Source: an uncultured Candidatus Saccharibacteria bacterium | Lineage (GTDB): Bacteria > Patescibacteriota > Dojkabacteria > J137 | Assembly: GCA_965230975.1 (NCBI GenBank) | Contig: OZ246402.1 | Location: 573,009-637,008, forward strand | DNA length: 64,000 nt | Direction of reading: 5' to 3' | In this document: positions 1-64,000 of the stretch, in pieces | Layout: each line of letters opens with the position of its first letter | Numbering within the stretch: position 1 is the first letter of the stretch | Made by a program: the position numbers and the translations under genes | The notes under the pieces: generated by a model | Told to the model about the DNA's origin: nothing | What the model saw: the letters and a program-made list of their open reading frames with translations, nothing else | Databases searched by the model: none

Positions 1-62
1 TAAAGCATTTTGCATTTAAGAATATTAGCATGAGTATTCTATTTTTTGTAAAGGGAGATTTA

Positions 63-91
63 TTGCAAAATTGTTTTGGTTAAACTATAAT
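63..91 (+). promoter_or_regulatory. sigma70-like promoter upstream of the tRNA-Gly repeat locus
   Basis: TTGCAA (63-68), 17-nt spacer, TATAAT (86-91); first tRNA-like repeat begins at 111. Confidence 0.5.
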
Positions 92-110
92 TACCATACC
101 TCAATAATAT

Positions 111-337
111 GCGGGTATAGTATATCGGTTATTTAGAGTGTGCTTTTAAGCACTTAGAACAAGGCAATTACCTTGCTCGCAATAACCGAAGCTAGAACAT
201 TTAAAAAGTGCGGGTATAGTATATCGGTTATTATTTTAAAGTAGCTTTAGCTACGATAAGATTAAGTCAATTTCTGATAGAAAAAATAACCGTTAGCAGA
301 ACATTTAAAAAACGCGGGTATAGTATATCGGTTATTA
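111..337 (+). repeat. array of tRNA-Gly 5'-half copies separated by ~50-nt unique inserts
   Basis: GCGGGTATAGTATATCGGTTATT at 111-133 and the 25-nt version at 210-234 match the first 23/25 nt of the tRNA at 314 exactly. Conserved AATAACCG-NN-AGC(T)AGAACATTTAAAAA at 181-207 and 285-311 precedes copy 2 and the real tRNA. Period is 99 and 104 nt. Confidence 0.85.
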
Positions 338-385
338 TGACAGTTTTCCAAACTGTAGAGGGGGGTTCGATTCCCCCTACCCGCT
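314..385 (+). tRNA. tRNA-Gly (anticodon UCC)
   Basis: Cloverleaf by hand: acceptor GCGGGTA/TACCCGC, anticodon stem ACAGT/ACTGT with 7-nt loop TTTCCAA (UCC), T arm GGGGG-TTCGATT-CCCCC, discriminator T, no encoded CCA. Close to E. coli glyT as I recall it. Confidence 0.9.
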
Positions 386-495
386 TTTTCTTTATTTCTT
401 CAATTCTGGCAATCATTTAGTTTATACTACTAACAGTCTGCTCGATCAGATTCTAAAAATGTAGTAAAATTTTCACAATATTTAGTAGTATTAAA

Positions 496-1251
496 ATGAA
501 TAAGTATAAATTGTTGGTTCTTGATGTAGATGGAACCCTAGTAAAAGACACTTCTCAAGTGATTTCACCTAGAGTTATTGAAGCAATAAAATCACTAACA
601 GGTAAAATAACTACTATTCTTTGCACTGGTAGATCACTTGAGGATCTAGATCAGATAATACCTTTATTAAATTTAGAGAATTCGTATAATGTAATTGAGA
701 GTGGGTCTTCGGTTCTAAGTCCTGGGTTAAATATTGAATTTGTACGCTCAGTTGATCTAATAGATGCAAAAAGAATGTTTAATCTTCAGGGTTCACTTAT
801 AAGTAATTTTAGTATTTGTGTAGATGGAAACTGGAGATATAGCCTGGACAATATAGGAGACAATAATCATATTACTACTGTGACCTTTTATTTTGACGAT
901 CCTTCTAAAAGTGACGAAGTAATTTCTTATTTTAATGAGTTCAAAGATAAATATCATATGGCAATAGGAACTCAGTGGGGAAATCCTGAGGGGAGACAAT
1001 TAATGATTACACATAAAGATGCATCTAAGGAGAAGTCTTTGGAGTATGTTCAAAATAAATTGGGGGTAACAATTGAAGAAACCGTATGTATTGGAGATAT
1101 GCCAAATGACTTGCCTATGTTCAGAAGATCTGGATTGAAGATTTGTATGGGAAATGGTGATCAAAAACTTAAAGATGCCTCAGACTTAATAGTAAAAAGT
1201 ATAGATGAAGATGGTGTGGCAGATGCAATAGAAAACTATATTTTGAAATAG
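496..1251 (+). CDS. HAD-superfamily hydrolase, Cof-type (IIB) phosphatase
   Basis: 251-aa ORF; motif I LDVDGTL near the N-terminus, motif IV GDMPNDLPMF near the C-terminus, cap insertion between them. Confidence 0.8.
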   Translation: MNKYKLLVLDVDGTLVKDTSQVISPRVIEAIKSLTGKITTILCTGRSLEDLDQIIPLLNLENSYNVIESGSSVLSPGLNIEFVRSVDLIDAKRMFNLQGSLISNFSICVDGNWRYSLDNIGDNNHITTVTFYFDDPSKSDEVISYFNEFKDKYHMAIGTQWGNPEGRQLMITHKDASKEKSLEYVQNKLGVTIEETVCIGDMPNDLPMFRRSGLKICMGNGDQKLKDASDLIVKSIDEDGVADAIENYILK

Positions 1252-1253
1252 TT

Positions 1254-1285
1254 GGTTCGAACTTCGTACACTAACCCGCTTTTCT
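1254..1285 (+). other. degenerate remnant of a tRNA-Gly 3' end
   Basis: GGTTCGA (1254-1260), then 13 nt, then ACCCGCTTTT (1274-1283). This mirrors T-loop GGTTCGA (364-370) plus acceptor/trailer ACCCGCTTTT (379-388) of the tRNA at 314-385. Confidence 0.45.
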
Positions 1286-1423
1286 ACTAAGATCAATTTC
1301 ATTTAATTCCCACATCTTAATTAAACATCCAAGTCCATACTCTTTATATCTTGAACTAATCTAGTTATTTGCCCCACTAGTAGAGTACATGTTATCATCG
1401 GCTAATAAATTTGAAATATATTT

Positions 1424-2005
1424 ATGGATAGTCAAAATTTTACCCTTGCAATACGTACTAGGTTAGAATCTACCGAAGAGAGAAAAAAATCATGCAGTGA
1501 AAGGTATGATTATTATAGACTAAGGTTGATACCAACAGCACAGGCATTTTTAGCTTGTTTAGGAGCAGATGAACAAACAATACAAAGAATTAAGTCGTTA
1601 TTAGAAAATAGGGAATCGGGCATAAAGATGATTGAAATAGCCTCTTTATTAACTACAATGCAACATAAATTACCTAGATTACTACAATCAGCTTATAACC
1701 TAGACGAGAAGTTAGCTTACGAGGTGAAAGATGAGATATTGGAAGTATATGACAAGTTAATAGCTGCATTCACTGCATCTCAAGAATTAAAAAAATTTAC
1801 TAAGAATCCAGAAAAGATTAAATCAATTGTGAGGGCTTATTTACTTATACTATCAGCGTATAACGAGTTTATGAGTGAGATCCAATTAGCTCAATCATTA
1901 AATGAATTGGTACCAGGACTTGGAGAAAACTTTCTTAGTCATTACAATAATATTGTAGGTAAGATAGTAGGAACCATTCCACTTGGCGATGCTACAGAAG
2001 GATAA
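1424..2005 (+). CDS. hypothetical protein (helical)
   Basis: 193-aa ORF, no recognisable motif. Confidence 0.55.
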   Translation: MDSQNFTLAIRTRLESTEERKKSCSERYDYYRLRLIPTAQAFLACLGADEQTIQRIKSLLENRESGIKMIEIASLLTTMQHKLPRLLQSAYNLDEKLAYEVKDEILEVYDKLIAAFTASQELKKFTKNPEKIKSIVRAYLLILSAYNEFMSEIQLAQSLNELVPGLGENFLSHYNNIVGKIVGTIPLGDATEG

Positions 2006-2132
2006 CCTCGCATAATGAAATTAATTTGGTTTAATAAGTTCTTCTAAGGGTATAGGTAACTAATGAGTAGATTATTATTATAATTGTTTCCATATTCTCG
2101 AAATAATATTCCCACTCCGCTATAATAATTGA

Positions 2133-2621
2133 ATGGAACTAATCCAAATAACAACACAAGACCTTGCACAAAAAGCTTCGGACTTTTTATCTACCTACAA
2201 TGCTTTTGAAGACTCGAAAGATTGGAACGAAGAAGAGGTAAGACATTTAGTAGAAACACCATTTAAAGCACTAGGAAACTTAGATTACTATGGGTGGATA
2301 ATGCTAGAAAATGAAAAAGTTATTGGATATATAGACTTAAGACGACACGAATTTGCGGATGGAGGATATTATTCTGATTGGTTCGCAGTTCATAAAGACT
2401 ATAGAGGAAAAGGTATAGGAAGCAATATGCTATCTGAAGTTGAAAAATTCGCAAAATCAATCAATGCAAGGTACATATTAATAGAAACAGGAGATATTGA
2501 TTTTTATATAAGAACAAGAAATTTCTACGAGAAGAACGGTTTTAAACAAGTTGGACATATTCCCGAATACTATTATAAAAATTGGGGAATGTATATTTAT
2601 CAAAAGATGCTAATAGTGTAG
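2133..2621 (+). CDS. GNAT-family N-acetyltransferase
   Basis: 162-aa ORF; acetyl-CoA-binding segment HKDYRGKGIGSNML and C-terminal YEKNGF. Confidence 0.8.
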   Translation: MELIQITTQDLAQKASDFLSTYNAFEDSKDWNEEEVRHLVETPFKALGNLDYYGWIMLENEKVIGYIDLRRHEFADGGYYSDWFAVHKDYRGKGIGSNMLSEVEKFAKSINARYILIETGDIDFYIRTRNFYEKNGFKQVGHIPEYYYKNWGMYIYQKMLIV

Positions 2622-2729
2622 AATATTGCTATAAATATAAACCAAGATTGGACAAGATTACCTCCCAAACCACAGCCTAACCCAAAGTATAGGTATGATT
2701 ATTCAAATGCTTCTTTAACACCTGAAGAA

Positions 2730-3065
2730 ATGAAAGAGTTTACTGAAATGGGAGGTATTAATGCATATCTATCTTATTGCCCAATCGAGATAAACCCATG
2801 GTCTAAAGATAAAGCGTCTAAAGAAATGAATAATGCTAATTTTTTAAAATATAGAAGATTGTACTTAATAGCAACCCACGCTGAAATGGACACTGATAAC
2901 TATAGATTAACCAAAGAGGAGTCAAAGAGATATTACGATATTATGATGGATCAAGGAAGCTCACCTGACGATCCAGATGATATATTATCGCAAGATTTGC
3001 AGTCAGAGTTTCATATTTTAGGTAGTATTCAAAAATTTCAAGCATTAGACGCTCTTGCTTGGTAA
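2730..3065 (+). CDS. hypothetical protein
   Basis: 111-aa ORF. It is in the same frame as the upstream GNAT ORF, with only the TAG at 2619-2621 between the two open frames. Confidence 0.5.
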   Translation: MKEFTEMGGINAYLSYCPIEINPWSKDKASKEMNNANFLKYRRLYLIATHAEMDTDNYRLTKEESKRYYDIMMDQGSSPDDPDDILSQDLQSEFHILGSIQKFQALDALAW

Positions 3066-3174
3066 ATGTTTCTGCCAATCCCTTTCTATTTTTAAGCATA
3101 ACCACTAAACTCAACTTTACTAGATGCCTTTAAACTCCCAAGTTATAGTTAGTCATATTTATTAAATAATAACT

Positions 3175-3684
3175 ATGAATTTGGATAGCTTTTTTGGCGA
3201 ATGCTCAGCAGAACTAATAGAGCAAATAAAACAATATGATCAAATTTTCAGAGAAAGTGGTAATTTACCAACCAAAGAATGGGACCTCAAACTAAAAAAA
3301 GAGATGCAAACTGAATGCGACTTAATAGAATTTAGATTAAAAAGAGATTTGGGTATAGAAAAATTTGCCCAAATAAAGAGCATTATAGTTCAAAGAATAG
3401 ATGAAGAACTACTAGAATTAGTAATGCGAGTTCATAACAAAGAGGAGATAACGCCACAAGATAACTTGTTTTTGTTTAATTTAATCAATAAAGTTTATAA
3501 CTTGATTAATGAATTTGCAGAATCCGGAGGTCCCTATAGTACATACGAATATGATAGTCCCGAAAGTGATGCTTTAATTGTAGGTTACAGACTTCTAGTT
3601 AGTAAAACAAATTGGAGTTGTGAAGCAAAAATTAGTGATTTATTATGGAGTATTATCGAATTCCACGAACCTGATGAATCTTAA
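3175..3684 (+). CDS. hypothetical protein
   Basis: 169-aa ORF, acidic and helical, no motif. Confidence 0.55.
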   Translation: MNLDSFFGECSAELIEQIKQYDQIFRESGNLPTKEWDLKLKKEMQTECDLIEFRLKRDLGIEKFAQIKSIIVQRIDEELLELVMRVHNKEEITPQDNLFLFNLINKVYNLINEFAESGGPYSTYEYDSPESDALIVGYRLLVSKTNWSCEAKISDLLWSIIEFHEPDES

Positions 3685-3745
3685 AATTCACTGGTACATC
3701 AAAAAAATAGGCTTTATAATAATCAATACTTCTTAGAACATTAAG

Positions 3746-4195
3746 ATGACAGAAATATTAGGTGTAACTGAAAGATATTTCCAATATCTACTAGATGAAG
3801 CAGAAAGATTATTAGAAGTTGGCGACTTCAAAGCTGTAGCTCTTCAAGTGCTTGTACCACATAATAATATGAGATCTGGTTGGACTCTTTATATAAGCCA
3901 AATGTACTACAATCCTGCAAACGAAGAGCAAAGACAAATGGTAGAAAGAATGAAAATAGTAATACTAAAAACTATACAGGGTATTATCCCCAATTTAAAA
4001 GCCTCAAGATCATGGTTTGACTTTGTTGAAATTGAATTTATTGCAAGACAACTTAGTAAACTCGGTAAAGAAGCACCTCGAGAACTTGTTAATCAAACAA
4101 GATCTTTAATACTAGAATCAGAAAGATTAGGCGCAAATAAGGATTTGGTATGGAAAGCTTTAAATTTATTACCATCAACTGAAACTGAAATATGA
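3746..4195 (+). CDS. hypothetical protein
   Basis: 149-aa ORF; its stop overlaps the next start (ATGA at 4192-4195). Confidence 0.55.
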   Translation: MTEILGVTERYFQYLLDEAERLLEVGDFKAVALQVLVPHNNMRSGWTLYISQMYYNPANEEQRQMVERMKIVILKTIQGIIPNLKASRSWFDFVEIEFIARQLSKLGKEAPRELVNQTRSLILESERLGANKDLVWKALNLLPSTETEI

Positions 4196-4383
4196 AAAAT
4201 ATACCTTTACCAAAAATTGGCGCACCGGCAACAAGGGCACTAAATTCAATAGGAATTTATAATTTAGAACAGCTAACTAAGTTTACAGAAAAAGAGATTA
4301 TGGATTTGCATGGAATGGGCCCAAAAGCTTTGGGAATATTAAAAGTAGAAATGCAAATAAATGGATTATCTTTTAAAATTTAA
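4192..4383 (+). CDS. small helix-hairpin-helix DNA-binding protein (RNAP alpha-CTD-like)
   Basis: 63-aa ORF with LTKFTEKEIMDLHGMGPKALGIL, an HhH GxGxK-type signature. Confidence 0.55.
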   Translation: MKNIPLPKIGAPATRALNSIGIYNLEQLTKFTEKEIMDLHGMGPKALGILKVEMQINGLSFKI

Positions 4384-4420
4384 CTTTGCTATTCTATATA
4401 ATTACTATTAAATTAAAACT

Positions 4421-4774
4421 ATGCAATCTTTCAAAACAATAGATGAATACATTGCTCAATTTCCAAAAGATGTACAAGAAAAATTAGAAAAAATGAGAAA
4501 AGTAATTCACGAATCGGTACCAAACTTAGCTGAGGCCATATCTTACGGAATGCCTACATTTAAACTAAAAGGTAAAAATTTAGTTCACTTTGCAGCATAT
4601 AAAAGTCATATTGGATTTTACCCAACCCCAAATGGACTAGAAGCCTTTGCCCAAGATTTAAAAATGTACCAAACTTCTAAAGGTACAGCACAATTTCAGC
4701 TAACAGAGCCAATACCTTTTGATTTAGTAAAAAAGATAACTAAATTTAGAGCTGAACAAGTTTTGGCTAAGTAA
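4421..4774 (+). CDS. DUF1801 / YdhG-like protein
   Basis: 117-aa ORF; IDEYIAQFP...ISYGMPTFK...HFAAYKSHIGFYP is typical of the family as I recall it. Confidence 0.6.
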   Translation: MQSFKTIDEYIAQFPKDVQEKLEKMRKVIHESVPNLAEAISYGMPTFKLKGKNLVHFAAYKSHIGFYPTPNGLEAFAQDLKMYQTSKGTAQFQLTEPIPFDLVKKITKFRAEQVLAK

Positions 4775-4890
4775 CAGTAGTGTCGCTGGTTGTATCTTCA
4801 AATTCTACCTCACTTTTCACTCAAAATTCACTATACGGTGATATAATAAAATTTTAGAGCCTTATAAAAATATTTTTGATTACTATCAAT

Positions 4891-6699
4891 ATGCAAACCA
4901 CATGGGATTTATCAAAGATTTACAATCCGGCGGCAACAGATAAAGATTTTGAGAAAGAGCTTCAAGAATACGAAACCTTGGTTATGGAATTTGTAAATAA
5001 GTGGAATCCTAAACTATCAAAGGGCTATAGAGATGATTACTTAAAAGACCCTAAAGTGTTAAAGATCGCCTTAGATGAATACGAAGAACTAGAACAAGAT
5101 TGGAAAGGTTTATCTAAGGTAAGCTATTACTATCATCTTGCAACCTCAATTGACCAACTTAATACAAAACTAAAAGCTAAAGAAAATAAAGTTCACGATG
5201 TTACTATTAGAATGGCAAATGAGATCCAGTTTTTTGGATTAAGAATTGCAAAAATCCCACAATCAACCCAAAAGAAATTTTTAAAAGATAAAAATCTAGC
5301 CCAATACCACCACTGGCTAGATTCTGCATTTAAAGAAGCTAAATATCTTTTGTCTGAACCAGAAGAGAAAATTATGACCTTAAAAGGTAAAGTTGCATAT
5401 TCTAACTGGACAAGGCTTGTTTCGGAACAAATTTCTAAAGCTGAAAGAGAGGTTTTAGATGAAGATGGGAACTTAGCTACTAAGTCTTTTAGCGATATTA
5501 TGGGTTTAATTGATAATAAAGATAAAAAAATCAGAGATAGGGCGGCCGAGGCGCTGAACGGCATTTTTGAAAGTGTGGTGGATATTGCCGAGGCCGAGCT
5601 GAATTCTATAATTGAAAATAAAAAGATCGATGATTCATTAAGAAAAATGAGTAGGCCGGATGAAAGCAGATTGGTGGGAGATGATATTGAACCAGAAGTT
5701 GTAGATGCGCTAAGAGATGTAGTTACTGCAAATAACGATATTGCTAAAGAGTTTTATAAATTAAAAGCTAAATTATTGGGTCAAGAAAAGTTAGCCTATC
5801 ATGAAAGAAATGTTCCTGTTGGAGATATAGATAAAAAATATACATTCGAAGAGAGCGTAGTAATAATAAAAAAAGTGTTTAAAGATTTAAATCCTGAATT
5901 TGAAAAGTTAGTTGATGAATTTTTAAAAGGTAGAGTAGATGTATATCCTAAAAAAGGTAAAGACAATGGTGCTTTTTGTAGCTTTGCTTTCAAAAAGTCA
6001 CAACCCTACATTATGCTTAACCATACAAACAGGTTAAATGATGTACTTACATTTGCTCACGAATTAGGTCATGGAATTCATTGTGAATATTTTAGTAAAA
6101 AGCAAAACGCTTTGAATTACGGTGCTTCAATGGCAACTGCAGAAGTTGCAAGTACTTTTATGGAAGATTTTGTTTTGCAAGAATTAGCTAAAGAAGCCGA
6201 TGACAAACTTAGATTTGCTATAAATATGATGAAATTAAACGATGATGTATCAACTATAATAAGGCAAATTGCTTGTTATAACTTAGAAATGGAGTTACAT
6301 ACAGAGTTTAAAAAAGTGGGTTACTTATCAAAAGAGGTTATTGGTCAAATATTCTTAAAACACATGAAAGATTATATGGGAGATTATGTAGAACAAAACA
6401 CCGGCAGTGAAAACTGGTGGGTTTACTGGTCTCATTTAAGATATTTCTTTTATGTTTATTCTTATGCTAGTGGTTTGTTAATTTCCAAAAGTTTGCAAAA
6501 TAGTGTAAAAAAAGACCCTAAGTTTATAAACAATGTGGTTAAATTCTTTGAAGCTGGAGAGTCAAAATCACCAAGAGATATATTTTTAGATTTAGGAATA
6601 GATATTGCTCAAAAAGAGTTTTGGCAAAAAGGTATGCAAGAGGTTAGAAGTCTACTTGAAGAAACAAAAGAATTAGCAATTAAATTAAAGTTAGTTTAA
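4891..6699 (+). CDS. pepF: oligoendopeptidase F (M3B metallopeptidase)
   Basis: ORF is open from the TTG at 4876; the ATG at 4891 is preferred. Zinc motif HELGHGIH and ~600 aa length typical of PepF. Confidence 0.85.
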   Translation: MQTTWDLSKIYNPAATDKDFEKELQEYETLVMEFVNKWNPKLSKGYRDDYLKDPKVLKIALDEYEELEQDWKGLSKVSYYYHLATSIDQLNTKLKAKENKVHDVTIRMANEIQFFGLRIAKIPQSTQKKFLKDKNLAQYHHWLDSAFKEAKYLLSEPEEKIMTLKGKVAYSNWTRLVSEQISKAEREVLDEDGNLATKSFSDIMGLIDNKDKKIRDRAAEALNGIFESVVDIAEAELNSIIENKKIDDSLRKMSRPDESRLVGDDIEPEVVDALRDVVTANNDIAKEFYKLKAKLLGQEKLAYHERNVPVGDIDKKYTFEESVVIIKKVFKDLNPEFEKLVDEFLKGRVDVYPKKGKDNGAFCSFAFKKSQPYIMLNHTNRLNDVLTFAHELGHGIHCEYFSKKQNALNYGASMATAEVASTFMEDFVLQELAKEADDKLRFAINMMKLNDDVSTIIRQIACYNLEMELHTEFKKVGYLSKEVIGQIFLKHMKDYMGDYVEQNTGSENWWVYWSHLRYFFYVYSYASGLLISKSLQNSVKKDPKFINNVVKFFEAGESKSPRDIFLDLGIDIAQKEFWQKGMQEVRSLLEETKELAIKLKLV

Positions 6700-6704
6700 T
6701 TAAT

Positions 6705-7166
6705 ATGGATAGATCATACGGCCCAGGGGGGATGCAAATTTCTAGACATTGGAGATTAAACAGTCAAAGATACGGTTTAGAAGGAGTAAGGTATCAAGAT
6801 GGAGGTGTAAGTTTGCAAAATAAAAGAAGTGTTGATTACTTGCCAATTAATCGCATAAAATTCCCAAGCGAGTTAACAGATATAGTTGCTCAAGAATTTA
6901 TGCTGTATCCAGAAGATGTAAAAATCCTATTAAATCTTTTGGCTAAATGCATAGAAAGTGGTTATTCGACTATCGAAGAAATTAGCAAAATGCCTTTCTT
7001 GCAAAGAAGAGGGTTAGATATAAACATTGAAGACTTAATAATTTTTTTAAGCGAGATTGGTATTTTAATGATTAATAATAGTAGTGAAGAAGGTTTGAGA
7101 ATATTGGCAGTTATTAATAATGTAGCGTTATCCGAACTTAGTGAAAATAAGCAGATAGAACCTTAA
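6705..7166 (+). CDS. hypothetical protein
   Basis: 153-aa ORF 5 nt after pepF. The N-terminal RHWRLNSQRYGLEG resembles DUF35-type N-termini but lacks the zinc cysteines. Confidence 0.5.
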   Translation: MDRSYGPGGMQISRHWRLNSQRYGLEGVRYQDGGVSLQNKRSVDYLPINRIKFPSELTDIVAQEFMLYPEDVKILLNLLAKCIESGYSTIEEISKMPFLQRRGLDINIEDLIIFLSEIGILMINNSSEEGLRILAVINNVALSELSENKQIEP

Positions 7167-7260
7167 GTTAAAAATTTATTTATTCTAAACCGTTGTCTAA
7201 ATTTAAAGATGATAAGAAGCATTTTTAAAATTGTGAGCCAAATTGAAATTTTGTCATTAA

Positions 7261-7334
7261 GAAATTTCAATTTGTGGGCTAATTTCAAAATTCTCAAGTA
7301 AAAATTTTGAAATTGTAAGAAGTTTGTAAGATTT
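7261..7334 (+). repeat. 74-nt conserved intergenic element, copy A
   Basis: About 85% identical by hand alignment to 24451-24524. Contains AATTTCAA x2 plus the inverted TTGAAATT, and TTGTAAG x2. Ends 35 nt before the ATG at 7369. Confidence 0.75.
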
Positions 7335-7368
7335 AAATTTTATAATTAAATATTTTAAAAAAAACAAT

Positions 7369-8292
7369 ATGATTCAACTAACAGATGTAATTAAAAAGTA
7401 TGGCGAATATACAGCTGTAAACAAACTAAGCTTAAAAATAGATAAAGGTGAAATTATAGGTTTGTTGGGTCCAAACGGTGCTGGTAAATCTACAACAATG
7501 AAAATAATGTCGGGCTATTTAATACCAGATTATGGAACAGTAACGATAGATGGAAAAGATTTTCAAACATCTGATGTAGACTTAAAAAGAATCATAGGCT
7601 ATATGCCAGAAAATAACCCATTATATAAAGAAATGAAGGTTAACGAAGCATTAAGATATGCAGCTGTATTAAACGGTGTAACCAATTTGAAAGATAGAAT
7701 GGATTTTGTAATAAAAGCAACCGCTATAGACGGTGTTTTAAAAAAAACAATAAATGAATTATCTAAAGGTTACAAACAAAGAGTTGGGTTAGCAATTGCA
7801 TTAATCCACGATCCAAAAATATTAATATTAGATGAGCCTACCGAGGGTTTAGACCCAAATCAAAGAAACGAAATTAGAAACTTAATAAAAGATTTAGGGC
7901 AAGAAAGAACTGTAATAATTAGCACACACGTACTTCAAGAGGTAGAAGCAATGTGCAACAGAATAATTATAGTTAATCAAGGTAATGTAGTTTTAGATGA
8001 TTCAAAAGAAAATATTTTAAAAAGAGCAGATTCTAATAGCGAGTTTGTTCTAACTATAAAAGCTTTAGAAAGTGATTTAGCCGATATAGAAAAAGATTCT
8101 AAAATTCACATAATCTCTAAAGAAAAATCAAAAGAAACAATTTCTTATATTCTAGTAGCAGATAATGTAGATGAATTTATCACGCTTGTTAATGTTTTAG
8201 TAAAAAAGAATAAAATATTAATTACAGAACTATCTAGAAAACAAAATAACCTAGAAGAGATATTTAGACAATTAACTATTAAAAATCAATAA
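7369..8292 (+). CDS. ABC transporter ATP-binding protein (GldA-like, ABC-2 type)
   Basis: Walker A GPNGAGKST, signature LSKGYKQR, Walker B ILILDEPT. Confidence 0.85.
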   Translation: MIQLTDVIKKYGEYTAVNKLSLKIDKGEIIGLLGPNGAGKSTTMKIMSGYLIPDYGTVTIDGKDFQTSDVDLKRIIGYMPENNPLYKEMKVNEALRYAAVLNGVTNLKDRMDFVIKATAIDGVLKKTINELSKGYKQRVGLAIALIHDPKILILDEPTEGLDPNQRNEIRNLIKDLGQERTVIISTHVLQEVEAMCNRIIIVNQGNVVLDDSKENILKRADSNSEFVLTIKALESDLADIEKDSKIHIISKEKSKETISYILVADNVDEFITLVNVLVKKNKILITELSRKQNNLEEIFRQLTIKNQ

Positions 8293-8297
8293 TAAAT

Positions 8298-10586
8298 ATG
8301 AGTAAAATAAATTTAAAAATAAAAAAACCACAATTTAATATAAAAAATATTAAATTTGAAAAACCAAAGTTCAGCATGCCAAAAATAAGCTTAAAAAATA
8401 TTTGGATAATTCTTTCAAAAGAACTTTATAACTTTTTTACACAACCTATTGGCTATATTATTTCTACTATTTTTGTAATTGCATTCTTAATAATTACTTT
8501 TGGAGTTCAAAAATATTTACAGTATGGTACAAACAACCTATCTCAAATATTTGGCTATACAGCATTTTTACTATCAATTGTAATACCTGCAATTACAATG
8601 AGTAGCATATCTAAAGAGAGACAATCTGGCACATTAGAATATATATTAACCAGGCCAATAAGGGTTGTTGAATATATTTTGGGCAAAATTGCCGGCAACT
8701 CTTTAATAGTGTTTGTATTGTTACTAACTACTATACCTTTCACTTTAATTGCATCTGGTCACACACAATTTGATTTTGGGCAATTAGTTATGCAATATTT
8801 TGGATCTATGGTTTTTTCTGTAGCACTAGTAAGTGTAGGTGTTGCAGTTTCTGCAGGCTTTAAAAATGAAATTGGTGCTTTCTTAACTACAATTATTTTA
8901 TCTGCACTACTTATCTTGCTTGGTTCAGAATTAATTAGATTACCACTTATTTTAGATCCATTTATAAGTAAGTTCAGTTTAATATCTCACTATCAAGTAA
9001 TATCACAAGGCGTTATTGACATTAGAGATGTTATTTACTTTGTAGCCTTTATAATAACTTTTGTATTTATTGGATTTTATTTAGTTAAAAAAGATAAATA
9101 CCCACAAGATCATCAAGATCGAATTGGTTTAAGAAATTTAGTAATACTAAGTGTTGTAATAACATTATTAGTAGGTTATTTTGGTCAACAACTTGTTGGC
9201 AGAATAGACTTAACATCTAATAAGCTATATACATTATCTGAAGCCTCAACTCAAACAATTAATAATGTAAAAGATTTGGTTACTATAGATATTTATAAAT
9301 CTTCGGGTTTACCATTAGAATACGAATCAGAAATTAGATCAATCGAGGCCTTATTTTCAGATTATAAAAGCTATTCTGGTGGAAAGTTAGAATTAAATTA
9401 CAAAGATCCATCTACCTCAGATACAGCAAAATCAGATGCACAATCTGCAGGGTTAACTCCAGTAAATTTTACATCACAAAGCAACACATCTGCTCAGGTT
9501 GTAGAGGGTTATTTTGGCGCTGTAGTTAGATATAAAGATGATTCTCAAACAATTAACTTAATTGATGTGAATAATAACGCTTTGGTTTTAAATCCAGAAT
9601 ATGAAGTTACAAAAGCAATTAGAAGATTAACTAATTCAGAGTTAAAGAAAATCGCATTTGTAACTAATAATGTTGGGGCATCTAGATCATCTAACTTTAC
9701 AGGCTGGGATTCAGAATTGTCTTCATTATTTAATGTTGTAGATTTAGAGATTAAAGCCGAAGAAGATATCCCAACAGATGTGGCTGCATTGATTATTGCA
9801 GCTCCAAATGCAAAATTTGATGATGCAATTTTAAATAAGCTTAAGACCTACTACAGTAATGGAGGTTCAATTTTCTTGTTAACTAATAGCTTAAATGTAA
9901 CAGATTTAGCACAAGCTCCAACTGTTAACGAAGGTAGCCTGACAGAGCTTTTTGCAGATTATGGAATAGGAATTAATAGCGAGATTGTTTATGATTTAGA
10001 AAGCTACAATACTGTAAATATTCAAGGTTATTTATTCCCAATTGCTTATCCATTTTGGATTACTGCAGAAACAACAGATGTTGACTTGGCTCCAGTAAAA
10101 GGTGTAAATCAATTATCTTTGCTTTGGACAAATTCAATTAGTTTAGAATCAAAAGAGGGAAGCCAATATTGGGAGCTTGCAAAAACAACAAACTCATCAA
10201 ATGGTGAAGGTGCAGATAAAGTTTCTTTATCTTTAGATAGAGAATACACATTTCAAGAATCAGATAAATCTAGATTAATCGCGCTTGCAACTGAAAATAG
10301 TAAACAAGGTAGGGCTGTAATTGTTGCGGATTGGAAGTTTTTAAGTGATACAAATAGTTTGGTAAGCAGGTTAGATAATTTAACATTTGGAATTTCTTCG
10401 GTTGAATGGCTTACTAAAGAAGATGGCTTATCTAGTATTAAAGCTAAAGATAGAGCACCGTTAAGAGTAATTTTAACAGAATCAGAAGGATTAACCTTAG
10501 TTGCTTTAAGCTTTGTAATACCGGCAATCGGATTAATAGTAGTAGCATCTTCACAATACTACCTAAGAAAACGATTAGACGCTTAA
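8298..10586 (+). CDS. fused ABC-2 permease (GldF-like) and GldG-like extracytoplasmic domain
   Basis: 762-aa ORF. The N-terminal ~260 aa hold multiple hydrophobic helices, followed by a large soluble domain and a C-terminal TM helix. Starts 6 nt after the ATPase gene. Confidence 0.6.
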   Translation: MSKINLKIKKPQFNIKNIKFEKPKFSMPKISLKNIWIILSKELYNFFTQPIGYIISTIFVIAFLIITFGVQKYLQYGTNNLSQIFGYTAFLLSIVIPAITMSSISKERQSGTLEYILTRPIRVVEYILGKIAGNSLIVFVLLLTTIPFTLIASGHTQFDFGQLVMQYFGSMVFSVALVSVGVAVSAGFKNEIGAFLTTIILSALLILLGSELIRLPLILDPFISKFSLISHYQVISQGVIDIRDVIYFVAFIITFVFIGFYLVKKDKYPQDHQDRIGLRNLVILSVVITLLVGYFGQQLVGRIDLTSNKLYTLSEASTQTINNVKDLVTIDIYKSSGLPLEYESEIRSIEALFSDYKSYSGGKLELNYKDPSTSDTAKSDAQSAGLTPVNFTSQSNTSAQVVEGYFGAVVRYKDDSQTINLIDVNNNALVLNPEYEVTKAIRRLTNSELKKIAFVTNNVGASRSSNFTGWDSELSSLFNVVDLEIKAEEDIPTDVAALIIAAPNAKFDDAILNKLKTYYSNGGSIFLLTNSLNVTDLAQAPTVNEGSLTELFADYGIGINSEIVYDLESYNTVNIQGYLFPIAYPFWITAETTDVDLAPVKGVNQLSLLWTNSISLESKEGSQYWELAKTTNSSNGEGADKVSLSLDREYTFQESDKSRLIALATENSKQGRAVIVADWKFLSDTNSLVSRLDNLTFGISSVEWLTKEDGLSSIKAKDRAPLRVILTESEGLTLVALSFVIPAIGLIVVASSQYYLRKRLDA

Positions 10587-10611
10587 ATCGTTTCGATACT
10601 ACAACAATAAA

Positions 10612-10643
10612 ACGGGGGATTGGTTTGAAAACCAATCCCCCGT
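10612..10643. terminator. bidirectional intrinsic terminator hairpin
   Basis: Perfect 14-bp stem ACGGGGGATTGGTT/AACCAATCCCCCGT with loop TGAA, between convergent genes. Confidence 0.75.
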
Positions 10644-10719
10644 ACAATCCTAACCCATTTGCCAATACTTAAAAAAGCTCTAGTGCATTATGGTAATTGT
10701 GTAATTTAAACTAATAACA

Positions 10720-11676
10720 CTAGTTTATTCCAAATATTATTGCTACCTCGGTGATTAATAATGCGATATAAAGTCCAGTTAGCATAAAACCTTCGGTTCG
10801 ACTAACTTTTTTACCAGTCCAAGTGGCAACTCCAAACATTATTAAGGTTAATAATAAAATTACAGTGGATGGAATTATTGCTATAAAGCTATCAATTTTA
10901 ACGCCACCCGCCATTATTGCCAGTAATCCTAAAATGCCTGGGTTTACGCATGCGCTTCCAAAAAAATTACCTAAAGCAAGCGCTTCGTTATCTCTATTCT
11001 TTTTTGAAATTGCTAAAATTGTAAGCTCGGGTAAGTTTGTCCCAATTGCTAAAACTAAAACTCCAATAACCGCAGGAGAAATAGAAAGTATTAGTGCCAG
11101 ACTTTCTGCTAGCTTAACAGTCATTGAAGATGAAATTAGAAGCAAAACAATACCAATACTTGCTTTCCCAATAAGTCTAGATAGCTTTTTAATATTAATA
11201 TTTGCATGTTTTTTTAAAGCTACCTGATTAAATTTTCTATTAAGATAAGCAATAAAAATAAAATAACCACCTAATAAAGCAATCCCTTCGGTTATTGAAA
11301 TATACTTATCTAAAATCGAAATTACCATAAAAGTAATGAGTCCAACTCCCATTAAAACCTCTTTCTCTTGAAATCTATTTTTAAATTCTAATTTGCCGTA
11401 CTTAACTGCAGATAAACCAATAACTAAAGTTAAAAGTACTGTTGTAGCACCAATTAAATTCCCAACAGAAAGTTCCGGTAATTCCTGGCTAGAGAGTACA
11501 GATATAGATATCTCGGGTAAAGATGTAATAATGCTTAAAACTACAAACCCAGTAAAAAATTCGCTTACATGAAGTTTCCTAGAAAGAAAAACAAAAGAGC
11601 CTTCTACAAGCTCTGCGGATTTAACTAAAATTAACAAAAAAAATAATAACGCACCAACTATACCTAATACTTCCAT
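10720..11676 (-). CDS. Ca2+/Na+ antiporter (CaCA family, YrbG-like)
   Basis: 318-aa polytopic ORF with duplicated alpha-repeat motifs (SLPEIS...GNLIGATTV and GTNLPELT...GNFFGSACVN). Confidence 0.8.
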   Translation of the reverse strand: MEVLGIVGALLFFLLILVKSAELVEGSFVFLSRKLHVSEFFTGFVVLSIITSLPEISISVLSSQELPELSVGNLIGATTVLLTLVIGLSAVKYGKLEFKNRFQEKEVLMGVGLITFMVISILDKYISITEGIALLGGYFIFIAYLNRKFNQVALKKHANINIKKLSRLIGKASIGIVLLLISSSMTVKLAESLALILSISPAVIGVLVLAIGTNLPELTILAISKKNRDNEALALGNFFGSACVNPGILGLLAIMAGGVKIDSFIAIIPSTVILLLTLIMFGVATWTGKKVSRTEGFMLTGLYIALLITEVAIIFGIN

Positions 11677-11739
11677 TTGTTTTTATATAATTATCTTCGC
11701 TATTCTAGTATACTGTGCATATTAAGTAAATTTATTTTT

Positions 11740-13581
11740 ATGGATCAATATTCTAATATTCAAGAGATTTCCAAAACATTAAGATACTGGATTTTAAAAT
11801 CAACAACACAAGCCCAAAGTGGTCACCCAACATCGTCAATGTCTGCAGTAGAGCTTATGGCAACTTTAATGTTTGCTGGGTTCTTTAAATTTAACATTTC
11901 TGATCCAAAAAATATTTATAATGATTCTCTAGTTTTTTCAAAAGGACATGCATCTCCTTTGTTTTATTCATTGTGGGCTGCGGCAAGGGGCTTGGATTAT
12001 GAAGAATTAATGAGTTTACGAAAATTAAACTCCAGATTAGAAGGTCACCCAACAAAAAAATTCCCATTTACAATCGCTCCAACAGGATCTTTAGGGCAAG
12101 GGTTATCTGTTGGCGTTGGAATAGCTTTAAGCAAAAAATATTTAGATAAAGTTGATTCAAAATCATTTGTATTACTTGGAGATGGAGAGTTAGAGGAGGG
12201 GCAAGTTTGGGAAGCAGCACAAATAGCCTCTAAATATAAACTAAGTAATTTAATTGCTATTGTAGATGTAAATAGGCTAGAGCAAGCTGGAGAAACCTTA
12301 CATGAGTGGGACATTAAATCTATATCAAATAAATTTGAAGCATTTGGTTGGAAAACTTTAATAATTGAAGATGGGCATAATCTTCAATCTATTGCTTTGG
12401 CTTATGAAGAAGCCTTTAAGTCTATATATTTGCCTGTAGTTATAATTGCTAAAACTGTTAAAGGTAAGGGTTACCCTGCTTGGGAAAATGAACTTAACTA
12501 TCACTCTAAAGTTTTAAAAGAAGCAGATTTAGTGCAAGCGTTAGATAAGCTTGGTCAGGTTAATGTTAGTTTTACACTTCCGTTAACTAAGCCAGAAGTT
12601 TTTGCAAAGCTACCTGAAATAGCTTTAAAAACTACTTTGCCAGAATCTTTATCTTTTGATGAAACTCAAAATCTTGCAACTAAAGCTGTTTATGGAAAGG
12701 TATTAAATTACTTAAAACAAAGTAATAAAAATATAGTTGCCCTAGATGCAGGTGTGAAAAACTCTACAATGGCCCAAGATTATAGTGATAAAAATCAAGA
12801 TAGTTTCTTTGAAATGTTTATAGCAGAGCAGAATATGGTTAGTGTTGCGGTTGGACTAGCAACAACTGGTAAAGTTCCTTTTGTTTCTACATTTGCAACT
12901 TTCTTTACAAGGGCATTTGATCAAATCAGAATGGCATCTCAATCTAATGAAAATATTAAGCTTGTTGGTTCGTATTGTGGTGTTTCTATTGGAATGGACG
13001 GGCAGTCTCAAATGGGTTTAGAAGATATTGCTATGATTAGAGCCTTAAATCACTCTGTTGTTTTATATCCATCAGATATTTACTCAATGAAAGCAATGAT
13101 GGAGCTAGCTTTGGCCTATAAAGGTTTGGTATATATAAGAGCCACTAGAGAACCATCTAAATCTATTTATAATATTAATGAGAAATTTACTGTTGGAGGG
13201 TTTAAAACTTTTGAAAATGATTCAAATTCTAGTGTTGTTGCAACTGTTATTTCTGCAGGTATCACCTTACAAGAAGCATTAATCGCTCAAGAGCAATTAG
13301 AGAATCAAGGTACAAATATTCAAGTAATTGACTTATATTCAATAAAACCAATAGATTTTGAAAAATTAAAACAAGCTATAAAAAGTAATAATATAGTTAT
13401 TGTAGAAGATCACTTTCCACAAGGTGGTATTGGAGAAGCAGTAATGAGTGGGTTAATAAATTCTAACTACAAATTTAAACATTTAGCTGTAAAAAAACAG
13501 CCTATGAGTGGTTTACCTGCCGAATTACTAAAGCATGAAGAGTTAGATTCACAAGCTATTATTAAAGCTTGTAGTAATTAA
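11740..13581 (+). CDS. tkt: transketolase (N- and C-terminal halves in one ORF)
   Basis: ORF is open from the TTG at 11677; the ATG at 11740 is preferred. Has SGHPTSSMSAVELMATL, the TPP-binding GDGELEEG and a C-terminal pyrimidine-binding half. Confidence 0.85.
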   Translation: MDQYSNIQEISKTLRYWILKSTTQAQSGHPTSSMSAVELMATLMFAGFFKFNISDPKNIYNDSLVFSKGHASPLFYSLWAAARGLDYEELMSLRKLNSRLEGHPTKKFPFTIAPTGSLGQGLSVGVGIALSKKYLDKVDSKSFVLLGDGELEEGQVWEAAQIASKYKLSNLIAIVDVNRLEQAGETLHEWDIKSISNKFEAFGWKTLIIEDGHNLQSIALAYEEAFKSIYLPVVIIAKTVKGKGYPAWENELNYHSKVLKEADLVQALDKLGQVNVSFTLPLTKPEVFAKLPEIALKTTLPESLSFDETQNLATKAVYGKVLNYLKQSNKNIVALDAGVKNSTMAQDYSDKNQDSFFEMFIAEQNMVSVAVGLATTGKVPFVSTFATFFTRAFDQIRMASQSNENIKLVGSYCGVSIGMDGQSQMGLEDIAMIRALNHSVVLYPSDIYSMKAMMELALAYKGLVYIRATREPSKSIYNINEKFTVGGFKTFENDSNSSVVATVISAGITLQEALIAQEQLENQGTNIQVIDLYSIKPIDFEKLKQAIKSNNIVIVEDHFPQGGIGEAVMSGLINSNYKFKHLAVKKQPMSGLPAELLKHEELDSQAIIKACSN

Positions 13582-14879
13582 AAGCTAATATCTTTTACAT
13601 TTTTGAACTCTTTGTTAGAAACAATGCTTTGAAATCCAATCCTTTTGGCTTCTTTAATTCTTTTATCTTCAAAGTATACTTTTCTAATTTCTCCGGTTAG
13701 CCCAACTTCTCCAAAATAAACTTTATTACTACTTACGTTTTTATCTTTAATTGAAGATATTACAGCTGTAATTACTGCCAAATCTAGCCCAGGGTCAGTA
13801 ATTTTTATACCACCAGTAATATTCACATAAACATCGAAATCCCAGGTTGGAATTTTTAGCTTCTTATCTATAATCGCCAAAAGTATATAAAGTCTATTTA
13901 AATCAAACCCAGAGGTTGTTCTTCTGGGATTTGGAAAATATGTTTTAGTAGCTAATGCTTGCACTTCTACTGCAACTGGACGGCTACCTTCCATAACCAA
14001 TGAAAAAACTGATCCAGGTTCATCATTTTTACTTTCACTTAACAACTCTTTCGTATCACTTACTTCTGTTAATCCATTGTTGCCCATTCTAAAAATCCCA
14101 ACCTCATCTGATGGGCCAAATCTATTCTTTTCTATTCTTAAAACCCTAAACTCATAACGCTTTTCGCCCTCAAAGTAAATTACCGTATCAACCATATGTT
14201 CTACAATTTTAGGGCCTGCTATGTCCCCACTTTTCGTAACATGTCCAATCATTAAAGTGGTTATATTTAAACCTTTAGATAGGCTTGTAATTCTATTTGT
14301 AGCCTCTGCAACTTGAGAAACGGAACCGCTTGAAGATGCAATTTGCGGGTTTATTAATGTTTGAATTGAGTCTGCAACTATAAAGTCAATATCTTTAGCG
14401 TGAGAAGATATGTATCTCTCTAAATTGTCTACATTTACCTCTGGTAAAAATAAGACGTTACTAAGCTTTAGTTTTAGTCTATCTGCACGTTCTTTAATTT
14501 GATGCGGAGATTCTTCTCCGGCAATATATATAATTTTTAAACCTTGATTAGATAAAGTTTCTATTATTTGTAAAGTTAAGGTACTTTTACCAATACCAGG
14601 CTCTCCAGAAAATAGTATTACCTGTCCTTGAACCATTCTTCCACCAATTGCATTATCAAATTCGCTTATACCTGTTTTTATTTGAGATAATTTTGTTTCC
14701 TTTTCAAGTTCAGAAAGTTTTACAGGGGACACAGTAGAATTTGTTAGCTTACTTTTTTTTGTAGCTTTTTTATCTTCTACTCTACCTTCTAGTTCTATAA
14801 TTGTATTCCACAAGCCACAACTATCACATTGACCTTGCCATTTGTTGTATTCTTTTTGGCAGTTTGAACAAATATACAT
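13578..14879 (-). CDS. radA: DNA repair protein RadA/Sms
   Basis: N-terminal zinc ribbon CSNCQ...CDSCG, Walker A GEPGIGKST, KNRFG motif, Lon-like C-terminal domain. Confidence 0.9.
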   Translation of the reverse strand: MYICSNCQKEYNKWQGQCDSCGLWNTIIELEGRVEDKKATKKSKLTNSTVSPVKLSELEKETKLSQIKTGISEFDNAIGGRMVQGQVILFSGEPGIGKSTLTLQIIETLSNQGLKIIYIAGEESPHQIKERADRLKLKLSNVLFLPEVNVDNLERYISSHAKDIDFIVADSIQTLINPQIASSSGSVSQVAEATNRITSLSKGLNITTLMIGHVTKSGDIAGPKIVEHMVDTVIYFEGEKRYEFRVLRIEKNRFGPSDEVGIFRMGNNGLTEVSDTKELLSESKNDEPGSVFSLVMEGSRPVAVEVQALATKTYFPNPRRTTSGFDLNRLYILLAIIDKKLKIPTWDFDVYVNITGGIKITDPGLDLAVITAVISSIKDKNVSSNKVYFGEVGLTGEIRKVYFEDKRIKEAKRIGFQSIVSNKEFKNVKDISF

Positions 14880-14986
14880 ATAATGTTGTTAATTAAATTT
14901 ATTTTACTATGAGTGAACCAAAAATAAACATATTTTCTGCTAATGATGCATAAAAAGAGTCATGGAGTTTTGAAACTATCAAAGTC

Positions 14987-15331
14987 TTGAGACGCGACAT
15001 TTCTAACTATTTAAAATCATTTGAGAGTATTGAATCGCTATCGGTATTACAACTAGAGTTTTTTATCGATTTGCTTAAAAGATTGATATACGTAACAAAT
15101 AAGTATCTTAAGTTTACTTACTCATTAAAAGACCTAAATGATAATTACTCTATACTAATGTCCATGGTAAACACAGATGAAAATTTAGATGATACGTATT
15201 ATAAGCTGGTAAACAAAAGTGAAGGTCTGATAGATATAGGCGAGCTAATGTCTTTAATGATTTTATGTTACGAAATTCTTGAAGAAAGGAAGGAATTGCT
15301 ACATAACAAAAAAATATCAACGGAGGGTTAA
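14987..15331 (+). CDS. hypothetical protein
   Basis: 114-aa ORF with a non-ATG start in the ORF track. Confidence 0.4.
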   Translation: MRRDISNYLKSFESIESLSVLQLEFFIDLLKRLIYVTNKYLKFTYSLKDLNDNYSILMSMVNTDENLDDTYYKLVNKSEGLIDIGELMSLMILCYEILEERKELLHNKKISTEG

Positions 15332-15656
15332 TCTCTTTTAGCTATAATTTAAGCTTTGGCAACTAATCATTTTGTATAATTGTCAGTATTAAATAGATGT
15401 AAATGTTGATCTTCTATAATCGTAATATATAATGCTAAGTAGGGAGTTTAATTTAAAGTGATATAATTAGTAAATAAGTTTTAGATTTGCTTGTTACAAA
15501 AAGTTTATAATTAGACTATTTAATATTTTGAATTTTTAAGAAGATATAAGCTCTTAATACAATATAATGCAAAATATTAGTTTATTTTTGACTTAATTGA
15601 AAAATAGAGCCATTTTTATATAAAATTGATACGTAACTTATTTGTCACTATAAGTT

Positions 15657-16238
15657 GTGGACAATATGAGAGATTTAAAAATACTACAACACGATTTTTA
15701 TAGCTCGAAAACTACAGTGGACTTAGCTAAATCGCTATTAGGTAAGTATTTGGTTAGAGAGCTTGAAAATACAGTTTTAATAGGCCAAATAAATGAAGTT
15801 GAAGCATATCTGCAAAATGACCCCGCCAGCCACTCATTTAAAGGTTTAACTAATCGAACTTCACCAATGTTTGAAGAGCCAGGAACTGTGTATGTTTACT
15901 TTACATACGGTAAGCACTGGTGTTTTAACATAGCTGGCAATAATAAAGGTATAGGAGAAGGTGTTTTAATTCGAAGCGTAATACCGTTAGTAGGAATTGA
16001 CACTATGTTGAAAAATAGAGGTGTTGAAAGTATAGAAAACATTTCTAATGGACCAGGTAAAATAACAAAAGCATATCAAATTGATGCTTCATTTAATGGT
16101 CATAAGATTTGGAACCCACCTTTATATATTGCTACTGATGATACGAAAATTGAAGAGAATAGAATTGAGTCAACTTCACGAATTGGAATTACTAAAAATA
16201 AAGATGCAATGTTACGATTTGTTTTGGTTGAAAAATAA
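15657..16238 (+). CDS. mpg: DNA-3-methyladenine glycosylase (AAG/Mpg family)
   Basis: EVEAYLQNDPASHSF...MFEEPGTVYVYFTYGKHWCFNI matches the family signature. GTG start at 15657, or ATG at 15666. Confidence 0.85.
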   Translation: MDNMRDLKILQHDFYSSKTTVDLAKSLLGKYLVRELENTVLIGQINEVEAYLQNDPASHSFKGLTNRTSPMFEEPGTVYVYFTYGKHWCFNIAGNNKGIGEGVLIRSVIPLVGIDTMLKNRGVESIENISNGPGKITKAYQIDASFNGHKIWNPPLYIATDDTKIEENRIESTSRIGITKNKDAMLRFVLVEK

Positions 16239-16262
16239 TTAAATAAGTCATAATATATATTT

Positions 16263-16442
16263 ATGAACTCAGAAGCAACAATGCCAACTATGCCCTCCAT
16301 GCCAAATACAGAAACCAAATTGGATACTAAACCTAAGACTTCGACAAATGCTATTGAATCTTCAATTAATGCAGTTGGCGATTTTGTATTGGATACTTTT
16401 AAAGAAAGTTTATCTAGTCTTGGGAAATTAATTTTCGGCTAG
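16263..16442 (+). CDS. small hypothetical protein (59 aa), absent from the ORF track
   Basis: ATG at 16263 to TAG at 16440-16442, ending 1 nt before the next ATG (16444). Translated by hand. Confidence 0.3.
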   Translation: MNSEATMPTMPSMPNTETKLDTKPKTSTNAIESSINAVGDFVLDTFKESLSSLGKLIFG

Positions 16443-16443
16443 T

Positions 16444-16848
16444 ATGAATTTAAATTCTCATTACAAATTCGTAGATGATTGTAAAGATAAGTACGATAGT
16501 ATTATTTCACTTCTAGATTTAGAAGGAGATGCTGTTGCACTAAAAAATAACTTTTTTGATAAATTAAATGCTTTAGTTATAGATAAGTTATTAAGTGAAC
16601 TATCAGAAGACTTCCGAAAATCCATTTTGGATTTGCTGAAAACTAATGATTATATACAAATTCAAGAAAAGGTTTTAACTCACTTTACGGAAAAGCAAAT
16701 GGAAGATGCGTATGTTGAGAACTTTAAAATGCTTATAAGGAAAATGTTTGAATCTGCAAATTTTGATTCTATTAGATCTCAAGTTGAATCTATATTAGAA
16801 CTAACCACAGCTCCCGAGACTATTCCACAAGCTGTTACGACTGCATGA
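16444..16848 (+). CDS. hypothetical protein
   Basis: 134-aa ORF. Confidence 0.5.
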   Translation: MNLNSHYKFVDDCKDKYDSIISLLDLEGDAVALKNNFFDKLNALVIDKLLSELSEDFRKSILDLLKTNDYIQIQEKVLTHFTEKQMEDAYVENFKMLIRKMFESANFDSIRSQVESILELTTAPETIPQAVTTA

Positions 16849-17080
16849 TTCTATTAATTTCATCTACTTCTGCTTGTATTCTTCTTTTATAATCTTCTAA
16901 CAAGCTGTCCATTTTATTCTTCAATTCTACGCTATAGTTAGTAACCAAGGTATCTATATTATTTCTTTTAGATCTAACTCTGTCTTTTCTATTGCTATCA
17001 ATAATGCCGTTACTCAAGAAGTTTGTAATAGCTGTATCTACAGGTTGTATTATGGGCGAAAAATCAGGATTCATATTCAA
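16835..17080 (-). CDS. hypothetical protein
   Basis: 81-aa ORF, convergent with and overlapping the previous gene by 14 nt. Confidence 0.4.
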   Translation of the reverse strand: MNMNPDFSPIIQPVDTAITNFLSNGIIDSNRKDRVRSKRNNIDTLVTNYSVELKNKMDSLLEDYKRRIQAEVDEINRIMQS

Positions 17081-17153
17081 TTTATTAACTAATATTGAAT
17101 ATACACCTTAGAGTTCACTAAATAACCAAATAGGTGTTAAGAAAGTGTAAATA

Positions 17154-17504
17154 CTATTTTGACAATGTTCGTCTGCTCACAAAAAGTAAATCAACAAAAT
17201 CATAAAGAGAGCCTACTGACTCGATATGTTGATCTACAATATACTTATCTAATAAGTTAAATTGAGCTTCGCCTACTCGTGTTCTTGCAGTATATAGAAT
17301 ATTGCTAATAGTAGAATCAGGAGTCACTAGGTATTGGTTTTCATGGAAGATTACATTATCCATAATTATTCTTAACGCTGTCAAAGCGCCTTCTTCTAAA
17401 TCGTTTATACTTTGGTCTATTGTAATTCCAAAGTGTTGTGCTAAAAGTACATGAACAAGTTGAGGTTCTGTAATTAAATTTAATGTAACATCTTTCCAAC
17501 TCAT
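17154..17504 (-). CDS. hypothetical protein
   Basis: 116-aa ORF. Confidence 0.5.
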   Translation of the reverse strand: MSWKDVTLNLITEPQLVHVLLAQHFGITIDQSINDLEEGALTALRIIMDNVIFHENQYLVTPDSTISNILYTARTRVGEAQFNLLDKYIVDQHIESVGSLYDFVDLLFVSRRTLSK

Positions 17505-17580
17505 ATTATTTATTTAACTGCCAAGATTATAACAAATTTGTACTTAATTGATATATTTGTAAATATTCCTAAATAGTATA

Positions 17581-18570
17581 CTAGCCAGATGTAATAATCT
17601 CATCTTCTATTTCGTCTATCTGATAAGCATCGTAACCCTTTTTTCTTAACCAGCTTGTATAAGTTTTCGTAAAACCATGAGTTGTAAAAATTGTTTGCGC
17701 CCCACATTCTTTAACAGCGTAATTAAGCCCATTCCAGTCGGCATGGTCTGAAAGAACAAACTTTTTATCTATATTTTTTGGATTAAATAATTTCATCCAC
17801 CCAGATGCCTCTGCCAAAGAATATTTTGATCTGTCAATAATATTTGCAGAAACAAAATTATGAGGTGCTAATAATAAATCTCCGGGCTTAACTTTTGATG
17901 CTTCAAACAAAGAATAACTTGGAAGTTTTACACCACTTGATTCTATTGCCTGATTCATTTCAAAGACAGATTTATATGTAAATATTCTGCCGTCAATTTG
18001 TAAGTTCTTTAAAATTCTTTGAGCTTTACCAAGAGAGTAGCAAAGAACTACACTAAAAAGCCCCAGTGATTGATTAAACTTTATCCAGTTGGACATATCT
18101 TTAAAAATATCTGCTTGTGAATCCCATCTATAAATTGGTTGAGCAAAGGTAGTTTCTGTAACAAAATTGTCGCATTTAATTGGTACGAAAGATTGAGAAA
18201 TATTGTCGTTTTCAATTTTATAATCACCTGTAATTACCCAGCTCTCGTGCTTAGTTTGAAGCTTAATTTGAGCAGAACCAACAACATGCCCCGATGGGAA
18301 AAACGTAACTTTTACACCATTAATATTTAAAACCTCACCGTACTCAACACCCATTACATTAGTTTTTTTACCTAATCTGGTTTTTAAGATTGGAATATTT
18401 TTATAGTGCGAAAGATATTGTGTATGGCCACTTATAGCATGATCTGAATGTGCGTGGGTAATTAAAGCTTTTTTTACCTTTCGCTTAGGGTCTATGTAAA
18501 AATCACCTTGAGGGCAATAAAAACCTTTATTTGTAAATTGTATTAGCGAATTTTTTTTCATGCTTTCCAA
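17581..18570 (-). CDS. ligase-associated DNA damage response exonuclease (MBL/beta-CASP fold)
   Basis: GFYCPQGDFYIDP...ALITHAHSDHA, VVGSAQ, TETTFAQPIYRW and YSLGKAQR match the family pattern as I recall it. Confidence 0.75.
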   Translation of the reverse strand: MESMKKNSLIQFTNKGFYCPQGDFYIDPKRKVKKALITHAHSDHAISGHTQYLSHYKNIPILKTRLGKKTNVMGVEYGEVLNINGVKVTFFPSGHVVGSAQIKLQTKHESWVITGDYKIENDNISQSFVPIKCDNFVTETTFAQPIYRWDSQADIFKDMSNWIKFNQSLGLFSVVLCYSLGKAQRILKNLQIDGRIFTYKSVFEMNQAIESSGVKLPSYSLFEASKVKPGDLLLAPHNFVSANIIDRSKYSLAEASGWMKLFNPKNIDKKFVLSDHADWNGLNYAVKECGAQTIFTTHGFTKTYTSWLRKKGYDAYQIDEIEDEIITSG

Positions 18571-18621
18571 TAATTATTTGGTAAGCTATATTATCACTAG
18601 TATACTTATTTACTGCTAAAT

Positions 18622-19083
18622 ATGAATATTACTTGCGGGCTATTGATTTATAAAATAATTCCTAAATTACAAGTATTTTTGGTTCACCCTGGTGGCCCGT
18701 TTTGGAGCAAAAAAGATATTGGGGTTTGGAGCATTCCTAAAGGGGTAGCAGAAATTGGTGAATCTTTTGAAAGTGCTGCAATTAGAGAATTTCAAGAAGA
18801 AACAGGTTTTGATTTAGTTGTAGATTTAAAAGATCTATTGCCTTTAGGTGAGCAAAAATTACATGTTAGCAAGCTTATGCATTGCTTTGCTTTAGAAAAA
18901 GATATAGGTAATATAAAAGTTAAAAGTAACTTGTTTGAAATGGAGTGGCCATTTAAAAGTGGTAAATTTGAAAAATTTTCTGAAACAGATAAGGGTGAGT
19001 ATTTTGAGATTGAAGTAGCAAAAGAAAAGTTGAATCCAAAACAAGTAGTATTTTTAGATCGGTTAGAAAAATTATTAAATTAA
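18622..19083 (+). CDS. NUDIX hydrolase
   Basis: NUDIX box GVAEIGESFESAAIREFQEETG. Confidence 0.8.
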   Translation: MNITCGLLIYKIIPKLQVFLVHPGGPFWSKKDIGVWSIPKGVAEIGESFESAAIREFQEETGFDLVVDLKDLLPLGEQKLHVSKLMHCFALEKDIGNIKVKSNLFEMEWPFKSGKFEKFSETDKGEYFEIEVAKEKLNPKQVVFLDRLEKLLN

Positions 19084-19095
19084 AATATTATAAAA

Positions 19096-19126
19096 AACCC
19101 CTCAATAAAAAGTTTATTGAGGGGTT
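19096..19126. terminator. bidirectional intrinsic terminator hairpin
   Basis: 14-bp stem AACCCCTCAATAAA/TTTATTGAGGGGTT between convergent genes. Confidence 0.7.
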
Positions 19127-19144
19127 AACTTTTGTTTATAAAAG

Positions 19145-20401
19145 CTATTTTCTAGAATTAGATGAATAAGCTACATAACCTCCAGCTGCAAGTAATATAA
19201 CTAATAAGATTAATAAAATAATCCACCAGTTAATTGCCTGTGCAATGTTGTTATTATAAACCGCAAAGTTTACGCTATCGTTTCCGTTAGAGCTTATTAA
19301 TTCAAATTCAAAAGTATCGTTTCCACCTAGTGTTACATTAGATGATAAGTCACTTTTTTCAATTCTTATAAAATATTTTCCTGGGCATAACTCTGTTTCC
19401 CAGAATCCAATTCTATTAGATTTTACTTTTACAACTTCTACCTCTTTTTCTTCTTGGTCTTTAACAAATATTGTTAAATTAATATCTTGAATTCCCTCTT
19501 CTGCATTCTCTTTTACATTGTTTCTATTTATATCTATAAATACAAAACCTGAAGCCTTTGATCTTTCTAAACAATTAGATGCACTAGTATTTTCTTGTGT
19601 ATCTTGATTAGTATTATTTTCGGTTTGGTTATTTGTATTTTGTGTGTTTGTAGTTTGAGCAGAGTCAATTCTTGGAGCTTGTCCTGAGACAACGATTAAA
19701 ACTGATGCTGTTGCAACATCACCATTTTGGTCAGTAACATTTACTCCGCAAAAGTATTGTCCTGCGGAAAGTGTAATATTATTGCTATTTGCAAGTTCAT
19801 CTGATGTGGTTTGTAAACCGTTGCAAACACCGGTGTATTGATATGTGTAAGGAGTATTACCAGGATTGTTAATATGTGCAAAAACTTTAAATGTTGTATT
19901 TTCGTTTACGTAGATTGTGCCACTGTCGTTAGTTACAGGTGGTACATTACCATATAAAACTACTGTTGGTATAAGGTTGTTTACAACAGGAGGTTCTGGT
20001 TGTGGAGCAGGTGCAGGTTCTATTGTAAAAGTACCATAAGCAAATGCAGATGACTCACTCCAATCCCATACCATTACCATACATTCATGAGTACCAACTT
20101 CTGTTAAAACCAAAGTATCTGTCTCACTAGTTTCTCCGGTTTCGCATAACCAATCGTATGTTAATTCGCCTTCTGGGTATGCATTTTGAACAACCGCAGT
20201 TAATGTGATTGTGCTTGGATAAGTAACAGTTGGTGAAGGAGTAGCAATAATCCCTACACTTAATTCGGGAACTTCCGGTTCGCCTTCGTATTCTTGTGCT
20301 TTAACTACATTTGATTTGAATGTAATTAACAAAGCAAATAGAACCCCAAGGAGTATTGGAAGCTTGAATGCTAGAGCCTTTAAAGAAGACTTACTAAACA
20401 T
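19145..20401 (-). CDS. secreted, C-terminally membrane-anchored surface protein with Ig-like repeats
   Basis: 418-aa ORF with an N-terminal signal-like helix, beta-rich repeats, an Asn/Thr/Gln-rich linker, an SdrD-B/Cna-B-like segment and a C-terminal hydrophobic helix followed by SNSRK. Confidence 0.6.
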   Translation of the reverse strand: MFSKSSLKALAFKLPILLGVLFALLITFKSNVVKAQEYEGEPEVPELSVGIIATPSPTVTYPSTITLTAVVQNAYPEGELTYDWLCETGETSETDTLVLTEVGTHECMVMVWDWSESSAFAYGTFTIEPAPAPQPEPPVVNNLIPTVVLYGNVPPVTNDSGTIYVNENTTFKVFAHINNPGNTPYTYQYTGVCNGLQTTSDELANSNNITLSAGQYFCGVNVTDQNGDVATASVLIVVSGQAPRIDSAQTTNTQNTNNQTENNTNQDTQENTSASNCLERSKASGFVFIDINRNNVKENAEEGIQDINLTIFVKDQEEKEVEVVKVKSNRIGFWETELCPGKYFIRIEKSDLSSNVTLGGNDTFEFELISSNGNDSVNFAVYNNNIAQAINWWIILLILLVILLAAGGYVAYSSNSRK

Positions 20402-20507
20402 AGTAGCTTGTATGTAACAAATATAATAAAGCGATTCTACTATGCAAAGTTATTTTTTCGCAATAATCCTATAGCACGGGAATATAATTACCTGTTAAAA
20501 AGCTTTG

Positions 20508-21677
20508 CTAGCTTACATATAGCAATATACTTTTTAAGTAATCTACTTCGTTGTGGTTAATATTTATTGGATGGTCAAAAGCCAATCTTTGTTTATGTAT
20601 TATTTTTATATCTCTTTTTGCGTCTCTAGCTGCTCTTAAAACGATCTCTTCGTGCATTTCGCGGCTTACATGGTAAGAGCAAGAACATGTTAGTAAAAAG
20701 CTTCCTGCTGGCATTTTGCTTAATGCTAATCTGTTAATTTCTCCATAACCTCGTTTTGCACCTTCTATATCTTCTTTCTTTTTTGCAAATGCTGGTGGGT
20801 CTAAGATTATAAATGAATATTGTAGTGGGTCGTTTCGCAAAAATTCAAATACGTCTTGTGCTATAAATTTGTGATTGTTGCCTGTGTAGCCGTTTAATTC
20901 AAAGTTTTTGCTTGCGTAATCTACTGCGTCTGGGTCTATGTCTATAGATGTTGTTGTTTTTGCTCCATTTCTTGCTGCATATAAAGAGAATCCTCCCGTG
21001 TAGCTAAAGCAGTTTAGTAGGTCTTGGCCTTTAGAAAATTCTCCTACTAAGTGTCGCATTTCTCTCATGTCTAAGAATAGTCCGGTTTTTTGTGCTTTTA
21101 AAAAGTCTATTGTAAATTTTATTTTGTTTTCTAAGACTTCTGTGTCGCCGTTTAATTCTCCGTATAGTATGCCTTCAAAGTTTTCTAGTCCGTCTTTTCT
21201 TCTGGCAGACATGTTTGATTTTTCATATATGCATTTTGGGTTGTAGATTGCTTTTAGTTCTTCTACTACAATTGGTTTTAATTGTTCCATTCCAATTGTT
21301 GCTATTTGGATTACTATTACGTCTCCATATTTATCTACTATTAGTCCTGGTATAAAGTCTCCTTCTCCGTTTATTACACGGTATGTGTTTGTTTCTTTTT
21401 CGTTAAAGATTTTTTTTCGCATTTCTGCGGCTTTTCTTATGTTTTGTTTTAGTGATTCTATTGGGTCTTGGGTGCTAAAGTTTAGCATTCTGATTGCGAT
21501 TACAGTGTCGTTGTTGTAGTAGCCGTGTCCGAGTATTTCGTTGTTGCCACTTACGACTTGGACTATTTGTCCGTTTTGAGCGTTGGGTTTTCGGGCAATT
21601 GCTCCGTTAAATATCCAGTGATGCCTGTGTTTTATTGGCATTTCTTTACCTTGTTGCAAAAAGACTTTTTGATACAT
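20508..21677 (-). CDS. class I SAM-dependent rRNA methyltransferase (RlmI-like, PUA + MTase)
   Basis: 389-aa ORF; SAM-binding LNCFSYTGGFS, ILDPPAF motif, RlmI-like length. Confidence 0.75.
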   Translation of the reverse strand: MYQKVFLQQGKEMPIKHRHHWIFNGAIARKPNAQNGQIVQVVSGNNEILGHGYYNNDTVIAIRMLNFSTQDPIESLKQNIRKAAEMRKKIFNEKETNTYRVINGEGDFIPGLIVDKYGDVIVIQIATIGMEQLKPIVVEELKAIYNPKCIYEKSNMSARRKDGLENFEGILYGELNGDTEVLENKIKFTIDFLKAQKTGLFLDMREMRHLVGEFSKGQDLLNCFSYTGGFSLYAARNGAKTTTSIDIDPDAVDYASKNFELNGYTGNNHKFIAQDVFEFLRNDPLQYSFIILDPPAFAKKKEDIEGAKRGYGEINRLALSKMPAGSFLLTCSCSYHVSREMHEEIVLRAARDAKRDIKIIHKQRLAFDHPININHNEVDYLKSILLYVS

Positions 21678-21827
21678 ACAGAAACCTATAAACGATAAAA
21701 TTGTGAGCTTAAAGCCTGGTGTATTTTAAGATAAATAAAGTATAAATGCTATAGACACTGATATGTGGCGACAAACGGCTATCCAAAATGCTATAATGCA
21801 AGCAGTATAAATTAATATAGAATTATT

Positions 21828-23486
21828 ATGCAGGATGACCCTAAAGAAAAAGGAGAAATAAGTATAGAAATGAAAATAGCATATTTCATGTCTATTTATG
21901 GCTATATAAGACAGATGGTAGCAGAAGATAATATAGTAAATGACTTCTCGTTGGATAGTGTAGCTAAAAGAATGAATTTATTGAGTATATTTAACCATTT
22001 GAGAGTGTTTATAACTAAACATAATGAATATGCAAATGAACCTGGTTTAATAGAAAAAAATTTGGAGTCTATAGGTATTACTTATTCGGCAGATAAGTCA
22101 AGGATAGAAACTATAGCTTTCGACAGAAAATCTATGAATCCTCAAGCCAGAGCTTTAATCGAATATTATGATGACAATAGCATTAGCTCAATAAGTCTAG
22201 TGTTTAATAAGGTTCATACTGCAATAGTTACTCCAGTTTATTCAGAAGAAGAGGAAATACAATCTTTTAAAGTAGAAATGTCGACAGACTATGATAGTGC
22301 CATAGGGCCTAGTATATACCCAGAAATTACAATACCGGCAGGCTCACTAGAAGAATTAATATCGTATTTTTTCCCAAGTGATGATAAAGAAGCACGAAAT
22401 TTAAAAATTGAAGAATTAAAGCAGAATAAAGAACTATTTTTAGAATTTAATGTTGATACAATAGAATCTTACAAACGAGGAATTATTTTTAATACATGGG
22501 AGGATTTAAGAGAAGCTCTAATTATTTATGGAGAGGGCAAGTTTGTAAAAAGAGGTGCTAAAAATAAATTGGACTTAGAAAATGAAGCTTTTATTGATGC
22601 CACACCACCTGAATCAGATGTGAGAGAACTAACACAAACATTTTTATCGGCAATAAGGTCTACTTCTACCGACAGCGTAAGTGATTTTGTGGATGCATAT
22701 TTCCCATTTAAAGCGAATTTTCAACCTGGCGAGGTTTATGAGCAATACTTTGATTATGGGGAAATGGGTCTTTGGTCTAACAACTTTTTTAAATCAACTA
22801 TAAAAATTACCAAGACTGAAGATGGCAGATATATTTTAGAGGCTTGGGCTGGCTCTTCTGGGGATTCTTTAGAGAAAAGATTAGCAGAATCTCTTTTGAC
22901 AGAGAGAGTTGCCCTAGATTCTACAGTTAGAGTATATTTTCCTACAATTGATAATTATTTTTGGGTTGGTGGGTTAGATAAAATTCAAACCGAGTTGGCA
23001 AAACATGGTTATGTTACACCATATCAGTTTACACATCTTATTTATACAGAAGGTATTCCTTTGGGTTTGGTTCATTCAAAAGAAAAAAATACACTTGAAT
23101 ATAATTACGTATATGATTCTAATAAAGTAATAATACCTATTGTTCGAGAAGGTCTTCCGTTTAATATAACACTTGAATTAGTTATGCCAAGAGAATGTAG
23201 GGCTGGTTATACTCTAGAACAGTCTGAAGAAGAAGGTGAAAAAAGTTATAAACCCGAGGTATATGATAACTGGACTATATCAACAGATGGAACAGATATA
23301 AATGGGACAATAATTAAATCTGGTAAGGGAGAAGTTCATTTACCGTACATTAAAATTCGAGTCTTCCCAAATATTAGGGATTTTCTTGACCAAGAAGGTG
23401 ACCCCTATTCTCAAGAAGTAGCAAGGGCACAAAGACGTATTGTGAAAGAGGTCGCTACAATAATTGCAGGAGTCAAACTTAATTAA
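21828..23486 (+). CDS. hypothetical protein
   Basis: 552-aa ORF, no recognisable motif. Confidence 0.6.
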   Translation: MQDDPKEKGEISIEMKIAYFMSIYGYIRQMVAEDNIVNDFSLDSVAKRMNLLSIFNHLRVFITKHNEYANEPGLIEKNLESIGITYSADKSRIETIAFDRKSMNPQARALIEYYDDNSISSISLVFNKVHTAIVTPVYSEEEEIQSFKVEMSTDYDSAIGPSIYPEITIPAGSLEELISYFFPSDDKEARNLKIEELKQNKELFLEFNVDTIESYKRGIIFNTWEDLREALIIYGEGKFVKRGAKNKLDLENEAFIDATPPESDVRELTQTFLSAIRSTSTDSVSDFVDAYFPFKANFQPGEVYEQYFDYGEMGLWSNNFFKSTIKITKTEDGRYILEAWAGSSGDSLEKRLAESLLTERVALDSTVRVYFPTIDNYFWVGGLDKIQTELAKHGYVTPYQFTHLIYTEGIPLGLVHSKEKNTLEYNYVYDSNKVIIPIVREGLPFNITLELVMPRECRAGYTLEQSEEEGEKSYKPEVYDNWTISTDGTDINGTIIKSGKGEVHLPYIKIRVFPNIRDFLDQEGDPYSQEVARAQRRIVKEVATIIAGVKLN

Positions 23487-23573
23487 ATTCCTTTTTGATT
23501 TTAATAGATTAACTGATTTTTATCTATCCTTAATTCTTGTTTCTTAGTAAAATCCTTTGGTTTACCAAAGTTT

Positions 23574-24371
23574 ATGTCAAGAAATCTTCGCTTTGGTGAT
23601 GGGTTTGTTATTTCTCATGTTAGCCCTGAATACAGGGCAGATATTTTTCACTCTTTAAATTCCGGTTTTATTAATAAAGATTCTTTGTTAGAGCTTCAAT
23701 CTAAGGGTCTTACCCGAATGCTTTTGACTTTGCTTGTTGTTATGGTTTTTGTTCTTTCAAGATCCGATGTTTTGGCAAGGTTTGGTGGAGATGTTCATTT
23801 GGCTGTTCAAAGTATTTTAAGTATTCAACCTTTAACTTACAGGAATCATGTTACTAATATTAGGTCTGTTTTGGGTGTTGGTTCTACTTTTGCTTTGTTT
23901 GTTTATTCTTTTTTTAGGTTGGTTAATGTTAAAGAGGGTGGTTTTCAAGATATTGATTTTGCTACATTTCAGGCTAGTCGTATTAAGATTTTGTTTGATG
24001 ATTTTAATGTTTCAGATTCTTTGGTTAGAAGTTACCTTTTGTTGGCTTTGCGTTTTGAGTGGGTTAATTGGGATAGGTATTCGGCTTTGGTAGAAGAGTT
24101 GGAGTTGGATTTTTTTGAGGAGGTTTTGTTGTGGGTTGTGCTTATTTTGCCTAATGATGAGGAGTATTGTAATTACAGGTTTATTGCTGGTGTTTTGAAT
24201 AAGTCTGAATGGTTTGTTAGTAAAAGGGTAGATGAGTTTTATAAGAAGATGAATAGGCTGGTACCGGGTAAAACCCCAGAAACAAGATCCAGCCCACTAA
24301 TGCTATTTACGGCACTACTACATTATGGAGTGTATACAGGGAATTACTTGAAGGGGGTAGGAGAAGGGTGA
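23574..24371 (+). CDS. hypothetical protein in a strongly G+T-skewed segment
   Basis: 265-aa ORF with clear period-3 T/G-ending codons. The segment is A-poor, so stop codons are rare in all plus frames and ORF length alone is weak evidence. Confidence 0.45.
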   Translation: MSRNLRFGDGFVISHVSPEYRADIFHSLNSGFINKDSLLELQSKGLTRMLLTLLVVMVFVLSRSDVLARFGGDVHLAVQSILSIQPLTYRNHVTNIRSVLGVGSTFALFVYSFFRLVNVKEGGFQDIDFATFQASRIKILFDDFNVSDSLVRSYLLLALRFEWVNWDRYSALVEELELDFFEEVLLWVVLILPNDEEYCNYRFIAGVLNKSEWFVSKRVDEFYKKMNRLVPGKTPETRSSPLMLFTALLHYGVYTGNYLKGVGEG

Positions 24372-24450
24372 TTTTTATTTCCTCTAAAGTGTCTGGAAAA
24401 ATCTTTCAAATCAATTTTATTAAATATGCAGACGGTGTCTGCAGAATTAG

Positions 24451-24524
24451 AAAATTTCAAACTGTGGGATAATTTCAAAATTCTTCAGTACAAATTTCGA
24501 AATTGTAAGGTTTTTGTAAGATTT
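24451..24524 (+). repeat. 74-nt conserved intergenic element, copy B
   Basis: About 85% identical to 7261-7334; ends 21 nt before the ATG at 24545. Confidence 0.75.
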
Positions 24525-24544
24525 GATTGGTAATATTAAGGTAT

Positions 24545-25573
24545 ATGAATACTGTGAATAATTATAACCTTGTTCTGAAAAGTATTAAGGAAAAAATAAT
24601 TGAATCCCAAAGTCGTGCTCTTAGTTCTGTTAATCGTATATTAATAGATCTATACTGGTATATAGGCAAGCTAATCGTCGAAAAACAAAGTAAAGAAGTG
24701 TGGGGTAAGTCCATTGTAGAGCAGTTATCAAAAGACTTGCAATCTGAATTCCCAGGAATAAAAGGGTTCTCGGTTAGAAATCTTTGGAATATGAGAAATT
24801 ATTATTTAAGATATAAAGATAATACAATTCTGCAGACACTGTCTGCAGAAATTTCATGGAGTAGTAATATACTGCTATTGAATAAATGTAGTAACGATAA
24901 GGAGTTGGAATTTTATTTGCAAATGACAAGATCGAATTCTTGGTCTGTAAGGGATTTGGAGTATAGACTTAGGAGTAATGAGTTTGATAATTTTATTCAG
25001 CATCAGAGCAACTTTTCTAGTACGCTTAACTTTAAAGCAAGTAGTTCGATCAAACTTAAGGACGAATATAATTTAGACTTCTTAGGTATAAGGGAAGACT
25101 TTGCAGAAAGAGATTTGGAAAGTCTTATTGTTAAGAAAATTGACGCTTTTATAAAAGAATTTGATTGCAATTTAATGTTTTCTGGTAGGCAAGTCAAACT
25201 AGAGTTTGATGAAGAAGAATTCTTTATAGATCTTCTTTTTTACCATAAACTTTTAAGGTCATATATCGTTATAGAGCTTAAAACAACTCGATTTAAACCT
25301 GAATTTGCCGGAAAGATGTCCTTCTATCTCTCGGCAGTCGAATCAAAATTGAATCAATCCGGTTACGATAACCCTGCAATCGGAATAATTTTATGCAAAG
25401 AAAAGAATAGGAATGTAGTTGATACCACTCTTAAATTTATTACTAGACCTATTGGCGTCGCAACTTTCTCTGTTTATGAAAGAAATACTCCTCTACCATC
25501 AGATATTTCAAAGTATCTACCATTAACCGAAGAGGTAGAAAATAAGCTACTTAAATTGGCAGATATTTATTAA
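24545..25573 (+). CDS. YhcG/DUF1016-type PD-(D/E)xK nuclease
   Basis: ORF is open from the TTG at 24527; the ATG at 24545 is preferred. N-terminal LYWYIGKLIVEKQ...WGKSIVEQLSKDL; nuclease core IDLLFYH...YIVIELK. Confidence 0.75.
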   Translation: MNTVNNYNLVLKSIKEKIIESQSRALSSVNRILIDLYWYIGKLIVEKQSKEVWGKSIVEQLSKDLQSEFPGIKGFSVRNLWNMRNYYLRYKDNTILQTLSAEISWSSNILLLNKCSNDKELEFYLQMTRSNSWSVRDLEYRLRSNEFDNFIQHQSNFSSTLNFKASSSIKLKDEYNLDFLGIREDFAERDLESLIVKKIDAFIKEFDCNLMFSGRQVKLEFDEEEFFIDLLFYHKLLRSYIVIELKTTRFKPEFAGKMSFYLSAVESKLNQSGYDNPAIGIILCKEKNRNVVDTTLKFITRPIGVATFSVYERNTPLPSDISKYLPLTEEVENKLLKLADIY

Positions 25574-26829
25574 TTCACCCTCAACAAGTGTTCCCAGTTA
25601 GTTGTATATTGAGGGCTGCACATCTCTTTTTTATTCCTCCACGGCTGCTTAAGCCCACTAGACGCATACTTAACAACCTCTCTACCATAAGTCGCATTCA
25701 AGTTATCAAACTGCTTCATCAAACTCATCTTCTTATTATAAGTATCATCACTCTCAAACAAATCTAGCGGAGCCTGAGAATCCGGAACCAAACCAAGCAA
25801 CATAATCGTAGCCTTCTTATACCTAAACCCAGGCTTAAAAATAGAATGCAAAGCAGCAAAACCCGTCTTAATCAAATCCGGATTATAAGCAGTAGGGCAC
25901 TTGGTAGCCACAATCGCATAGTTAAAATACTGAGGCAAATCTTTACGGTGCATATTAGTCTTAATAGACACATACACAAAACTAGCCAAAGAACCTTGCT
26001 CGCGTAATTTTTCTGACCCACGAGTAATATAACTAGAAACCGCCTCTTCTAACCCTTCTATAGTATAAACAGGTTTACCAAACGTACGGGAACTTAAAAT
26101 ATTCTTTCTAGGCGCTTTGGTTTCTAGGTTCAAACAAGGAATCTCTTTTAACTCTGTAGCGATACGTAATTCGGTAACACTAAAGTTCTTTCTAAGCCAC
26201 ATTTCGTTACAATTTTTAAACTGCAAAGCGTTGTAAATACCCAATTCGTTTAGCTTATAGCTTGTCTTTCTACCTACACCCCAAATCTCTTGTACGGGAA
26301 GATCTTTAAGAAATGCGTCCTTATCTTGGACTGAATCCCAGTAAAACACACCACTCTTTGTTTTCTTTTTTGCTACATGATTACAGATTTTTGCTAAAAC
26401 TTTTGTTGGTGCAATACCAACACTGACTGGGATTCCGGTGGATTTTAGAATATCTGTTCTCATTTTGATACCAAAATCAATATAGTCTTTTTTTATATCC
26501 AAACTATCCATTGATAAAAAACTTTCATCAATAGAGTATATTTCCATTTGTGGTACATACGAATTTAGTATACGCATAACTCTATGGGACATATCTCCAT
26601 ACAATTGAAAGTTGGCAGAGAACACCTGAACATTATGAAGTTCTACCATGTTACGTAATTCATGTATTGGAGCACCCATTGGGAGCCCAATATCTTTTGC
26701 TTCTTGAGAACGGGCAATAATGCAACCATCATTATTAGACAAAACAACAATAGGTTTGCCTATTAATTTAGGATTAAAAACTCTTTCACAAGATGCATAA
26801 AAGTTGTTACAGTCTACTAAAGCGTACAT
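25570..26829 (-). CDS. umuC: Y-family translesion DNA polymerase UmuC
   Basis: MYALVDCNNFYASCERVFNP...VVLSNNDGCIIARSQEAK closely parallels the E. coli UmuC N-terminus; 419 aa. Confidence 0.9.
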   Translation of the reverse strand: MYALVDCNNFYASCERVFNPKLIGKPIVVLSNNDGCIIARSQEAKDIGLPMGAPIHELRNMVELHNVQVFSANFQLYGDMSHRVMRILNSYVPQMEIYSIDESFLSMDSLDIKKDYIDFGIKMRTDILKSTGIPVSVGIAPTKVLAKICNHVAKKKTKSGVFYWDSVQDKDAFLKDLPVQEIWGVGRKTSYKLNELGIYNALQFKNCNEMWLRKNFSVTELRIATELKEIPCLNLETKAPRKNILSSRTFGKPVYTIEGLEEAVSSYITRGSEKLREQGSLASFVYVSIKTNMHRKDLPQYFNYAIVATKCPTAYNPDLIKTGFAALHSIFKPGFRYKKATIMLLGLVPDSQAPLDLFESDDTYNKKMSLMKQFDNLNATYGREVVKYASSGLKQPWRNKKEMCSPQYTTNWEHLLRVN

Positions 26830-26893
26830 GTTTTTTAAGTGCTATAATCCCTATTGTACAAAGTGTATACCAATAAATTTAATAAGTATTTGC

Positions 26894-27439
26894 ATGAGTT
26901 TTTTACTTGGGATAGATCCAACAAAGTTTAGGAATAGATTAAATACAGAAAAATCATTACCAGAAAGTTTTAACTTTGATGGTTTAGAAAATAGAGCATA
27001 TAAAGCATTGTTTGTATTGGTTGATAAACTTAAAACCTTCAAATAAGATTTACCTTTAGAAGAGCGAAGTGATGGATTAAGGCTTAATGGTAAATTTGCC
27101 AACTATAGAGCTATTCATTTCTTAATTCAACAATATTTACAGTTGTATATGTATGTTACTCAATTTCAAGAAAAAACCCAGGCTATATTAATTACCTCCT
27201 TTGAACCAGATTATATAGATATAAGAAATGCAATTAGCTTTATTGACTACACTCATATACCAACTAAAAGTAGAGATTCAGAATTTTATAATCACACAGT
27301 TTCTATTCAATATTTAATATTCTTAGCAGTAATGCTTTCTATGGGAGTAGATCTAAATGCTTTAAGAGAGAATCTTGTAAGCGTTATAGAAATTTTAGAG
27401 AACCCTGAAAAAAGTCCTAATATCATAGAAGAACCCTAG
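26894..27439 (+). pseudogene. hypothetical ORF interrupted by one in-frame TAA (27044-27046)
   Basis: The ORF-track entries 26804..27046 and 27143..27439 share a frame, and no other stop lies between them. The ATG at 26894 is the first start clear of umuC. Confidence 0.3.
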
Positions 27440-27446
27440 TTTCTAA

Positions 27447-27911
27447 TCAAGCCTCTTCTGTACTAATTATAGGCATCAATTGCAGTTGATTATTTTCTAA
27501 TCTAATATCTCCAGAAAAGTATAATTCCCCACTTGGCGATATTATGCCGATGTAGTGAGGTGCACAGCGAATCCCAGAATATCCACCATCAACATAAAAT
27601 ACTACAAATAAATTATTACTTTTAGTTTTGGCATAATTTTGCAGAAGTTTAGTAGCCATGTTAATCGTTACTCCTTGAGGTAAATCAATAATCTTTAAGG
27701 GGTTATCGAATGTCCCATCTCCTCTTACCGTAATATTAAAGCCACCATCTCTATCGTATAAAGAATATACTTCTTTATGTGCATACATTTCGTTTGCTAG
27801 TTTAATTGTTTCTATTGGGTCTATTTCAACTAATGGTGTATCTAATTCAACGAGTGTTCTTCGTAGGTATTCTTCTTCATATATAGTCATACCTGGAATG
27901 GAATTTGACAT
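27447..27911 (-). CDS. hypothetical protein
   Basis: 154-aa ORF. Confidence 0.55.
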   Translation of the reverse strand: MSNSIPGMTIYEEEYLRRTLVELDTPLVEIDPIETIKLANEMYAHKEVYSLYDRDGGFNITVRGDGTFDNPLKIIDLPQGVTINMATKLLQNYAKTKSNNLFVVFYVDGGYSGIRCAPHYIGIISPSGELYFSGDIRLENNQLQLMPIISTEEA

Positions 27912-28007
27912 AAACTAAATTTAAAAAATAATGTGGTGATTATAGTTAAGGTTTGAGAAATTGTTAGTGAAGTTGACTTCACTTCATCTATTCGCTAGAC
28001 TTTTGAT

Positions 28008-28679
28008 ATGTTTGACCTCCACTACATTCAACTAAGAACAATAGAAGAACTTTTATTCAAAAAAGAGGCTACTTTTACACAGTTAAATGCTTTAAATTTA
28101 ACTAACGATCACTTTACCTTTCATATAAAGCAATTAATAAAACGAGGTCTTATAGAAAAGGTGGATGATTTATACAAACTTACATCTTCGGGTTTAGAAT
28201 TAGCAGGGCGATTAAATACAAATAAAGGGACTATATATAATCAAGCCAAACTGAGCATATTAGTAGGTATATTTAGAGAAAACAATGGAACCTTAGAGGT
28301 CCTACTATCTAAAAGAAAACGAGACCAATCAATTGGAAAAATTGCTTGGCATACTACAAAAGTAGATATTGGAGAACTATTAAAAGATTCAGCTAATAGA
28401 TGTTTAAAAAACGAGACCGGATTAACTGGAAACCCTGAATTTGCAGGAGTAACTCATGTAATTAGAAAAGATGAGAACAATTATGAAATAGATGTGGTAT
28501 TAGTAGATTTTCTTGTATTAAACCCAACTGGAGAATTAATTACAGAAACTCCAGATCAAACTAACTTTTGGATTAGCTATGAAGACGCTTTAAAGTTAGA
28601 CAACACACTTGTTGGAATGAAAGAAAAGCTTGAAGCTTTCAAGAATAGACAAATCACTTTTAACGAATACATAAACTAA
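28008..28679 (+). CDS. winged-helix DNA-binding domain fused to a degenerate NUDIX-like domain
   Basis: N-terminal HTH-like FTFHIKQLIKRGLIEK; C-terminal NUDIX-like fold with a degenerate box (GELLKDSANRCLKNETGL). Confidence 0.4.
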   Translation: MFDLHYIQLRTIEELLFKKEATFTQLNALNLTNDHFTFHIKQLIKRGLIEKVDDLYKLTSSGLELAGRLNTNKGTIYNQAKLSILVGIFRENNGTLEVLLSKRKRDQSIGKIAWHTTKVDIGELLKDSANRCLKNETGLTGNPEFAGVTHVIRKDENNYEIDVVLVDFLVLNPTGELITETPDQTNFWISYEDALKLDNTLVGMKEKLEAFKNRQITFNEYIN

Positions 28680-29062
28680 GTTGCGTGAATAACATAAGTT
28701 ACAACACCCCAAATTTGATTCCCTTCCGCTAATTTTATTGGATGGTAGTTTGGGTTTTCTGGGCATAAAAACTCTCCATTTGCGCTTTTAACATACCTCT
28801 TTACCGTAAACTCATTATCTATAACACCAATAACAATATCCCTGTTTTTAGGCTCTTTAGATTTATCTACAATAAGAATATCATTAGGAAAAATCCCAGC
28901 TTTAATCATAGAATCTCCAGAAACCTTTACAAGAAAAGTAGCAGCCGGGTGGGGAATTAAATATTCGTTTAAATCTAAAGACTTATCTAAAAAGTCATCT
29001 GCAGGTGATGGAAATCCGGCTTTAATTGTTGTTAAAAATAACGGTAAAGTTACCATACACAC
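28676..29062 (-). CDS. umuD: UmuD-like S24 peptidase (translesion polymerase accessory subunit)
   Basis: FPSPADDF, VSGDSM (Ser nucleophile), FTVKR (Lys), candidate A-G cleavage site in KAGF; no HTH domain. Confidence 0.85.
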   Translation of the reverse strand: MCMVTLPLFLTTIKAGFPSPADDFLDKSLDLNEYLIPHPAATFLVKVSGDSMIKAGIFPNDILIVDKSKEPKNRDIVIGVIDNEFTVKRYVKSANGEFLCPENPNYHPIKLAEGNQIWGVVTYVIHAT

Positions 29063-29101
29063 ACAATAAGTTAGGGGATACCATTTTTCGCAAGAGTTTT
29101 G

Positions 29102-30313
29102 CTAATCTTTAATATACTTTCTACCTTTAAGTTCTTCTGGAAAGTGCTCTTGATCCACCTTAGCATCTTTAAAGTCGTGAGCATATTTGTAGCCTTTACC
29201 ATAACCAAGCTCTTTCATAAGCTTTGTAGGCGCGTTTCTGATGTGTAATGGAACAGGTAAAGAACCATGTTTATAAACATCTTCTTTTGCGTGGCTAGAA
29301 GCCATATAAGCAGAGTTATCTTTAGGTGCTTTTGCCAAGTAAATTGCCAACTGACACAATGCAACATCGCATTCCGGCCTGCCAAGTTTTTGGCATGTTT
29401 CAAAAATAGTGTTAGCCAAAATAACAGCTTGTGGGTCTGCATTACCAATATCTTCAGATGCAAATCTAAGTAATCGTCTTGCAATGTAAAGAGGATCATC
29501 ACCTGCTTCTAGCATTCTAGTAATCCAATACACAGAGGCATTTGGGTCTGAATCTCTCATGGATTTATGCACAGCAGAAATTATATTGTAATGGTCTTCA
29601 CCTTTTCTTTCGTATTGTAAAAAGTTTTCTACCGTCTTTTTTAAAATATCTTCTGTAATCTTATTATCAACAGAAGCCATCAAAGCGCTTTCTAAAATGT
29701 TAGAAGCACTTCTTAAATCTCCATCACTAGCTTTTGCTATAAATTCTAAAACCTTTTTGCCGGCTTTTACTTCTAACCCTTCTTCTTTAACTTTACTTAT
29801 AAGCTTCTCTAGATAGTCTTGTACCTCTGTAACCGAATGCTTGTTTAGGGTGAATACCCTGCACCTAGAAAGTAAAGCTGGTATTAAACTAAAAGATGGA
29901 TTTTCTGTAGTGGCACCAATTAATGTAATAATTCCTTTTTCTACATAAGGGAGCAGAGCGTCTTGTTGAGATTTATTCCACCTGTGGATTTCGTCTAAAA
30001 ATAATATTGTCCTACTAGGAATTAATTCCATGTTACCGTTCTTTTGGTGAGCCATTGCCTTAACAATAATCTCTTTTAGCTTGTCTTTACCACTCATTAC
30101 TGCAGATAGTTTGTGAAAGTCTGCATGTATTTCTTTAGAGATTATGTAGGCTAGAGTAGTTTTGCCTGTCCCGGGTGGACCCCAAAATATTAAAGAGGGT
30201 AAGTTTTTTGTTTCTATAAATCTTCGAATAGGCATTCCTGGCCCGACTAAATGTTTTTGACCAATGTAGTCATCCAGTTTTGAAGGTCTATATTTTGATG
30301 CAATTGGTTCCAT
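29102..30313 (-). CDS. rarA: replication-associated recombination protein A (MgsA/RarA AAA+ ATPase)
   Basis: YRPSKLDDYIGQKHL, Walker A GPPGTGKTT, Walker B LFLDEIHRWNK, conserved C-terminal domain. Confidence 0.9.
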   Translation of the reverse strand: MEPIASKYRPSKLDDYIGQKHLVGPGMPIRRFIETKNLPSLIFWGPPGTGKTTLAYIISKEIHADFHKLSAVMSGKDKLKEIIVKAMAHQKNGNMELIPSRTILFLDEIHRWNKSQQDALLPYVEKGIITLIGATTENPSFSLIPALLSRCRVFTLNKHSVTEVQDYLEKLISKVKEEGLEVKAGKKVLEFIAKASDGDLRSASNILESALMASVDNKITEDILKKTVENFLQYERKGEDHYNIISAVHKSMRDSDPNASVYWITRMLEAGDDPLYIARRLLRFASEDIGNADPQAVILANTIFETCQKLGRPECDVALCQLAIYLAKAPKDNSAYMASSHAKEDVYKHGSLPVPLHIRNAPTKLMKELGYGKGYKYAHDFKDAKVDQEHFPEELKGRKYIKD

Positions 30314-30368
30314 GAGTTATTAATTCAAAAGTATACTAAGTATAGCTCTAGTATACCGATTGATGATA

Positions 30369-31181
30369 TTAATTTAAGAAGTCTTTAATTGTAAATTGGT
30401 TAGGTTTTGTTTTTTCTAAATCTTCCCACTCAATTGGCAATGAAATAGGCGCACCTTCTCTTGCCCTTGTAGAATAGGCTGCAACGGTTGTTGCTCCTCT
30501 GGAATTTCTTAAATAGTCTATAAATATCTTACCCTTGCGTTGGTCTTTAGTCACAACTGTGGTGTATAAATCGTTTTGTAATGCTAGTTTGTCGGCTATT
30601 TCTTTTGCATAGGCATGAACATAGTCCCAATTCTTTTTTTCTCTCATTGGTGCGATTATATGAAACCCTTTTCCACCTGATGTTTTTAAAGTTGGCTTAA
30701 AACCTCTAGATTCTAACTCTGCTTTTATATCTCGGGCACACTTGTAAACATGTTTAAAATCTAAATCTTCGTCTGGGTCTAAATCAAAAATCATTCTATC
30801 TGGATGTTCATAGTCAGAAAGCCGGCTATTTGTTGTATGAAATTCTAATACGCCAAGATTTAATAGGTAAAGAATGTCATCAATTTGATCTATTTCAATA
30901 TAATAATCAGTATGTCCATCCTTCTCTTTTATTTTTACGCGTTCTATATACTCAGGAAACGATTCTGATGGGTGTTTTTGAACAAATTGAATATCTCCAC
31001 CTAGGCCGTGAGGGCTTCTTATTAATGTTATTGGTCTGTCTTTAAGCTCTTTTAATATTAGTTTTTCTACCTTTAAATAGTAATTTACGAGTTCTAGCTT
31101 GGTTATTTTAGATTTAGGGAAAAGTATTTTACTTGGATGTGTTATTTTTATACTTCTGATTGTTATAAAATCATTGTCCAT
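30369..31181 (-). CDS. stand-alone LigD-type primase-polymerase domain (NHEJ PolDom)
   Basis: ITHPSKILFP...ITKLELVNYY...RPITLIRSPHG...FVQKH matches the LigD polymerase-domain pattern; 270 aa with no ligase or nuclease domain. Confidence 0.75.
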   Translation of the reverse strand: MDNDFITIRSIKITHPSKILFPKSKITKLELVNYYLKVEKLILKELKDRPITLIRSPHGLGGDIQFVQKHPSESFPEYIERVKIKEKDGHTDYYIEIDQIDDILYLLNLGVLEFHTTNSRLSDYEHPDRMIFDLDPDEDLDFKHVYKCARDIKAELESRGFKPTLKTSGGKGFHIIAPMREKKNWDYVHAYAKEIADKLALQNDLYTTVVTKDQRKGKIFIDYLRNSRGATTVAAYSTRAREGAPISLPIEWEDLEKTKPNQFTIKDFLN

Positions 31182-31268
31182 AAACTTAGTATATATTATT
31201 GTTTTTGTTTATAAAAGTTAGTTTTACATTTGGTTGGTAGGGTATCTCTTCAAAATTTAAAAAAAATT

Positions 31269-31291
31269 TAGTTCGTATTACGAACGAACTA
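31269..31291. promoter_or_regulatory. palindrome in a divergent promoter region (candidate operator)
   Basis: TAGTTCGT-ATTACGA-ACGAACTA (8-bp arms), with an alternative register GTTCG-N5-CGAAC. Lies between the LigD-Pol operon start (31181) and the gene at 31347. Confidence 0.3.
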
Positions 31292-31346
31292 TTTAAAAAT
31301 GGCTTTGAAAACGATATAGTTATATATTAGAAGTTAATTTCCTGTA

Positions 31347-31916
31347 ATGAAAATATTAATTGTTGATAATTTAACCTATAACTCTGAGTATTTAAAATCT
31401 CTTTTAAAAGATCATCAGGTAGATGTACAAATTTACAAGCAATTACAACTAGCAAGCTTGAATGAGTATGATTTATATATCCTAACTGGAACACATCATA
31501 ATTATATGGGAACAGTGATAGAAGAATGGGACAATTTATTATCAGAAAGAGAGTTGATAATGGATTCAAACAAACCTATTATTGGAATTTGCTACGGTTA
31601 TGAACTTATAGCAACTGTTTTTGGTTCAGAAATAGATTTTTACGAGCAAAGAGTACGGGGAGATTATAAAATTAAATTTATTAAAGATATTGGCTTAGAT
31701 ATCAATAAAGAATATACAGTTTATGGTAACCACTTATTGTATATTTCCAAAGTCGGACAAGATTTAGAAACTATAGCTTCATCTGAGCATGGCCCAGAGA
31801 TAATTAAGCATAAAACAAAGCCAATTTACGGACTACAATTTCACCCAGAAAAAGAAGCTGAAACAACAGATGGAGATGAGATCCTGTTAAAAATTTTGGA
31901 AAGCTTTACTGCCTAA
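31347..31916 (+). CDS. class I glutamine amidotransferase-like protein
   Basis: Nucleophile elbow GICYGYE and LQFHPE (His-Glu) motifs. Confidence 0.7.
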   Translation: MKILIVDNLTYNSEYLKSLLKDHQVDVQIYKQLQLASLNEYDLYILTGTHHNYMGTVIEEWDNLLSERELIMDSNKPIIGICYGYELIATVFGSEIDFYEQRVRGDYKIKFIKDIGLDINKEYTVYGNHLLYISKVGQDLETIASSEHGPEIIKHKTKPIYGLQFHPEKEAETTDGDEILLKILESFTA

Positions 31917-33117
31917 AAATCACTTCTTCTCTTGTAAACATCTTTACACAAACATAAAGCACCACAAAGAAAAGAATAGTAGTAGTAAGTAAAGAAAGCA
32001 AAAAATTTGTAGCAATAAATTGCCCAAGCAAAATCTGCTTTAACATAGCAACCTGCCCAACAAGAGGAATAGCAAAAATAAATGCAGAGGTATTTGCATC
32101 AAAAGCCTGCCCACTTAAACCAACAAAAATAGAACCCATAATTAATGGCAAAGTATATAACCCACCCTCTTTCGCATTTCTTGCATAAATACCAAGTAAA
32201 ACCAACAATGCTGCAATTAAGCAAGATAAAGGTAATAACACAATAAATATTTGACCTAAAATCTCTGGAGTAATATGTATGGAACCCAAATCTGGGGTAT
32301 TAACATTCCCACCGGTAGTTGCCCCACCAAACAATGCCCCTGGCAAAATACCAAAAGCAATAACCATAGAACTTACATTCAAAACCAAAGAGAGAAGAGA
32401 AAATACTAAAATTGCACCAATCTTTGACAGTCCTATAGTAATTCGAGAAGCATTCAAACTTAAAGTTGTAGCCAACGTATTCTTTTCTTTTTCACCTGCA
32501 GTTAACTCTATAGCAAACTGAGCTGCACCTTGAATTAACCCTAATATAATAATGTAAGGCAATAAAAACAAAATAAACGAACTTTGAGCTGGTTTATTTT
32601 GAACCTCTTGCAAAGTAACAGCACCAAAATTAACCGGATTTAATTGAAGTTCATCTATGGCTAAATTTGCCAAAAGCTTTGACCTTTCTATAGCAGAAAA
32701 CTGTTGGACCAAAGCTTGAACTTTTGCCAAAGAAGCAGATGAAATATTTGATGTTTGGTCAAAAACGTATCTTGAATTAGTTATTGTCTTTTCAACTGAA
32801 ATTTCAAGGTAACCTGAAATCTTTTTGTTTTCTAAATCCTGCTCGTAATTATCAGAATTCACTACTTTAACTATGCCAGAATCTTTAATGTAATTTGCTA
32901 AATCTTGATTTGCATTTGCATCTTTAATGGCAATCACTACCTCTTCTTTTTCTAGTTGTTGTCTTTGAAAATTATCTAATGCACCAACACCAAGAATTAA
33001 CATTGGTGTCAAAAACAAAGATAGTGCAATAAAAGAAACAAAAGATTTTCTATCTCTAGTAATTGTTAAAATCTCTTTTTTAAAAAGTATCCAAAAATGT
33101 CTAGTGTTCATAATCAC
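31906..33117 (-). CDS. ABC-2 type permease (NatB-like)
   Basis: 403-aa ORF with an N-terminal TM helix, a large extracytoplasmic loop and a C-terminal polytopic region; overlaps the ATPase gene by 4 nt. Confidence 0.7.
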   Translation of the reverse strand: MIMNTRHFWILFKKEILTITRDRKSFVSFIALSLFLTPMLILGVGALDNFQRQQLEKEEVVIAIKDANANQDLANYIKDSGIVKVVNSDNYEQDLENKKISGYLEISVEKTITNSRYVFDQTSNISSASLAKVQALVQQFSAIERSKLLANLAIDELQLNPVNFGAVTLQEVQNKPAQSSFILFLLPYIIILGLIQGAAQFAIELTAGEKEKNTLATTLSLNASRITIGLSKIGAILVFSLLSLVLNVSSMVIAFGILPGALFGGATTGGNVNTPDLGSIHITPEILGQIFIVLLPLSCLIAALLVLLGIYARNAKEGGLYTLPLIMGSIFVGLSGQAFDANTSAFIFAIPLVGQVAMLKQILLGQFIATNFLLSLLTTTILFFVVLYVCVKMFTREEVIFRQ

Positions 33118-33896
33118 AATTTATCACTAACTAAATCAAAAAATATTTGTTCAATGCTATCTTTCTTAAATTGCTTTTTAAGCTCTTTTACTTCACCTTT
33201 GGCCAAAATTTCACCTTTATGAATTATCGCAACATCGTCACAAAGTTCTTCGGCATCTGGCATTATGTGCGTACTGTAAAGAATAATTCTACCCTCATCT
33301 TTAAGTTTTAAAATTTGATCTTTAACTGCTCTTGAGGCAAAAATATCTAAACCATTAGTTACTTCATCAAAAATAATAACTTCTGGGTTTGTTACTAAGG
33401 CTCTGGCAATTGAAGTTTTTTGCTTCATACCTGTAGAAAAGTTAATACAAATGTCGTTTAAAAATTCTTCCATTCCAAGTTTTTGTGATATTTCAATAAT
33501 TCTCTTTTCTAAGTCTTCACTTTTGATTCCAGAAAACTCTCCAAACATTTTCATAATTTCGTAAGGGGTTAGTCTATCAAAAACTTGAGTCTCTCCAGAA
33601 ACAAAGCCCAGTTTCATTTTTAAATTGTAAATTTTTTTGTATTGTTGCCCATCTAATGTTATATCTCCAGAATGTGGGTAAGTTAGATTGGCGATTATTC
33701 GCATAGTAGTTGTTTTACCCGCACCATTGGCACCAATAAGCCCAAATATTCTGCCAGGTTTTGCTTCAAAAGAAACCCCTTTAATACCCACCTTAGACTT
33801 TTGTTTGGTTTTTTTATCTGTTCTGGTGAATAGTTTTGTTATGTTTTCTACTTTAAGCATAAAGCTTAGTATACTCCCAACTATTTTTATATTCAA
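33114..33896 (-). CDS. ABC transporter ATP-binding protein (NatA-like)
   Basis: Walker A GANGAGKTT, signature FSTGMKQK, Walker B IIFDEVT; alternative start at 33860 (MLKVENI). Confidence 0.85.
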   Translation of the reverse strand: MNIKIVGSILSFMLKVENITKLFTRTDKKTKQKSKVGIKGVSFEAKPGRIFGLIGANGAGKTTTMRIIANLTYPHSGDITLDGQQYKKIYNLKMKLGFVSGETQVFDRLTPYEIMKMFGEFSGIKSEDLEKRIIEISQKLGMEEFLNDICINFSTGMKQKTSIARALVTNPEVIIFDEVTNGLDIFASRAVKDQILKLKDEGRIILYSTHIMPDAEELCDDVAIIHKGEILAKGEVKELKKQFKKDSIEQIFFDLVSDKL

Positions 33897-33998
33897 GCAA
33901 TTGTCTTAACATACTATGATATCGAGGTTTTGGCATTTTATTGTGTTCTAAATTTTTTTTAATTAATATATAATTTGTAATATCTATTAAAAAACTGC

Positions 33999-34436
33999 AT
34001 GGATAATTCAGAACAAAATATTTCTAAAAAAAAGAGATTAATGCAAAAAGCATCAAAGATGAAGGAAAAAGTACCAACAAAACAGGTTGGGGACTTTTGG
34101 TCTGATTTTAGAGATTTCGCTTTTAAGGGCAATATTATTGAATTAGCTGTTGGAGTTGTAATTGGTACAGCATTTAATAATTTGGTTCAGTCTTTAGTTA
34201 CAAATATAATTATGCCTCCAATAGGTAAGCTTTTGGGTAATACATCTTTTACTAATCTTTTTATAGATTTATCTGGGAGTAACTATGAAACTTTGTTGCA
34301 GGCAACTACTGCTGGGGCACCAGTTATAAAATATGGTTTGTTTATTAGCAATATGATAGATTTTTTAATAATGGCACTAACTATTTTTATTGTTATAAGA
34401 TTTGTTTTAAGAGTTAAAAAGGAGGAAAAATCTTAA
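33999..34436 (+). CDS. mscL: large-conductance mechanosensitive channel
   Basis: FRDFAFKGNIIELAVGVVIGTAFNNLVQSLVTNIIMPPIG parallels E. coli MscL TM1; carries a ~30-aa N-terminal extension. Confidence 0.9.
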   Translation: MDNSEQNISKKKRLMQKASKMKEKVPTKQVGDFWSDFRDFAFKGNIIELAVGVVIGTAFNNLVQSLVTNIIMPPIGKLLGNTSFTNLFIDLSGSNYETLLQATTAGAPVIKYGLFISNMIDFLIMALTIFIVIRFVLRVKKEEKS

Positions 34437-35173
34437 TGTATAATTTAATAAAACTTCTTTATAAAAATTTTAAATACAATTTCGACTATTTGAAAGACTT
34501 TTCATATTTTCTTTTAAAATCTTTTAATTTAAAAAAAGATAAAAAATATGGTTTTGATAAAGATCTTTTCACTGTAGATCAGCTAGGTAATCCCAATCCC
34601 GTAAAGGTCACAGAGTACTATGGCTTTATAAACGACCCTGCCGCGGCAAAACGTTTTGGGACTTCGGATCTTGAAGAGTATAGTTTTTGGAGTTGGAGAT
34701 CTTGTGGCGTTGCAAATGTGGTATCAATTTTAAAAACTTTTAATAAGTATGATGGTACTTTATTTGATTTGGTTAGCGAGCTAAAAACCAAAGAGGGTTA
34801 TTTGTTTCAAGATCATTATGGCAATAAAGATTTGGGCTGGAAGCATTTTACTCTTATTAATACTTTAGAAAGTTATGGTTTTAAATCAAAATTACTTAAA
34901 AGAGTAACTCCATACAGAGTTTTACTTGAAATATTAGGTGGAAAAGTAGTAATTGCATCGGTTAAAAGTAATTTAAGATTCGAAGGAAGCCATATGATAA
35001 TTGTTAAAGGCTTTTCCAAAACAAAAAAAGGACTTGTTTTAAACATATTCAGCTCTTACAATTTAGATGGATTAGGAGGAAATACTACAATGCCATTTAA
35101 AGAGTTTAGGAGAGATTTTTTAAGGAAAGGTATAAGCGTTGATTTCAATAGTATACCAACCAATACTATATAG
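34436..35173 (+). CDS. C39-like (papain-fold) cysteine peptidase domain protein
   Basis: Candidate Cys/His dyad in WRSCGVANVVSIL and GSHMIIVKG; TAATG overlap with mscL. Confidence 0.45.
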   Translation: MYNLIKLLYKNFKYNFDYLKDFSYFLLKSFNLKKDKKYGFDKDLFTVDQLGNPNPVKVTEYYGFINDPAAAKRFGTSDLEEYSFWSWRSCGVANVVSILKTFNKYDGTLFDLVSELKTKEGYLFQDHYGNKDLGWKHFTLINTLESYGFKSKLLKRVTPYRVLLEILGGKVVIASVKSNLRFEGSHMIIVKGFSKTKKGLVLNIFSSYNLDGLGGNTTMPFKEFRRDFLRKGISVDFNSIPTNTI

Positions 35174-35174
35174 T

Positions 35175-35831
35175 ATGAATATAGTTGTACTACATGGTTG
35201 GGGTCAAAATTCAGAATATTGGCAAGAAATATCTTCAAAATTTGATAACTCACTTACATTAGATTTACCCGGATTTGGGAATACACCATTAATAGATTCA
35301 AACTGGGGTATTGCAAATTACGCATCATGGGTAGTTAACCAAATAGAGTCTAAGGGTTTAAAAAATGTAGTACTTGTAGGACACTCTTTTGGTGGTAGGA
35401 TTGCAAGTTACGTAGCTAGTCAAAACCCGGAGTGGTTAAATTTGCTAGTGCTTTATGGCGCACCTTGCATTTACAGACCATCTTTAAGTTTAAAGATGAA
35501 AACAAGGCTTTTTAAAATTTTAAAAAACCTAGGAATAAAAAAGAAGCCAAAAAATTCTGAATTAAATATCGCAGATTCAAACGGTATGGGAAAAATTTTT
35601 AGAAAAGCAGTTGTTTTTGATCAAACAGAAATCTTACCTAAGATAAAAGTCCCTACTTTGTTAATTTGGGGTGAAAAAGATTTTGATGTCCCACTTTCTA
35701 TAGCAAAGGAAATGCATACCCTTATTCCAAAAAGCCAACTTGTAGTATTAAATAACCTTGGACATAATGCACATTTAGAAAACCCAAATCTTTTTTATGG
35801 AACAATTAAAAACTTTATACAGAATAATTAA
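35175..35831 (+). CDS. alpha/beta hydrolase
   Basis: ORF is open from 35139; the ATG at 35175 is preferred (MNIVVLHGWG). Nucleophile elbow GHSFGG and a C-terminal GHNAHLE. Confidence 0.8.
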   Translation: MNIVVLHGWGQNSEYWQEISSKFDNSLTLDLPGFGNTPLIDSNWGIANYASWVVNQIESKGLKNVVLVGHSFGGRIASYVASQNPEWLNLLVLYGAPCIYRPSLSLKMKTRLFKILKNLGIKKKPKNSELNIADSNGMGKIFRKAVVFDQTEILPKIKVPTLLIWGEKDFDVPLSIAKEMHTLIPKSQLVVLNNLGHNAHLENPNLFYGTIKNFIQNN

Positions 35832-37173
35832 TTTAGTACTTCCACTTTCAGACTTTTTCTATATTCTTCAAATAGAGGAGTATTCAAGCAAAAGATTTAT
35901 TAAGTGGTTGCCCTTATACTTTTTTAAAAGAGATTTTCAAAAAAGAGATAGCTTGAAGTTTACCAAGCGAGTAAAAATAAGTATATTCTTCACTTTGATT
36001 ATTTGGATTACCTCCCTTTTGGTTATTGTTAGTTTACTAAACGAAGTATTTATTCAAATTTTAATTCTTTTATTATGGAGCTTATTAACACCCATTTTTG
36101 TGCTAATAGGTAATACTTTAGTATCGCCCTATTTTGAGTATAGGAAGAGTGCTATTAGGGCTCTATCAGTTGAAAAAATAAATTCTAATCCAAATCTGAA
36201 GATAATATTAATTGCAGGAAGTTATGGTAAAACAACAACCAAAAATTTTATATATCAATTGGTTCAGTATAGCTACAAAACACAAATGATACCTGGCAAT
36301 ATTAATACTCCTGCAGGGATTGCTAATTGGGTAAATAACAGCTTGCAGACTTCTACACAATTGCTTATTGCAGAAGTAGATGCCTATGAAGTTGGCGAAA
36401 TAGCTAAAAGTTGTAGTATTTTAAAAGCAGATATTTCAGTTTTAACAAATATTGGTGATCAACATTTAGAGAGGTTTGGAAACGTTGGGAATCTTGCAAT
36501 GGCGTTATCCGAGGTTTTTGCCTTCTCTAAACCAAATGCAAATCTAATAACAACTTCTGATGTTCTAAATACACTAACTAATAAAGAGTTTGGTTTAAGG
36601 GAGTTAACAATTATTAAACCACATGCAGTTTTAAAATATAATAGTGAAGCCCTAGATGTATCTCATTTATCTCAAACTAACCGTACTAATTTGAACTTTG
36701 CACTTTGTGTTGCTAGCATTCTAAATGTTCCTTCAAGGTTCGTTGTTGATTCGGTTGCAAAATTAGAGTTACCAGACAGAAGGCAAAAGCCGAGCACTAT
36801 TTTTGGTTATCAGGCTATAGATGATTCATATAATATAAGTTATTCAACTGCACTAGCAGGTATTAATTTTGCAAAAGAAGAGTCGAAAAAAGCTAATAAA
36901 AAACTATTGGTTATAACAGCAGGGATTCCAGAACTTTCAAATGATAATAAAGATAAGAATCAATTACTTGGAAGTTTTTTAGAAAAAAATGCTGACTATA
37001 CTGTTGTTTTAAAAAGCATCTTATATAAAGATATCTTGAGCGGGTTTACCAATAATGAAAAATATATTCTAGTTAAAGATTTAAAAACTTTTATTAAAGA
37101 TATAAATCCAAATTTTACTAAAGATGAGTGGTTTCTATTGTTACAGCCAGAGTTAAATGACTTGTATTATTAA
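35797..37173 (+). CDS. Mur ligase family protein (MurF-like) with a hydrophobic N-terminal region
   Basis: P-loop GSYGKTTTK, Mur ligase central and C-terminal domains. The first ~110 aa contain predicted TM helices instead of a normal MurF N-domain. Convergent with ddl. Confidence 0.6.
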   Translation: MEQLKTLYRIINLVLPLSDFFYILQIEEYSSKRFIKWLPLYFFKRDFQKRDSLKFTKRVKISIFFTLIIWITSLLVIVSLLNEVFIQILILLLWSLLTPIFVLIGNTLVSPYFEYRKSAIRALSVEKINSNPNLKIILIAGSYGKTTTKNFIYQLVQYSYKTQMIPGNINTPAGIANWVNNSLQTSTQLLIAEVDAYEVGEIAKSCSILKADISVLTNIGDQHLERFGNVGNLAMALSEVFAFSKPNANLITTSDVLNTLTNKEFGLRELTIIKPHAVLKYNSEALDVSHLSQTNRTNLNFALCVASILNVPSRFVVDSVAKLELPDRRQKPSTIFGYQAIDDSYNISYSTALAGINFAKEESKKANKKLLVITAGIPELSNDNKDKNQLLGSFLEKNADYTVVLKSILYKDILSGFTNNEKYILVKDLKTFIKDINPNFTKDEWFLLLQPELNDLYY

Positions 37174-38312
37174 CTAACGCTTTCTATAAATTTATCTATA
37201 ATATCTGTAGAGTAGTTTAGGGTTTGGCCTTTTGAGGAATCAAAATCAATAATAGATTGCTCAATTAAATCTGTAATTTGTTGCTTAAACTGAATTCCGC
37301 TAGCTTCCCATAAATAAAAAGCCATAGAACCAGGTATAGAATTTATCTCAGTTAAATAAAGTTGATTTTCACATACCATAAAATCAATTCTAACCATACC
37401 TTTACATCTACACGCTAAGAATGCTTTTTTTGCTGACTCTTGAATTTGTTTCTTTAAGTCATCAGAAATTTTTGCTGGCAAGTCTCTTTGTAAAGAAGCC
37501 ATTCCACTTGTACCACCTGTTTTTTTAGCTCCGCTTTGGTATTTATCGGCAAAACTTAAAATCTCATCTTTTGAAATTGGTTTCTCAATCTCACTGGTTT
37601 GTAAGTTTCCGTTTACTAGTCTAACAGAACAATTGTATTCAATAATATTAGTCAAAAATTTTTCTACCAATATTTCTGAATCTATAAAAGAAGCTTCTAA
37701 TAAAAACTTTTCGAGTTCAACTTCTGTCTTTGCTACTTTTATTCCAATGCTAGAGCCAAGGTGTACGGGCTTTATTATTAAGGGCAGATTAAGATCTCTA
37801 ATTATATTCTTAGTTATGCTTACAGAATTCTCTTTTATATCTAAAGCCTTTACGCTAAGGCCAGGTACAACATTTACACCAGCTAATTGCACTTGTTCTT
37901 TTGTTAATTGTTTATTCATCAAAATTGTAGACGATTCTTTAGATGATGATGTGTAAGCAATATTAAAGCTTTCCATCATTCCCTGAATAGCTCCATTTTC
38001 GCCGTTTCCTCCATGAAACGCTAAGTAAGCCGAATACGGGTAGATCTTTTTGTTACTTAAACCTTCAGAGAACTCTATAAAGCCACCATTTTCATCGCAT
38101 CCAAACTTTACATTAATTTGTTTTGAATTTTTAAAATCATTTCGAGACTTTAAATGCTTAAGCAGCTTAAATACTCCATTTTTATTTATGTATATTGGTA
38201 GTGGCGTGTATATTTCTAAGTCAATATTTTCAATAACTTGAAGACCTGTAATTATAGATACTTCGTGTTCGGGGGAAATTCCACCAAACATTATAAGTAC
38301 ATCTTTTTTCAT
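37170..38312 (-). CDS. ddl: D-alanine--D-alanine ligase
   Basis: MFGGISPEHEVS at the N-terminus, ATP-grasp body, EINSIPG near the C-terminus. Confidence 0.85.
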   Translation of the reverse strand: MKKDVLIMFGGISPEHEVSIITGLQVIENIDLEIYTPLPIYINKNGVFKLLKHLKSRNDFKNSKQINVKFGCDENGGFIEFSEGLSNKKIYPYSAYLAFHGGNGENGAIQGMMESFNIAYTSSSKESSTILMNKQLTKEQVQLAGVNVVPGLSVKALDIKENSVSITKNIIRDLNLPLIIKPVHLGSSIGIKVAKTEVELEKFLLEASFIDSEILVEKFLTNIIEYNCSVRLVNGNLQTSEIEKPISKDEILSFADKYQSGAKKTGGTSGMASLQRDLPAKISDDLKKQIQESAKKAFLACRCKGMVRIDFMVCENQLYLTEINSIPGSMAFYLWEASGIQFKQQITDLIEQSIIDFDSSKGQTLNYSTDIIDKFIESVS

Positions 38313-38315
38313 AAT

Positions 38316-38774
38316 TTAAATCTTATTAGCTAAATAAATAGATGTCAAAGCCAGATTTCCCCACCAGCATGTAAACGAGATTATAAAACTTATTGCAATT
38401 TTCATCTGCATAGAATTACTTAATAACTGAGTAGATCTACCTTCTTTTTCCTGTTTTAATAATGCAGGGCTTATATAAAAAGATAAAAAACATCCATTCA
38501 AAATCATGGCAATTATAGATATTACTTGTAGGTTAACAAATGAGGGTGCCCCAAATTTAGAATATGTAAGAAACAATCCAATCATTACCAAAATCATACC
38601 AATCCAAATTAAAGGTTTAGTAACTTTGTGGCTTCTAATAGTTGCTTCGGTCCAATAAGATGATTTAGTACCTAAAAATCCAAGAAGATCAATAACTGTT
38701 ACTGCACCTTGCCCTATAACAAAACCTGCTATTAAAATAAATATTGGTAAAGCTGAATCGAATTCTATATTCAT
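38316..38774 (-). CDS. integral membrane protein (about 4 TM helices)
   Basis: 152-aa hydrophobic ORF 3 nt downstream of ddl. Confidence 0.55.
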   Translation of the reverse strand: MNIEFDSALPIFILIAGFVIGQGAVTVIDLLGFLGTKSSYWTEATIRSHKVTKPLIWIGMILVMIGLFLTYSKFGAPSFVNLQVISIIAMILNGCFLSFYISPALLKQEKEGRSTQLLSNSMQMKIAISFIISFTCWWGNLALTSIYLANKI

Positions 38775-38842
38775 AACGAATTAAAAAAGAGATATAAATA
38801 AATTGTAACAAAAAGAATTAAGCTAGTATAATTCATCACTTT

Positions 38843-39094
38843 ATGGAAAATACTATTTTATTAATACAAGACTTAGATTCTGTAAGCGCAGAGAGTGTGT
38901 CGTTAATAGTAGATATTTTAAATAAAAAGAACATAAGCAAACCCGAGTATTTATTCTTTTTAGAACTTTATAAGAATATCAGGGCAAATTGTATACAAAA
39001 TAAAGCCAGTCTTTATATAGCACTGCTAGATTACAGAGATGGCAAGAATAAAAATTTATTAAAATTCTGCTCTTTTATTAAAACTGAATCTTAA
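38843..39094 (+). CDS. hypothetical protein
   Basis: 83-aa ORF. Confidence 0.4.
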   Translation: MENTILLIQDLDSVSAESVSLIVDILNKKNISKPEYLFFLELYKNIRANCIQNKASLYIALLDYRDGKNKNLLKFCSFIKTES

Positions 39095-39153
39095 CAATTT
39101 TAGTATAAGTTTCTAAAATGTGAAATTTTGACAACAATTAGCTAAACTATTTC

Positions 39154-39181
39154 TTGCAAAATATTCTCAACTCTCTATAAT
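39154..39181 (+). promoter_or_regulatory. sigma70-like promoter of the giant surface-protein gene
   Basis: TTGCAA (39154-39159), 16-nt spacer, TATAAT (39176-39181); same hexamers as the tRNA promoter. Confidence 0.5.
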
Positions 39182-39207
39182 AAAGTATTACGTATAATTT
39201 CATATTC

Positions 39208-42200
39208 ATGAGAATGAGAGATCCGCTAAGAAAATATAGAACCAGTCAGCGAAAGCTCAAAAAAATTCATTTGCTTATTATTTTGGCGGTTAGCATAACC
39301 ATATTCCCATTTGTACTTGTAGTTAATACTATCACAACAAGAGCAGTAGACTTTACATGGACACAAACAGACTGGAGTGGGGGTGTTAATACCAACGTAA
39401 TAACTTCAAATTCTAATACTTTCGTATCTCAAAGCTCAGTAGATTATGCAACTCCAGGAGAGATATTTTTAGGAGCAACTGAAAATTGGAGTGATGGTGC
39501 CTGGTCATATAGAAAATCAGTTAATCTTTCTAATACCGGATCAACATTAAGTAATTATCAGGTTATGGTAACTATTAACACCCAGCAACTTGTCTCTTTA
39601 GGTAAATTACAAAATGATTGCGATGATTTACGATTTACTACAAGTACAGGCACACAACTCAGTTATTATATGGATCCTGACTCTACTTGTAACACAGCAT
39701 CAACAGACTTTTGGGTTAAGGTTACTAGTATCCCAGCAGGTGCATCTGTAATACATATGTATTACGGAAATATAGCAGCGTCAAATGTTCAAAATGCAGA
39801 AAATACATTTGAATTTTTTGATGAATTTACAGGGTCTTCTTTAGATGCTGCAAAATGGCAAACAGGCGTAGGTGCAACAATTCCGGTTACTATAACCGGT
39901 GGGTATATGCTTCCTGGTTATGTGCCTTACAATTGGTCTGGTGCTTTAGCAAATGGTATGGGGGTTGCTCAAAACCAAATTAAGTATGGTGTTGTGGATG
40001 ATGTAGCTGTTGAATGGAAATCTTATATGGTTTTAGGTTCCACATTAGAGTATGGTCAATCAGGGTTTGCATTTGTAGACTCCAGTAATCTTTTAAGAGC
40101 AGCTATGTACCATGCAGATACAAATGTGAATACTTTAAACCCTTACTATGGTAATTTTATAGGGACTACAGTTGGTTCTTGGACCGAAGTCAATGGAGGC
40201 ACTTCTCGATTTAAACTTGTTAGAAATGGAACAAGTGTTACTTCGTATAGAAATAATGCACAGCAATCAACTGGTACTATGACAGTTAGCCCTACCAAAA
40301 TCACTTATTTCAAGCAGGACTATTATCCTAATGGTGGAAGTTGTGGTGGTAACTGTTACATGCAAAATAACAGAATATTTTGGGTCTTTACAAGAAAATC
40401 TGCTGCTACACCTCCAACAATCTCATCTTATGGGGTAGAACTTGGTCAATATGCAGATACGGGTACGTTAGAATCAAATATTTTTGATACTGGATTTTCT
40501 TCTAATTGGAATGCATTAACATTTACTAAAACAGGTAGTGGTACTGCAACAGTTAGAATTAGAACAGGAAATGCATCAGATTTAAGTGATGCTACAGCTT
40601 TTGCCTCTTGCAACACAATCTCAACTGGTGCAGATATATCAACAAATAATTGTGTAACTGATGGGCACAGATATTTACAGTATCAAGTCTCATTAAGTGC
40701 TAGTGGGACTTCACCAACTCTAACTGATATTTCAATCTCTTATACTCCTCAAGATTCTACTGCACCATCTGCAAATTCAACAAATGTACAATTAACAGGT
40801 TTATCTAATAACGATTGGGCAAAAATTGCACCAACAATAACTTGGACAGCAGGTACAGATGCAGGTGTTGGCATTGCAGGTTACTGTGTTTCTTTAGATG
40901 AAGTTCCAGTAGCTGGTTCATCTTCAACTTTGAATCCAATAACTTCATCAGGAAAATTTACAGGCTTAACAGATGCTAGCAGTTTAACACCTACAGTTTG
41001 CCCATATATTGTCAGTGGTAATTCACTAGATTTATCTACAGTCACGGGTTTAACTTTAACAAGTGGTAATAAATATTACTTTAGTTTAAAAGCGGTAGAT
41101 TTGGCAGGCAACGTTTGGACAGGAGCAAGTAATTTATATCAAGATTTAGTATGGTTTAGATTTGATAATACTTTACCTACAGCACCTAGTTTTATATCTA
41201 TGCCATCTAACTTTATATCTACAAAAGATGTAACAATAACTTGGCCAACAAGTAGCGGAGGTGCGTCAGATGCTGACTCTGGCTTAGCTGGTTTACAATA
41301 CAGAATTGGTGCTAGTGGAACATGGTTTGGTAATTTACGAAATGGAAATCAAGATTTAACAGACTTGCTTTTAAATAATGGAACTTATACTACAGATGCA
41401 ACCGTAGATTACCCACTATTACAAGAAGGTGTAAATGTTATTTACTTTAGATCTCTAGATTATGCAGGCAATGCATCTCTAACAATATCTGGAGCATTAA
41501 AATTAAATACTATTGCACCACAATCGATACAAAATTTAACTGCAACCCCTACTGACAATAATGTAAATAGTTACGCATTCTCTTGGGATCTACCATCTAG
41601 CTTTAGTGGTTCTGCAGATAACTTAACTTATTGTTATACAATAAATACTTTACCAACTGTCAATACTTGCCAATTTACCTCTGCAGGGGCTACTAACGTA
41701 TCTGCAGATGCATATGCAAGCCAACCAGGAGATAATACATTTTATGTAGTTGCAAAAGATGAGGCAGGTAATATTAACTATGCAACAGCAGAAAGTGTTA
41801 CATTTACGTATTCTGGTAGTGCACCTGGAATACCTCAAAATTTAGATGTTTCAGATATTTCTAATAAAGATACTCAAGATTGGAAGCTAGCAGTTACTTG
41901 GAATGAACCAACAAATGTAGGCGCAGGTATATCTACCTATAGAGTTTATAGAGCTATAGGTCAAGGTTTAACTTGTGCAAATGACTTTGGCCTATTTAGT
42001 CAGGTGAGTGTTGTTCAAGATGTATCATATATTAATACAGGTTTAAGCCAACAATACTACTCTTATTGTGTAAGGGCGTGTGATAGCGCAAATAATTGTT
42101 CTGCAGTTAGTGGTAGTGGAGATGAATTACCAACAGGTAAATACACAACACCTGCAACATTAGTTGCTGGCCCAACAACTCAACAAATTTCTACCAGAAA

Positions 42201-43359
42201 AGCAGTTGTAAGTTGGTCTACAAACAGAACATCAGATTCTAAAATTCAGTATGGTACGCAAACAGGTGTTTATTTTGAAGAAGAGTTTTCTAAATCTGCA
42301 CAAGTTACAGAGCATGTTATTACTTTAAATAACTTACAACCTGGAACTGTTTATTATTACAGAGCAAAGTGGACAGATGAAGATGGCAATACAGGTATTA
42401 GTGAGGAAAAAACATTTAAAACTGAACCTGCACCAGAAATCTCAAATGTTCAAACAAGTTCAGTAGGTGTTAACTTTGCTTTAGTTAAATTCACATCTGT
42501 TAGAGCTCAGAAAGTTAATATATATTATGGTAAAACAAGCCAATTTGGTGGTTTACAAACTATAAACACATCTATTCAAGAATCTCAAAGTATTTTTCAA
42601 TTAACTGGTTTAGATGATGGCACAAAGTATTATTTTAAAATAAACCCATTTGACTTAGATGGATTTGAGTATGAAGGAACTACACTTGACTTTACAACAG
42701 TTCCAAGACCAAGGGTCTTAGATGTTCAAATAGAAGAGGTAAAAGGCACAGCTCAACCAACTATTAAAGTTAATTGGAATTCAAATACAGAAATTAGCTC
42801 AATTGTTACATTTTACCCGGCTTCTAACTCGGGTTTAAAGCAAGATGTTGTAAATGTTACACCAAAAACTAAACATGAGCTTAAGTTAATATCATTAGAA
42901 GCAGAGACAAGATACGTACTAACTGTTAGAGGTATTGATAAATTAGGAAACGAGGCACTATCTACAGAATATAGCTTTACAACTGCTACAGACTCAAGAC
43001 CTCCAGTAATTTCTAACCTTAATGTAGAGACAGCAATCACAAATTCTACAGAAGTTAATAACGCCCAAATTGTAGTTTCTTGGACTACAGATGAATTATC
43101 TACTAGCCAAGTGTTGTTTGGTGAAGGGATTAATGAAAATGTAACACAAAGTACAACAGAAGATAAAAACTTAAAGTTTAATCATGTAATAGTTATATCT
43201 AACTTAAACCCATCTCAGGTTTATACAATAAGGGCTGTATCTAGAGATAGCCAAAGAAACGAAACTCAATCTGCAGATAATGTAACCGTTACTCCTTCAA
43301 GAACTGATTCTGCACTAGAGCTTATTTTGCAAAATGTATCGGATATTTTTGGAATATAA
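39208..43359 (+). CDS. giant surface protein: DUF2341 + LamG/concanavalin-like + multiple FN3-like repeats
   Basis: 1383 aa with an N-terminal TM/signal anchor and a DUF2341-like block (WSYRKSV...DCDDLRFT...FWVKV...MYYGN). Four C-terminal ~95-aa repeats each end in a (F/V)T(T/V) motif. Confidence 0.75.
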   Translation: MRMRDPLRKYRTSQRKLKKIHLLIILAVSITIFPFVLVVNTITTRAVDFTWTQTDWSGGVNTNVITSNSNTFVSQSSVDYATPGEIFLGATENWSDGAWSYRKSVNLSNTGSTLSNYQVMVTINTQQLVSLGKLQNDCDDLRFTTSTGTQLSYYMDPDSTCNTASTDFWVKVTSIPAGASVIHMYYGNIAASNVQNAENTFEFFDEFTGSSLDAAKWQTGVGATIPVTITGGYMLPGYVPYNWSGALANGMGVAQNQIKYGVVDDVAVEWKSYMVLGSTLEYGQSGFAFVDSSNLLRAAMYHADTNVNTLNPYYGNFIGTTVGSWTEVNGGTSRFKLVRNGTSVTSYRNNAQQSTGTMTVSPTKITYFKQDYYPNGGSCGGNCYMQNNRIFWVFTRKSAATPPTISSYGVELGQYADTGTLESNIFDTGFSSNWNALTFTKTGSGTATVRIRTGNASDLSDATAFASCNTISTGADISTNNCVTDGHRYLQYQVSLSASGTSPTLTDISISYTPQDSTAPSANSTNVQLTGLSNNDWAKIAPTITWTAGTDAGVGIAGYCVSLDEVPVAGSSSTLNPITSSGKFTGLTDASSLTPTVCPYIVSGNSLDLSTVTGLTLTSGNKYYFSLKAVDLAGNVWTGASNLYQDLVWFRFDNTLPTAPSFISMPSNFISTKDVTITWPTSSGGASDADSGLAGLQYRIGASGTWFGNLRNGNQDLTDLLLNNGTYTTDATVDYPLLQEGVNVIYFRSLDYAGNASLTISGALKLNTIAPQSIQNLTATPTDNNVNSYAFSWDLPSSFSGSADNLTYCYTINTLPTVNTCQFTSAGATNVSADAYASQPGDNTFYVVAKDEAGNINYATAESVTFTYSGSAPGIPQNLDVSDISNKDTQDWKLAVTWNEPTNVGAGISTYRVYRAIGQGLTCANDFGLFSQVSVVQDVSYINTGLSQQYYSYCVRACDSANNCSAVSGSGDELPTGKYTTPATLVAGPTTQQISTRKAVVSWSTNRTSDSKIQYGTQTGVYFEEEFSKSAQVTEHVITLNNLQPGTVYYYRAKWTDEDGNTGISEEKTFKTEPAPEISNVQTSSVGVNFALVKFTSVRAQKVNIYYGKTSQFGGLQTINTSIQESQSIFQLTGLDDGTKYYFKINPFDLDGFEYEGTTLDFTTVPRPRVLDVQIEEVKGTAQPTIKVNWNSNTEISSIVTFYPASNSGLKQDVVNVTPKTKHELKLISLEAETRYVLTVRGIDKLGNEALSTEYSFTTATDSRPPVISNLNVETAITNSTEVNNAQIVVSWTTDELSTSQVLFGEGINENVTQSTTEDKNLKFNHVIVISNLNPSQVYTIRAVSRDSQRNETQSADNVTVTPSRTDSALELILQNVSDIFGI

Positions 43360-43362
43360 ATT

Positions 43363-45633
43363 ATGGCAAATATATTAGAAGTAAAAAATCTATTTAAGGT
43401 TTACAACGTTAAGTCTGAAAATGTAGTTGTGTTAAGAAATATTAATCTTGAAATGCAAGATGGAGAATTCTTGATTCTTTTTGGCCCATCCGGTTGTGGA
43501 AAATCTACACTTTTAAATACAATTTTAGGTTTAGAAACTATCAGTAGTGGTAGTGTAAACTTACTTGGAAAACAAATTTCAAACCTCTCTCAAGACCAAT
43601 TAGCAGATATTAGAAAAAACAATGTAGGTATAGTTTATCAACAACCAAATTGGGTTAAATCTTTAAATGTTTTAGAAAATGTAGCTTTTCCATTATTAAT
43701 TAAAGGGATTAAAAGGGATGTAGCCTTAAAAAAGGCTAAAGAGAAGTTAGCATTGGTAGAAATGACAAATTGGACAGAATACTATCCGGTTGATTTATCT
43801 TCGGGTCAACAGCAAAAAGTTGCATTAGCCAGAGCATTAATTAATGAACCAAAAGTTTTAATAGCAGACGAGCCTACTGGTAATCTTGATTATAAAAGTA
43901 GCAATTCGTTAATGGGTATTTTTAGAGATTTATCTAATCAAGGTATCTCTATACTTTTAGTAACTCATAACCTTGTAAACTTAGATTATGCAGATAGAGT
44001 TGCCAGAATGTTTGATGGACAAATTGTAGAGTATATAGATGCAAAAAAAATATCTGAAAAAAAGCTAGATGAAATGTTGCACCCTACAGATGTTACCAAT
44101 AGTACATCTTATAAATTAAGTTTTAATATTAATAAACCTAAAAAAATTAACTTACTGGCAGATATTTTAAAAGGTCTATTATTACCACTTTTACTAGTAA
44201 AAACTGTAACTCTATTAGCTTTGTTTAGCGTGTTTAAATTATCAACTATTTTAAATAGAATAGGGTTTTATAAGTTATCTGAATCCATAGATTATTTAAT
44301 AAATATTATAGATAGAAGAGAGAATAATTCAGTAAGGTTTTCAGATGTAGCTGATATCTCTTTGAAAACTTTATTTACACACAGGGTTAGGACTTTTGTA
44401 ACAATTGGTGGTGTTGCTGTTGGTGTAAGCTTTACTGTATTGTTATTTTCTATTGGATTTGGATTTGAGCAAGTTGTTGTATCTAGAATTGCTAACTTAG
44501 AAGAATTAAATCAAGTTGATGTTGCACCACTCCCTACTAGTAATGTTTTTATAACAACTAATTCTGTGGAATCACTTAAAAATATTCCATCAATTAACAC
44601 TGTTTTACCTGTTATTGGTATTGCAGGCAAAACTAATTATGAAGGTGCTTTAGCAGATGTTGTTGTTAAGGGTGTTTCTACGAATTATATAAAAGATACA
44701 GGTTTAAAGATTACAGCAGGTAATGAGTTTTCTGCTGAATCAAATGATTTAAACTTTCAAAACATAGATGAAATTGTTCAAAATTATAAAGATAAGAATC
44801 AAATCGAAGATGATTCTTTAGGTGAAATAATTTTAGATTTACCAATTAAAGAAAGGCAAGCTGTTGTAAATGAGTCAATTTTGAATCTTTTCAATTTGCG
44901 TAAAGAAGATGCAATAGGTAAGACTTTTAAAGTTAAATTTATAGCTACTAATTCTTTAATAGGGAATAATTATAAAATATCTTCTACAGATACAGAGTAT
45001 ACAATTGTAGGTGTTGTTTCTTTTAAAGAAGAGAAGAATATTTACATTCCTGCAGAGGATTTATTGCCATTGGGTGTTCAAAGATTTTCAGAAGCCAAGT
45101 TAATTGTTTCTAATACGGACGATATTAGAAATGTTAGGGTTTCAACAGAGGCATTAGGTTTTAGGACTAGATCTATTCAAGATACTATTTCTCAGGTTAA
45201 TGCTGTGTTTGATAATGTTAGGTTAATTTTTGGAGCTGTTGGAGTCGTTGCTTTGTTTATAGCATCTTTAGGCATGTTTAATACTTTAACTGTTTCTTTA
45301 CTTGAAAGAATAAGAGAGGTTGGATTAATGAAAGCAATTGGTATGAAGTCTTTTGAAGTAAGGTCTTTGTTTTTAGCAGAGTCTACTATTATGGGCTTTT
45401 TTGGCGGTTTCTTTGGTATTATTTTAGGGGTTATTTTAGGTACGATCTTATCTTCTATTATATCTGCACTTTATATATCTAGAGGGGGAGAGTATGTAAC
45501 ATTGACTTTCTTACCACTAGAAGCAGCATTGGCAATATTGTTTATATCTGTATTGATTGGTATTTTGACAGGGTACTATCCTTCTGTAAGAGCAACAAGA
45601 ATATCTCCGTTAGAGGCATTAAGACACGAGTAG
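43363..45633 (+). CDS. fused ABC ATPase + FtsX-type permease (MacB-like)
   Basis: Walker A GPSGCGKST, LSSGQQQK, LIADEPT; then TM helix, large extracytoplasmic domain and a 3-TM FtsX-like C-terminus. Starts 4 nt after the giant gene. Confidence 0.8.
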   Translation: MANILEVKNLFKVYNVKSENVVVLRNINLEMQDGEFLILFGPSGCGKSTLLNTILGLETISSGSVNLLGKQISNLSQDQLADIRKNNVGIVYQQPNWVKSLNVLENVAFPLLIKGIKRDVALKKAKEKLALVEMTNWTEYYPVDLSSGQQQKVALARALINEPKVLIADEPTGNLDYKSSNSLMGIFRDLSNQGISILLVTHNLVNLDYADRVARMFDGQIVEYIDAKKISEKKLDEMLHPTDVTNSTSYKLSFNINKPKKINLLADILKGLLLPLLLVKTVTLLALFSVFKLSTILNRIGFYKLSESIDYLINIIDRRENNSVRFSDVADISLKTLFTHRVRTFVTIGGVAVGVSFTVLLFSIGFGFEQVVVSRIANLEELNQVDVAPLPTSNVFITTNSVESLKNIPSINTVLPVIGIAGKTNYEGALADVVVKGVSTNYIKDTGLKITAGNEFSAESNDLNFQNIDEIVQNYKDKNQIEDDSLGEIILDLPIKERQAVVNESILNLFNLRKEDAIGKTFKVKFIATNSLIGNNYKISSTDTEYTIVGVVSFKEEKNIYIPAEDLLPLGVQRFSEAKLIVSNTDDIRNVRVSTEALGFRTRSIQDTISQVNAVFDNVRLIFGAVGVVALFIASLGMFNTLTVSLLERIREVGLMKAIGMKSFEVRSLFLAESTIMGFFGGFFGIILGVILGTILSSIISALYISRGGEYVTLTFLPLEAALAILFISVLIGILTGYYPSVRATRISPLEALRHE

Positions 45634-45635
45634 GT

Positions 45636-46190
45636 TTACCAATGCGGAAATTTGTGAGTAATTTTATTGTTTTCTTCTAGCGTTGTTTTTATTTGTTGGC
45701 TATTATTTGAATAGTAGATTACATCCCCGTCTTCTGTATATTCATTTCCATTCTCAGATACATGAATAAAATTTTGGTTCTTACCAGTGAACACTTCCAT
45801 TCCAGATTTTTTGTAGAACTCTGCATTTTTAGGTTCACAAAACCCTACAATCGTTTGTTTTGATTCTTTGGCATATTCCACCATTTTGTTTATTAGTATT
45901 TTCCCGTAACCTTTACCTTGAATAATAGAAATTATTGCTTGCATTCCTAATATTTCTACTTCTCGTTTATCTACCATTACTTTTAAAGAACGTAGAGTCC
46001 CAAATGAAACTAGTTTGTTGTCATCTCTAACTAGGAAAAAAAGTCTGTCCTGGAATTGGTTATTTATTTTGTGATCCCAGATTCGATTTCTACCCAGTCT
46101 GATTACCCTGTATTCATTAACCAAATCAAGATCTTCTTGTTTAAGATTTGTTCCCAGTACTATTTCTGTAGTTATGTTCATGATTAGCAT
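45636..46190 (-). CDS. GNAT-family acetyltransferase
   Basis: 184-aa ORF; QGKGYGKILINKMVEYAK acetyl-CoA-binding motif. Confidence 0.7.
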   Translation of the reverse strand: MLIMNITTEIVLGTNLKQEDLDLVNEYRVIRLGRNRIWDHKINNQFQDRLFFLVRDDNKLVSFGTLRSLKVMVDKREVEILGMQAIISIIQGKGYGKILINKMVEYAKESKQTIVGFCEPKNAEFYKKSGMEVFTGKNQNFIHVSENGNEYTEDGDVIYYSNNSQQIKTTLEENNKITHKFPHW

Positions 46191-46220
46191 ATGTCAAAAA
46201 ATATTTATTCATTTTCAAAA

Positions 46221-46814
46221 TTATTTTTCATAAAGATATCTAGATATAATATTTAGTAATTCTTCGTCACTCATGTTTCTACTATCTAGATTTAGTTCTT
46301 CGTTCCATTTGTCCCAGAATGGTTTGTCTTTTGGTGTGTGATCAGGTTGCAATCCTAATTCTTTACAGATCTCATCTAAGTTTTTAGTGTCGTCAAATAA
46401 TTCTACTTCAAATGGGTATTTTTCGCTTTTGCCTGTTTGGTGAGACAACTTAATTTCTGCATATCCTAGATCAAACAAGTAGTTTGTGTACTGCATTATT
46501 TGTTGGGATGGTATTTGTGCATTTACAGATATTATTATTGCTTTAAAAAAGTTTAGGATTGCTTTAGCATCGTTTACTAGTGGTATTTCTAGTTCTGTTC
46601 TTTCTCTTTTATTCCAGTCTCCTGTTTTTTGTACAAACTCAGCTTGTCCGTTTGTTATTTTTATTCTGCTATCTACTTCTGGCCTTGCCCAGTCGCTTGT
46701 TTCTATTGCTAGTCGAGTCTTTTTAATTGGCTGACCAAATTTGGCTGTAAACTCTTCAAGTTTTTGGTTAAATTGTTGTTGGGTTAATAGTCCCCAGTAT
46801 TCTTTTTCTAACAT
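46221..46814 (-). CDS. possible CYTH-like domain protein
   Basis: The pattern EKEYWG...SRIKITNG...KRERTELEIPL...EIKL...PFEVEL loosely follows the alternating acidic/basic beta-strands of CYTH. Confidence 0.35.
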   Translation of the reverse strand: MLEKEYWGLLTQQQFNQKLEEFTAKFGQPIKKTRLAIETSDWARPEVDSRIKITNGQAEFVQKTGDWNKRERTELEIPLVNDAKAILNFFKAIIISVNAQIPSQQIMQYTNYLFDLGYAEIKLSHQTGKSEKYPFEVELFDDTKNLDEICKELGLQPDHTPKDKPFWDKWNEELNLDSRNMSDEELLNIISRYLYEK

Positions 46815-46829
46815 ATGGTTTTACTAAAT

Positions 46830-47771
46830 TTAGTAAAAGGAAAAGACTTCATCGGAAACTTCTCCAGTATCCCAAAGTATTTTGTTCTCTGGTTTGGATT
46901 TTATTACTACTCTTACAACCACATTCGTTGTGAGGGTAGGTAAAAATTGTACATCCTTTCTTTCATATCTTACATCTCCATATTCATTTGAAATATTGAA
47001 ATCGGTAAGCCAAATTTGGTATGGAACCCAGGAATTTCCACTTGAAATATAATTATTCTTAAATTCACCTTCATCGTTATTCTTAATATAAGCAAGAATT
47101 TCTAAATCATTAACACTGTCTAGTCCTGGACACATAAATGAACCTCGCATCTTTTGAGATGGATTATAAATTCCACCTAAAATCTCGTTTACAGGAGAGA
47201 GTATAGTTAGAGTTTTAAAATAGTAAAATGTGTCAGAAACTTTAATTTCAGATAATAAATCACCCTGAATGACCTGGACATAACATTTGTAATATCCATT
47301 TTGTAAGTTGTAAAGTCTTAGTTCAGTTTGATATCCTGTAAATTCTAATGAGTTTGGTATAGGGTCAGATGCTTTGAGAATTGCAGATTTGAATCCTCCT
47401 AGCATATTTTCTCCTTCCCAGTTGCATTCCAGAACGCCAATATCAGATTTATTTACTAATCTTATTGCAGTAACCCGAGGTAAAGTTGAAGAATTATTAT
47501 TATTTATATTTTCGTTATTATTAGTGTTAGTGATAACTTTTTGCTCATTATTATCAGTTTTTGAGACTTCTTTAGTCTCATTGGATTCGTTAACTGTCAT
47601 ATCCTCATTGTTAATTATGACATAAGATGTAGGGTATTCTTGAATCGAACTACTAAAGACATTTTTATCATGTTCGAATTTCAAAAATATACAAATTAAA
47701 AGTGTGACTATAATCGCTACACCTAGCGCAAAAATAATTAGCGATTTTTTATTAATATTTAAAAGAGACAT
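46830..47771 (-). CDS. membrane-anchored extracytoplasmic protein
   Basis: 313-aa ORF with an N-terminal TM helix, an Asn-rich low-complexity linker and a beta-rich C-terminal region. Confidence 0.55.
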   Translation of the reverse strand: MSLLNINKKSLIIFALGVAIIVTLLICIFLKFEHDKNVFSSSIQEYPTSYVIINNEDMTVNESNETKEVSKTDNNEQKVITNTNNNENINNNNSSTLPRVTAIRLVNKSDIGVLECNWEGENMLGGFKSAILKASDPIPNSLEFTGYQTELRLYNLQNGYYKCYVQVIQGDLLSEIKVSDTFYYFKTLTILSPVNEILGGIYNPSQKMRGSFMCPGLDSVNDLEILAYIKNNDEGEFKNNYISSGNSWVPYQIWLTDFNISNEYGDVRYERKDVQFLPTLTTNVVVRVVIKSKPENKILWDTGEVSDEVFSFY

Positions 47772-47885
47772 AATAGTAACTTAATTTAGTAATCTTAGCA
47801 TTTAATTATTTATATTTCATTGTGTCGCATTACAAATATAGAAATTTTCTCTTATTAAATATTTGCTTAGATTTATAATCATGTT

Positions 47886-48323
47886 ATGAATTACTCACAG
47901 ATTTTATTTGAAAAAGCAACTTCATTTGCAGAAAATTTAAAAGTCAATACCGATATATCGTCTATATTTCTAGGTGGTTCAGGTAGTAGAGGAGTAGAGG
48001 AGTAGAGGATATTAATTCGGATGTCGAAATATATATTGTGCTCAATATTAAACGTAAACTGAATTCATACGTTTACTATTAAAATGCTTGTAGATATGGA
48101 ATATGAAGTGCCTGGAGAGTGGACCATATCTTTATTAATTGAAGGAATTAAATATGACATGTATTTTTGGGAGCTTTCATATATAGATGAGTTAATTACT
48201 AATCATTCTAATTCAATATTGAGTTCTTTAGATGAATGTTCTATTTCTTCGATTTTGGATGCAAAAGTAATTACTGGCAAACTATATATCAAGTCATTGC
48301 AATTAAATTATCAAACTACCTAA
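47886..48323 (+). pseudogene. disrupted nucleotidyltransferase-fold gene
   Basis: The N-terminal fragment MNYSQ...LGGSGSRGVEE stops at the TAG at 48003-48005. Removing one 8-nt repeat unit restores GSGSRGVEDINSDVEIYIV (the GS-x-RG...D-x-D NTase motif). At least one further lesion lies before the 48084..48323 ORF. Confidence 0.6.
47986..48009 (+). repeat. perfect 8-bp tandem repeat (GTAGAGGA x3) inside the NTase pseudogene
   Basis: Read directly from the sequence; this repeat creates the frameshift and premature stop. Confidence 0.9.
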
Positions 48324-48533
48324 AACAACTACAGTCCAAACTTATTCATGAATAAATTTCCATTGAAATTTGAGGAGTTTAAATTGTTTTTGAAGTTTTA
48401 ATTACGTAGTTTTTCTCTTTTTGTGAAATCTTCATTTTAATTCACTAATAATTTCCAATATATTTGTGCCACGGTACATTGTTGAGTTTCTGTTTAGAAG
48501 TTACTATGCGGTATTAAATTTTATAAGAATAGT

Positions 48534-48746
48534 ATGACCTTTGGTGAAAAAATTCAAATTTTGAGATTAAAAAAAGGCATTAGCCAAAAGCAGTTTTCTA
48601 AAGAATCTGGTATTCCCTTTTATACAATTGTCTCTTTAGAATATGATAGAACTAAAATCCCCCTAATAACTACTGTAATAAAACTAGCCCACTATTTTAA
48701 ACTAAGCATTATAGAAATTATTGAGGGTGTAGATTTTAAAAAATAA
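48534..48746 (+). CDS. XRE-family helix-turn-helix transcriptional regulator
   Basis: 70-aa ORF; KIQILRLKKGISQKQFSKESGIPFYTIVSLE is a classic Cro/C1-type HTH. Confidence 0.8.
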   Translation: MTFGEKIQILRLKKGISQKQFSKESGIPFYTIVSLEYDRTKIPLITTVIKLAHYFKLSIIEIIEGVDFKK

Positions 48747-48789
48747 GGTTTTTATAATTGTAAAAAACTAGTACGCCTTTTAAATATCT

Positions 48790-49989
48790 TTATTCTATAG
48801 TGCTTTTATCAAATAAAGATATGGGTATTTCCTCTTCTTCGGCAGTTAGCAAAAACTCTTTAAGCATCTCTTTATGTTCGTCATTTTGCATATAAGACCA
48901 GTCTGTTGCCTCATTATAGTTAGATTTATCTTCACTAAAAAGATTAATCTCTACTCTATATTCATTAAGTTGGTAGTTTTTTATATATTTTGCAACCTCT
49001 ATTATGCCTTCTAATATAGCTTTCCTATCGTTTAATGATATAGTAATACGTTTTTCTTCATCGTTAGTATATTTTTGATAGAAAGAACCGGTGTTAATCC
49101 ACACATCTCTCGTTCGTAGTTCTTGAGCTGCACCTATGGCAATATCAGGTTGAATAAATTCAGATGCTCTAAAAATTTCTTGTGCATTAAACTGGGCATT
49201 TGGAGCCCATGGGAATCCTTGAATACCAAAACTATCTACCAATGTCTTATCTATATTAACTAAGTATGGAGCTAAGCTAATGTAGTCTCCATTGTCCCAT
49301 AACACATCATCAGGTTCATAAGTTGTAGCATTTAATAAAATACTACCTTTTGCGTTTGGAAAATACTTTTTTAAAGATCTTAAATATGTATTTACTACAA
49401 TCCCAAAATCAGAAGGCTCTGTGTCTTTATTATCCCAATTTGGAGTATTCGATTCTGGAAAGGGCACCCATGTCCCCATCATTTCATCTGTAACACCTCT
49501 TTGCTTTAGTTCAAAAAAGAATGTATCTAGTGGCTTATTGTAAACTCCATTTAAAAAATCTCTGTACCTCAATAAGTTGCCACCAGTATATGGCTCTACT
49601 ATTACAATAGGCTGTATATTATTTTGCTTAAATAAATCAAGCTTAGTAGCGATAGTAAAGGCAAGTTCCTGGGCTGAGGTTTGATCAAAAGGAATATGTG
49701 TAAAAAACATTAGTTTATTTGTAACATAGGAGTCACAAATATCTTGATATTCTGCTAATTTTATTAAGTTTTCGTCTTGTTGTGTATTTAAATTTAATGA
49801 GTCTTTTGTTGAGCATTTAGTAAACATTGGCAAATTATCACTTTTATCTTCTTTAACAATATTGGTTAAGGTTTCGTTTAAAATCTCTTTTATGGTTTGG
49901 TTACTAAATATATTGAAAGTGAAAATCACAAAACAAAAAACTGACATAATAATAATCCCGTTTGCAATAAGTAATTCTCTGTTTTTCAT
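48790..49989 (-). CDS. membrane-anchored hypothetical protein, last gene of the GT2 operon (possible polysaccharide-processing enzyme)
   Basis: 399-aa ORF with an N-terminal TM helix, 17 nt downstream of the GT2 gene. Confidence 0.55.
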   Translation of the reverse strand: MKNRELLIANGIIIMSVFCFVIFTFNIFSNQTIKEILNETLTNIVKEDKSDNLPMFTKCSTKDSLNLNTQQDENLIKLAEYQDICDSYVTNKLMFFTHIPFDQTSAQELAFTIATKLDLFKQNNIQPIVIVEPYTGGNLLRYRDFLNGVYNKPLDTFFFELKQRGVTDEMMGTWVPFPESNTPNWDNKDTEPSDFGIVVNTYLRSLKKYFPNAKGSILLNATTYEPDDVLWDNGDYISLAPYLVNIDKTLVDSFGIQGFPWAPNAQFNAQEIFRASEFIQPDIAIGAAQELRTRDVWINTGSFYQKYTNDEEKRITISLNDRKAILEGIIEVAKYIKNYQLNEYRVEINLFSEDKSNYNEATDWSYMQNDEHKEMLKEFLLTAEEEEIPISLFDKSTIE

Positions 49990-50006
49990 ATTTTAATAAT
50001 AAAATC

Positions 50007-51266
50007 TTAAATTCCTTCGCGTTTCCATACTTGCCAAACAACCTCTTCTTTTTTTAAGTACATTCGTAGACTCTTAAATAATGCCATGTATTCAATCCAG
50101 TCAAGAAAGTAAAATAGAGGCCATGTAAATGGAAACATTAATATAATTCCAATCCTAGGCTTTTCGTTGCTAAACAAGGCTGTAATTACGTAAGATAAAA
50201 ATATAAATAGAATACCAATGCTTATAGATACAAATTCAAGTGTAATTAAGCTGTAAATTAACAATACAGCTATAGCTATTGGCTCAAAAATAAGTTGTAT
50301 TTCTGTAAATAATGAAAATGGTAGTACAAAATAAGATAAAAAGAAATTGTGTGAATCTTCTGTAGAAAAAAACATTGATTTATACTTTTTAAATGTATCT
50401 AATCTTCCTTTTTTCCATCTAATTCTTTGAGAAATTAATCCTTTTACAGTAGAAGCACCTTCTGTATAGCAAACTACATTTTCTGCATAAGTACATTTGT
50501 ATCCAAAGTATCTAAGTCTCATAGACATTTCTATATCTTCGGTTTTGTTTACAGTATCAAAAAGCCCAATTTTATCAAAAACTTCTCTTCTAAAAGATGC
50601 GCAAGCACCTCCAAAAATATATTCAGCACCAAGTACTGCGTGTGTTCTCTTGTTGTAAAATCCAAAGTAGTATTCTAAGTATTGTGCTAGCCCCAACAAG
50701 GTTTTTGTATTGGTTACTTGTACATTCCCAACAACTCCAAATATTGTTTCATCTCTGTAATATTTCACTAAATTACTTATAGAACCATTTTTAAGTTTTG
50801 AATCCGCATCTATAGTTAAAACTATCTCTCCTTTAGCAAGTTGAATTCCAGTATTTAAAGCAACTCCCTTTCCACCATTTGTCTGATATTTGTAGGTGAT
50901 TTTTTCACCTAGCTCTTTATCTTTATTTTTTAAATCAGAGATGTATTTTTTCATTATTTTATCTGAGTTGTCTGTAGATCCATCGTTAACAACTATTATT
51001 TGTACATTCGAATATCCGTTATATAAGGCTGATTCAACTGTTTTTAAAATTCCAACTTCTTCATTCCAAGCAGGTATTACTACTGACACTAAATAAGGTT
51101 CTGGGTTTTCTAATGAACCATTTTTTTTATATTGCTTTATTAATCTTAATTTTTCTTTAATTGTGTACCACGGAGCTATTACTAAAAAGAGATAATTTTT
51201 AAGTAATACTAGGCTTACAAATAATGCTATTAATGATGTGAATATTATATAGATTGTATTTTCCAT
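50007..51266 (-). CDS. processive family-2 glycosyltransferase (PgaC/IcaA/cellulose-synthase-like)
   Basis: VVIPAWNEE, VVNDGSTD, TIDADS, and QRIRWKKG (the QxxRW processivity motif); flanking TM helices. Confidence 0.85.
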   Translation of the reverse strand: MENTIYIIFTSLIALFVSLVLLKNYLFLVIAPWYTIKEKLRLIKQYKKNGSLENPEPYLVSVVIPAWNEEVGILKTVESALYNGYSNVQIIVVNDGSTDNSDKIMKKYISDLKNKDKELGEKITYKYQTNGGKGVALNTGIQLAKGEIVLTIDADSKLKNGSISNLVKYYRDETIFGVVGNVQVTNTKTLLGLAQYLEYYFGFYNKRTHAVLGAEYIFGGACASFRREVFDKIGLFDTVNKTEDIEMSMRLRYFGYKCTYAENVVCYTEGASTVKGLISQRIRWKKGRLDTFKKYKSMFFSTEDSHNFFLSYFVLPFSLFTEIQLIFEPIAIAVLLIYSLITLEFVSISIGILFIFLSYVITALFSNEKPRIGIILMFPFTWPLFYFLDWIEYMALFKSLRMYLKKEEVVWQVWKREGI

Positions 51267-51270
51267 TTAT

Positions 51271-51879
51271 TTATCTGTAACTGACTAAAGAGTAACCGTA
51301 ATATATTGAATTATTAGTGTCTTCTATTAATAAAATAATTTGTCTTTTATCTGATTTACTTGCTACAAAGATATCGTTGTAGTTCAGAATTTTGATTGAT
51401 TCAACTGAGTAACTAATAGATTGCCCTTTCTTTGTAGATATATTTACAGTGTTTCCGATTTCAATGTTGCTGGTGTAGGGGATTGTTCTCCAAGATTTTT
51501 TTAAGTAAATTAAGTAGTCGACTGGATTGTTAAATTTATCGTAATTTAATTCAATGTATTGAGCCATACTAGGTCTTTGGTACCAAATATCATTTATATT
51601 TCTTGCTTCTTCAACAATCGATTTAATACCAAGTTCTTCTATTTCTATTAAATCTATTATTCCAATGTCTAAATTAATATCAATATCTTTATTACCTTGT
51701 TTAATTTTATATTCTGATACTATTTTATTTATTGGTTCTTGTATCTCCATTTGGTTCAAGGACATTCCAAGTGGTATGTCTTGGTTTGCTAGTACTTCAA
51801 ATGCATTTGCAAATATGAAAAGTGTAAATGTAAAAGATGCCAGGCCGAATATGAGCTTTTGAGGCTGTAAAAATTTCAT
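51271..51879 (-). CDS. secreted hypothetical protein
   Basis: 202-aa ORF with a signal-like N-terminus; 4 nt upstream of the GT2 gene. Confidence 0.55.
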   Translation of the reverse strand: MKFLQPQKLIFGLASFTFTLFIFANAFEVLANQDIPLGMSLNQMEIQEPINKIVSEYKIKQGNKDIDINLDIGIIDLIEIEELGIKSIVEEARNINDIWYQRPSMAQYIELNYDKFNNPVDYLIYLKKSWRTIPYTSNIEIGNTVNISTKKGQSISYSVESIKILNYNDIFVASKSDKRQIILLIEDTNNSIYYGYSLVSYR

Positions 51880-52016
51880 GATATTTTTTTGAATCTTATG
51901 TATAGACTTAAAATTATGTTTAGTATTAGTGTTATTAAGTTTATTAGTACTACTGTTGAGGCAATAAAAATTAACCCAAAAATAATAAAGTTTTCAAACA
52001 ATATGTATTGAATCAT
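51876..52016 (-). CDS. small hydrophobic protein (46 aa), absent from the ORF track
   Basis: Hand translation gives MIQYILFENFIIFGLIFIASTVVLINLITLILNIILSLYIRFKKIS. Its TGA overlaps the ATG of the next gene (ATGA). Confidence 0.35.
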   Translation of the reverse strand: MIQYILFENFIIFGLIFIASTVVLINLITLILNIILSLYIRFKKIS

Positions 52017-52158
52017 ATATGTTAGTATGATTTTTAACTTTGATAATTAAAAAAGGCTTGGTTAATTAGTTAGTTTTATTAACTAATTAGGTTTCGGTGT
52101 ATGATAATCTTATTACTTACTAAAGTCGGCAATTTTTAGTAAATAAAGTGTAAAGAAA

Positions 52159-52575
52159 TTATTTCTTTTTGTAGTTTAAATATACCTGTACCATTAGTGC
52201 TACAAGTATAAAGTTTTTTAGAATATATTGTGCTTCTAGTGTTGGCAGTAAGAATCCTGTCCACGCAATATTTGGTAAGAATATTAACGGCAGGAATGTT
52301 GTTGCCATGTGGGCTATTGATAAGACAAATGTGATTTTTGTGATTGGTTTGTATAGGTAAAGTAAACCAATTATTACTTCAGTTAATCCTAAAAATATTA
52401 CAAAGGAGTTTGAGTCTAGAAAGGGTAGGGTTGCCTTTTGAAGATCAATAACTAAGGGTGAGGCTGGGCTTTGTCCGGTTACTTTTATTATTCCAAACCA
52501 AAAGTATGCTAAGAATATTGATAGTCTAGAAAATGTATCTATGTATTTACTAAATATTGGGTCTAGCTTTTGCAT
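52159..52575 (-). CDS. integral membrane protein (about 4 TM helices)
   Basis: 138-aa hydrophobic ORF. Confidence 0.55.
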   Translation of the reverse strand: MQKLDPIFSKYIDTFSRLSIFLAYFWFGIIKVTGQSPASPLVIDLQKATLPFLDSNSFVIFLGLTEVIIGLLYLYKPITKITFVLSIAHMATTFLPLIFLPNIAWTGFLLPTLEAQYILKNFILVALMVQVYLNYKKK

Positions 52576-52700
52576 TAAATGTAACTTTTAATAAGTATTG
52601 TATTATTTAACAATTTCTTGGGTTAAAGATCAATAGTTTGTATTTTAGTAAGTTTGAAAGTTTGTGGGATACTGGTATAAGTTATTAGTTATCAAATTTT

Positions 52701-52889
52701 ATGGAAGGTTTTAATTGGGGAGTTTTTGACTTTATTATTGGGTTTTCTTTGATTTTTGTTACAGCTTTAGTTTTTTATTTTGTTTCTAAAAAACTAAAAA
52801 TACTAAAACATAAGGTTGTTTTAGGTATAGGTTTATTAGCCATATTATTAGTGGTTTGGGTGGAATTAGCTGTAGGGATTTTTAACTGA
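52701..52889 (+). CDS. small membrane protein (2 TM helices)
   Basis: 62-aa hydrophobic ORF. Confidence 0.4.
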   Translation: MEGFNWGVFDFIIGFSLIFVTALVFYFVSKKLKILKHKVVLGIGLLAILLVVWVELAVGIFN

Positions 52890-52980
52890 TTAAATATTTG
52901 CGGGATTGGATATATATCCTATTGCACATGTCAGTGCATCTATAAATTCATCAATTTGGGTTAGCGTATTTTTAGATTAT

Positions 52981-53727
52981 TTATGCAAGTTTTAAGACCT
53001 TTTTAAGAACCTTGTTATCTGTATTATATTCAACTATTTCAAAACGCCTAAAGTTTAATAGTTTTTCTCTAGAGAATTTAAGTTCAATTTTATAACCATA
53101 TATATTTAATGCTACTTGCCTAAAGTTTTGATCGTATACATTAAAACTTTGTTTTTGGGTTGTTATTTTGTCCCAAAGCTTACTTGTAATTGAGTTTGAT
53201 TTTATTTTAATTATTGAGTCTTGATAAATCTGATCATCTTCTTGGTAGCCCATTTCTGCGTAGAAGAGTTTTAGTTGATTCGCAACAATTTCTTGTAATC
53301 TGAAGATTTTAAATATTGGATTGCTAGCCTGATCTACAATTAAGTTAATTACTGATTGATCAATATATTTATCCCAATCTACTGGAATTAGTTTTTTGAA
53401 ACCATTAGATACAGCAATTAGTCTTTTTCTATCATCAAGTAAGTAGAGTAATCTATTATTAGAGTTTAATAGATCTTGTATTGAATTTTTTGCTAGATTT
53501 ATTTCTTCTTTAGAAGCTGGGTTTTGAGTTTTGCCAATTAGGTAATCGATTTCTTCTTCGTTAAGTTTAAAAACCTCTGCAATTTTTAATACACTTTCTT
53601 TAGTAGGATTTATAATATTATTTTCTATTCTGCTTATAACACCTGCTGATAATCCTGTGAGTACCTCGGCTTCAAGTTGGCTTAAGCCACATCTGTTTCT
53701 AAAGTATTTTAGTCTGGTTCCTAGCAT
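52981..53727 (-). CDS. XRE-family HTH regulator with a ~180-aa C-terminal domain of unknown function
   Basis: N-terminal LKYFRNRCGLSQLEAEVLTGLSAGVISRIENN. Confidence 0.7.
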   Translation of the reverse strand: MLGTRLKYFRNRCGLSQLEAEVLTGLSAGVISRIENNIINPTKESVLKIAEVFKLNEEEIDYLIGKTQNPASKEEINLAKNSIQDLLNSNNRLLYLLDDRKRLIAVSNGFKKLIPVDWDKYIDQSVINLIVDQASNPIFKIFRLQEIVANQLKLFYAEMGYQEDDQIYQDSIIKIKSNSITSKLWDKITTQKQSFNVYDQNFRQVALNIYGYKIELKFSREKLLNFRRFEIVEYNTDNKVLKKVLKLA

Positions 53728-53871
53728 AATGTTTTAGTTTTGAAGTAGGATTTAATTACAATATGAATTTTAGCATGAGTTACAATAAGATCTTTACAAT
53801 GTAGCCATATCAAATCAAATCACACTAGTGTGATATAATGCGTATATACTATTTTATGTAGTTAATTCACA

Positions 53872-54972
53872 ATGTCAATTAATACTGATTTAGAACAAAG
53901 TAATTCGGTTAGACTAATAAGTAGCCAAATTAAAGAGCGTTCTTCAAATGTGGTTTTATACTCTGATTCAGATTTTAAATCTGCCCACAGTATTTATTGC
54001 CCTATAGGATTTGAGTCTGTTGCTGACTATTATGTTGCTCCTTACATGCGTAAGTTTGCAGACATTATCTTTGGTGTCGCACAAAATCCTTCTTATGGAT
54101 ATTCCCCTGAAAAGAATGAAATACATATTTACTTTTCAGAAATGGATTTATATAAAGGAATTTTAGCTTTGTTAGCTAATAATACTCGAGCATTAGAGGG
54201 TATTCTTAAAGCTCTAGAAATAGATCATACTCAAATTGAAGATACTATTTTAAGATACGTAAGGCTTCTCAATAGAATTACCTTTGATAATAAATATAAT
54301 TTGGATAATCAAGATAAACTTTTACTTGAAAGGATGGGTGCTTTTTTTAGTGGCCATCCGGATTTTATAGAATTGATTTTTGGTAATTCTGTAAATTACT
54401 CTGTTTATCATGAGGTAAATCACGCCAGGTTAGATGATTTGTATTTAAATGTAGCATATATTCCAAGATATAATTCTAGTTCTGCAAGAAATGCGATGCA
54501 AGTCAGTTATATAGGGTTTATGGATAAGTTTAATGAAATTGAGACTTATTTAATTGAAAATAATAACTTAACAGATTCCTATATTACTATTCTTCAACTA
54601 ACTAATCATGGTATGTTTAAGATTTTGTTAAGGGATATCTATTCTTATCCAGATAAGATAGATGCATTGTATACAAGTTATCTGGGTTCTTTACAGGAGC
54701 TGTTTAATTTTATGCAATTCGCAATTCTAAAAAAAGATTTAGCTAAAGATGAATTACAAAAGCAATTGATTAGATATTTTTGTGCATATATTGCAGATGT
54801 AATGTTTTTATTCCCTGATAATGCTATTGTTAGAAGATACTTGGATTTGGCAAATTCTTTAGATGCAAATCAAATAAATTTGTTTTTGAAAGAGTTAGTC
54901 GCCCTAATGAATAAGGAGTCGTTTGATAAGTTTGTAGATACTCATTTTAGATGGCTACAAAAAGAGGATTAA
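53872..54972 (+). CDS. hypothetical protein with an HExxH motif
   Basis: 366-aa ORF containing YHEVNHA; divergent from the XRE gene. Confidence 0.5.
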   Translation: MSINTDLEQSNSVRLISSQIKERSSNVVLYSDSDFKSAHSIYCPIGFESVADYYVAPYMRKFADIIFGVAQNPSYGYSPEKNEIHIYFSEMDLYKGILALLANNTRALEGILKALEIDHTQIEDTILRYVRLLNRITFDNKYNLDNQDKLLLERMGAFFSGHPDFIELIFGNSVNYSVYHEVNHARLDDLYLNVAYIPRYNSSSARNAMQVSYIGFMDKFNEIETYLIENNNLTDSYITILQLTNHGMFKILLRDIYSYPDKIDALYTSYLGSLQELFNFMQFAILKKDLAKDELQKQLIRYFCAYIADVMFLFPDNAIVRRYLDLANSLDANQINLFLKELVALMNKESFDKFVDTHFRWLQKED

Positions 54973-55457
54973 TTTTCGCTATACTGATCAAGTTCCTCCT
55001 GTGTTATAGAAAACATTTGTCTTATCATATCTAGTTGAGATCTTAATACCATAAAATTTATACTGTTAGATTCCATTTCTTCAGCACTTAATATTAAAGG
55101 CATTTCTGGGTTATGTTCTTCGTAATCTGTTCTAATTTCTCCGATATGTGGTATCTTACCTATTTGTTCTATGGTTTTTAAAATTCCACCTGCTAGCCAT
55201 TGTGAGCAGTTTAACGGGCTATTTACATATTCTTCGAGGCTTAAACCTGACCTGATATTTGGATATATTCCAAGTTCTTTAAGATGGTTTAAGACTAGGT
55301 ATATTTTGTTTAGAAGTATTTCTTTATCCATTGGTCTTAAAGGTAGTGTTGGGTCCTCACTATAACTAGTAATGTATGCCATTACTTCTACACATAAATC
55401 TCTTAGCTCTTTACTTTTGTGGTCGCTATTAAAGAAATATTTATCAGGTTTGAACAT
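54969..55457 (-). CDS. hypothetical protein
   Basis: 162-aa ORF. Confidence 0.55.
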   Translation of the reverse strand: MFKPDKYFFNSDHKSKELRDLCVEVMAYITSYSEDPTLPLRPMDKEILLNKIYLVLNHLKELGIYPNIRSGLSLEEYVNSPLNCSQWLAGGILKTIEQIGKIPHIGEIRTDYEEHNPEMPLILSAEEMESNSINFMVLRSQLDMIRQMFSITQEELDQYSEN

Positions 55458-55537
55458 GAATTTATTCTCAAAAAATATTGTGTGGATTATATACTATTTT
55501 TCTGAAGTTTAAAGAATTGTACATTTAATTGGCAGAT

Positions 55538-55582
55538 CTCGTAACATTCGACTACATTTCATTTGTCTCATTAACTACGGAG
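55538..55582 (+). repeat. 45-nt direct repeat, copy 1
   Basis: CTCGTAACATTCGACTACATTTCATTTGTCTCATTAACTACGGAG; 44/45 identical to 57210-57254. Confidence 0.9.
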
Positions 55583-55709
55583 AGCTTCGGATGTTTTTCC
55601 AATTTGACCCGTGGCAAGAAATATTATTGATTGACCAATAGATATTAATTCTACACTCTATAGATTTATTAATAGTGTGTTATGATCTATCATATTTCAT
55701 TCTCAAAGT

Positions 55710-56783
55710 ATGAAACAAATGGTTCATTTAAATGAAAACATGCGTTCTAGTAGAGGCATTGTTAGAATGTTTAATCAAATACCCACACAGGAATTATTAG
55801 AAGCTCTCTCGAAATATCCTGATTTAATACCACCTGGTGCAGAGATTGTAGCAACCAATTTTGGACAGATAAATTTGGTCTACATTGTTAGAGTTCCAGG
55901 TATAAAGATCCCTAAACGAGTAATTATTATACCCAGGCCAGATAAAGAGACAAATCAGGTTGAGCAAGACACAATGGAAGATTTTTACGGTTTAAAAGAA
56001 GTGTATGAATCTTTTGTGGCATTTAAATCTGAAGGTAAGATTCAAGCTACAGCTACCATACCTATACCTAGACCTTTAGGACTTATTTGCTCTCAATTTT
56101 TAACTGTAATGGTTAATGAATTCGCGGGCAGTCAAGAAGGTTATTTTGGTTCTGAAGAAACCTTTCCTGCTTTTGTTTCGGGAGGAACAGGTGGTAATAC
56201 ATATTTAGGTTTATCCTGGATAGTGAACCCAAGTTTCACTAATGAGACAGACTTATTAAGACGTCAGACTACAAGTATTGCTAATAGGTTGACTCATCAT
56301 CTGGGTAACAATGGAATTGATAGTGAATATAGTAGTATCTCTCATGCGATAGCTATCTCTCATATTGAAGCTCTAGTCAAAGTTTGGTTACTTACAGGAA
56401 AATATCCTCTAAAATACTGTCCTTCTGCTGGAGATGGTGTTATGTTAAATAAAGATTATGATTCAAAAAGTCATCCTGACATAGCTAATGTGGATATTAA
56501 TTTAATTACATTAAGAGGCGGACTATCTCGGGTAGTAGATTCGCAAGCTTTTATTCAATTCTTAAGAGGACTAAAGGATAAGCCAATCGTTTATTGCGAT
56601 TTTAAAGGTTCGGATTTAGTCATAGTTCAACCTAATAATGCTAAATTATATGAATACTGGGGAGGAGAGGAAGTTAGTGTTTTTAGTGATAAACAAATTA
56701 GAGAAGGTATTGAAAGGGCATTTATGAATTACTTTGGAAACGATTCTTTGCATTATCTGCAAAGAATTTTGGCTGAAGTATAA
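55710..56783 (+). CDS. hypothetical protein (possibly a divergent kinase-like fold)
   Basis: 357-aa ORF. NFGQINLVYIV loosely resembles the glycine-loop strand of APH/ChoK-type kinases, but no clear catalytic motif is present. Confidence 0.55.
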   Translation: MKQMVHLNENMRSSRGIVRMFNQIPTQELLEALSKYPDLIPPGAEIVATNFGQINLVYIVRVPGIKIPKRVIIIPRPDKETNQVEQDTMEDFYGLKEVYESFVAFKSEGKIQATATIPIPRPLGLICSQFLTVMVNEFAGSQEGYFGSEETFPAFVSGGTGGNTYLGLSWIVNPSFTNETDLLRRQTTSIANRLTHHLGNNGIDSEYSSISHAIAISHIEALVKVWLLTGKYPLKYCPSAGDGVMLNKDYDSKSHPDIANVDINLITLRGGLSRVVDSQAFIQFLRGLKDKPIVYCDFKGSDLVIVQPNNAKLYEYWGGEEVSVFSDKQIREGIERAFMNYFGNDSLHYLQRILAEV

Positions 56784-56808
56784 AAAGCTCTATCAGTTTT
56801 TAATTTTA

Positions 56809-57108
56809 TTAAGCTTCTCTGTCGATTTCTTTATTTCCTAGTTCAGATTCTTGAATGTTTTTAATATCAACAGTTCTTCTAGCTAAGTACAGAGAACCAA
56901 CGCTATGTTGAAGCATTTTAATTAAACCATCAGGAGTATGGCTGCTATCGATTTCACCCTGCCCGTTAATTCCTACATAAATATTCCCATCAGTTTGAAC
57001 AAAATATACTGTATTCTTCTCTATAGCTAGTTTTTTAGCATTCGCAAGTCTTTCTTCATATGTTTCAGGAACAGTTTGATCTATTAAATCCTCAATGTGG
57101 TAGTTCAT
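56809..57108 (-). CDS. hypothetical protein
   Basis: 99-aa ORF with a good upstream promoter. Confidence 0.55.
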   Translation of the reverse strand: MNYHIEDLIDQTVPETYEERLANAKKLAIEKNTVYFVQTDGNIYVGINGQGEIDSSHTPDGLIKMLQHSVGSLYLARRTVDIKNIQESELGNKEIDREA

Positions 57109-57135
57109 TTATATAGGTTTAAAATTTAATAACTG

Positions 57136-57164
57136 ATTATAACGTTGACAAATTATGTGGTCAA
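57136..57164 (-). promoter_or_regulatory. sigma70-like promoter for the 56809..57108 gene
   Basis: On the minus strand: TTGACC (57164-57159), 17-nt spacer, TATAAT (57141-57136), 28 nt before the ATG. Confidence 0.5.
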
Positions 57165-57209
57165 TATTAGTTTCGAATTTAAGAACGGAGGAGACCAAGT
57201 AGGTCGCTC

Positions 57210-57254
57210 CTCGTAACATTCGACTACATATCATTTGTCTCATTAACTACGGAG
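57210..57254 (+). repeat. 45-nt direct repeat, copy 2
   Basis: Same 45-mer as 55538-55582 with a single T/A difference at position 21. Confidence 0.9.
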
Positions 57255-57500
57255 GAGACAGGATTCACCCATCCGGGCATCTCAATTTTCTAGAATTCGC
57301 CAAATAGTTTTAAGTAGCTCATTAAGAAAATTAGAGACGAACCTTGTTCTCATCCTGGTTTTCTTTCTTTGCTCAAATTTGCCACAATATACAATTGTGT
57401 CAAACCTGAGAACGGGACACACGGGTCTGGAACCGTAGTCACCACTAAGATTATATCCAAAAATGAGACATTTGAGACATATAAAAAAGGAGTATCAAAT

Positions 57501-58211
57501 TTATGATTCTGGAGTATCGCCAACCAGTAATCTTAATTGGGAGATAATTTGGTCCAATTCCCCATCTTTATTAGAAATATAATTAGAAAATAAATGTCTT
57601 TTTGCAAGAATAGCTCGTGCATTTCTAATTCGACCCTGAAATTCAACCTCACTTTCTCCTCGATCTCTTAGTGAAAGTCTACTTGAAATTACCTCTAAAG
57701 CTTTTTCTACTCCATTCTCACCTTCAATTTCTTCAGTAGTAATAGGACTTATAAAGCAATCATAAATTGGAATATTAAGTCTCTTGAAGATATCTTTCAA
57801 AAGTAGAGCTCCATCAACGTCAATATCTAAGATTAAACGGTTTCCATTGTTCAAAGCCACTAGTATATCATCTAAGCTTGTTCCATAGTATCCTTGCCCA
57901 TATTTACTCCATTCTAATAGCTTATTTTTATTTACTTGGTCTAGGAAGTCACTTTCATCTAAGGAATGATAATTAGATTCATTAGGATTCATACTTTTAG
58001 TCGTCGTTCTATTAACTTTAGTATATCCTCGATTGCTTGCCATAAGTTTTTCAATTATAGAACTTTTACCAACTCCATTAGGGCCAGTAATCAAAATAAC
58101 TTGAAAGTTATGTTCACCTAGGCGTTCAGATAAAGTTAGAAAATTAATCTTATCTACAGTTTGGTTCTGTCCCCATTTATAATTTCTATCTAAGTCCATA
58201 ATTATCATCAA
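57501..58211 (-). CDS. guanylate-kinase-like P-loop NMP kinase
   Basis: P-loop GPNGVGKSS, TTK...ESNYHSLDESDF, and LEWSKYGQGYYGT parallel Gmk motifs; carries a ~35-aa N-terminal extension. Confidence 0.6.
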   Translation of the reverse strand: MMIIMDLDRNYKWGQNQTVDKINFLTLSERLGEHNFQVILITGPNGVGKSSIIEKLMASNRGYTKVNRTTTKSMNPNESNYHSLDESDFLDQVNKNKLLEWSKYGQGYYGTSLDDILVALNNGNRLILDIDVDGALLLKDIFKRLNIPIYDCFISPITTEEIEGENGVEKALEVISSRLSLRDRGESEVEFQGRIRNARAILAKRHLFSNYISNKDGELDQIISQLRLLVGDTPES

Positions 58212-59073
58212 TTAAATGTAATCTGCGTTCAATTTCTTCTATATCAATAGGAAACTCTATCATCCCTTCGTGCTCAACACTTATACTCGAGAGAGCATTT
58301 GCAAATTCAATAGATTCTTTTAATGCTGCAGATTGATTTAATTTAAATATAAAACCTGCTCTCCAAACATCTCCTGCTCCAGTTGGATCTATAGAATTTG
58401 TACGATAGGTTGGAAAGATTTGTTCTAATTCAGCAGTAACTAATTTGACTCCGCCTGCTCCCAAGGTTTCAATTACTACTTTTTTATTGTCAGTTAATTC
58501 TTTGGGAGACATCTTCAATCTTGACTGAATTCTTTCCCATTCGGCATGATTAGCAATTACAATACTAGAATTAGTTATACCACTTAATAATTCCTCGTCA
58601 GATAAATTATGTAATATCATTCCTGGATCATACATATAAGTACATTTTGATTCGATTAATATTCTTTGAACTGTGAGAAATAAACTTTTATCAATAGGTG
58701 AGAGTATTGTAAAGTCAGTTGATAAGAAAGGTGGAAGTAATTCCGGATCAATTAGTCTAGATAGTCTATCCTCAAATCTTAACCAGTCTTGGTGACCATC
58801 AGAGTATGTATTTACTTCTCCTTCTGAAGTAGAAGATCTTTCAAATACAAATAAATTTGCAACATCAACACCTACTTCAGCTAAAGTATTTCTCAGAACT
58901 TCTCCATTAGATCCTATCGCGCCAATTAAACTTATTTTATTTTCTGATAGGCGAGCTAAAGTATGAGCTATTGTGAATCCAGTGCCTCCTAGAAAAATTT
59001 CTGAAGATATATTTCTGTCTAAATAGTTATTTTTTACAAATCCAACTGAACCAATAATATTTATATGTGCCAT
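58186..59073 (-). CDS. PfkB-family sugar/nucleoside kinase
   Basis: DPTGAGDVWRAGF ATP-binding motif. ORF is open to 59115, but the ATG at 59073 (MAHINIIGSVG) sits 1 nt after the upstream stop. Confidence 0.8.
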   Translation of the reverse strand: MAHINIIGSVGFVKNNYLDRNISSEIFLGGTGFTIAHTLARLSENKISLIGAIGSNGEVLRNTLAEVGVDVANLFVFERSSTSEGEVNTYSDGHQDWLRFEDRLSRLIDPELLPPFLSTDFTILSPIDKSLFLTVQRILIESKCTYMYDPGMILHNLSDEELLSGITNSSIVIANHAEWERIQSRLKMSPKELTDNKKVVIETLGAGGVKLVTAELEQIFPTYRTNSIDPTGAGDVWRAGFIFKLNQSAALKESIEFANALSSISVEHEGMIEFPIDIEEIERRLHLIDDNYGLR

Positions 59074-59074
59074 A

Positions 59075-59662
59075 CTATTTTTTATCACCAAATATCCTTC
59101 TGAATTCTTTATCAACTAACTTTCTTATTAATTCGGCTTTGCTAACTTCAAGATTTGTAGAGAGTTGTTCCATTTGTTTAAGTGTATTTGTTTTTAAAAC
59201 TACATTAAATCTTCTCTTTGGGGGATCAAGTTCGTCGATGTATTCAATAATCACATCTTCTAATTTATCTAAGTCCTTATATCTTCTAACGGTAACGAAG
59301 TCTTCTCCATACGAAAGAAGTGTTTCTGGAAATTCATTATATTTATCCTCATGAACAAGACAAAGTACAGGAATTTTATTTTCTAATGCTAATATTGTCT
59401 GAAAGAATACAGTTCTTGATTTATCAGTGAAGTATGCAACAGCAAAATCAATAGATCTAATTTGTTTTTGCGTCCCATCTACAATCGAATCTGTTTTATT
59501 CCTAACAGTTTTCTTGATAGCTGGTGGATATTCGTCAACAAATGCTGGATTATACATAGATACTCCTTGTGCACGAATTATATTTGCTATTTTTCTATAT
59601 ATTTCTATATTCAGATCTATATTTTTTATTGAAGCAAATAATCCAAATCTTTTAGCTTTCAT
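59075..59662 (-). CDS. nucleoside 2-deoxyribosyltransferase-like Rossmann domain fused to a C-terminal ribbon-helix-helix
   Basis: N-terminal FGLFASI...IRSIDFAVAYF...IPVLCLV pattern; C-terminal RFNVVLKTNTLKQMEQLSTNLEVSKAELIRKLV is CopG/RHH-like. Confidence 0.4.
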   Translation of the reverse strand: MKAKRFGLFASIKNIDLNIEIYRKIANIIRAQGVSMYNPAFVDEYPPAIKKTVRNKTDSIVDGTQKQIRSIDFAVAYFTDKSRTVFFQTILALENKIPVLCLVHEDKYNEFPETLLSYGEDFVTVRRYKDLDKLEDVIIEYIDELDPPKRRFNVVLKTNTLKQMEQLSTNLEVSKAELIRKLVDKEFRRIFGDKK

Positions 59663-60453
59663 AGTTTATAAAAATATTTAAGAACAATATTAAATAATCT
59701 TTTAGGTAAGTGACATTTACAAAATGCCAGAACTTTATCCCTATAGCTAACAAACTGAGATCTATTAGATTCAAAAATTATTGACTCTACGAGCTTAGCT
59801 ACATCTTCAGCTTTATTTCTGTCACTAAAAAAGTTTCTAAATCGTATTTGCCATTCCTCATATAGACTTTTGTATATACTATTTTCTATATTAATTGTTT
59901 CAATTATATTTTTGCCAAAACTACTTTTCACAGCACCTAAATAAATATTAGCTACTTTTATTTCAGATTCCTCGTTTAGAATGTCCAGAGTTTTACTAAA
60001 TGCCAGTTTAGATATTTCGTAATAGCCAAATGTAGGTATGTCTAATAATGAGCCTAAGGCTGCTAAATTTATTACTATTCCTTGGTTACTACGCAATTTG
60101 GGAATCAGAGATTTTAATAATTCTGTTGGACCGAAATAATTTATTTCAAATTGCTTACGAATATTCTCTATACTTAAGTCTTCGATAGTCCCTCTAAAAC
60201 CAACACCCGCATTGTTTATAAATATGTCTACTTGTTCATCTTTAAGTAAATTTATAACTTTCGGTATGCTATTAGAGTTACCTAAATCAACTTCAATAAA
60301 TTTATAATTGGACGGTTGTGAATCTATATTATTTCTACCTAATCCGATTATCTCCACATCATTTCTACTAGACAGCAAGGAAACAATAGAGTATCCAATG
60401 CCTGAACTGACTCCTGTGATAATGATTTTTTTCCTTTTATTTGATTGATTCAT
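59659..60453 (-). CDS. short-chain dehydrogenase/reductase (SDR)
   Basis: TGVSSGIG cofactor motif, NNAG, catalytic YEISK (YxxxK). Confidence 0.85.
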   Translation of the reverse strand: MNQSNKRKKIIITGVSSGIGYSIVSLLSSRNDVEIIGLGRNNIDSQPSNYKFIEVDLGNSNSIPKVINLLKDEQVDIFINNAGVGFRGTIEDLSIENIRKQFEINYFGPTELLKSLIPKLRSNQGIVINLAALGSLLDIPTFGYYEISKLAFSKTLDILNEESEIKVANIYLGAVKSSFGKNIIETINIENSIYKSLYEEWQIRFRNFFSDRNKAEDVAKLVESIIFESNRSQFVSYRDKVLAFCKCHLPKRLFNIVLKYFYKL

Positions 60454-61381
60454 CTTTAGCTAAACTTAGTAATAATCCAGTTGAAATATTGTTGTTACTT
60501 GGAAAAATTCTATTTATTTTTAAATATTCGCAGATTGCAAATATATTCATAAGCGCCTTATCTGCTGCCCACATATAATAAGGTTCGTCTGGGTAAAGAG
60601 GCATTCTATCTTCATAACTTAAACTAATTAGTTTCTCGTAAAGAGGTTTTAATTCTTCAACAGTTGTTTCGAACTTATGAGCACCAGTATTGTCAGAAGG
60701 TATTAGATTAAGATTCATTGCTTTAAAGAAATCTATAATGTTTGTACTTCCATAAACTAACAGTTCAGGTTGATTCTTTCCCTCAGTTAGAGATTTTAAC
60801 TGTTCTTTGACATAATCATAAGCTGCATTTACTTCCTCTTCACTAGGATGATGTGTTTTAGAGAATCTTTCTTGTAGATAATAAGTCCCTGTTTTAAATA
60901 AGAATGTTTGGAATATTTCTTCATCTTTTCCAATAACGACCTGAACACTTCCTCCTCCAATATCTGAAACTGCAATCACTTTACCGGGAAAATCTTTAGA
61001 AACTGAATGAAAGTAGACTTTTGCTTCATCGTCATGAGAAAGTGTTATTAATGAAATCTCAGTCTCTTGTTTTATCTTTTTTAAAACCTCATCTGCATTT
61101 TTTGCCTTTCGAATAGCTTCTGTGGTAACTCCAACATATTTGTTAACTCCAAATTCATTCATTTTTTCTTTGAAAAGTTTAAGAGCCTCAATTGTTTTAT
61201 CAATAGATTTCTCAATGATTGTATTATCAGTTTTATCAAGATCTCTTCCAAGAACAGTTAATTGTTTATCTTTATAAACTAATTCTGAATTGTAATTCGA
61301 ATCAAATTCTCTAATTTCGAACTTTGATTTTAATGTTCCAACATCTATCACAGCAACTTTTTTCTTTTTATTTTCTGACAT
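60437..61381 (-). CDS. Ppx/GppA-family phosphatase (ASKHA fold, short form)
   Basis: VAVIDVGTLKSKF and VSDIGGGSVQVV phosphate-binding loops; 314 aa, so only the two N-terminal domains. Confidence 0.7.
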   Translation of the reverse strand: MSENKKKKVAVIDVGTLKSKFEIREFDSNYNSELVYKDKQLTVLGRDLDKTDNTIIEKSIDKTIEALKLFKEKMNEFGVNKYVGVTTEAIRKAKNADEVLKKIKQETEISLITLSHDDEAKVYFHSVSKDFPGKVIAVSDIGGGSVQVVIGKDEEIFQTFLFKTGTYYLQERFSKTHHPSEEEVNAAYDYVKEQLKSLTEGKNQPELLVYGSTNIIDFFKAMNLNLIPSDNTGAHKFETTVEELKPLYEKLISLSYEDRMPLYPDEPYYMWAADKALMNIFAICEYLKINRIFPSNNNISTGLLLSLAKDESIK

Positions 61382-62666
61382 AAAAATAATTTTTTAATAA
61401 GTAATAATTTTGAGATAGATTAGATCGTAAAAAGCTACCACTAACAATATTAACGGTTTTTACATCTTCAATATCTTTTATTGTTTCTAAATCTACACTT
61501 CTATCTATTGTAATCGAAACAGGTCCCTTATATGCGTAGTTAATCATTTTGTGAGCTCGATTAAAATTAGATACTCGTTCAGTGTGATTCTTTGATTGAA
61601 GACAGACTAATGTTTCGTCTTTAATAAATTTTTCCCAAGGAAATAACTCATCAATTAAATCTTTAACGTCAAGGCTATAGTTTATTTTTTCAATAGTTAA
61701 TTTCTCGGTTTCAAATTTATCATAATTATCTCGGTTAATATGAAGAAAGATCTTACTACTTATATCTGTTTCTATATCTAAAAATTTGATCATTTGTTCA
61801 TACGATTCTTCTGATTTTGCAAATATGTGATAGTGAACATTAATGTGCGATGATTTCTCCCTTATATTTTTTATCAATTCTAATGTTAGATTAAGATTAG
61901 TGGATTGTTCGACAAATCCATCGGTGATATCTATATGTAAAAAATCAATTTTAGCTAATATTGCCTCATCGAGTGTATCAATATTTTGCTGAACAATATC
62001 TTGTATGGCATATCCAACTTGGTGATTTGAGATAATACTTTCTTTGTATAAAAGTTTAGCAATTGTGGACATTTTATTAGCATCTGTATTTTCAAATTCT
62101 GTTTTAGTAGCGGCTTTTATATTAGATTGTATATCAAAGCCATAAATATCAAGATCGATATACTTATAAAGATTTTCAGCTGCAATTCCACCTGCGAGAA
62201 AGATATTTTTTATATTGAGACTTTTAACTAGAGTATTTACTTTATCAAAACCTATTTCTTTTCCTGTACCTCCAACAAAGGATTTATCTAAAATATAGTT
62301 ATCTGCGTTTTTATTAGGTTTATCACTTTCAGATATAAGTACTTGAAATATTTCAACACTATCTCCATAGACACCTTTTAGATTGTCAATAATCTCATTT
62401 GAGTTAGAGTAATGTAGTTGAACAGCATCAAACTCCATGGAATTAATTAATTCTATAAGTGTCTCTAATTTTGTTTCCTTAGTAACCAAAACAGATTTGG
62501 TATCGGGATAAAACATTTTTAATTCCTTTATACAAATCTTGATCAGATCTAATCTTTTAAAATCATTTTCTGAAATAAGGTGAAACCCAAGATAATCTAT
62601 ACCTAGTTTTCCTGCAGTTCTTGTTTCGAAAATATTTTTTATATCGCAAAATTTAATTTTCTTCAT
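61368..62666 (-). CDS. fusion of a TrpF-like (phosphoribosylanthranilate-isomerase-like) barrel and a ribulose-phosphate-3-epimerase-like barrel
   Basis: N-half: KFCDI, AVQLH, GGTGKEIGFD, FLAGGI and GFDIQSNIK align with TrpF including the catalytic Cys and Asp. C-half: FLHIDITDGFVEQ and VSGSFL resemble RPE. Confidence 0.55.
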   Translation of the reverse strand: MKKIKFCDIKNIFETRTAGKLGIDYLGFHLISENDFKRLDLIKICIKELKMFYPDTKSVLVTKETKLETLIELINSMEFDAVQLHYSNSNEIIDNLKGVYGDSVEIFQVLISESDKPNKNADNYILDKSFVGGTGKEIGFDKVNTLVKSLNIKNIFLAGGIAAENLYKYIDLDIYGFDIQSNIKAATKTEFENTDANKMSTIAKLLYKESIISNHQVGYAIQDIVQQNIDTLDEAILAKIDFLHIDITDGFVEQSTNLNLTLELIKNIREKSSHINVHYHIFAKSEESYEQMIKFLDIETDISSKIFLHINRDNYDKFETEKLTIEKINYSLDVKDLIDELFPWEKFIKDETLVCLQSKNHTERVSNFNRAHKMINYAYKGPVSITIDRSVDLETIKDIEDVKTVNIVSGSFLRSNLSQNYYLLKNYFYVRK

Positions 62667-63352
62667 AGTAGATTATTTATAACATTCAACATGTCTGATT
62701 TGTAATCAGCTAATATAAACTTTGACCCAGCATTTAGTGCAAATTCCCTATCAATTAGATCATTATCACCAATATAATAATCCATCTTTACTCCAGAAAC
62801 ACTGTTCAGCTTATAAGCACCAAAACTATCAGGCTTATCTTTTAATATTTGACCTTCATATAAATCTTCTTCACCAATAATTACATCAAAAAAATCAATT
62901 AGATTGGCTTTAATTAATAGTGAAGTCACAATAGTCTTTCTAGTTGAACTAACAATTCCAATCTTTATATTTTTACTTTTAAGTGCAATTAATGCTGGAG
63001 TCAGATTCAGAGCAATTTGCTCTAATAAAGAATAGGTTTCTTCTTCAAGAATTGCTTTTATAGTTGCACTTTCTTTTAAACCCATAATTCTTTTTACTAT
63101 TTCATCTTCATTTTTTTCATTAAAATAAATACTGATCTGTTCTTTCATTCGAAAGTTGTTATCTAGAAATCCTTTCTTAATTCTTCGATAACTGTCAAAT
63201 CTTTCTCGGAGATTTGGTTCATAAGGAAGTAAATCTTCCAATAGAAAATTTATCCTCAAATCTTTTAAAGCAGATTCCCATCCTCTCTTATGAAAGCTGG
63301 TAGATTTTGCTATTGTTCCATCGAAATCAAATACAATAAACATATTAATCAA
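62663..63352 (-). CDS. HAD-IA family phosphatase
   Basis: Motif I FDFDGTIA, motif II GIVSST, motif IV GDNDLID. Confidence 0.8.
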   Translation of the reverse strand: MINMFIVFDFDGTIAKSTSFHKRGWESALKDLRINFLLEDLLPYEPNLRERFDSYRRIKKGFLDNNFRMKEQISIYFNEKNEDEIVKRIMGLKESATIKAILEEETYSLLEQIALNLTPALIALKSKNIKIGIVSSTRKTIVTSLLIKANLIDFFDVIIGEEDLYEGQILKDKPDSFGAYKLNSVSGVKMDYYIGDNDLIDREFALNAGSKFILADYKSDMLNVINNLL

Positions 63353-64000
63353 TATAATTTTTTAATAAACTAATTATTTTTTGTTTCTCTTTATCAAAAA
63401 CTCCTTGACGATTAGTATAACTAAATTTTTTATAAGTACCTGTGAAATTACTTGTGTAAGTAACTATTGCCTTTTCTAATACTTCGGGATTTACTCCTCC
63501 ATGATATGGTCTGATGAGATGATGATACCTATTAGTATTTTTAAATGATACAACAGCTAGAAAAGCTTCTTTAATATTTTTTGGATACAAATCTAAGAAG
63601 GTTTGAATTGTCTTTCCAGTTGTGGTCGAATCATCTAGGATTAAGACCTTATCAAAGCCTTGAAAATAGTTCTCATTATAAAAAGGTGGTAAAGAGTCAT
63701 CTAGATCTTGAACATAATTTGAACTTCCAGTTGAGTAGTTTGAAAGTGAGCAAATAATCTGACTTTCTAATGATTTATTTATGGTCATTCTAAAAGCATT
63801 AACAGCAAACGGAAGTTCCATTCCACCATATGCGAAACTCACAAGAAGAGTGTTAGATGGAATATATTGATCCGATACAACTTTAGCAAAATTTATAATT
63901 TTGTAAGGATGGCTACATTCTCTTATCTTCCTAATAATGTTGTTTTCCCAATGCTCACTAAATAGAGATCGAGAAGAGATCTCACTACAAAATCTCTTGT
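63345..64000 (-). CDS. type I phosphoribosyltransferase (5' end lies outside the window)
   Basis: PRPP-binding motif VLILDDSTTTGKT. By hand translation the frame stays open upstream of the track's GTG start all the way to position 64000. Confidence 0.7.
   Translation of the reverse strand, partial: KRFCSEISSRSLFSEHWENNIIRKIRECSHPYKIINFAKVVSDQYIPSNTLLVSFAYGGMELPFAVNAFRMTINKSLESQIICSLSNYSTGSSNYVQDLDDSLPPFYNENYFQGFDKVLILDDSTTTGKTIQTFLDLYPKNIKEAFLAVVSFKNTNRYHHLIRPYHGGVNPEVLEKAIVTYTSNFTGTYKKFSYTNRQGVFDKEKQKIISLLKNYID

Follow-up and report, generated by a model that had tools for sequence, protein, structure and literature searches.

What are the two exact copies of the 5′ part of a tRNA gene that stand in tandem directly before that gene? 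The window, the whole 64-kb stretch of DNA analyzed here, contains a single tRNA, a tRNA-Gly(UCC) at positions 314–385 of the + strand in which CCA is not encoded (ARAGORN; Rfam RF00005, 62.7 bits). The sequence GCGGGTATAGTATATCGGTTATT occurs exactly at 111–133, at 210–232, where the copy runs on to 25 nt (210–234), and at 314–336 within the tRNA, and a repeat search gave unit spacings of 99 and 104 nt. Dinucleotide shuffles yielded 0 matches to GCGGGTATAGTATATCGGTTATT, even at 3 mismatches. The second copy and the real tRNA are each preceded by a AATAACCG..AGAACATTTAAAAA block, and the block plus the 5′ copy constitute a 54-nt repeat family (181–234 and 285–338, 87% identity). Copies, spacing, tRNA and blocks had all been described in an initial annotation, and ARAGORN, Rfam and the repeat search bear out that description. 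The locus sequence is identical across four independent Logan assemblies and is therefore not an assembly artefact. Upstream, the locus borders on a divergent HAD hydrolase gene, which leaves no further units on that side.

All elements of the locus described below lie on the + strand. The sigma-70-type promoter reported earlier (TTGCAA-17-TATAAT, 63–91, 10 of 12 consensus matches) proved to be the only promoter-like site of that strand within positions 1–420. It is followed by leader 0 (92–110), which spans the interval between the −10 box and unit 1 and contains an AATAAT weakly complementary to GTTATT, and then by unit 1 (111–188), linker 1 (189–209), unit 2 (210–292) and linker 2 (293–313), the immediate 5′ leader of tRNA-Gly. 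Both linkers are A-rich and 21 nt long (AAGCTAGAACATTTAAAAAGT and GTTAGCAGAACATTTAAAAAAC, respectively), and the distance from the 3′ end of helix P1 (see below) to the next +1 was 20–23 nt in 5 of 5 cases. Internal promoters were sought in the linkers and none was found; linker 2 contains neither a promoter-like nor a terminator-like site on the + strand, and no terminator-like site of that strand lies between the module and the tRNA. In the window and at locus L011 of another genome, the sole + strand promoter-like site is upstream of the module. The promoter context, TATAATTAC(C)AT(C)ACC, is homologous to that of the promoters upstream of the module in L011 and L166, and to that of the promoters abutting tRNA-Gly in L014 and L006; at such module-less loci the homologous promoter directly adjoins the tRNA. 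From the promoter position, with no internal promoter or terminator, we infer that this promoter drives unit 1, unit 2 and tRNA-Gly as one transcript.

Unit 1 (111–188) represents the canonical module. Its tRNA 5′ copy (111–133) provides a possible hairpin, P0 (114–126), and the 5′ strand of P1, an 8-bp helix (CGGTTATT/AATAACCG, 126–133 with 181–188) that joins the D-loop copy CGGUUAUU to a conserved AAUAAC(CG). An internal loop (TA 134–135 opposite GC 179–180) leads to P2, a 3-bp inner stem (GAG 136–138 with CTC 176–178). Within P2 lie two 5-bp hairpins, P3 (GTGCT-TTTA-AGCAC, 140–144 with 149–153, loop TTTA) and P4 (CAAGG/CCTTG, 160–164 with 171–175, hairpin 160–175), on either side of an A-rich junction (154–159). 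The MFE structure coincides with the centroid (−20.3 kcal/mol, z = −3.84), and the P1–P4 fold is predicted at −21.8 kcal/mol vs. −16.4 kcal/mol for a cloverleaf-like fold, a difference of 5.4 kcal/mol. The second 5-bp hairpin, the inner 3-bp stem and the tRNA-like length of 70 nt had escaped the initial annotation.

Unit 2 (210–292) begins with the 25-nt copy (210–234). Its P1 is again an 8-bp CGGTTATT/AATAACCG helix (225–232 with 285–292), extendable by TTTT/AAAA, and its P3 (GTAGC-TTTA-GCTAC, 241–245 with 250–254) has the same TTTA loop on another stem; both TTTA-loop hairpins (140–153 and 241–254) are thus present as first noted. In the P4 region (255–280), two P4 pairs are broken. Unit 2 scored 37.1 bits (E = 1.5e-6) with model R1 and 84.5 bits with model R2, and its fold gave z = −3.76 with a deviating MFE topology. 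Unit 2 represents a duplicate of unit 1 that arose later and only in this lineage, and its P4 is decaying. The other genomes carry a single unit each, and since the second one is such a duplicate, the original term “repeat-spacer-like array” is misleading.

Modules directly upstream of tRNA-Gly(UCC) were present in five genomes of the data searched: the source genome, a member of Candidatus Dojkabacteria (CPR), and, likewise from Dojkabacteria, three other MAGs and one sister strain. The matching parts are found in L005, L011, L009 and strain L166, and flanking genes differ. Collected were four full units from three distinct lineages, one truncated unit (L009, cut by the contig end) and the sister strain, which was reached via protein cluster member P0155. 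The flanks of L166 are ~99% identical to those of the window and its unit 2 is identical; a patch from ~92 to 113, taking in leader 0 and three further nt at the start of unit 1, differs. At its 5′ edge the copy is eroded (nt 1–3 lost in L166, which has GAA, and nt 1 lost in L011, which has A1), and its 3′ boundary is at nt 23 in four genomes. The module is absent at the Dojkabacteria tRNA-Gly loci L006, L008, L012 and L014 and is therefore dispensable. The useful related loci came from an exact-pattern scan of genome contigs; metagenome contigs returned only plain tRNAs of various lineages, and viral contigs only chance matches or phage tRNAs. None of the homologues looked up for the neighbouring Cof-HAD gene and the DUF1801 gene adjoins tRNA-Gly, hence synteny is already gone at 86% protein identity, and a search for a close homologue of the upstream HAD protein found none.

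The module measures 70–76 nt and consists of the tRNA 5′ copy, with an invariant core of nt 4–23, followed by P1, P2, P3 and P4; the sequences of the P2 inner stem and of the P3 and P4 hairpins vary among genomes, with the pairing kept. A comparison of orthologous loci with a covariation check of the helices had been proposed at the outset. When the raw units were analyzed with MAFFT and RNAalifold, the hairpins were misaligned and P1 and P2 alone were recovered; a single-sequence covariance model was therefore built and the units were aligned with Infernal. In this alignment of four units, which the model fits to the structure and in which two units come from the same window, 97.6% of the cells were paired and 12 of the 21 pairs had changed on both sides. 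The pair counts were reached by 0 of 500 shuffles, and slid controls gave 38–52%. Independent MFE folds of the units led to a common P1-P2-P3-P4 architecture (z = −3.1 to −3.8), and in an alignment-free test the topology was present in 4 of 5 units vs. 0.8–2% of shuffled interiors. Sequence identity was 97.8% for nt 1–23, 45.2% for the interior and 93.8% for the 3′ strand of P1.

The 8-bp closing helix recognized initially exists in both units, but P1 is the sole helix without covariation, so its pairing lacks evolutionary proof. A G-C pair of P1 has become G⋅U in L166, and G⋅U pairs occur in L009, L011 and unit 2, which fits + strand RNA. The junction nucleotides (the UA/GC internal loop and UARAA in the P3-P4 junction) are weakly conserved and hence provide no evidence of a ligand pocket. 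These data suggest that (i) the P1–P4 fold, which the covariation count supports, is evolutionarily conserved; and (ii) the unit interior, as modelled, is under structural selection.

The units are tRNA-sized and carry arm remnants in register; they therefore probably descend from a whole tRNA-Gly copy. Unit 1 read through CGC (111–180) has 70 nt, about the length of a tRNA, and its two hairpins match the anticodon and T arms in register: the 3′ strands of P3 and P4 occupy unit positions 39–43 and 61–65, where a tRNA canonically has the 3′ strands of its anticodon and T stems. With models R1 and R2, the real tRNA aligns over its full length, its anticodon arm on P3 and its T arm on P4, and the unit of L011 ends in TAGCCGC vs. 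TACCCGC in the tRNA. In the interior of the units, no sequence similarity to tRNA was detectable. That the units are still tRNAs was rejected. ARAGORN calls neither 111–188 nor 210–292, and neither matches RF00005 at the gathering score, nor at E ≤ 10 on positions 1–500. As cloverleaves they would have loops of 4 and 6 nt, a broken D-stem and the weaker fold given above, with an acceptor pairing that is not conserved (CTCGC, GTCGC, GCCGC; GAA at nt 1–3 in L166). The earlier statement that the copies are not tRNAs thus holds, but not its depiction of them as devoid of a 3′ acceptor strand and T arm, given their size and the remnants in register.

We tentatively favor, as a reading that may well be correct, that the precursor of tRNA-Gly(UCC) carries the units in its 5′ leader as structured modules derived from a tRNA, i.e., that a tandem tRNA-Gly duplicate was exapted, probably for control of folding and maturation. 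A tandem duplication of tRNA-Gly would have left the upstream copy behind the promoter, where it was then remodelled. The remodelled copy would have retained tRNA nt (1)4–23 and lost its D-stem (nt 24–25 are UA, not AU). P3 and P4 would be the short hairpins left when its anticodon and T loops shrank, P2 would now be formed by its former 3′ acceptor strand with nt 26–29, and P1 by the D-loop copy with the AAUAAC(CG) just 3′ of the former tRNA end. The predicted outcome is a compact three-way junction whose 5′ tail is free or hairpinned. Transcription from one promoter would produce the unit or units, a 20–23-nt A-rich linker and the tRNA, and RNase P, by cutting at tRNA +1, would detach the leader. 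The modules look like a new kind of built-in tRNA-precursor leader element rather than recombination debris, and their function would probably be to control or protect how the tRNA downstream folds and matures. Two options of the initial annotation, co-transcribed structured small RNAs and a decoy or regulatory tRNA-like 5′ leader, fit the recurrence, the compensatory changes and the promoter upstream of the module.

Within the favored reading, the most likely role of the module is that of a cis-acting device for folding or maturation. Here AAUAACCG would be the “anti-D-loop” strand, flanked by two partners of identical sequence: the decoy copy on its upstream side and the D-loop of the real tRNA on its downstream side. 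P1 would form first during transcription and keep AAUAACCG off the real tRNA; if P1 were opened, the leader would capture the D-loop or elbow of the tRNA, and maturation would be blocked. Such an arrangement of three segments would account for a frozen P1 sequence beside covarying P2, P3 and P4. The pairing of the anti-D-loop with the tRNA (B:C) has an equilibrium folding probability of ~0.01 and shows no covariation, and the identity of nt 4–15 is not accounted for by the switch model. A more specific version, which we consider improbable, makes the module the sensor or decoy half of a folding switch, in which two D-loop segments, one in the exapted pseudo-tRNA and one in the real tRNA, compete for one anti-D-loop strand and a factor, ligand or temperature acting at the three-way junction gates elbow formation and the RNase P cut of pre-tRNA-Gly. 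The arrangement of AAUAACCG resembles riboswitch or attenuator logic, and the decoy helix closes a three-way junction as a riboswitch P1 does. In contrast to those systems, the units have no Rfam riboswitch match, strongly conserved junction core, terminator or RBS platform, and the object proposed to be regulated, tRNA folding, would be unprecedented.

Could the units instead be decaying pseudogenes of a tandem tRNA-Gly duplication, neutral and rarely removed with precision, whose 5′ 20–23 nt are kept by short-tract gene conversion from the adjacent gene and whose hairpins are inherited tRNA arms? Like known tandem duplicates and pseudogenes, a unit has the position and orientation of an upstream copy behind a shared promoter, tRNA size, the first 23 nt unchanged and hairpins that line up with the arms; P4 of unit 2 has decayed, the 5′ edge of the copy is eroding, several related genomes lack the module and P1 does not covary. 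Unlike them, it is undetectable as a tRNA or pseudo-tRNA (ARAGORN; Rfam to E ≤ 10), and its conserved P1/P2 fold uses the D-loop and the former 3′ acceptor strand and shows compensatory evolution, not decay. A tRNA in decay would not repeatedly gain new pairings such as P1 and P2; the P2–P4 sequences are entirely different among genomes, yet nearly all pairs are kept, mostly Watson-Crick, including those changed on both sides. The topology occurs in ~1% of shuffles but in four lineages, the nt 23 boundary and the 20–23 nt linker are fixed although the interiors are only ~45% identical, and a 20-nt tract is unable to sustain conversion at its own edges over such a distance. We consider neutral decay unlikely. 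Slightly less doubtful is a free-standing, tRNA-derived sRNA that hitch-hikes on the tRNA promoter and RNase P, and that upon release acts in trans through its single-stranded or quasi-palindromic 5′ tail (nt 4–16) or mimics the tRNA-Gly 5′ region for a tRNA-binding protein. The module fold is predicted to be compact and stable. Its tail, GGUAUAGUAUAUC, does not vary and is self-complementary (6+6 bp), which allows pairing with every other copy, the 5′ part of tRNA-Gly among them. Functional RNAs from tRNA operon spacers have a precedent in the leuZ 3′ ETS of E. coli. However, targets complementary to the 5′ tail were not above chance in the 64-kb window, and the constant linker and the obligatory place right before the tRNA suggest a cis relationship. 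This trans-acting reading overlaps with the leader-module explanation rather than excluding it.

Recombination at the DNA level, which had also been offered as an origin, is disfavored and appears very improbable. The repeats would be att repeats that remained after mobile elements with the tRNA-Gly 5′ part as their target had integrated, undergone accretion and decayed, or would represent a small non-autonomous element, with the hairpins as DNA recognition structures. The repeats are indeed direct copies of a tRNA segment, but the repeated piece is tRNA nt 1–23/25 and not the 3′ portion, and the 3′ 16 nt of the tRNA are single-copy within ±600 nt at every locus. The helix pairs are nearly all Watson-Crick, and pairing alone is compatible with DNA structure; the G⋅U pairs, however, fit + strand RNA only, and the interior is under structural selection. 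Also in its favor, the patch around leader 0 is replaced in L166, the stretch downstream of the Cof-HAD gene next door varies between strains, and relatives at 86% identity carry that HAD gene elsewhere. Nevertheless, no integrase, recombinase or transposase Pfam domain was found within ~10 kb on either side in the window genome, nor beside L005, L009, L011 and L166; neither the rest of the window nor ~100 kb of other CPR loci contains a further copy of the units; and the unit region has no phage, plasmid (BLAST) or viral-contig match. The “element” would comprise only ~76 nt, with repeats ~100 nt apart, and in four genomes the repeat extends from +1 of the mature tRNA to nt 23. A MITE with CGGTTATT terminal inverted repeats was rejected because the boundaries do not fit a simple insertion with target duplication; further CGGTTATT sites at 11065 and 11289 are chance matches within a coding region. 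Tandem att remnants are known at the Dehalococcoides tmRNA gene ssrA, where the att direct repeats of the islands are copies of the 3′ end on either side of kilobases of integrase-bearing element DNA (PMC3146451). In both cases, part of a stable-RNA gene is repeated directly and in tandem beside the intact gene; here, in contrast, the 5′ end is duplicated in ~100-nt units with no integrase, and the interior structure is conserved.

Other classes of RNA and repeat were considered. No riboswitch, ribozyme, T-box, group I intron or type III toxin-antitoxin repeat RNA has a supporting feature or Rfam match: besides tRNA, the cis-regulatory RNAs and ribozymes of Rfam 15 gave no gathering-score match in the window, L005, L007, L009 or L011, and at E ≤ 10 on positions 1–500 there were only spurious sub-threshold matches. 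A CRISPR array was rejected as well. Its “repeat” would be a tRNA 5′ end, its “spacers” are homologous structured segments, the other genomes have one unit, and no cas domain was found in ten neighbouring genes. Plant mitochondrial t-elements, the E. coli 3′ETS-leuZ and ITS sponges are non-tRNA segments co-transcribed with tRNAs and bounded by processing cleavages, and some descend from tRNAs. The units, as the layout suggests, would likewise be non-tRNA segments co-transcribed with a tRNA. T-elements keep an acceptor/T-arm mimic recognized by RNase P and RNase Z, which the units do not have, and ETS sponges act by unstructured seed matches to sRNAs. To our knowledge, no t-element or ETS sponge contains an exact copy of the 5′ part of the neighbouring tRNA.

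If functional, the module would be a duplicated tRNA gene exapted into a differently folded cis-element of another tRNA’s precursor, and would add a new structured-RNA class to the CPR bacteria, which are poorly understood and whose tiny genomes leave little room for junk. It would also offer a concrete case in which control or quality assurance of tRNA maturation at the RNA level, via a decoy 5′ copy, can be tested. The covariance model obtained here can be used across all CPR genomes to delimit the family. If the folding switch were true, then together with the nested gene of L007 (see below) it would mean that Dojkabacteria have non-canonical, RNA-structure-driven processing of rearranged tRNA-Gly genes. 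If neutral, the units would be a clean example of how a tandem tRNA duplicate decays when it must not poison the way the copy downstream folds.

Split, permuted and intron-containing tRNA genes are known from archaea and algae (PMC3218864, PMC3978253), and group I introns from Patescibacteria tRNAs (PMC13011429). As in such genes, a tRNA 5′ fragment is encoded apart from the full gene. The window, however, has no matching 3′ half, BHB motif or group I intron match. A split or intron-containing tRNA was therefore rejected: there is no second T-arm-like GGTTCGATTCC in the 64-kb window, ARAGORN detects no other tRNA there, and the intact tRNA-Gly requires no splicing. The long leader of L010 and the 5′ exon region of L007 gave no significant fold. 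The related locus L007 itself is truly interrupted, by a 172-nt insert: its outer tRNA-Gly(CCC) is broken after the anticodon, has a matching 3′ exon and is nested with a tRNA-Gly(UCC).

The window starts in a divergent intergenic region, with a minus-strand HAD hydrolase gene beginning at ∼position 15. A promoter (TTGCAA-17-TATAAT, 63–91), the sole plus-strand promoter-like site within 1–420, lies upstream of two tRNA-sized units (unit 1, 111–188; unit 2, 210–292) and of a plus-strand tRNA-Gly(UCC) gene (314–385; ARAGORN; Rfam, 62.7 bits). This is the only tRNA gene in the 64-kb window, and tRNA is also the only Rfam family that reached its gathering score across 1–64000. The initial annotation had described copies of the tRNA 5′ half ahead of the gene, and we confirm them: its first 23 nt are repeated exactly at 111–133 and its first 25 nt at 210–234, and the locus sequence is the same across four independent Logan assemblies. 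Shuffled sequence gave zero 5′-copy matches, even at three mismatches. A 54-nt block (AATAACCG..AGAACATTTAAAAA..5′ copy) recurs at 181–234 and 285–338 with 87% identity. Also present are both hairpins with TTTA loops and the CGGTTATT/AATAACCG pairings reported in that annotation.

An exact-match scan with the 23-mer, at one genome per species, recovered seven MAGs, labeled as Candidatus Dojkabacteria (five), Doudnabacteria (one) and Saccharibacteria (one). The promoter directly precedes the tRNA at four loci (L006, L008, L010 and L012-type), and the module lies between promoter and tRNA at three: L005 and L011 carry one unit each, with A rather than G at nt 1 in L011, and in L009 the contig ends within the unit. 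The 90% protein cluster of a neighboring gene led to a sister strain (L166, Logan SRR8831206 contig), which is ∼99% identical to the window from −433 to ∼+1250 and has both units. Metagenome scans, viral scans and several synteny-based look-ups returned no further units, and the comparative set is small. Among the distant loci the flanking genes differ (M16 peptidase, glycosyltransferase, DUF1801/DUF5655, GNAT), so the module goes with the tRNA and not with the gene neighborhood.

Separate folding of window unit 1, L005 and L011 yielded one common minimum free energy (MFE) and centroid structure (z-scores −3.1 to −3.8). The truncated L009 unit has the same MFE fold in a weaker form, with a centroid lacking the P4 hairpin (z = −0.44). 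In this structure, the D-loop copy (C)GGUUAUU (tRNA nt 16–23) pairs with AAUAAC(CG) to form helix P1, which is followed by a UA/GC internal loop, an inner stem of 3–4 bp (P2), a hairpin of 5–7 bp with a 3–4-nt loop (P3), an A-rich junction with a UARAA motif, and a 5-bp hairpin (P4). After P1, an A-rich linker of constant length (20–23 nt) leads to the next +1, that of unit 2 in the window and otherwise that of the tRNA. The 15 nt 5′ of P1 either remain unpaired or fold into a small hairpin, since tRNA nt 4–16 (GGUAUAGUAUAUC; window 114–126, 213–225 and 317–329) are a quasi-palindrome (6 + 6 bp around G⋅G) through which the copies can pair mutually or fold locally beside P1. For unit 1, the P1–P4 fold has an energy of −21.8 kcal/mol vs. 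−16.4 kcal/mol for a cloverleaf-like fold (GCGGG/CUCGC).

A covariance model trained solely on unit 1 matched exactly four full units: unit 1 itself (E = 4e-26, the training sequence), L005 (6.7e-9), L011 (1.5e-8) and unit 2 (1.5e-6), with no other match in the 64-kb window or 13 further loci. The outcome was the same with a four-sequence model over 18 sources. In the model-guided alignment, standard pairs occupied 97.6% of pair cells and both sides had changed in 12 of the 21 pairs (P3, 5/5; P4, 4/5; P2, 3/3). No covariation was detected in P1, where seven of eight pairs are invariant and one changed on one side only. None of 500 column shuffles reached any of five measures, and sliding the 3′ partners by 1–3 columns reduced pairing to 38–52%. 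Since this alignment was fitted to the structure, an alignment-free test was added, in which P1 alone was enforced and an inner stem (≥3 bp) had to enclose exactly two simple hairpins (≥4 bp). Window unit 1, L005, L011 and L009 all have this topology as their MFE fold, which arose in only 0.8–2.0% of dinucleotide-shuffled versions of each interior. Conservation forms a mosaic, with a pairwise identity of 97.8% over nt 1–23, 45.2% over the interior and 93.8% over the P1 3′ strand. In L166 this strand reads AAUAAUCG, a G-C to G⋅U change; G⋅U pairs also occur in L009, L011 and unit 2, and both they and the L166 change are tolerable only if the folding molecule is the plus-strand RNA. We conclude that selection for RNA structure acts on the interior, on a base of three distinct lineages plus duplicates.

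Some features of the module suggest descent from a tRNA. Unit length up to the conserved CGC is 70 nt (window), 73 nt (L005) and 76 nt (L011); the L011 unit ends in TAGCCGC, where the tRNA has TACCCGC. In unit 1, P3 and P4 have their 3′ strands at positions 39–43 and 61–65, which coincide with the canonical anticodon- and T-stem 3′-strand positions, and both unit models align a genuine tRNA end to end, with the anticodon arm on P3 and the T arm on P4. In the converse direction, the units obtained no score with the tRNA model even at E ≤ 10. A homologous promoter-leader context (TATAATTACATCACC...) stands directly before the tRNA in L006 and in another tRNA-Gly locus, L014, and before the unit in the window, L166 and L011. 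From these comparisons we infer, as the simplest history, a tandem duplication of tRNA-Gly, with the promoter retained by the upstream copy and that copy remodeled later. The D-stem would have been lost via UA in place of AU at nt 24–25, the loops shortened, the 3′ acceptor strand taken into P2 and the trailer into P1. Unit 2 is homologous to unit 1, with which it shares the P3 ends, the UUUA loop and 11/16 positions across P4. Decay has affected its P4, and unit 2 probably arose later in the window lineage as a duplicate made by unequal crossover.

Identification of the module as a tRNA, a CRISPR array or a split-tRNA half was rejected, and it matches no Rfam family. In its proposed working it comes closest to a structured external transcribed spacer or to a processing element derived from a tRNA, combined with a competition between strands like that of attenuators, and we class it as a structured RNA, probably tRNA-derived, within a tRNA precursor. 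Full-text literature searches retrieved no description of such a module, and a survey of tRNA introns in Patescibacteria (PMC13011429) mentions neither tRNA-Gly nor such leaders.

We consider it likely that the module is a selected, co-transcribed, tRNA-derived structured leader. A neutral pseudogene subject to gene conversion would account for the eroded 5′ edge, for unit 2 having decayed and for the module being dispensable in some genomes, but it leaves the compensatory changes, the new helices and the fixed boundary at nt 23 unexplained. A free-standing trans-acting sRNA fits most of the data and need not exclude a leader, although no target was found in the window. Scars of recombination or a mini mobile element are disfavored: the neighboring genes include no recombinase, no dispersed unit copies occur in the searched sequences, no phage or plasmid matched, and the G⋅U pairs point to RNA.

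As to how a selected leader might work, one promoter lies upstream of the units, and no plus-strand promoter-like or terminator-like site separates them from the tRNA in the window, L005 or L011; hence the tRNA would be made by read-through only, with the units as its 5′ leader, which RNase P would cut off at +1. What most calls for an explanation is why P1 and nt 4–15 are frozen when all else covaries. AAUAACCG has two complementary partners, the upstream decoy copy and, 36 nt downstream, the real D-loop, and our preferred model, which we hold only tentatively and regard as rather unlikely to be the correct one, is a three-segment competition for this strand. P1 would form first during transcription; while it is favored the real tRNA would be free to fold, and if it were opened the leader could trap the D-loop/elbow read by RNase P. 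None of the three segments could then drift, because both partners match one strand and one of them is essential tRNA. At equilibrium, P1 pairing is 0.96 and 0.56 in the window units and 0.71 in L011, and pairing to the real D-loop is ∼0.01. The model leaves the conservation of nt 4–15 unaccounted for; through the quasi-palindrome each copy is complementary to every other, including the 5′ part of the tRNA, and might make a second contact in cis. In equilibrium folds of the whole precursor, the tRNA 3′ acceptor strand pairs with the upstream copy in preference to the tRNA's own 5′ strand (0.88, 0.71 and 0.57), although neither tertiary contacts nor the kinetics of folding enter this calculation. 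With GAA at nt 1–3 in L166 and A1 in L011, this acceptor competition is not the conserved feature. The predicted folds show that the leader could interfere with tRNA folding, and a regulatory or quality-control element would exploit such interference.

Just 5′ of +1, the leader carries AAUAA(U/C/A) (window 102–110, L011 ∼7000–7008, L014 ∼2756–2762). The motif is complementary to the D-loop GUUAUU and occurs in the module-less L014 as well as in leaders ahead of unit 1. This hints that leader/D-loop pairing may be older than the module, with chance matches in AT-rich DNA not negligible. An antisense promoter-like site (TTGGAA-18-TATACT; window 322–351, minus strand; L005 1983–2012; L011 7119–7148), built from the anticodon loop and nt 10–15, lies inside every tRNA-Gly(UCC) gene. 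The 5′ copies retain just its −10-like TATACT, and the site is probably a coincidence.

When L166 is compared with the window (−433 to 2300), substitutions in the conserved part cluster in linker 1 (189–209) and in a ∼22-nt patch, replaced in L166, that comprises the leader at 92–110 and the initial 3 nt of unit 1; unit 2 and the tRNA are identical, and the sequences are unrelated past the Cof-type HAD gene. That gene (496–1251) adjoins the tRNA in the window, and in relatives with 86% protein identity it is flanked on one side by the L21/L27 ribosomal protein genes and on the other by ftsW. The small genes after the tRNA, to ∼4800 (GNAT, DUF1801, hypotheticals), vary among strains and genomes. 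Thus, the tRNA-Gly neighborhood is a rearrangement-prone accessory region, and no integrase was detectable in it.

At a separate locus, L007 (JBDTVZ010000001.1, minus strand, ∼944–1186), one tRNA gene is nested in another. A 172-nt insert follows the anticodon of tRNA-Gly(CCC), which becomes a perfect 72-nt tRNA only once the insert is removed. The insert ends pair (GCCTGCC/GGCAGGC), and it shows no group I intron signature. Within it lies an entire tRNA-Gly(UCC), and a 10-bp leader/trailer helix (TGTGAATACA/TGTATTCACA) lengthens the acceptor stem of this inner tRNA. A PF05635 '23S rRNA intervening sequence protein' gene lies ∼120 nt downstream. The nested arrangement points to rearrangement of tRNA-Gly genes as a theme of this clade.

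Follow-up and report, generated by a model that had tools for sequence, protein, structure and literature searches.

What are the two near-identical 45-nt sequences that flank a two-gene segment in the 64-kb stretch of DNA analysed here (the window)? An earlier note had offered three answers, namely a shared regulator-binding or UP module, att-like recombination junctions, and a recent promoter-region duplication. An exact pattern match confirmed the repeat pair on which these proposals rested: the copies lie at 55538-55582 and 57210-57254, in direct orientation and 1672 nt apart, with 44/45 identity, the sole mismatch being T/A at position 21. Consistent with the same note, the ORF list places two reading frames inside the pair, one of 357 aa on the plus strand (55710-56783) and one of 99 aa on the minus strand (56809-57108). 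We found no further copy in the window at up to three mismatches and no match in any of 100 dinucleotide shuffles. An ungapped scan with a 60% identity threshold, which covered the window and about 28 kb of related loci, added none. Both copies are spanned at 100% identity by L001, an independent Logan assembly, which excludes an assembly artefact. Short direct repeats with roughly helical spacing can be read within the 45-mer (ACAT-N6-ACAT and TCATT-N4-TCATT). The features discussed below are collected in Table 1.

Table 1. Features of the repeat pair, the module between the copies and the neighbouring segments (window coordinates).
Feature	Coordinates	Strand	Basis or remark
XRE-type HTH gene, left anchor of the segment swapped between strains A and B	52981..53727	-	Pfam HTH_3
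Strain-specific segment left of copy 1	53729..55537		Replaced in strain B
w366, HEVNH motif	53872-54972	+	In strain-specific segment left of copy 1
w162	54969-55457	-	In strain-specific segment left of copy 1
E1, 45-mer copy 1	55538..55582	+	Exact pattern match; without hairpin extension in strain A
Module between the copies	55583..57185		R1, w357, w99, promoter-like site
R1, region upstream of w357	55583-55709		Conserved TGn-TATGAT at 55678-55686
w357, ORFan gene, 357 aa	55710-56783	+	ORF list
w99, ORFan gene, 99 aa	56809-57108	-	ORF list
Full E2 unit with terminal 17-nt direct repeats TTAAnnACGGAGGAGAC	57179..57259	+	Repeat family D5
ext2, copy-2 GC-rich imperfect inverted repeat, 24 nt	57186..57209	+	19/24 in-register match to L003 9797-9820
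E2, 45-mer copy 2	57210..57254	+	Exact pattern match
158-nt strain-specific non-coding segment right of copy 2	57255..57412		Absent from strain B
Conserved promoter-like and leader element, fixed right island border	57413..57500	-	Kept in A, B, C and two other species

The 45-mers are the best-kept portion of a longer, lineage-specific non-coding element, here called E. It measures about 64-69 nt and has two parts, a GC-rich imperfect hairpin (about 24 nt) and, after it, the AT-rich 45-mer, with (A/G)CGGAG as its bounds; in copy 2 the extension ext2, taken together with A57185, opens with ACGGAG. The earlier note had described the flanks of the two copies as unrelated. This holds within the window, which represents strain A, but not in a second strain, strain B (contigs L003 and L015, which probably belong to one genome), where a 24-nt GC-rich hairpin-forming sequence stands left of copy 1 (L003 9797-9820) and matches the left flank of copy 2 at 19/24 positions. 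Because this match is in register, it indicates common ancestry of the copies over 69 nt rather than a convergent motif. A hairpin is predicted for both versions of the extension, with one two-sided change, and is thus retained across their 5/24 differences. The ends of the 45-mer can also pair with each other, as had been proposed, and this pairing is present in minimum-free-energy folds, although with no more stability than in shuffled sequences (z from -1.0 to +0.8).

The edges of E are marked by short repeated motifs. At copy 2, TTAAnnACGGAGGAGAC occurs at 57179-57195 and 57243-57259 with 15/17 identity and a spacing of 64 nt. Exact matches to TTAANNACGGAG number only three in the window, every one at an element edge; for the ACGGAG/TTAAnnACGGAG motif, base composition predicts about 0.1 exact matches per window, against three seen, all at E edges. 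An ACGGAG-type motif also brackets a 158-nt indel and marks the universal border of the island. We rejected a CRISPR remnant as the source of the 64-nt period, since the repeated part is only 17 nt long and imperfect, and a MITE with target duplication, since terminal inverted repeats are lacking and the flanking repeats are of inconsistent length (6 and 11-17 nt). Being present only twice across the 64-kb window and some 28 kb of related loci, E also differs from MITE, IS-derived and REP-type dispersed repeats. Rfam 15 covariance models detected only a tRNA-Gly in the window at the gathering threshold, and nothing relevant in 55300-57700 at E-values up to 10. Searches with the left 20-mer in viral contigs, with the central 22-mer in GTDB representative genome and metagenome contigs, and with the pattern of positions conserved across all three versions in metagenome and viral contigs gave zero matches, and the 2-kb region had no match in plasmid and phage collections.

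Comparison between strains showed which parts of the locus move. The databases hold three strain types, of which only A and B carry E. Strain B and the window agree at 98-99% in the flanks on either side as well as over 55538-57210. This shared block (98.4% identity; 26 differences in 1673 nt, or 1.55%) has diverged as far as the core flanks, which indicates that the module was inherited vertically while its neighbours were swapped. On the left, E1 is identical in strain B (L003 9821-9865) and homology resumes exactly at 55538; 53729-55537 is replaced in strain B by five other genes (L003 5703-9820), among which only the counterpart of w366, the distant l349 (35% identity), can be recognized. 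The XRE-type HTH gene at the far end of this segment is 94% identical in strain B, and homology stops at its start codon. On the right, copy 2 of strain B has diverged (23/27 visible positions identical to E2) and is fused directly to the conserved flank (...CTACGGG|ACACACGGG), the 158 nt of the window being missing. In the window this segment is bracketed by ACGGAG (57249-57254) and ACGGG (57412-57416), and it has no similarity to the other strain and related-locus sequences compared.

Both replaced segments therefore end at E. The second starts within copy 2, between 57211 and 57229, the 12 nt that would fix the breakpoint falling in the gap between L003 and L015. Both inner breakpoints are compatible with a single position in E, the junction of the extension and the 45-mer. 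The left breakpoint lies in the 3' arm of the hairpin and not in its spacer, unlike the prediction for a classical tyrosine-recombinase core site. Within strain B the two copies are about 85-89% alike, and copy 1 lies 14 nt past the stop codon of the plus-strand gene l349, with no adjacent minus-strand gene or promoter. The third strain type is without E and without the whole region; its island has no junction repeats, and it and two related species have entirely different DNA leftwards of 57412. One of the samples comes from South African wastewater and river metagenomes.

The module that stays in place consists of two convergent genes, w357 and w99, each with a promoter-like site at the module edge that is directed inward; the extended -10 element TGn-TATGAT upstream of w357 is unchanged across the window, L003 and L004. 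Neither protein matched a family in Pfam, PHROGs, PADLOC, NCBIfam or a PDB profile search, and an AlphaFold structure model (pLDDT 37.6) was too poor for use. A kinase-like impression, gained from conserved motifs, was unsupported and was dropped. We also rejected the idea that two units, each comprising a gene for about 360 aa, a small convergent gene and a 45-mer, are diverged tandem duplicates, as the proteins show no similarity.

Among the three proposals, recombination junctions of the att type fit these data best: the module was kept, the outer DNA was swapped and the breakpoints lie at or inside E. Against this, no genome with a single copy of E and without 55583-57209 was found among the three strain types, the third lacking the whole region. 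We tentatively read E as a junction or anchor for recombination within a hypervariable island, whether active or passive, and put the probability of this reading a little below even. Recombination at E, and the enzyme that would be responsible, are what we infer; the anatomy, the breakpoints and the lack of a nearby recombinase are what we observed. The module between the copies would have been inherited intact while outer DNA passed between strains through crossovers at E or within it; E would act as the junction or be its scar. One possible route is a site-specific enzyme encoded elsewhere; another is homology-driven or illegitimate recombination via E, the sole sequence that the unrelated neighbours would have in common. 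The 44/45 identity in strain A may reflect a recent exchange or gene conversion between the copies, given that those of strain B are so much less alike. A direct repeat of 45 nt would also be long enough for the module to loop out. A circle or tandem junction would then read ...GTAGGTCGCTC|CTCGTAACATTCGACTACATTTCATTTG...ACGGAG|AGCTTCGG, with ext2 joined to the copy-1 version and R1, and a deletion junction would read ...TTGGCAGAT|CTCGTAAC...ACATATCATTTG...ACGGAG|GAGACAGG, in which the copy-2 version follows the left flank of copy 1. No circular junction of the module was found in the assemblies compared.

The variety of DNA leftwards of 57412 marks the whole region as a recombination hot spot. 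No recombinase or transposase domain was found in the called genes over about -10 to +17 kb (from 45.7 kb to 4 kb past the window end). Two strains with E and two breakpoints carry no statistical power, and generic illegitimate recombination together with gene conversion would also account for all of the events, with E as a passive scar.

The resemblance to known recombination systems is partial. Like attL and attR of integrated elements, a group that includes integrase-less islands mobilised in trans, the copies of E are direct repeats of tens of bases (44/45 over 45 nt in strain A; homology over 69 nt in strain B) around a small module beside a conserved, fixed border, which copy 2 of strain B directly abuts. 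The stacking of short segments separated by the same core, ACGGAG or ACGGG, is similar to tandem accretion at an attachment site. By contrast with attL/attR elements, no integrase or excisionase is encoded in or near the module, the border is a promoter-like non-coding element and not a tRNA or tmRNA gene, and neither an empty site nor a circular form was seen among the three strain types. Unlike a recently arrived element, the module has diverged as far as the core genome.

Integron cassettes and CALINs share with this locus a boundary repeat that contains a hairpin, an exchange point near the 3' base of that hairpin and an array with no recombinase, and the conserved promoter at the fixed border points into variable DNA, as in integrons. 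However, the attC core pair R'' (RYYYAAC) and R' (GTTRRRY), 40-140 nt apart, is present on neither strand of 55400-55700 or 57100-57450, and the best single attC-box matches are no better than those in random regions of the window. Only the extension of 24-28 nt forms a hairpin, and the 45-mer does not fold back onto the hairpin as it would in a whole attC site. No integron integrase (intI) was found, and the genes are not promoterless, co-oriented cassettes: there are two sites only, and the module consists of two convergent genes with strong promoter-like sites of their own. The dif/pdif modules of Acinetobacter plasmids are likewise small, recombinase-less and bounded by short conserved sites, and change context. 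E, by contrast, contains no 11-6-11 Xer-type site; its best match to dif or pdif consensus sequences reached 13-17 of 27-28 positions, which was equalled or exceeded by 59-100% of random window regions. The pdif sites flank their modules in inverted orientation; the copies of E are direct.

A different explanation is that E is transcriptional punctuation or an RNA element of the minus strand. As an insulator or terminator, its hairpin with the subsequent UUCUUAAAUU would stop transcription that arrives from the kinase operon or the conserved promoter just ahead of the w99 promoter. In strain B, a small RNA about 105 nt long would comprise the conserved leader and E, and copy 1 would be a duplicate of this unit. 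Like intrinsic terminators or insulators, copy 1 in strain B places a GC-rich hairpin just past a stop codon (14 nt beyond that of l349), and in copy 2 there are 20 nt from the end of the ext2 hairpin down to the promoter-like -35 hexamer of w99, with a U-rich stretch after the hairpin on the minus strand. The retention of the hairpin despite 5 changes in 24 nt also suits an RNA, as does the arrangement in strain B, where the conserved promoter-like element is followed by E in reverse complement and the hairpin, and where the 106-nt RNA has a z of -2.07 (5/200 shuffles as stable). However, a scan of 53600-57700 found no terminators; on the minus strand ext2 is followed by TTCTTAAATT, a tail with only 4/8 T and slightly short of the threshold for a T-run. 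The conserved part of E is the AT-rich 45-mer and not the hairpin, which is less conserved between copies (79%) and is missing from copy 1 of strain A, where the 45-mer is nonetheless perfect. Folds of the 45-mer region are at shuffle level, no Rfam family matched up to an E-value of 10, and in strain A the leader and E stand 158 nt apart. We thus regard an RNA element as unlikely.

About equally unlikely, in our estimate, is that E is a neutral relic with neither a function nor a special part in recombination, such as a decayed gene end or an old local duplication, whose copies have stayed similar because gene conversion occurs now and then. That breakpoints lie at its edges would then be coincidence or ascertainment, the repeat being defined as what outlasted the replacements. 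The left edge of the 45-mer in strain A is, after all, the start of the replaced DNA and hence not independent evidence, and the conservation of E1 between strains (0/45 changes) is not significantly above that of its surroundings (7/127 in R1; about 0.7-2.5 expected). The 158-nt indel may be a deletion at microhomology (ACGG). Against a relic, both replaced segments end within the 69-nt copies, two short stretches in about 1.9 kb of shared DNA, and chance would hardly place ACGGAG/TTAAnnACGGAG at every junction. A decayed gene in particular could be suspected from one plus-strand frame that is open through E, in which 3/4 substitutions among the versions are synonymous (p about 0.1-0.3). This frame has no start codon, however; a 1-nt indel just downstream differs between the strains and shifts the frame, and all five changes in the extension are non-synonymous. 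With statistics that are also insignificant, we rejected the coding relic.

The earlier note had placed each 45-mer just upstream of a minus-strand promoter and had suggested a regulator-binding module; on that reading a regulator would bind the 45-mer and co-control the adjacent genes, the candidates being the nearby XRE-type HTH protein and the factor for the TGTCTCA boxes of the conserved promoter. The promoter-like matches do exist (TTGACC-17-TATAAT at 57164-57136, 11/12; TTTAAA-16-TATAAT at 55513-55486, 10/12), but the region contains 13 such matches against 21.5 in shuffles, so that they are no evidence of function. Nor is the position conserved: in strain B a plus-strand gene ends just ahead of copy 1, and only strain A has the link to the w162 promoter. 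Copy 1 starts 24 nt upstream of its -35 hexamer, and copy 2, beyond the GC-rich hairpin, 45 nt upstream; the 45-mers do not form an A/T-rich block directly upstream of -35, at about -40 to -60 and in fixed orientation, as a UP element would. What speaks for a regulator is that in both strains each copy flanks the module just beyond one of its promoter-like sites: copy 1 precedes the TGn-TATGAT of w357 by about 95 nt, and copy 2 precedes the w99 -35 by 45 nt. The 45-mer also contains one perfect TGTCTCA after a degenerate box, the two being spaced by 9 nt like the invariant pair at 57464-57479, and the ACAT and TCATT repeats are near helical spacing. Yet the match to the box pair, which has three mismatches, does not exceed chance (10 such matches, with 4.75 expected), TGTCTCA shows no enrichment (8 occurrences, 5.6 expected), and the 45-mer lacks a palindrome of the type bound by XRE-type regulators. 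Orientation and distance are unequal at the two module promoters, to which the copies stand in opposite orientation, and the homology between copies extends over 69 nt including the GC-rich hairpin, which points to common descent and not a shared motif. A shared UP or regulator module is weakened accordingly, and we consider a regulator site distinctly improbable. A recent duplication of a promoter region is unsupported, as nothing is duplicated beyond the element.

The least probable reading, which we mention as a long shot, is an integron-like expression platform far from its integrase, in which the conserved promoter at the fixed border (...TGTCCCG|) would face DNA that differs among all the strains and species compared, and E would be an exchange site, unrelated to attC or dif, for an enzyme encoded elsewhere. 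If E, as we tentatively favour, is truly a recombination site, then a small genome from a poorly sampled lineage would swap ORFan modules with no local recombinase, and a fixed border with its conserved promoter would be linked to this swapping. For now, the locus is a well-documented case of short direct repeats at the borders of a module in a hypervariable island, which will not surprise specialists; the anatomy of the repeats is useful for annotation and for the design of read-level tests.

The conserved promoter-like element at the right border is a more unusual object than the repeats. It stands downstream of a guanylate-kinase-like gene, and the variable island starts immediately beyond it, divergence beginning in all genomes straight after ...TGTCCCG. 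A search of GTDB representative genomes with the guanylate-kinase-like protein gave a sole, unrelated match in Myxococcales; in the two other species that share the element, this protein is 48-51% identical. Local alignments of R1 or the 158-nt segment with the conserved leader, of which they might have been diverged copies, were at shuffle level, as were those that sought an E-like sequence beyond the border in other species. The element carries TGTCTCA boxes at 57479-57473 and 57470-57464, TATAAT at 57455-57450 and a short hairpin at 57436-57421 with an invariant loop, UUCCAGAC. Pairing in this hairpin amounts to 92.9%, and its one compensatory pair falls short of significance with four sequences. 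The sequence of the element has been kept far better than that of the neighbouring protein-coding gene, and in five genomes, which represent three species, the element marks the exact start of the variable region.

The two 45-nt direct repeats described in the earlier note, of sequence CTCGTAACATTCGACTACAT(T/A)TCATTTGTCTCATTAACTACGGAG, were confirmed on the same strand with a single mismatch, and the open reading frames that it had named were present. Shuffled versions of the window contained no match to the 45-mer, and the window itself held no third copy at up to 3 mismatches and no further copy at 60% identity or more in an ungapped scan. Within the window genome, the sequences flanking the two copies are unrelated. 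Logan contig L001, assembled independently from a different data source, has the same arrangement and is 100% identical to the window over 45710-57308, showing that the duplication is not an assembly artefact.

Strain types and coordinates of the features discussed (window positions unless a contig is named)
Feature	Sequence	Positions
Type A	window, L001, L002, L006, L007, L022	
Type B	L003, L015	
Type C	L008-L014	
45-mer, copy 1	window	55538-55582
45-mer, copy 2	window	57210-57254
45-mer, copy 1, strain B	L003	9821-9865
Extension before copy 2 (24 nt)	window	57186-57209
17-nt direct repeat	window	57179-57195; 57243-57259
Gene w366 (+)	window	53872-54972
Counterpart of w366	L003	8733-9782
Gene w162 (-)	window	54969-55457
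Gene w357 (+), between the copies	window	55710-56783
Gene w99 (-), between the copies	window	56809-57108
Counterpart of w99	L003	11091-11391
88-nt element (-)	window	57413-57500
88-nt element	L008	9081-9167
88-nt element	L016	10691-10788
88-nt element	L020	6691-6788
146-nt segment missing in B	window	52666-52811
62-aa ORF	window	52701-52889
tRNA-Gly(UCC)	window	314-385
Partial tRNA copies	window	111-135; 209-233
Repeat family at the tRNA	window	82-135; 181-234; 285-338
94-nt intergenic repeat	window	7256-7349; 24446-24539
22-nt inverted repeat	window	24427-24448; 24826-24847

The first copy in strain B, a sister strain, is identical to that in the window, and the 24 nt before it match those before window copy 2 in register (19/24; chance of about 1e-6 by our own binomial estimate). 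In either version, this GC-rich extension folds into an imperfect hairpin, in which one pair is altered on both sides; with two sequences, this is only suggestive. A 17-nt direct repeat, TTAAnnACGGAGGAGAC, brackets window copy 2 with a spacing of 64 nt, and the pattern TTAANNACGGAG has three exact occurrences in the window, all at edges of the element. The in-register extension and the edge repeats indicate that the true unit is longer than 45 nt. The element (hereafter E) is therefore a hairpin plus the AT-rich 45-mer, of about 64-69 nt, with (A/G)CGGAG at its bounds; window copy 1 is a truncated form. Searches of viral, metagenome, GTDB-representative, plasmid and phage collections gave no hit to E.

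The 357-aa product of w357 is extremely rare: it has three relatives among 5.8 billion proteins, one of them on strain B contig L003 (sample SRR32414321). All database strains of this species could be sorted into three types, A, B and C. Between 57413 and the window end, the types share 98-100% identity. Types A and B are 95-99% identical in the left flank (48353-53728) and 98.4% identical in the block 55538-57210. Between these, segment 53729-55537 is replaced: the window has w366 and w162, and strain B has five other genes, the last of which, l349, is the counterpart of w366. Homology restarts exactly where copy 1 begins. On the right, L015 crosses the border 57412/57413 directly into a diverged E copy (minus strand, border between CCCG and TAGTTAAAGAGACAAACGAAGTGTAGT) that matches window copy 2 at 23/27 positions and window copy 1 at 24/27. 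The L015 sequence at the border thus shows that 158 nt (57255-57412) are missing in B and that the second replaced segment starts within copy 2, between 57211 and 57229. One point in E, where the extension meets the 45-mer, could account for both inner breakpoints. Because the shared block differs at 26/1673 positions (1.55%), similar to the core flanks, the module between the copies was vertically inherited and its neighbours were exchanged.

Several independent short-read contigs end at or beside E (L003, L015, L001 and L006/L007; positions 57210 and 57308-57327). The last base of L003 is the first of copy 2, and L015 ends inside that copy; 57309-57326 is covered by neither L001 nor L007, which come from one sample. 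Exact shared stretches do not reach the assembler's k in length, which makes population heterogeneity possible at these points.

The simplest account of these facts, which we hold tentatively, is that E is a recombination junction; among the options of the earlier note, the att-like one is best supported, since the A/B exchange points lie at or inside E. E would be common to successive modules, with neighbouring DNA exchanged at it, and the near-identity of the two 45-mers in the window strain would then reflect gene conversion or a recent exchange. The strain B copies are clearly less alike. The exchange may be site-specific or may only be helped by homology; E is carried by just two strains, which leaves the mechanism unproven. 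In favour of a specific mechanism, the inner breakpoints are compatible with the same position, and the ACGGAG core is found again at each junction, those of the 158-nt indel and of the island border among them; against it are the lack of a recombinase nearby, the dissimilarity of E to attC and dif, the two informative strains and a breakpoint within a hairpin arm rather than a spacer. Among the called genes between about 45.7 kb and a point about 4 kb past the window end, none had a recombinase or transposase domain. It is unlikely that E is a neutral relic with coincidental breakpoints. In favour of this, its conservation between strains does not significantly exceed background; against it, the junction motif recurs and both breakpoints are placed at or inside E. 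We also doubt that E is a minus-strand terminator, insulator or small RNA. The strain B leader plus E folds with z = -2.07, but no canonical terminator or Rfam match was found and window copy 1 lacks the hairpin. On the minus strand, the tail behind the extension hairpin of copy 2 falls just short of the T-run threshold for a terminator.

The strain- and species-variable island starts exactly at 57412/57413, immediately past an 88-nt non-coding element just downstream of a guanylate-kinase-like gene. Types A, B and C carry the element almost unchanged, and so do two further species (L016/L019 and L020) whose guanylate-kinase-like protein is only 48-51% identical; it is thus conserved far more strongly than the gene beside it. 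Its minus strand carries a pair of TGTCTCA boxes at 9-nt spacing, TATAAT 8 nt beyond them and a short hairpin with an invariant loop, UUCCAGAC. Wobble and compensatory changes in this leader hairpin favour a minus-strand RNA (92.9% paired; not significant, four sequences); Rfam gave no match. In types A, B and C and in L016 and L020, divergence sets in immediately past ...TGTCCCG, and the first gene past the border is co-oriented with the promoter-like element in every case. Leftwards from 57412, type C lacks E and has more than 10 kb of unrelated genes (227-aa protein, OmdA, hydrolase, glycosyltransferases); L016 has EcoR124_C fragments, a TPR protein and a methyltransferase.

A perfect TGTCTCA and a degenerate partner at the spacing of the conserved box pair would speak for a regulator-binding site in E, but this reading is rather improbable: the match is at chance level, the two promoters differ in orientation and distance to the copies, and the link of copy 1 to a minus-strand promoter, seen in the window, is not kept in strain B. 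The earlier promoter-module idea is weakened. An integron-like platform, with a new site type behind a conserved promoter, is very unlikely. In its behaviour, E comes closest to attL/attR-type repeats or cassette-boundary sites, and it represents a known kind of feature in a lineage-specific form. The tests that define dif/pdif, MITE or REP repeats, UP elements and integron attC all exclude it; R''/R' boxes and an integrase were not found, and the module genes are convergent and self-promoted, unlike attC cassettes.

The module and swapped genes are ORFans in Pfam, PHROGs, PADLOC and NCBIfam. The w366 product, a 366-aa ORFan, is 35% identical to its strain B counterpart although the surrounding genomes are 98-99% identical; an HExxH motif is retained in each (HEVNH and HEFNH), a hint of a metalloprotease-like protein that evolves fast. 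In strain B, a 1-nt insertion near window position 56993 breaks w99 into two ORFs, of 39 and 64 aa, and the gene is possibly a pseudogene there. The 146-nt segment missing in strain B overlaps the start of the 62-aa ORF.

Many window proteins have zero or a handful of homologues among the 5.8 billion, and close relatives are nearly absent from GTDB representative genomes. The window has a G+C content of about 31%. Its tRNA-Gly(UCC) is preceded, at about 100-nt spacing, by two partial copies of its first ~25 nt and upstream sequence, each followed by a small hairpin and AATAACCG (complement of CGGTTATT). The copies of the 94-nt repeat, 17 kb apart and 81% identical, each hold an internal palindrome, AATTTCAAAATT...AATTTTGAAATT, and the arms of the 22-nt inverted repeat are 95% complementary.

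Follow-up and report, generated by a model that had tools for sequence, protein, structure and literature searches.

The window analysed here (the whole 64,000-nt stretch of DNA) ends in eight minus-strand genes, g1 to g8, which fill positions 57501 to 64000 and either overlap or are spaced by 1 nt (Table 1). The reading frames of the original prediction are matched exactly by the ORF listing (with g3 as 61368-62666 and g6 as 59075-59662), and all of the motifs it quoted are found in the translations. The frame of g1 is open through base 63998, so that the gene extends past the window edge, as had been proposed; on L001, the same contig from another assembly, the full gene (L001:8039-9322) encodes 427 aa. 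The prediction also had every junction overlapping on the listed coordinates (with a 1-nt gap at g6/g7 if the ATG at 59073 is used), but the overlaps at g1/g2, g6/g7 and g7/g8 follow from maximal TTG starts. When the ATG starts of independent gene calls, backed by homologue alignment, are used instead, the junctions from g1/g2 to g7/g8 become a 1-nt gap, overlaps of 4, 14, 17 and 4 nt, a second 1-nt gap and a 14-nt overlap, and the eight genes remain tightly coupled despite the gaps at g1/g2 and g6/g7. No terminator-like sites are present within the operon and promoter-like sites are not in excess there, and the downstream neighbour gene (56809-57108) has its own promoter match (11/12).

Table 1. 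Features of the operon; coordinates follow the ORF listing, and probable ATG starts are given where these differ.
Feature	Coordinates	Strand	Remarks
g1 3' part (last 217 codons)	63345..64000	-	C-terminal type I PRTase-like domain
g2 HAD-IA phosphatase	62663..63352	-	probable ATG 63343, 226 aa; Pfam HAD_2 E 1e-16
g3 N-domain, aa 1-204, TrpF-like (beta/alpha)8 barrel	62055..62666	-	Pfam PRAI E 1e-14
g3 C-domain, aa 205-432, RPE-like barrel	61368..62054	-	Pfam Ribul_P_3_epim E 1e-3
g4 Ppx/GppA-family ASKHA protein, 314 aa	60437..61381	-	Pfam Ppx-GppA E 2e-32
g5 classical SDR	59659..60453	-	Pfam adh_short E 3e-21
g6 N-domain, aa 1-145, DNPH1/MilB/NDT-like fold	59228..59662	-	
g6 C-domain, aa 146-195, ribbon-helix-helix (RHH)	59075..59227	-	Pfam RHH_3 E 5e-3
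g7 PfkB-family kinase	58186..59115	-	probable ATG 59073, 295 aa; Pfam PfkB E 3e-25
g8 guanylate-kinase-like P-loop NMP kinase	57501..58211	-	probable ATG 58199, 232 aa; Pfam Guanylate_kin E 7e-16

We observe a conserved core consisting of g1 to g6 (PRTase, HAD, TrpF-like/RPE-like fusion, Ppx/GppA-like protein, NADPH-type SDR and g6), the order of which is kept in about 16 independent Patescibacteria loci at 27 to 78% protein identity, indicating that this is not a chance arrangement. The cluster is found in 7 loci among 185,579 species genomes, is confined to the Patescibacteria (CPR), which are tiny bacteria, and has no published description that we could find, in agreement with the earlier suggestion that the gene combination is new; it is thus conserved, Patescibacteria-specific and undescribed. 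The expected co-occurrence in related genomes is strong, no trp or his genes were found beside the operon, again as predicted, and none of the eight proteins reaches an NCBIfam equivalog cut-off for a housekeeping enzyme. The co-localisation argues against canonical housekeeping genes that lack conserved co-localisation, the outcome under which the prediction was to be abandoned. The predicted eight-gene unit holds for g1 to g6 but not for the two kinases, which are lineage-specific, optional additions outside the core: g7 and g8 occur in 4 of 12 loci and are missing in the other 8, g8 always accompanies g7, and L003 carries a decayed PfkB remnant. A GT2 glycosyltransferase and an APH-like kinase, which adjoin the core in 12 of the 13 loci with enough flank, belong to the unit instead, and a CTP_transf_like protein, most similar to HldE domain II (E 2e-18), is encoded in five loci. 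The flanks otherwise vary among loci, with an IS1595 transposase and restriction genes in L005 and LexA-like and faint SMODS genes upstream in L001.

Profile searches agree with the predicted domain calls for all eight proteins, that of g1 transitively. The full g1 consists of an N-terminal helical domain of about 230 aa, beyond the window, and the PRTase-like domain, with an intact PRPP loop (VLILDDSTTTGKT) and a PPi-loop-like YGGMELPF. Direct matches to g1 are absent from Pfam, NCBIfam and PDB, its profile shows weak HPRT matches across positions 224-350 (E 0.28), and its family has only 84 members in 1.84e9 representatives. In distant relatives the homologous region matches Pfam Pribosyltran (E 2e-9 to 4e-12); by way of these members we infer that g1 represents a new type I PRTase family. 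Some distant family members are fused to a HAD domain, a Rosetta-stone link between g1 and g2. The latter shows FDFDGT (motif I), the motif III Lys and GDxxxD (motif IV), all conserved in 13 homologues, and among NCBIfam models it comes nearest to the beta-PGM/YqaB subfamily, with a score far under that cut-off.

With respect to g3, the TrpF-like half retains the phosphate sites and both catalytic residues, Cys and Asp (conserved C7, D127, GGT132-134, GG159-160 and GFDxQS176-181), scores 48 to 66 bits with NCBIfam TrpF models (cut-offs 212 to 380), and the g3 profile matches Escherichia coli TrpC-F (1PII, E 4e-7). This Cys/Asp pair had been predicted too, but its Asp is D127, within YILDKS, and not that of GFDIQS, which is the conserved TrpF beta8/phosphate motif. 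The RPE-like half retains H244-x-D246, H280 and D388, at RPE metal and catalytic positions, as well as the terminal G-S phosphate loop. It falls under the Pfam threshold for Ribul_P_3_epim (18.7 bits versus 21.1), several homologues have precomputed PF00834 matches, and RPEs make up seven of nine hits in a PDB profile search, with aligned motifs (best 2fli, E 0.038). In the Shapirobacteria variant (L013), the two domains are split into adjacent genes, the RPE-like domain being fused to a weak nucleosidase/phosphorylase-like domain (E 2e-4 to 4e-5), and adjoin two PLP amine-forming enzymes (group II decarboxylase and CobD/HisC-like), with a g6 homologue and the same Ppx nearby. This composition is consistent with N-riboside and amine chemistry.

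The short g4 is among the best-conserved cluster genes (52 to 71% identity across loci) and aligns to PDB 1T6C (E 1e-25), scoring 142 bits with TIGR03706 (cut-off 307). Its DIGGGSVQ has an invariant Gln in place of Glu148 of Aquifex Ppx/GppA, and its N terminus reads IDVGTLKSKFE rather than DxGSNS. Probably a ketoreductase judging from its motifs, g5 has TGxSSGIG, NNAG and the Ser/Tyr/Lys triad (Ser/YxxxK) conserved across homologues, a conserved Gly-Arg after beta2 of the NADPH type, and uncharacterised SDRs as the nearest solved structures. The nearest relatives of g7 (DPTGAGD) are nucleoside/adenosine kinases and ribokinase, with PDB matches to Mycobacterium tuberculosis adenosine kinase and MJ0406 (E 1e-12); it reaches no NCBIfam cut-off and weakly matches HldE domain I and fructoselysine 6-kinase. 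Finally, g8 scores 91 bits with TIGR03263 (cut-off 160), has weak PhnN matches and carries a conserved N-terminal extension, WGQNQ.

The protein g6 (192 aa) had been described as NDT-like with an RHH. Its N-domain has invariant T64, R69 and K81-S82-R83, with Gln88 at the catalytic-Glu position in a low-probability profile alignment, and is a putative sensor of a 5-phosphoribosyl ligand. The RHH motif, PPKRRFNVVLK followed by two helices, aligns by profile to CopG (1B01/2CPG) over 148-182 (E 0.17), and the structure model shows an extended segment and then helices 161-171 and 175-191. Furthermore, a 19-bp palindrome, TTATACA-N5-TGTATAA, is found ahead of g1 in each of the 12 loci examined and overlaps an extended -10 element. 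Its presence was then predicted for two further loci, and each proved to have a single copy, 33 nt ahead of g1 in one and 5 nt ahead in the other. The palindrome travels with relocated genes, ahead of GT2 in L003 and of an inverted SDR-g6 pair in L012. Thirteen sites (with at most one mismatch) occur in 216.7 kb, compared with 0 to 1 in shuffles, all of them at these promoters (g1, the L003 GT2 and the inverted L012 SDR-g6) or in shared divergent intergenic regions. Since the catalytic Glu is probably absent and the palindromic operator is conserved, g6 is better read as a ligand-sensing RHH repressor of the operon than as an enzyme. The pairing of g6 with the palindrome is putative and made by elimination, g6 being the sole DNA-binding protein of the conserved set.

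In the pathway we propose, the eight genes would be the distal part of a self-regulated biosynthetic cluster, with PRPP as the activated pentose donor; gene content, conserved residues, synteny, g6 fold and operator are as observed, and substrates, step order and direction as we infer them. PRPP and an amine or N-nucleophile would be joined by g1 into an N-(5-phosphoribosyl) compound, which the TrpF-like half of g3 would convert by Amadori rearrangement to a 1-amino-1-deoxy-ribulose-5-phosphate derivative. The metal-dependent RPE-like half would epimerise the ketose, g5 would reduce a carbonyl and g2 would remove the 5-phosphate, after which the co-regulated APH-like kinase, HldE-II-like nucleotidyltransferase and GT2 would activate the product and transfer it to an acceptor such as a surface glycan. 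By analogy with HisE after HisG, g4 may act as a phosphohydrolase on a polyphosphorylated acceptor or intermediate, and g6 would be non-enzymatic, its disabled DNPH1-like domain sensing the phosphoribosyl intermediate and its RHH domain acting on the palindrome. Counting against this pathway are the highly conserved g4, which has no firm step in the scheme and carries Gln at the catalytic Glu position, and the lack of a direct PRTase-model match for g1, as PRTase-like domains may be purely regulatory (PurR, PyrR). In addition, a GT2 donor requires an anomeric centre, with which full reduction to an alditol is hard to reconcile, so our reading of the SDR step or of the GT2 link may be wrong.

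A pentose- or pentitol-phosphate nucleotide-sugar route without amine chemistry is rather unlikely. Here the TrpF-like and RPE-like domains would interconvert ribose-5-phosphate, ribulose-5-phosphate and xylulose-5-phosphate as isomerase and epimerase, the SDR would yield a pentitol phosphate, as happens on the way to CDP-ribitol or CDP-arabinitol, kinase, HAD and nucleotidyltransferase would act as in the ADP-heptose route, and g1 would run in reverse, drawing ribose-5-phosphate from nucleotides, or be only a PRPP sensor, as the regulatory PRTase-like domains allow. The resemblance of the neighbour to HldE domain II and the weak one of g7 to HldE domain I are in its favour, as is the co-regulated GT2, which together with HAD and SDR is a standard NDP-sugar part. 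However, g3 still has the general acid/base pair of TrpF and we know of no TrpF homologue that isomerises an unsubstituted aldose, most loci lack nucleotidyltransferase and PfkB, and there is no SIS isomerase; the amine-forming enzymes and nucleosidase-like domain of L013 also argue against it, and the HAD-g1 fusions favour a catalytic PRTase product.

Nucleotide salvage, the alternative in the original prediction, would have g1 convert base to NMP, g7 nucleoside to NMP, g8 NMP to NDP and g2 NMP to nucleoside, with g6 in nucleotide hydrolysis or exchange and g4 acting on (p)ppGpp or polyphosphate. Patescibacteria are generally salvage-dependent, and the relatives of g7 and g8, the weak HPRT alignment of g1 and the g6 fold would suit this scheme, which is nevertheless quite improbable: the cluster is too rare for core salvage and co-regulated with GT2, both kinases are missing from 8 of 12 loci, with a decayed remnant in L003, g6 probably has no nucleophile and bears an RHH domain, no protein reaches a housekeeping cut-off, and neither the TrpF/RPE fusion nor the SDR has a place. 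Very unlikely, too, is a reversed, catabolic route deglycating ribulosamine (Amadori) compounds, in which the kinases would phosphorylate the Amadori product, the RPE-like half epimerise it and the TrpF-like half form an N-ribosylamine, cleaved to ribose-5-phosphate or PRPP and an amine. E. coli frl does handle Amadori compounds with a PfkB kinase plus a 3-epimerase, fructosamine-3-kinases share the APH-like fold of the neighbour kinase, g7 weakly resembles fructoselysine 6-kinase and TrpF reactions are formally reversible, but the Amadori rearrangement strongly favours the forward direction, GT2 and the nucleotidyltransferase indicate biosynthesis, the cluster has no transporter or deglycase, and the NADPH-type SDR would be without a role. 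Scarcely credible are a conflict or defence module centred on nucleotides, with PRTase, NDT-like, kinase and Nudix-type components, and housekeeping genes brought together by chance. PRTase and NDT-like domains do serve as effectors in retrons and other defence systems, and the flanks vary, but each part is a metabolic enzyme whose active site is intact, PADLOC models gave generic P-loop hits on g8 only, no relatives were found in 2.9 million viral contigs, and the conserved order and shared operator exclude chance.

Returning to the PRPP-based pathway, the association with GT2 points to a glycan building block over a free "non-canonical nucleotide", so that the product originally envisaged, a ribose-phosphate or non-canonical nucleotide, is redirected towards the glycosyltransferase module. 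We tentatively favour the reading that the cluster builds a modified pentose-amine unit from PRPP, under a putative nucleotide-sensing repressor of its own, and feeds it into this glycan module.

The conserved core of the operon comprises a PRTase-like gene (g1), a HAD gene (g2), the TrpF-like/RPE-like fusion (g3), a Ppx/GppA-like gene (g4), an SDR gene (g5) and g6, which carries an NDT/DNPH1-like domain and an RHH-like C-terminus. We gathered related loci with the fusion protein as the probe from Logan/ENA assemblies, one-genome-per-species GTDB contigs and JGI metagenomes, and placed the cluster proteins on them by tblastn. The order g1-g2-g3-g4-g5-g6 is kept in every locus with room for it, with the g5-g6 pair inverted in one (L012), so that the core of the gene set singled out in the window is indeed co-localized in related genomes. 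Protein identity between loci is 27 to 78%, with g4 (52 to 71%) and g6 (40 to 78%) being the most conserved. The cluster is rare, with 7 loci among 185,579 species genomes, and all named homologues come from Patescibacteria/CPR (WWE3, Gribaldobacteria, Saccharibacteria-labelled MAGs and Shapirobacteria); no relatives were found in 2.9 million viral contigs. Since the flanks vary between loci, the cluster behaves as an accessory island within Patescibacteria.

With respect to the neighbouring genes, a GT2 glycosyltransferase and an APH/choline-kinase-like protein adjoin the core in 12 of the 13 loci whose flanks are long enough; they lie on one side of it or the other and may point either way. 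A CTP_transf_like protein, for which the best model is HldE domain II, is a neighbour in 5 loci, and the PfkB kinase g7 and the Gmk-like g8 are present in 4 of 12. In locus L003, a C-terminal PfkB remnant follows g6 with no Gmk-like gene next to it, which suggests that this accessory pair of kinases has been decaying. A protein of about 150 to 183 aa, p183, often immediately precedes g1; it has no family match and may be a further member of the system. It is also present in L003, L007, L014 and L015, with genes of about 155 aa at the same place in L026 and L027, and BLASTP revealed no similarity between it and the ASCH protein of L005. On the window's own contig from another assembly (L001), the stretch upstream of GT2 holds a LexA-like Peptidase_S24 repressor, DUF1508, a faint SMODS match and several hypotheticals, and may be a mobile or defence-type region beside the cluster. 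The flanks of L005 carry an IS1595 transposase, Fic, ResIII and a methyltransferase.

Coordinates of the operon and of the features discussed, in the window and in related loci
Feature	Sequence	Position	Strand	Size
Operon under study (g1 to g8)	window	57501-64000	minus	
g1 as listed in the window	window	63345-63842	minus	165 aa
g4 (Ppx/GppA-like)	window	60437-61381	minus	
Surface-type protein	window	39208-45633	plus	1383 aa
Region upstream of GT2	L001	1-5000		
p183	L001	7368-7919		
Palindrome upstream of g1	L001	7934-7952		19 bp
PfkB remnant after g6	L003	13566-13847		68 aa
Variant locus	L013	4234-13799		

Within the window, the ORF listing returns eight minus-strand ORFs at coordinates identical to those of the original prediction. 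An overlap had been claimed for every junction, and three of these overlaps depend on maximal TTG starts. With ATG starts, taken from independent gene calls and homologue alignments, the junctions are a 1-nt gap, overlaps of 4, 14, 17 and 4 nt, a 1-nt gap and a 14-nt overlap, and even so the operon is a single tightly coupled block. We found no terminator-like signal and no surplus of promoter-like sites within it, the gene directly downstream has its own promoter-like site, and no Rfam family, riboswitch or other, was found in the operon or in 8 related loci. The first gene runs off the window as had been described, with its frame open up to the edge, and contig extension via the independent assembly gives a full gene of 427 aa in L001. 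The ORF listing gives it as a shorter ORF with a GTG start, but no stop interrupts the frame before the edge; that start is not the real one and is an artefact of the window boundary. The window is cellular genome of low GC (~31%) with transketolase, RadA and Mur ligase genes. It also encodes a large surface-type protein (DUF2341/fibronectin-III/purple-acid-phosphatase-N), directly followed by a MacB-like ABC transporter that has its ATPase and FtsX permease in one 756-aa protein.

Judged from its sequence, g3 is a fusion of two ribulose-phosphate-binding barrels, with a clearly TrpF-like N-terminal half. This half matches Pfam PF00697 (PRAI) at E 1e-14 (54.8 bits against a cut-off of 22.7), and its profile matches E. 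coli 1PII at E 4e-7. The TrpF catalytic Cys (general base), Asp (general acid) and phosphate motifs are all present: C7 (at least 90%), D127, G159-G160 and G176-F-D-x-Q-S181 are invariant or nearly so among 22 homologues and line up with the TrpF motifs GG and GxDxSS. The best NCBIfam TrpF scores are 48 to 66 bits against cut-offs of 212 to 380, the first true TrpF protein is set apart from the family by a jump in E-value from 1e-67 to 1e-5, and no trp or his genes were found near the operon, all of which points to a TrpF-like paralogue and not to TrpF. A remnant trp or his operon is rejected as a reading. The C-terminal half matches Pfam PF00834 at 18.7 bits (E 1e-3), below the gathering threshold of 21.1; the same weak match is seen in the homologue from the variant locus L013, and precomputed PF00834 matches exist for several relatives. 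RPEs make up 7 of the 9 PDB profile matches of this half, and the RPE metal/catalytic set is in place, with H244, D246, H280, D388 and the C-terminal phosphate loop G410-S being invariant or nearly so and aligning to their counterparts in 2fli and 1h1y at marginal E-values (0.04 to 2.6). The fusion family comprises about 40 sequence clusters, each of about 430 aa.

The comparisons for g1 point to type I PRTase-like proteins that make up a new and very small family. There is no direct match in Pfam, NCBIfam or the PDB, where direct sequence searches returned nothing for g6 either; a word-indexed search with the window fragment of g1 found only 3 partial proteins, and when 1.84 billion representative proteins were searched exhaustively by profile, no more than 84 relatives emerged. 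Two motifs of the C-terminal half are shared by ten full-length homologues. One is the PRPP loop L-I-L-D-D-S-x-T-T-G-[RK]-T, which shows the hydrophobic run, two acidic residues and xxTGxT of type I PRTases and departs from this pattern in a single E-for-D exception pair; the other, YGG[IM]ELPF, is PPi-loop-like. The g1 profile aligns weakly and co-linearly with HPRT structures (E 0.28), and distant relatives match Pfam Pribosyltran (PF00156) at the homologous region with E 2e-9 to 4e-12, a family that g1 itself does not match directly. For the N-terminal helical domain (~230 aa), profile and family searches detected no relative. Three distant relatives have an N-terminal HAD domain fused to them, which suggests a Rosetta-stone link to a phosphatase.

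g2 is a HAD-IA phosphatase with all four motifs present. g5 belongs to the classical SDRs, has the Arg of the NADPH type and keeps the Ser/Tyr/Lys triad intact. g4 is a short Ppx/GppA-family protein (PF02541 E 2e-32, 113 bits against a cut-off of 27; PDB 1T6C E 1e-25) that scores 142 bits against the equivalog cut-off of 307 for TIGR03706, has an invariant Gln in place of Glu148 of Aquifex Ppx/GppA and reads GTLKS, not GSNS, at the phosphate-1 motif. At its level of identity between loci, g4 is far better kept than most of its operon partners.

The structure model of g6, built from a 47-sequence MSA, has the characteristic flavodoxin-like fold of the NDT/DNPH1/MilB superfamily. DNPH1/Rcl, MilB/BlsM and the nucleoside 2-deoxyribosyltransferases have a catalytic Glu nucleophile, whereas g6 has a near-invariant Gln (Q88) at that position, which we take to be that of DNPH1 Glu104 (low-probability hhalign with a DNPH1 sequence). 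The L013 homologue (hhalign probability 92%) has Phe there and otherwise keeps S-F-G-V-G-Y, and the hhalign placement of Q88 agrees with the SxGVGY[E/F] register of this motif. With the catalytic Glu missing, we do not class g6 as an N-glycosidase. Its C-terminal 50 residues align with CopG (residues 148-182, E 0.17) and Pfam RHH_3 (17.2 bits against a cut-off of 21.6), and the AF2 monomer of this part shows an extended segment followed by two helices. The Gln at the Glu position and the RHH-like C-terminus lead us to read g6 as a putative ligand-sensing transcription factor rather than an enzyme; we found no description of a fusion of the DNPH1/NDT fold to RHH in the literature.

When the 160 nt preceding g1 were aligned, all ten loci proved to share a perfect palindrome of 19 bp, TTATACA-N5-TGTATAA, the right half of which forms the extended -10-like TGTATAAT. 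If one mismatch at most is allowed, the non-redundant loci (216.7 kb) contain 13 sites, compared with 0 to 1 in shuffles. At g1 they lie 5 to 87 nt upstream of the gene; the others are found 22 nt upstream of GT2 in L003, which has a separate promoter for this gene, at the start of the inverted g5-g6 pair in L012, and in L005, L008 and L021 in the intergenic region that g1 shares with a divergent GT2 or nucleotidyltransferase gene. Two further loci, fetched via divergent g6 homologues as an independent test, have one perfect site each, 33 nt and 5 nt before g1, bringing the total to 12 of 12 loci having that region. On the window's contig, the site lies about 715 to 733 nt past the window end, upstream of the g1 start; as both lie beyond 64000, the palindrome is not in the window. 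It was not found in the divergent L013 locus. A palindromic or repeat operator at the own promoter is typical of RHH proteins. Among the conserved proteins g6 alone is a DNA-binding one and so suggests itself as the candidate repressor; we infer that it pairs with this putative operator. The shared operator ties the GT2 module to the core.

The variant locus L013/L025 (Shapirobacteria MAG, 949-kb contig) has the TrpF-like and RPE-like barrels as separate adjacent genes in swapped order, joined to other domains, with the RPE-like domain forming the C-terminus of a 673-aa protein. The middle of this protein shows weak nucleosidase/phosphorylase likeness (Pfam PNP_UDP_1 E 4e-5; NCBIfam SAH/AMP nucleosidase E 2-4e-4), and its N-terminal region has no PDB match. 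The Ppx protein is the same as g4 (61% identity), while g1, g2 and g5 are absent from the locus and hhalign found no relationship between the g1 profile and two L013 multidomain proteins. Neighbours include a group II PLP decarboxylase, a CobD/HisC-like PLP enzyme, Amidohydro_2, NTP_transf_2 and NUDIX proteins and the g6 homologue described above. As a lead only, L013 would fit chemistry on an amine-formed N-riboside, with another enzyme making the glycosidic bond.

What the analysis shows is the gene content, the conserved residues, the synteny, the fold of g6 and the operator. For g1-g6, the most likely mechanism, with substrates, step order and direction as we infer them, would begin with g1 joining PRPP and an amine or N-nucleophile into an N-(5-phosphoribosyl) compound. 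The TrpF-like domain of g3 would then carry out an Amadori rearrangement, the fused RPE-like domain would epimerize the resulting ketose phosphate, the NADPH-dependent SDR would reduce a carbonyl, and the HAD phosphatase would remove the phosphate, with the product passing to the kinase/nucleotidyltransferase/GT2 module. g6 would sense a phosphoribosyl intermediate and control the promoter or promoters, and one possibility for g4 is a HisE-like phosphohydrolase step on a polyphosphorylated acceptor. A tension remains, as a GT2 donor needs an anomeric centre and a fully reduced alditol has none. The route from PRPP to a modified sugar or nucleotide put forward in the original prediction is upheld in part, its product and chemistry staying conjectural.

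The early steps resemble TrpD-TrpF and HisG-HisE-HisI-HisA, in which PRPP-dependent N-ribosylation is followed by Amadori rearrangement in a ribulose-phosphate-binding (beta/alpha)8 barrel, and HisE, a phosphohydrolase between PRTase and isomerase, offers the analogy for g4. In contrast to these pathways, g1 would be a new type I PRTase family and not TrpD or HisG, the isomerase is fused to an RPE-like barrel, the later enzymes are an SDR and a HAD phosphatase, and GT2 is linked. In riboflavin biosynthesis, the RibD reductase turns an N-(5-phosphoribosyl)amine into a reduced compound with an open chain, from which a HAD enzyme then removes the phosphate; these ribosylamine-to-ribitylamine steps follow the same chemical logic as g3, g5 and g2. 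The cluster uses a TrpF-like protein and an SDR where riboflavin synthesis uses a DHFR-like reductase, lacks GTP cyclohydrolase, lumazine synthase and riboflavin synthase, and has an extra epimerase domain.

Two other known systems also come near the cluster. The decaprenyl-phospho-arabinose (DPA) pathway of Corynebacterineae builds a glycan block from PRPP, its activated pentose donor, as is proposed for the cluster; it does so through a PRTase, a 5-phosphatase and an epimerization via a keto intermediate reduced by the SDR DprE2, followed by glycosyltransferases. Its PRTase is a membrane UbiA-type enzyme acting on lipid phosphate and its epimerase the flavoenzyme DprE1, whereas the cluster would have a soluble type I PRTase, and TIM barrels as isomerase and epimerase. 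The ADP-heptose pathway (GmhA, HldE, GmhB, HldD) shares a PfkB kinase, a HAD phosphatase, a CTP_transf_like nucleotidyltransferase and an SDR feeding a glycosyltransferase. The SIS isomerase and HldE kinase/adenylyltransferase are always present there; no locus of the cluster has an SIS isomerase, PfkB occurs in 4/12 loci and the nucleotidyltransferase in 5, and the PRTase, TrpF/RPE fusion and Ppx-like protein have no counterpart in that pathway.

Among the rival readings, we consider an amine-free pentose or pentitol nucleotide-sugar route unlikely. A nucleotide salvage operon would draw on the kinases, of which g7 is a PfkB kinase nearest to adenosine and nucleoside kinases. g8 scores 91 bits against the guanylate kinase equivalog cut-off of 160 (TIGR03263), and its sequence retains E...YGT with the GMP-binding motif TTR...RxGE...Y.F partly replaced by TTTK...NE..NYHSL. 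We regard salvage as improbable, and a canonical salvage operon is rejected as a reading of the cluster. Catabolism of Amadori compounds seems to us very improbable. A defence system or chance juxtaposition deserves hardly any credence, as PADLOC gives only generic P-loop matches and the viral contigs hold no relatives; with no defence-system model matched, the former is rejected.

The cluster matches none of the compared systems in enzyme families or gene set, and no description of it was found in the full-text literature. We rate it as a metabolic operon of known superfamilies under a putative RHH repressor, with an undescribed gene combination and with the PRTase family, the double-barrel fusion and the sensor-regulator architecture as new. 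Tentatively, we hold it possible that this is a PRPP pathway confined to Patescibacteria, in which the new PRTase family and the TrpF/RPE fusion would yield an aminodeoxy-pentulose or -pentitol by Amadori chemistry outside amino-acid biosynthesis. The product would be a surface-glycan block or a new small molecule, and control would be exerted by a new repressor class, a catalytically dead DNPH1-like sensor plus RHH with a defined 19-bp operator.

Patescibacteria (CPR) account for a large share of bacterial diversity and have a minimal and poorly understood metabolism; to our knowledge, they offer few conserved multi-gene units of unknown function from which to learn what such episymbionts produce. 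With the cluster, Amadori chemistry of the TrpF/HisA type would be put to a new use, away from amino-acid synthesis, and the PRTases would gain a new family, a very small one. To these would be added an unusual double-barrel fusion of the TrpF and RPE types and a sensor-regulator architecture that is also new, with an operator so sharply defined that its regulon can be mapped and its ligands screened for in direct tests. Should the product be displayed on the cell surface as a decoration, it could matter for how the episymbionts attach to their hosts.
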